Shown piece by piece: positions 1-12,115 of a stretch of DNA of 12,115 bases. How positions within the stretch are numbered: position 1 is the stretch's first letter; the number at the start of each line of letters is the position of its first letter. The position numbers and the translations under genes are program-made. Origin of the DNA: Fidelibacterota bacterium. GTDB lineage: Bacteria; Fidelibacterota; Marinisomatia; Marinisomatales; JABMOV01. The stretch lies in contig JBHHUC010000061.1 in NCBI GenBank assembly GCA_046861395.1, positions 1 to 12,115 of the forward strand. Direction: 5' to 3'. The notes below the pieces were generated by a model, which did no database searches, was not told the origin of the DNA, and saw only the letters and a program-made list of their open reading frames with translations.

Positions 1-1075
1 GTTATTCATGATTCCAGCCTTTATTCTCATGGCGGCCGTGATCTTTATTCCGAAAGTCCTGATTCATAAAATCACATATTTGGCCTACATCATTATCCTG
101 ATCGGTATTACATTGCCATTTCTGGGATCGCAGACGGCAGGAACGTACCGCTGGATTCATATCGGATCATTTAATTTTCAACCTTCGGAATTTGCCAAAT
201 GGATTACCGTTCTGGCCCTGGCCCGCTACCTGTCAGATCATAAATTATTGGTAACCCGATTCTCAATCGTTATCATTCCCATTTTCATTATAACCATTCC
301 CATGGTGATTATTTTGAAACAGCCGGACCTGGGAACGGCCGTGGTGATGTTGACACCTCTATTTCCGATGTTGTACTGGGTTGGTGCTCGACCTTACCAC
401 CTTTTTCTTCTTCTGGCGCCGGTTATGAGTGTTCTGACAGCCTTCCATATTATTTCATTCGTGACATGGGTTGGATTAATGGCTGTCATTATTTACCTAT
501 CCCGGCCCGGATTGTTGCGGGGAATACTGGTTTTTTTCGGAAATATCTTCTTGGGATTACTGGCGCCCTTGATCTGGAATTCATTACATGCCTATCAACA
601 AAAACGGATTCTGACATTATTTAATCCTGAATTGGACCCCCTGGGGGCAGCCTATCAGATTATTCAGAGCCAAACGGCAATCGGATCGGGGGGATTGTTG
701 GGGAAAGGATGGGGACAGGGAACACAGACGCATTTAAAATTTCTACCGGTGCAGGAGTCGGATTTTATTCTATCCGTGATTGGTGAAGAATTCGGTTTTG
801 TGGCGATATTTATTGTTTTGATATTGTTCGGTGTTCTCATTGGACGTATGATCTATAAAGCATCCCGCTGTCCCGATCGGTTTACCAGTCTTGCCATCAT
901 TGGAATTGCTTCCATCTTTCTGGCCCATGTCTTCGTGAATACCGCGATGACCGTGGGCCTCATCCCGGTGAAAGGTCTGCCGTTACCATTCATATCCTAC
1001 GGCGGGTCATTTCTGGTTTCCTGTTATATCATGATCGGGTTGGTTATAAATATGGTGACCAGCCGTGATGATTAG
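1..1075 (+). CDS. rodA: Rod shape-determining protein RodA (SEDS peptidoglycan glycosyltransferase), 5'-truncated by the window
   Basis: Multi-pass membrane protein with SEDS motifs RWIHIGSFNFQPSEFAK, ILKQPDLGTA, AYQIIQSQTAIGSGGLLGKGWGQGTQ, FLPVQESDFILSVIGEEFG and GLIPVKGLPLPFISYGGS. The GTQ..LKFLP pattern fits RodA better than FtsW. The frame is open to the window edge (TTA TTC before ATG at 8), so the true start is probably upstream. Confidence 0.9.
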   Translation, partial: LFMIPAFILMAAVIFIPKVLIHKITYLAYIIILIGITLPFLGSQTAGTYRWIHIGSFNFQPSEFAKWITVLALARYLSDHKLLVTRFSIVIIPIFIITIPMVIILKQPDLGTAVVMLTPLFPMLYWVGARPYHLFLLLAPVMSVLTAFHIISFVTWVGLMAVIIYLSRPGLLRGILVFFGNIFLGLLAPLIWNSLHAYQQKRILTLFNPELDPLGAAYQIIQSQTAIGSGGLLGKGWGQGTQTHLKFLPVQESDFILSVIGEEFGFVAIFIVLILFGVLIGRMIYKASRCPDRFTSLAIIGIASIFLAHVFVNTAMTVGLIPVKGLPLPFISYGGSFLVSCYIMIGLVINMVTSRDD

Positions 1076-1084
1076 CCTTATGTA

Positions 1085-1136
1085 TTGAAGTTCCGTCGAT
1101 GACTGGGTAAATTTCGGCCGTTTAAAATGGTAGAAT
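1085..1136 (+). promoter_or_regulatory. Candidate sigma70-type promoter(s) for the downstream operon
   Basis: TTGAAG (1085-1090), a 17-nt spacer, then TAAATT (1108-1113). A second extended -10, TG-G-TAGAAT, lies at 1128-1136. Both fall in the 78-nt gap between the rodA stop and the likely ATG at 1154. Consensus match only. Confidence 0.45.
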
Positions 1137-1153
1137 TTGACCAAAAGGCGCCT

Positions 1154-1972
1154 ATGAAACACTTTCGATCGATCGTACACATCTTCCTTTTCCTGTTCCT
1201 GCTTTCCTCTATTTTTGCACAAAATGACGTTAACCGGGAGCTGAAACGTTTAAATGCCAAAATCAACCGTGAGAAAGTTCGGATTGATTCACTGGAAACG
1301 CAAATTCGTATTATTCTTCCCGAATTGAAGAATACCTTGGCTGCCACTGTTGCCGCCAAATCACAGACTGATTCTGTGGCAATCCTGTTAATCAATCGCA
1401 TTAATACGTTGCAGAATAAAATTCGAATGCTGGAAGATAAAGCCGCTTATACGGACAGTACGAATTTCGAAATCCTGGCGCAGTTGGTCATGATTGAAAA
1501 TAAGATTGTCACTCTGACTAACAGTTTTACGGAAATATATACGCTGAAATCTGAAACGTCTGATCTTTCGACAACAAAAAAAATCACCCCGGCCCAGTAT
1601 AAGAAGCAATACATCAACAGCCTCACGTATTATCAAAACGGTGCTTATGATGATGCCATCGCCGGGTTTACCGAACTGGTCCTGGTCGATCCAATGAATG
1701 AACTGGCTGATAATGCCCAGTACTGGCTGGCCGAATGTTATTATTCACAAAAAAATTATAAGCGTGCCATTATTGAATTTGAAAAAGTCTTCACCTTCCC
1801 CGGCACTGATAAAGATGATGATGCCCAATTGAAATTGGGCCTGGCATACCAAAGCATGGGTGATATTGACAAGGCGAGGGAAGAATACCAGCGATTACTG
1901 GATTATTTCCCCGGAAGTGAATATTTTGAAAAAGCTCGCGATACTCTAAAAAAATTAACAGTGGAAAATTAA
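1154..1972 (+). CDS. Periplasmic coiled-coil + TPR protein, CpoB/YbgF (Tol-Pal associated) family
   Basis: The start is likely ATG 1154 (AAAAGG at 1143-1148), giving signal peptide MKHFRSIVHIFLFLFLLSSIFA|Q. A heptad coiled-coil region follows. The C-terminal TPRs are YbgF-like: YQNGAYDDAIAGF, LADNAQYWLAECYYSQKNYKRAIIEFEKV and KDDDAQLKLGLAYQSMGDIDKAREEYQRLLDYFPGS. Confidence 0.8.
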   Translation: MKHFRSIVHIFLFLFLLSSIFAQNDVNRELKRLNAKINREKVRIDSLETQIRIILPELKNTLAATVAAKSQTDSVAILLINRINTLQNKIRMLEDKAAYTDSTNFEILAQLVMIENKIVTLTNSFTEIYTLKSETSDLSTTKKITPAQYKKQYINSLTYYQNGAYDDAIAGFTELVLVDPMNELADNAQYWLAECYYSQKNYKRAIIEFEKVFTFPGTDKDDDAQLKLGLAYQSMGDIDKAREEYQRLLDYFPGSEYFEKARDTLKKLTVEN

Positions 1973-1975
1973 TCT

Positions 1976-2803
1976 ATGTCAAGAAAGATATTTTATCTAA
2001 CAACTGAAATTACTCCCTTTGCCAACCCTACCATTATCGGTGATTATTCTGCCACAGTACCGCTATTATTACAAGAAAAAGGACACGATATCCGCACTAC
2101 GATTCCAAAATACGGTTATGTGAGTGAACGGAAATATATATTGCGTGAAGTAATCCGTCTGCGGAGTATTCCATTTGAATTTAACGGGGAAGAAGTAAGT
2201 ATTTCCGCCAAGAGCGCCTTCATTCCGAAAACGCGGGTTCAAGTGTATTTTATCGAAGATGTTGATCGTTTTAAACCATTGACGAACCTGGTTTACAAAT
2301 CCAAGAACGGTCGCGTCCTCAGTGATATTGACGAACGATTCGCCTTCTTCAGCAAGGCCACCATGGCCATTTTGCCCCATCTTTTCTGGGCACCGGAAAT
2401 TGTGATCTGTAACGGCTGGCAGACCTCCTTCGTCCCTGCGCTTTTTCAACAGTTATATCAGGGCGAAGAATTCTACAAGAATATCAAAACCGTTCTGACA
2501 ATTCATTCCATTGATGAGTATGCCGACTTTAAACGATCCTCATATGAAAAGAGTGGCCTGGAGATTCCGGATTGTTTTACCGGTGACACCATCAATGCCT
2601 ATGAAATGGCGGCCCGTTTTGCCGACCGGATCGTGATTTATAATTACCCCGGGGATAATAACGCCAAGAAGTTCGAAAAGCTGTCCTGTGCCAAGGAATT
2701 CGGGGACAAGATAGATGTTTTTGATGTTAAGGATTCTGATGCACCGGATTACCATGCCATTGCAGATCATATGGATGAGAATTTAGGGAACCTCATCGAC
2801 TGA
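1976..2803 (+). CDS. Truncated glycogen/starch synthase-like protein (GT5 N-terminal domain only; Bacteroidota-type short form)
   Basis: The N-terminus KIFYLTTEITPF...GHDIRTTIPKYG and later RFAFFSKA...PEIVICNGWQTSFVP...KTVLTIHS align with the GlgA N-terminal Rossmann domain. It is only 275 aa, with no C-terminal GT-B domain, and KTGG is replaced by NPTII. PKYGYVSERKYILREVIRL matches the short Bacteroidota family pattern (PKYG.INERRNQLHEVIRL). Confidence 0.8.
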   Translation: MSRKIFYLTTEITPFANPTIIGDYSATVPLLLQEKGHDIRTTIPKYGYVSERKYILREVIRLRSIPFEFNGEEVSISAKSAFIPKTRVQVYFIEDVDRFKPLTNLVYKSKNGRVLSDIDERFAFFSKATMAILPHLFWAPEIVICNGWQTSFVPALFQQLYQGEEFYKNIKTVLTIHSIDEYADFKRSSYEKSGLEIPDCFTGDTINAYEMAARFADRIVIYNYPGDNNAKKFEKLSCAKEFGDKIDVFDVKDSDAPDYHAIADHMDENLGNLID

Positions 2804-2839
2804 TTTGTAGTACGACCTCCCTAATTAACCCGGACTAAA

Positions 2840-4045
2840 ATGAAAAACATAAAACTGATTACGACTGCCGCCGGACTACTATGGCTAATGGGGTGCGAAT
2901 CCAGTTCCGTTATTACTGCCGACTTAACATCACCTTTGACGGCTTATTCAACCGAACTGCGAGATATTAGTGGCGAAACATATCAATCCCCGCCGGAAAT
3001 GGGAAGCTATTCCAAGCTGTACCTGGGTCGGGAAAATGATTTCTATAATTCCAGAATCCTATTAAAAATGAATCGCATATCGGGGGGATTGGTAACCATG
3101 GAATCGTTATTTGATTCCACGGTAAACATTGATAGTATATATATTGTTCTTCAATCACCCGATACTCTGGTTCCCACCGAAGCTCTTCTGGATTTATACT
3201 ACTTCCCGACGGAAGGGGACTCCATTTTCAATGAAAATGAAACCAATTATTTGAATGTGATCAGTCCGTCCGGAGCGCCGATTGCAAGTGCCGGCTTGTA
3301 CCAGGCGCCACCCGATTCCAATGAGCCTGTTCACCCTATTCTGAAATTATCCATTCCGCAGGATGTCCTGGAATCAATTGCGGATACCTCTGAAAGTAAC
3401 ACCACTAAAAATCGAACATTTTGTATCCAGCCCCAGGATTCGTTAGGGGAACTCCTGACTTTTTACAGCCGTGAGACCGGTGCCGACCCTCGTCTGGATG
3501 TTTACTATACTGTAGCTGTTAATGACAGCACGATCGATACTCTGGTTCAACACTACTATCCGACGCAGGATCTTTCCATTGTGGTTCCACCGGCCAGCCA
3601 ACCGTCTGAATTTTCGGCCCTTCGTGTGGGACGAGCGGCAGGGTTCAAATCGATATTGAAAATTGATTCCATCGTGCAGAAGATTCCGGAAACGGCCTTG
3701 ATCAAAAAAGCAACCCTGAATCTTTTTGTGAAGGATACGATCCAGTCGTTGTCCAAATTATTAATCTATCCTCTGGATCAGGATTATACTCCCATAGATT
3801 CAGTTGTGACGGAAGATAATTTCCAGATTCTGACGGAATACCAGATTTATGCCACTGCCGACAGCATCAGCCGGATATCCATCAATATTAAACGATTATT
3901 GCAGGACTATGTCTTGGACAATGTTGCCAATCATGGCCTGAAATTATTGAGTAATAATGTTTCGCCCTTTACGACACGGGAATACTTTATCCGACAGGGA
4001 ACAGAAACGGATCCCTACCTGGAGGTTGAATATGTCGCACCGTAA
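2840..4045 (+). CDS. Lipoprotein, DUF4270/BamH-like (putative surface-exposed, beta-rich)
   Basis: Signal peptidase II signal MKNIKLITTAAGLLWLMG|C (Cys19). Beta-rich segments include KLYLG, IDSIYIVL, LIKKATLNLFV, ISINIKRLLQDYV and C-terminal PYLEVEY, all reminiscent of DUF4270. It lies directly downstream of the short GT5 gene, as DUF4270 does in Bacteroidota. The CDS and lipoprotein call is strong; the family call is moderate. Confidence 0.65.
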   Translation: MKNIKLITTAAGLLWLMGCESSSVITADLTSPLTAYSTELRDISGETYQSPPEMGSYSKLYLGRENDFYNSRILLKMNRISGGLVTMESLFDSTVNIDSIYIVLQSPDTLVPTEALLDLYYFPTEGDSIFNENETNYLNVISPSGAPIASAGLYQAPPDSNEPVHPILKLSIPQDVLESIADTSESNTTKNRTFCIQPQDSLGELLTFYSRETGADPRLDVYYTVAVNDSTIDTLVQHYYPTQDLSIVVPPASQPSEFSALRVGRAAGFKSILKIDSIVQKIPETALIKKATLNLFVKDTIQSLSKLLIYPLDQDYTPIDSVVTEDNFQILTEYQIYATADSISRISINIKRLLQDYVLDNVANHGLKLLSNNVSPFTTREYFIRQGTETDPYLEVEYVAP

Positions 4046-5294
4046 CTGGATTATTCTTACGCTGGGTCTGGTGAGTACGACTTTTTCCCAGTCAGTCATG
4101 AATGGCTTTGGAATTGGTCAGATCAATTCCATGCTAAATGTATCTTCCCTGGCTAAAGGGTCCTTTGGACTGACTCCGGATTACTCATCGGCCGTGGCCT
4201 TGAATAACCCGGCGACCTGGCACCATTTGAAATATTCCTATATTCAGAATGAATATGCTGGTAGGCAGATAACGAGGGATGGGGGCGGAGTGAATCGATC
4301 CTCAGGATTGAATCGGACACAGGTCATCATTCCCATTAAACAGAAATATTCCATTGGTTTGAGTCTGGCACCATTTTCGAAACAACAACTTCTTCTTGCT
4401 GCGCCGGAAGATTCACTGGCCAATGCCATTACCTTTAATGGTGAGGGAGGAGCAAATATTTTTCGTATTTCCATCGGTGGTCATATCGATAGCAGTGATG
4501 CTTTTGGGTTCAGTCTGTCCTATCTTTTTGGATCATCGCGCCAGGAATATTCTGTTTTCATTGATGAAACCTTGTTTCGGCAAACCCACCGTCTGGCGTA
4601 TGATGGAATATTATTGGACGTATTTTTCTCTACCCGCCGCTTGGAATCGTGGGTCAGGGATTTATCCCTTTACGGTCAAATTCGCATCCCCATCACTGCT
4701 CTGGACGTCAAACAATATTCGTTTTTCCCCTTTGAAGATAATAATGCCTCAGGCTATCATGATCGGTCGAACATTACTTCCCAACAAGATTTTCCCGACC
4801 CCGGGGCGGTTCCTGGGCCGTCGCTGACGGTATTCAACAAGCAGTATAGTCCGACGGAAATTATTTTGGGCGCCATGCGGGGAGATAAATCGTCCTGGAT
4901 AAGTTCTATAGAAATAAAGTATCTGCAAAATAACAGTGCGTTTGATCCCACACTTTCTCCTTTTTACAATCAAATCAGTGGTCAGGTGGGGTTGAACTTG
5001 GCACTTTCGCATTTCGGACCGGATGTTGTGAAAGAGTGGTGGGACCGATTCCGTGTATCAACGGGATATTTTTACAATAATTATGCACTTGAGAATAGAT
5101 CACAGGCGATAATTGAAAATGGTATCGCACTGGGCTTTGGTTTTAAATTTGGCACTACGGAAAACACGTTAGGTTTTTCGTATCAATTGGTAAACACGAC
5201 TGGTTTGCCCGGTGGGATGACTGAATTCAGCAACCGGTTTGCGGTTGGAATCAGTCTGGGCGATATCTGGTTCATAAAAAGGAGACAATTATAA
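4032..5294 (+). CDS. Outer-membrane beta-barrel protein, FadL-like / BamG-like
   Basis: The true start is likely ATG 4032 (GGAGG at 4021-4025), giving 420 aa with signal peptide MSHRNWIILTLGLVSTTFS|Q. The N-terminal plug GFGIG...SLAKGSFG...LNNPATW carries the NPA motif of the FadL superfamily. Alternating amphipathic strands include YSIGLSLAPFS, FGFSLSYLFG and GIALGFGFKFG. The C-terminus is GISLGDIWFIKRRQL. Confidence 0.75.
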   Translation: MSHRNWIILTLGLVSTTFSQSVMNGFGIGQINSMLNVSSLAKGSFGLTPDYSSAVALNNPATWHHLKYSYIQNEYAGRQITRDGGGVNRSSGLNRTQVIIPIKQKYSIGLSLAPFSKQQLLLAAPEDSLANAITFNGEGGANIFRISIGGHIDSSDAFGFSLSYLFGSSRQEYSVFIDETLFRQTHRLAYDGILLDVFFSTRRLESWVRDLSLYGQIRIPITALDVKQYSFFPFEDNNASGYHDRSNITSQQDFPDPGAVPGPSLTVFNKQYSPTEIILGAMRGDKSSWISSIEIKYLQNNSAFDPTLSPFYNQISGQVGLNLALSHFGPDVVKEWWDRFRVSTGYFYNNYALENRSQAIIENGIALGFGFKFGTTENTLGFSYQLVNTTGLPGGMTEFSNRFAVGISLGDIWFIKRRQL

Positions 5295-6572
5295 ATGAAA
5301 AATCCAGTGTTAAAAGTACTCAGTTTGTTAATGCTGGCCGGTTTAATCTCGATGTGTGTTCCACCGGAAAGCGATCCTGATAGTATGAATGCGACAGAAA
5401 TGGCTAAACTGGACTCATTACGGGAATTACGTTGTCCGCGACTCATGAGTTCGGCGGCCGAATATTACCGCAATCAGGATTGGAAAGCGACCGTGAATAT
5501 TTATCGGCAGATACTTGACCTGGGTTGTGACCAATGGAATCCCACCTATGCCCCTCCCGGTGAAATTTATCTCTATTATGCCATTGCCTATGAATTTCTT
5601 GGCAGTTATGACAGCTCTGAATACATTATCTTAAAAGGATTGAAAGCATTACCTGATAACCAGGATTTATTAAAACGACTGGCCTATTCCTATAAACGTC
5701 AGGGGAAACTGGGTGACGAAATCATTGAACGTGAACGGCTGATGGATCTGAATCCGAATGATACGGAAAATCTCATGGAATTGGTTCGGGCCTATGGCGA
5801 TAATAATGATTGTGACCGGCAGATTGATATTTTGCGGAATGTACTAGAGGTGGAACCAAATAATGAAATTGCCAAGGGTGAACTGGTCGTGGCCTACGAA
5901 AACTGCGGTCGGGATATCCTGGAGCTCTATGCCGAGCGTTGTAATAGTAATCCCGACAATACATCATATTGCATTGATTATGCCGATAAACTCATGGAGG
6001 CGGATCGTCCGGAAGAGGCCGTGGATGTTATGAAGGCTGTTGTCATGACTGACAATACATCCAAGATTGCTTATCGGAAACTGGCCAAGGCTTATGAATT
6101 ATCAGGTGACCTGGAAAATGCCTCTAAAACATATGAAACATTATTTAAAATCGATCCCCGTGACATTTCGATTGCCTTGAAGGTATCAGAAGTGAATACC
6201 CTCATTGACAATTACGGAAAAGCCTTGCGCTGGGCGGATAAGGCCATTGCCATTAATCCCCATTCTGGTGATGCTCTGGCCCAGAAAGGACAGGTATTTT
6301 ACAAGTCTATGAATTATTGTCGCAGCGATGATATTTCCGATGATGACCGCATTGTTGCTTCGCTGGCTTTTAAATACCTGAGCCAGGCCGTGGAAAGCGG
6401 AAATCAGCGCCATCGTTCCTCCATGCAATGGCTGGAAGACAATGAAGTGTTATTTTCCAAAGCCAATTGGTTCATGCTGGATAATGACAAAAAACGTCAG
6501 GGCGCCATCAAACCGGAAAGTAAATGTTATGACTGGGTGACCGAAAGTCTGAAAAAAGATCCATCCTGGTAG
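5295..6572 (+). CDS. Exported TPR-repeat protein (probable lipoprotein), Cys-rich
   Basis: Signal [21 protein letters not shown] is a possible lipobox (Cys21). Multiple TPR-like helical pairs occur, e.g. [30 protein letters not shown] and [30 protein letters not shown]. The start codon abuts the barrel gene's stop (TAA ATG). Confidence 0.8.
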
Positions 6573-6580
6573 GCCGAACA

Positions 6581-7888
6581 TTGTATCTGGAAAACACTGA
6601 TCCTGAATTATACAACATCCTGGCGGGGGAAGTTTCCCGCGAAGATGAAACACTGGAATTGATTGCATCGGAAAACTTTGTCAGTCCCGCCGTCCTGGAA
6701 ATGGCCGGTGGTGTTATGACGAATAAATATGCCGAGGGTTATCCCGGCAAACGGTATTACGGTGGCTGTGAATTTGTAGACCAGGCTGAGAACCTGGCCC
6801 GGGACCGTGCCAAAGCGCTATTCCAGGCCGAATATGTCAATGTTCAGCCTCATTCCGGTTCTCAGGCCAATATGGCCGCACTGCTTACCTTTGCCAAAGT
6901 TGGTGATACGATCATGGGTCTGGATCTGGCCCATGGTGGCCATTTGACCCACGGTAGTCCTGTTAATTTTTCCGGTAAACTGTTCAATGTTGTTCCCTAC
7001 CATGTGAACCGGGAATCGGGCCGGGTGGATTTTGATGAAGTCTACCGGTTGGCTCGTGAACATAAACCGAAGGTGATTATTTGCGGGGGGAGTGCCTATC
7101 CCCGTTATATTGAATTTACCGAATTTCGGGCCGTTGCGGATGAAGTCGGCGCTTTTCTTATAGCTGACATTGCTCATCCTTCCGGGCTGGTTGCTGCTGG
7201 GCTGCATCCGTCGCCCATGCCTTATTGTGATGTGGTGACGACTACGACGCATAAAACATTGCGCGGTCCTCGCGGCGGAATGATCATGATGGGTCATGAT
7301 CGGAAAAATCCATGGGGCATTTCCGCCCCGAAGTCCGGTCGTATAAAACAATTATCCGAATTACTTGATTCTATGGTCATGCCTGGTATACAGGGTGGTC
7401 CACTCATGCATATTATTGCTGCCAAAGCAGTGGCCTTCGGTGAAGCACTGAAACCGGACTTCAAACAGTATGCTTCCCAGATCGTGGCTAATGCCCAGGC
7501 CATGGCACAGGCATTGCTTGATAAGGGTTACACTCTCGTTTCCGGTGGGACGGACACGCATCTTGTATTGGTCGACTTGACTAATAAGGGCATTACCGGA
7601 AAAGCAGCTGAAAATGCCCTGGAAAAGGCCGGTATTACCGTAAATAAAAATATGGTCCCATTCGACACAAGAAGTCCCTTTATTACCAGCGGAATACGTC
7701 TCGGTTCGCCGGCGGTTACCACGCGGGGGATGAAGGAGGATGAGATGAAAACCATTGTGGAATTGATTGATATTATCATTCAAAATAGCGATGATGAGGA
7801 CGTACAAGGGACCGTGCGTTTACGGGTGAAAGAATTATGTGCCGCTTTTCCTTTATACGCCTCTCTTCAGGAAACAATGCAGTCATAA
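6581..7888 (+). CDS. glyA: Serine hydroxymethyltransferase
   Basis: Motifs [48 protein letters not shown]-lysine motif [24 protein letters not shown] and [17 protein letters not shown] start. Confidence 0.98.
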
Positions 7889-7889
7889 G

Positions 7890-8804
7890 ATGCCAACTCA
7901 GGCCACTGTCCGTACGCTGATTTTATTTGCATTGCTGGCGGTTGGTGGATTCCATGGCTGTTCTCCCAAAGCATACATTATCAGTCAGGTCGGCGCGGTC
8001 TTTGAAAATGCCGGTGAACAATATCAGTCCGAAAATGATCCCCAGTTAGTTCGCGAGGCTTTTCCCTTCAATTTGAAGACGCTTGATATTCTTGCGGCTT
8101 CATCTCCGAATAATCGCAATATCTTATCCATTGCCGCCGCTTCCTATACCATGTATACCTATGCATTTATTCTGGAAGACGCAGATCGTATGATAGATGA
8201 AGATTATTCAGATGGGGTTGCTTTGTATGACCGGGCCCTAAATTTATTTTCAAGAGGCAAACAATATGGTACTGGGGCTCTGACTCTGACCTACCCGGAC
8301 TTTGAATCCTGGAGAAAAAATCATACTGAAGCGGCCAGTTTTACTTCCGCTGATATCTATGACCTCTACTGGTTGGCCGCAGCCACGGCCGGGTCCATAT
8401 CTGCCAGTCGCGGGAATCCCAGATATCTGGTTGAATTGCCCGATGTGGGTTGGTTGTTGGAACAGGCTATGCGTTTGGATCCGGACTGGAATAAAGGAGC
8501 TCTATATACGGCCATGATATCCTATACCATGAAACGACCCGATGCTCCGCTGGATGCTGATACCATTGCCGAAGATTATTTCAATAAAGCAGTGACCTTG
8601 TCTAAGGGGAATGATTGTGCGCCTTATCTGGCTTTGGCAGAGTCAGTCTGTGTTCAACGGCAGGAAAAAGAGCGATTTGTGACTTTGCTGAACCAGGCTC
8701 TGGCGGTGGATATCGATGCCGACACGAATCTCCGGCTGGCTAACGTATTGGCTCAGGACCGGGCTCGATGGTTATTGACAAAACTGGATGAACTGTTTTA
8801 TTGA
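7890..8804 (+). CDS. tatT: TRAP transporter T-component (TatT) lipoprotein
   Basis: The start is likely ATG 7890, 1 nt after the glyA stop. It has lipobox GGFHG|C and TatT-type motifs ENDPQLVREAFPFNLKTLD, YTMYTYAF, LYW.AA and LANVLAQDRARWLL. It lies immediately upstream of dctP-dctQM. Confidence 0.85.
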   Translation: MPTQATVRTLILFALLAVGGFHGCSPKAYIISQVGAVFENAGEQYQSENDPQLVREAFPFNLKTLDILAASSPNNRNILSIAAASYTMYTYAFILEDADRMIDEDYSDGVALYDRALNLFSRGKQYGTGALTLTYPDFESWRKNHTEAASFTSADIYDLYWLAAATAGSISASRGNPRYLVELPDVGWLLEQAMRLDPDWNKGALYTAMISYTMKRPDAPLDADTIAEDYFNKAVTLSKGNDCAPYLALAESVCVQRQEKERFVTLLNQALAVDIDADTNLRLANVLAQDRARWLLTKLDELFY

Positions 8805-8812
8805 GTAAACCT

Positions 8813-9811
8813 ATGCGAAAATTATACCCATTGTTAAGTCTGATAATGCTGCTGACCGTTACGCCGGCCAAACAGCGGATTGTAGTGAAAATGGCTACCC
8901 TGGCCCCTGAAGGTACGGACTGGTACGGCATGCTTCTGGAAATGGGCCAGTTATGGAAAGAAGCGACCAACGGTGAAGTCATTTTACGGATTTATCCTAA
9001 TGGGGTGGTGGGTGACGAACGGGACATGATCCGGAAAATGCGGATTGGTCAGATTCAGGCCGCCGCCATCACCACGGAAGGATTATCCGAACTGAACCCG
9101 GATATCAATGCATTCATTACACCTTTGTTGTTTGATTCCTGGGATGATGTGGATTATATCCGGGAAGCCATTGGACCGGAACTGGAAAAGGGCATTGAAG
9201 CTAACGGATTTAAGATTCTGTACTGGGCTGATGTGGGATGGGCCAATTGGTTCGCGACCAAACCCATTATTACTCCCGATGATTTAAAGGAAATGAAAAT
9301 ATTTACCTGGGCCGGAGATTACAAATCGACAGCCTTGTGGAAAAAGGGGGGATATACATCCGTTCCACTGGCTTCCATTGATGTCCTGTCCGGTTTGCAA
9401 ACCGGATTGATCAATGCCATTGGTACCAATCCCCTCGTGGCCTTATCGATGCAGTGGTTTGGCGTCGCGAATCATATGACCGATATCAAATGGGGATTAA
9501 TTACAGCTGGAGTGGTGGTTGATTTACGTACCTGGAATCGCATATCACCGGAAAACCAGCGGGCCATCATGGAAATATCCCAGTCGATCGGGCAAAAACA
9601 TCAGGAAGTGAACCGGCACAAGGACAACGAAGCCATAAAGGTCATGACCCAACACGGGTTAATTGTACATACACTGTCCGAGGAAGAAAAGGCCGAATGG
9701 AAACGGATGATTCAGACCTGGTATCCGTCTATCCGGGGATCGTTCATTCCTGCTGAAATTTTTGATAAAGTCGTCAACCTGATCAATGAAAAACGACTAA
9801 ACGATGAATAA
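8813..9811 (+). CDS. dctP: TRAP transporter substrate-binding protein (DctP family, TatP-type)
   Basis: Signal peptide followed by VKMATLAPEGTDW, LRIYPNGVVGDERDMIRKMRIGQIQAA, PIITPDDLKEMKI and DVLSGLQTGLINA. The start is ATG 8813 or the overlapping TTG at 8801. Confidence 0.92.
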   Translation: MRKLYPLLSLIMLLTVTPAKQRIVVKMATLAPEGTDWYGMLLEMGQLWKEATNGEVILRIYPNGVVGDERDMIRKMRIGQIQAAAITTEGLSELNPDINAFITPLLFDSWDDVDYIREAIGPELEKGIEANGFKILYWADVGWANWFATKPIITPDDLKEMKIFTWAGDYKSTALWKKGGYTSVPLASIDVLSGLQTGLINAIGTNPLVALSMQWFGVANHMTDIKWGLITAGVVVDLRTWNRISPENQRAIMEISQSIGQKHQEVNRHKDNEAIKVMTQHGLIVHTLSEEEKAEWKRMIQTWYPSIRGSFIPAEIFDKVVNLINEKRLNDE

Positions 9812-11600
9812 TATCCGGACCATTTTCAGAGGAACAGAAGATGGGTTGACTTTGCTTGTATTCCTGGGACTGGTATTTATTCCGTTTATTGAAACCGTGA
9901 CGCGCGTCATGGGATTAACGATTGTCCCGTCAGCACCGGTCTTAGTGCAGCATTTAACCTTATGGATAGGATTCATCGGGGCTGTCGTTGCCACCCGTCA
10001 TGGGAAATTACTGGCATTGACTACGACTTCCATCTTTGTTCCACGCAATAGATTTTCCCTGGGACACTGGTCAGCACAGGTAGTTTCCATAATTGTCGTA
10101 TCAGCTCTGGCTTACGGTGCGATTGACCTGATTTTGGTCGAATACCGATATCCCATTAATATCGCCCCCCATCTGCCGCGCTGGACAGCACTGCTGATCA
10201 TGCCCGTTGGATTTGTGGCCATTGCCATCCAGATGGGATTAAAAAGCAGTAAAACCTGGAAATATCCCATTTCCATAGCCGTGGCCGGTATTTCATTCAT
10301 CATGGTTAGCCGTTCGGCCTTTATTCATGATTTGCCCATCATTCTGTGGGTTGGATTTGGCGTTATTCTCATCGCCCTTTTCTTTGGGGCACCCATTTTC
10401 GTCGGACTTGGGGGACTGGCCCTGCTGTACTTCTGGTATGATTATGTTCCTGTTTCATCCATTGCTGCCGAAACTTACCGGATTGTTGTATCACCATCTC
10501 TACCTACCATTCCTTTATTTACCCTGGCGGGTTATTTTCTGGCCGCCAGTAAGGCCTCGGAACGAATGATGTATGTCTTTCGCAGTCTCTTTGGCTGGAT
10601 TCCGGGTGGTACACCAATTATCGTGGTTGTATTAAGCGGCTTTTTTACCGCTTTGACCGGTGGTTCCGGCGTCACAATCCTGGCACTGGGAGGAATTCTC
10701 TATCCCATCCTGAAAAAGGAAGGCTATTCCGAATCCTTCAGCATTGGATTGATTACCGTGGCCGGATCGGTAGGATTGCTGTTTCCTCCCAGTCTGCCGG
10801 CCATTGTATATGGAGTGACGGCCGGAGTATCGGTGAAAGATGTATTCATCGGCGGTTTCATTCCGGGGATTCTTTTATTGGTTTTTATTTCGGGATGGGC
10901 CGTCTATCAGGAAAAATCCCAGGGTATCACGCGGGTACCCTTTTCTATAAGGAATGTTTTATCTTCCATCTGGGATGCGAAATATGAGGCAATCATTCCT
11001 CTGCTTATCCTGACCGGAATTTTCAGCGGATACATGACCCTGGTTGAAACAGCAGCCCTGACCGTGATCTATATTTTAGTGATAGAAATTCTGGTGAACA
11101 GGGAAATCCTCTTAAAATCGATTCCGGGCATTATTCTAGAATGTGCCGCCCTCATCGGTGGCGTACTCATTATTCTGGGAGTGGCCATGGGACTGACTAG
11201 CTATCTAGTCGATGCGCAAATCCCTTATCTGTTATCAACCTGGGTGAAAACGGCAATTACGTCTAAATATGTGTTTCTCCTGGCACTGAATATTTTACTT
11301 CTAGTGGTTGGGTGCCTGATGGATATCTTTTCAGCCATCATTGTGATTGTACCCTTGATTGCCCCCTTAGGCCAGTATTTCGGAATTCACCCCGTTCATT
11401 TGGCAGTCATTTTTATTGCAAATCTGGAGCTGGGCTTTCTGACTCCGCCGGTGGGTATGAATCTCTTTTTATCGGCGTATCGTTTTAATAAGTCAATGCC
11501 GGAGCTCTACCGAGCTACCTGGCCCTTTTTCATTGTCCGTATCATTGCAGTTTTATTGATAACTTATATTCCTATTATAACGTTATGGTTGGTCCTTTGA
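9804..11600 (+). CDS. dctM: TRAP transporter fused small/large permease (DctQM)
   Basis: The N-terminal ~170 aa are DctQ-like (LVQHLTLWIGFIGAVVATRHGKLL, PRW..LIMPVGF). DctM motifs follow: IPLFTLAGYFL, FFTALTGGSG, GSVGLLFPPSLP and NLELGFLTPPVGMNLF. It overlaps the dctP stop by 8 nt. Confidence 0.93.
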   Translation: MNNIRTIFRGTEDGLTLLVFLGLVFIPFIETVTRVMGLTIVPSAPVLVQHLTLWIGFIGAVVATRHGKLLALTTTSIFVPRNRFSLGHWSAQVVSIIVVSALAYGAIDLILVEYRYPINIAPHLPRWTALLIMPVGFVAIAIQMGLKSSKTWKYPISIAVAGISFIMVSRSAFIHDLPIILWVGFGVILIALFFGAPIFVGLGGLALLYFWYDYVPVSSIAAETYRIVVSPSLPTIPLFTLAGYFLAASKASERMMYVFRSLFGWIPGGTPIIVVVLSGFFTALTGGSGVTILALGGILYPILKKEGYSESFSIGLITVAGSVGLLFPPSLPAIVYGVTAGVSVKDVFIGGFIPGILLLVFISGWAVYQEKSQGITRVPFSIRNVLSSIWDAKYEAIIPLLILTGIFSGYMTLVETAALTVIYILVIEILVNREILLKSIPGIILECAALIGGVLIILGVAMGLTSYLVDAQIPYLLSTWVKTAITSKYVFLLALNILLLVVGCLMDIFSAIIVIVPLIAPLGQYFGIHPVHLAVIFIANLELGFLTPPVGMNLFLSAYRFNKSMPELYRATWPFFIVRIIAVLLITYIPIITLWLVL

Positions 11601-11623
11601 ACAAGGGTGGGAACAATCACATG

Positions 11624-11673
11624 GCCGAAACATATCTTGACTGAACATTCAGGCCCAAGATATATTTGCCGGC
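11624..11673. other. Long imperfect inverted repeat (stem-loop) downstream of dctQM
   Basis: GCCG (11624-27) pairs with CGGC (11670-73), ATATCTTG (11632-39) with CAAGATAT (11656-63), and CTGA (11641-44) with TCAG (11649-52), around loop ACAT. No U-tract follows on the + strand. Function unknown. Confidence 0.5.
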
Positions 11674-11764
11674 ACAAAAACAGGAGTAGTTAGTCGAATA
11701 ATCGATATCAGTTTGTTTCCGTCGGGGATCACCGACACTAATCGATAAAGTGGAGATACAATTC

Positions 11765-12115
11765 ATGAAGCGAATTTTCTTATTATTCGCACTACTTCTT
11801 ATGCTGCCATATACCATCATGGCCCAGAGCGAGGCAGGTGCTATTTTTCTTCTGATTGCACCGGGTGCGCGTGCCGGTGGGATGGGTGAAGCCCAAGTGG
11901 CCGTCGCCGATGATGCTTACGCAAGTTACTGGAATCCTGCCGGACTGGGATTCCAAAAAGGCACTGAACTGGGGTTCATGCATGTCAACTGGCTACCTAA
12001 TCTTGCAGATGATATATATTACGAATTTTTTACCATGCGTCATCATATTCCCATGCTGGGAACACTGGGCGGTCATATAATCTTCCTGAACCTGGGACAG
12101 CAACAGCGCACCGGC
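11765..12115 (+). CDS. porV: PorV/PorQ-family outer-membrane protein (T9SS shuttle-like), 3'-truncated by the window
   Basis: Not in the ORF track because no stop falls in the window. Manual translation from ATG 11765 (GGAG at 11752-55): MKRIFLLFALLLMLPYTIMAQSEAGAIFLLIAPGARAGGMGEAQVAVADDAYASYWNPAGLGFQKGTELGFMHVNWLPNLADDIYYEF... This has a signal peptide plus the PorV hallmarks FLLIAP.ARA.GMG, WNPA and WL..L..DI. Confidence 0.85.
   Translation, partial: MKRIFLLFALLLMLPYTIMAQSEAGAIFLLIAPGARAGGMGEAQVAVADDAYASYWNPAGLGFQKGTELGFMHVNWLPNLADDIYYEFFTMRHHIPMLGTLGGHIIFLNLGQQQRTG

Follow-up and report, generated by a model that had tools for sequence, protein, structure and literature searches.

A Marinisomatota envelope operon with bamG and a bamH-like gene between a GT5 half and a TPR lipoprotein gene suggests an ancestral FCB gene order

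We were interested in whether four closely packed genes of a Marinisomatota genome encode BamH and BamG, as known from the BAM complex of Bacteroidota, and whether the two genes flanking this pair encode further partners of the same machine. The window (the whole 12,115-nt stretch of DNA analyzed) carries four open reading frames on the forward strand, for a GT5 half, a lipoprotein, a barrel and a TPR protein, in the following setting:

1127–1972, + strand: CpoB/YbgF-like coiled-coil and TPR gene, upstream context (TIGR02795, E 3.7e-22, 79.1 bits against a cut-off of 90.1)
1976–2803, + strand: GT5 (glycogen synthase) N-terminal half, 275 aa, predicted cytoplasmic pseudo-enzyme
2840–4045, + strand: BamH-like lipoprotein (Cys19), predicted at the surface, 401 aa, two beta-sandwich domains
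4021–4025, + strand: GGAGG ribosome-binding site of the barrel gene, within the last lipoprotein codons, seen in sequence
4032–5294, + strand: BamG, 14-stranded FadL-family barrel, 420 aa, C-terminal WFIKRRQL
5295–6572, + strand: TPR lipoprotein (Cys22), 425 aa, predicted periplasmic scaffold, positional counterpart of P. gingivalis PG0449
6581–7888, + strand: glyA, downstream context (PF00464, E 1.1e-168)
From 11750: PorV-family gene found by family search, separate from the barrel

The tight coupling described in an earlier note on this DNA is confirmed: 36 nt separate the GT5 half from the lipoprotein gene, the lipoprotein and barrel genes share 14 nt, the barrel ATG at 4032 sits 6 nt 3' of its GGAGG, and the TPR gene follows the barrel with 0 nt between them. 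The note had bounded the unit at 1976 and 6572, which is too narrow, since the CpoB-like gene stops 3 nt ahead of the GT5 ATG and glyA starts 8 nt past the TPR stop; these gaps place the four genes within a larger series on one strand that extends from rodA as far as the TRAP genes. The synteny survey proposed in the note returned, for Marinisomatota, the order GT5–lipoprotein–barrel–TPR in 74 of the 79 loci read, which argues that the order is not due to chance; glyA, our housekeeping control for linkage, lies downstream in 76 of 79. An Rfam search of the window gave no matches, and a promoter and terminator scan stayed near the shuffled background (20 vs. 14.9 and 10 vs. 7.1). In other classes a 430-nt gap separates the TPR gene from glyA; considered as a candidate RNA, it had no Rfam match and contains a 146-aa ORF. 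We take this ORF to be RpiB-like.

The barrel is BamG. A profile built from it (A2) matched the solved BamG chains 9hiv_F (1.1e-55), 9n2d_B (4e-51) and 9hjm_F (9e-45) ahead of TodX (1.6e-7); a single-sequence PDB search gave nothing useful. The model (pLDDT 92.7) has 14 strands by our count and aligned structurally (VIA) to BamG with Z scores of 39.1, 36.7 and 36.0, compared with 31.2 for FadL and 25.8 for T9SS chain F. The best alignment, to 9n2d_B, spans 373 residues at an rmsd of 2.7. Profile and structure both match these BamG chains over their full length, at 14%–16% identity in the structural alignments. With BamG of the Bacteroidota BAM (Fjoh_1412, BT4367, PG0448) the barrel shares the 14-strand FadL fold, an N-terminal tail exceeding that of FadL, and the C-terminal WFxKR, which the note had pointed out and which reads WFIKRRQL here. 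The mature protein is inferred to start at Gln20, and BamG chains align from residue 16–19; FadL residue 2–3 pairs with model residue 29–30 in several alignment rows and with residue 23 in others. The extension is thus ∼8 residues beyond FadL, close to the ∼10 expected of BamG, and ∼4 fewer than in BtBamG. The barrel scored below the 250-bit equivalog cut-off of the NCBIfam BamG model NF053685 (E 2.4e-26, 92.7 bits), as did all but one of 151 Marinisomatota genomes; because only 25 of 81 Bacteroidota-phylum genomes pass, we regard this cut-off as narrow, and the BamG label is based on the other tests. A BamG-family match was found in all 151 Marinisomatota genomes. The genome studied here has one BamG locus that we could find, and encodes BamD (contig C82, over cut-off) and a BamA candidate (an 813-aa frame with LRGY, contig C50) on contigs other than the window.

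The lipoprotein is BamH-like by fold and position. Its AlphaFold2 model (pLDDT 90.9) shows an elongated two-domain fold with a chondroitin-sulfate CBM-like domain, for which the three best Foldseek matches were 9n2d_C (named Bam H), 9hjm_G and 9his_G (E 1.7e-12 to 2.1e-9), followed by 8wab, as described for BamH. Structural alignments (VIA) to these BamH chains cover both domains, with Z scores of 19.1, 18.5 and 17.1, 352–358 aligned residues and rmsd values of 4.7–5.6, at 9%–14% identity. The similarity to BamH/DUF4270 proteins (Fjoh_0823, BT4306, PGN_1735; Z 17–19) thus runs end to end and extends to the lipid anchor, the many D-S/T-hydrophobic O-glycosylation motifs (11 here) and the GT5 half that precedes the gene. 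Cys19 is nearly invariant in 61 homologs and invariant in 33 positional homologs. The protein is shorter than BamH (401 vs. 439–520 aa); some Marinisomatota lipoproteins reach 760–975 aa. Sequence support is weak. PF14092 (DUF4270) matched neither the window protein nor any of its 61 homologs, and only weakly 3 of 33 wider positional homologs (best E 6.9e-4); neither A1 nor A5, two profiles of the lipoprotein, picked up the solved BamH chains by sequence, and a single-sequence PDB search gave nothing useful. Against a small database, a Marinisomatota profile did match DUF4270 proteins at nine of 11 loci (E 1e-4 to 2e-14). Of the DUF4270/BamH assignment in the note, the full-length BamH fold therefore stands and the DUF4270 sequence match does not.

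Could the pair instead be a transport-type FadL or PorV and an unrelated DNRLRE/CBM96 protein? The barrel falls under the BamG cut-off, and DNRLRE is the only family match of the lipoprotein (E 2.7e-12). We nevertheless consider this reading largely refuted and give it almost no credence: BamG chains lead TodX by at least 37 orders of magnitude and by 5–8 Z units, the PorV-family gene is a separate one starting at 11750, and the BamH matches span both lipoprotein domains, with BamH itself holding the same DNRLRE/CBM96-type carbohydrate-binding fold. The grouping with transport FadL or PorV that would have counted against the note was thus looked for, and BamG chains rank above TodX, FadL and T9SS chain F.

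The note saw in this locus a joining of two Bacteroidota neighborhoods and an extension of the divergent BAM machine beyond that phylum. Its account of the neighborhoods is accurate, as 10 of 10 Bacteroidia-type genomes have the GT5 half ahead of bamH, and bamG, at a locus apart from bamH, can be followed there by a TPR gene. Novelty is another matter. BamG and BamH are already reported beyond Bacteroidota, with occurrences, often under adjacent locus tags, in six out of seven further FCB phyla (PMC12611786, section 6), including Ignavibacterium, Salinibacter, Gracilimonas, Fibrobacter, Gemmatimonas, Caldithrix and Chitinophaga (Supplementary Table 1 of that paper, from which Marinisomatota is absent). 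Three of Calditrichota, KSB1, Gemmatimonadota and Fibrobacterota are known here through these published locus tags. Among the literature matches listed, no title or abstract opening joins BamG with Marinisomatota. Nor does the window look like a new fusion: among the 81 Bacteroidota-phylum genomes (64 with BamG and 17 that do not have it), 43 of the 64 have GT5 no more than 3.5 kb upstream of bamG, and the whole unit GT5–bamH–bamG–TPR is present in 17 of the 81, so the joined state is widespread and looks ancestral and the split loci look derived. As in the window, bamH and bamG are side by side in the pairs of Ignavibacterium, Salinibacter, Caldithrix, Gemmatimonas and Fibrobacter and in the BamG2–BamH2 pairs (BT1785–1786, Fjoh_1686–1685), whereas primary Bacteroidia bamG copies are not beside bamH. 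The window pair differs from BamG2–BamH2 second copies in that no other BamG locus turned up in its genome, and the second copies that we read (L132, L176, L080) are without its GT5 and TPR flanks.

Are the two flanking proteins partners of the machine, as the note proposed? The TPR protein (TPR_14, E 5.3e-19; no specific family in NCBIfam or the ESM Atlas) carries C-x-P within the first 60 aa in 76 of 78 Marinisomatota orthologs, marking it as a lipoprotein, unlike PG0449, which has a cleaved signal with Gln22. PG0449/PGN_1513, of similar length and directly after bamG, was matched by position, not by alignment. bamG cannot be deleted in F. johnsoniae, where no counterpart of PG0449 was found (PMC1887533). 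In a BamA pull-down (PMC12578637, Supplementary Table 1), BamG and BamH were enriched (log2FC 4.12 and 4.87), and BT_4368 (−0.30, p.adj 0.82) and BT_4307 (1.23, p.adj 0.36), counterparts of the TPR protein and GT5 half by position and annotation rather than sequence alignment, were not. The two proteins are old neighbors but, given this lack of enrichment, probably not stable BAM subunits. Detergent pull-downs can lose transient partners. A complex prediction of BamG with the TPR protein, scored 0.00 in two runs with controls not folded, weighs on neither side. The proposal in the note is thus weakly supported, as the TPR protein was also unfound in half of the BamG genomes and a signal peptide is absent from the GT5 half.

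Alternatively, the TPR protein could be a true but lineage-variable periplasmic accessory, a BamP-like part bridging BamG or BamD to SurA/Lpt. Where a Bacteroidota-phylum TPR ortholog was found, it directly follows bamG (32 of 32), and none was found in the 17 BamG-less genomes, with up to 22 candidates scored in each genome, a linkage tighter than a purely incidental neighbor needs. The gene is retained in 0.9–1.1 Mb genomes (L051, L053), and P. gingivalis has the order PanK–bamG–TPR–lipoprotein–surA, with PGN_1513 on the essential list. That essentiality may, however, be polar on the essential PGN_1512; the ortholog is unfound in 32 of 64 BamG genomes; lptC or glyA directly follows bamG in many loci read; glyA is equally linked in Marinisomatota; and the available portions of the descriptions of the three solved complexes name no TPR subunit. 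With BT_4368 unenriched besides, we think this unlikely.

The GT5 half matches PF08323 (E 6.6e-38, residues 4–220) and has no second Rossmann domain; its best NCBIfam hit, PRK14098 (E 3.5e-33), is below cut-off. Full-length PRK14098-type GlgA has the second domain and a KTGGL, and the halves are without both. We take KxGGL to be the donor-binding loop motif of GT5. It was absent from 74 Marinisomatota GT5 N-termini inspected by eye and from six other halves read, and full GT5 forms keep KTGGL at the same position in 15 of 17 loci read. Marinisomatota halves are 268–305 aa long and form their own group in the tree (100/100), apart from Bacteroidota halves; 41 aligned halves have 17 invariant columns. 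No signal peptide or N-terminal hydrophobic stretch was found, unlike in the other three proteins. A GT5 profile match is present in 81 of 81 Bacteroidota-phylum genomes, with half-size forms confined to BamG-bearing ones (39 of 39) and the full enzyme retained in all 17 BamG-less genomes. The short "glycogen/starch synthase" BT4307/PGN_1736 has the same GT5 lineage and place before bamH as the window half. It is listed as essential in the two species B. thetaiotaomicron and P. gingivalis, where bamH is dispensable in vitro; the half appears essential there without polarity on bamH. Literature searches listed no work on it as truncated, essential or a pseudo-enzyme, and locus-tag searches turned up passing mentions only. 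It looks like the dead half of a glycogen synthase, and BT4307/PGN_1736 is labeled as an enzyme that it appears unable to be.

That the half works as one subunit of a split glycogen synthase and lies here by accident seems highly improbable to us, even though a full GT5 is encoded elsewhere in this genome (contig C96) and glgB and malQ lie upstream in three loci (L154, L156, L159). KxGGL is gone, the half is the sole GT5 match in five of five streamlined genomes, and a branching-enzyme match occurs in none of the seven genomes of that family, so that the half persists in 1-Mb genomes without a detected glycogen branching enzyme. A storage enzyme is also not expected to be essential in vitro. 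Alternatively, the half could aid BamGH indirectly, binding sugar nucleotides or glycans in the cytoplasm and so regulating the envelope glycans (O-glycosylation, LPS) on which BamH and BamG depend. Its restriction to BamG-bearing genomes, its essentiality, the many O-glycosylation motifs on BamH, and its position immediately upstream of bamH, kept in 10 of 10 Bacteroidia-type genomes once bamG had gone elsewhere, speak for this. The phenotypes of bamH and the half differ, though, second bamH–bamG copies (L176, L080) are without GT5, and the donor-binding motif is lost, leaving the idea doubtful. Equally tentative is a broader speculation, that a glycogen synthase shed its catalytic half, perhaps twice, to become an essential FCB envelope pseudo-enzyme that kept a basic, lineage-specific surface (residues 40–92) and might exert cytoplasmic control over a step behind BamGH-dependent assembly, such as glycan supply, forming with the TPR scaffold a three-compartment module whose core client would be the giant barrel SprA and not SusCD.

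On the evidence of homology, folds, gene order and distribution, we think it likely that this is an ancestral FCB envelope operon with the Marinisomatota bamH and bamG, whose neighbors are not stable BAM subunits and whose likeliest client is SprA; complex formation, clients and the roles of the neighbors are what we infer from it. Going by the solved Bacteroidota complexes, BamG would pack against the back of BamA within the outer membrane, with its N-tail passing through the BamA lateral opening, and BamH, lipid-anchored and O-glycosylated, would be held by the BamG loops above the folding site of large barrels. The 14-nt overlap may couple 1:1 synthesis of BamH and BamG. The TPR protein would most likely be co-expressed and serve envelope biogenesis in the periplasm as a scaffold or chaperone, with at most transient BAM contact. 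The GT5 half would be what is left in the cytoplasm, catalytically dead, of a full GlgA that other lineages still have at the same position; it would be retained for binding or regulation unrelated to glycogen and not as a BAM subunit.

The client suggestion draws on co-occurrence. SprA, like BamG, was matched in 151 of 151 Marinisomatota genomes, and SusC passed its cut-off in only 31 of 151 and in none of the 12 genomes of ∼1 Mb. SusCD assembly is thus unlikely to be the sole reason for BamGH retention, and the T9SS translocon SprA would be the likelier client in this phylum. Marinisomatota in this way splits a published correlation, with BamG and SprA universal in the 151 genomes searched and SusC in few. 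The locus adds a phylum absent from the published BamGH table and displays what is likely the ancestral order of these genes, and BT4307/PGN_1736 presents a testable gap in tractable species.

The four tightly coupled genes described in the earlier note are borne out by the window, whose sequence has the 36-nt gap, the GGAGG-preceded 14-nt overlap and the abutting TAA–ATG:

1976–2803, plus strand, GT5 half (N-terminal part of glycogen synthase, GlgA)
2840–4045, plus strand, lipoprotein
4032–5294, plus strand, FadL-like barrel
5295–6572, plus strand, TPR protein
6581–7888, plus strand, glyA, the downstream neighbor

This is a real Marinisomatota operon carrying BamG and a BamH-like protein. The gene run extends beyond the four-gene unit in both directions: upstream, only 3 nt separate the stop of a CpoB-like gene from the GT5 start, and downstream, glyA begins 8 nt past the TPR stop. 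A TatT–DctP-fused DctQM TRAP transporter follows glyA (7839–11600), a linkage kept across most of the order, and a PorV-family gene begins downstream from the TRAP genes (11750–12115).

The barrel is BamG, as proposed. Its sole significant NCBIfam match was the BamG family NF053685 (E 2.4e-26), at 92.7 bits, far below the 250-bit cut-off. A profile built from 69 Marinisomatota barrels gave full-length matches to the three solved BamG chains (1.1e-55, 4e-51, and 9e-45), with TodX next at 1.6e-7. The barrel model (pLDDT 92.7, 14 strands) scored Z 39.1, 36.7, and 36.0 against BamG structures (rmsd 2.7–3.0), compared with 31.2 for FadL and 25.8 for chain F of a T9SS structure, which we take to be PorV.

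The claim that the lipoprotein is DUF4270/BamH held for fold but not for sequence. Pfam gave no match for the window lipoprotein, none of 61 homologues matched DUF4270, and two lipoprotein profiles did not reach the solved BamH chains. Two weak links were found: PF14092 (DUF4270) was matched by three of 33 wider positional homologues, and a Marinisomatota profile matched DUF4270 proteins in nine of 11 loci. The predicted structure (pLDDT 90.9), on the other hand, had BAM-complex chains as its top three matches (E 1.7e-12 to 2.1e-9), aligned end to end (Z 17–19, rmsd 4.7–5.6); 9n2d_C is named Bam H, and the other two were assigned to BamH by length and match. D-S/T-hydrophobic motifs numbered 11, versus one or two in neighboring proteins. 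Judged by its modeled fold, and not by sequence, the lipoprotein is BamH-like. BamA and BamD of the source genome are encoded on other contigs. In one Marinisomatota class (loci L100, L102, L103, L105, L107, and L109), the BamH position holds genes of 760–975 aa, roughly double the norm, which may encode BamH with additional canopy domains; the long gene of L100 had no Pfam match. A 196-aa BamH-like piece at L061 (7414–8004) is a frameshift or assembly error.

We read 79 Marinisomatota loci (all 39 matched relatives and 40 picked across families from 150 genomes). The four-gene order was intact in 74, a count whose lipoprotein part is circular, as the profile was trained on genes at that position. 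Three of the five exceptions were interrupted by contig ends, one had a 913-aa gene below the matching threshold in the lipoprotein slot, and one (L080, genome G111) is an additional bamG copy. At 7177–9683 of L080, this second bamG, which scored above the NCBIfam cut-off, is paired with a genuine DUF4270 gene and accompanied by a Kelch protein; the set resembles Bacteroidota bamG2–bamH2 and was possibly acquired. Since glyA lies downstream in 76 of the 79 loci, linkage within Marinisomatota does not single out BAM partners. At L051 and L053 (genomes of 0.9–1.1 Mb), the CpoB-like gene is missing and the four operon genes are kept; the TPR orthologue lacks a lipobox, and these genomes retain SprA. 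A 146-aa ORF, presumably RpiB-like, occupies the TPR–glyA gap in other classes (L085, 9512–9952) and is absent from the window.

Among 81 Bacteroidota-phylum genomes, BamG matches were strong in 64 and weak or lacking in 17 small genomes, which we infer fit the published Chlorobiota gap. The GT5 lineage was present in all 81; in 43 of the 64 it precedes bamG by ≤3.5 kb (24 full-length, 19 halves); the exact window unit (GT5 half plus TPR) was found in 17, with six loci read. Where bamG instead lies between pantothenate kinase and lptC, the GT5 half still precedes bamH (10/10 genomes). The joined state is therefore common, and by unrooted parsimony the split appears to be derived; the joining of two neighborhoods described in the earlier note looks ancestral and not newly made. 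In full-length lineages, full GlgA and bamH are separated by a 190-aa HAD-family gene, as at L139 (9519–10094) and comparable loci.

The TPR and GT5 proteins had also been nominated as BAM partners, and the case for stable binding is weak for both. A TPR orthologue (near full-length match, E 1.3e-34 or better, ≤22 candidates scored per genome) occurred in 32 of the 64 BamG genomes, directly after bamG every time, and by the same profile scoring in none of the 17 without strong BamG; this count leaves out a 551-aa match at another locus (G231) and a contig-split piece (G178). The 441-aa TPR protein PG0449 adjoins PG0448 (BamG), and neither F. johnsoniae nor C. hutchinsonii is reported to have it (PMC1887533). 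In P. gingivalis it is listed as essential, amid a run of other essential genes (PMC3547785 Table S1, PMC10653852). BT_4368, the positional counterpart between bamG and lptC, was not enriched with BamA in the pull-down of PMC12578637 (log2FC −0.30, p.adj 0.82; BamG 4.12). We read the TPR protein as an envelope scaffold, not a fixed BAM subunit.

The window GT5 half has neither the second domain nor the glycogen synthase loop motif KxGGL, and no signal peptide. The motif was not seen in the 74 Marinisomatota halves read and is kept at the same position in 15 of 17 full forms. Constraint is strong: 17 columns are invariant among 41 halves, 14 of them within residues 40–92, a basic stretch mostly skipped in two listed alignments to solved synthases. 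In five of five genomes of 0.9–1.1 Mb the half is the only GT5 match, and branching enzyme was matched in none of seven genomes of their family. The GT5 tree (49 rows, drawing on 14 of 74 Marinisomatota loci) requires two switches between half and full forms, but the halves may share a single origin. An ESM Atlas cluster of 63 proteins (∼811 aa) carries GT5 and DUF4270 in one chain, which is either a true fusion or an artifact of gene calling by read-through. Equating genes by position, size, and annotation rather than alignment, BT_4307 was not significantly enriched with BamA (log2FC 1.23, p.adj 0.36; PMC12578637). PGN_1736 and BT4307 are reported as essential in their respective species, P. 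gingivalis and B. thetaiotaomicron, and among the PGN_173x genes PGN_1736 alone appears in the P. gingivalis list of essential genes (PMC3547785). Because the adjoining bamH is reported as dispensable in vitro, polarity on bamH does not explain this essentiality. What remains of the partner claim is an apparently essential pseudo-enzyme; our best guess, held with low confidence, is that it is an inactive enzyme retained for a binding or regulatory role in envelope metabolism.

Extension of this machine beyond Bacteroidota is not new. BamG and BamH are reported as conserved in six of seven other FCB phyla (PMC12611786), whose Supplementary Table 1 has adjacent tags (such as IALB_1455/1454, SRU_0789/0790, FSU_1156/1157, GAU_1453/1452, and Cabys_4206/4207), and bamH2–bamG2 operons have been described (PMC12578637; preprint 10.1101/2025.02.17.638638); both the wider distribution and the pairing were therefore already known. 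Marinisomatota is not listed in that table, and its addition to the BamG/BamH distribution is what is new here.

We surveyed the same 151 Marinisomatota genomes for BamG and candidate clients. BamG was matched in all (E 0.001 or better, a few weakly), as was SprA (150 above cut-off). SusC was above cut-off in 31, in a survey of five candidates per genome that may miss divergent SusC-like proteins and in which related genomes are not independent; at that depth none was found in the source genome or in 12 genomes of ∼1 Mb. SusD was found in none of five Marinisomatota genomes searched. The B. thetaiotaomicron control was the reverse, with SusC present and no SprA match. This pattern suggests that BamGH serves barrels with large outer parts in general, SprA being the constant candidate client in Marinisomatota.
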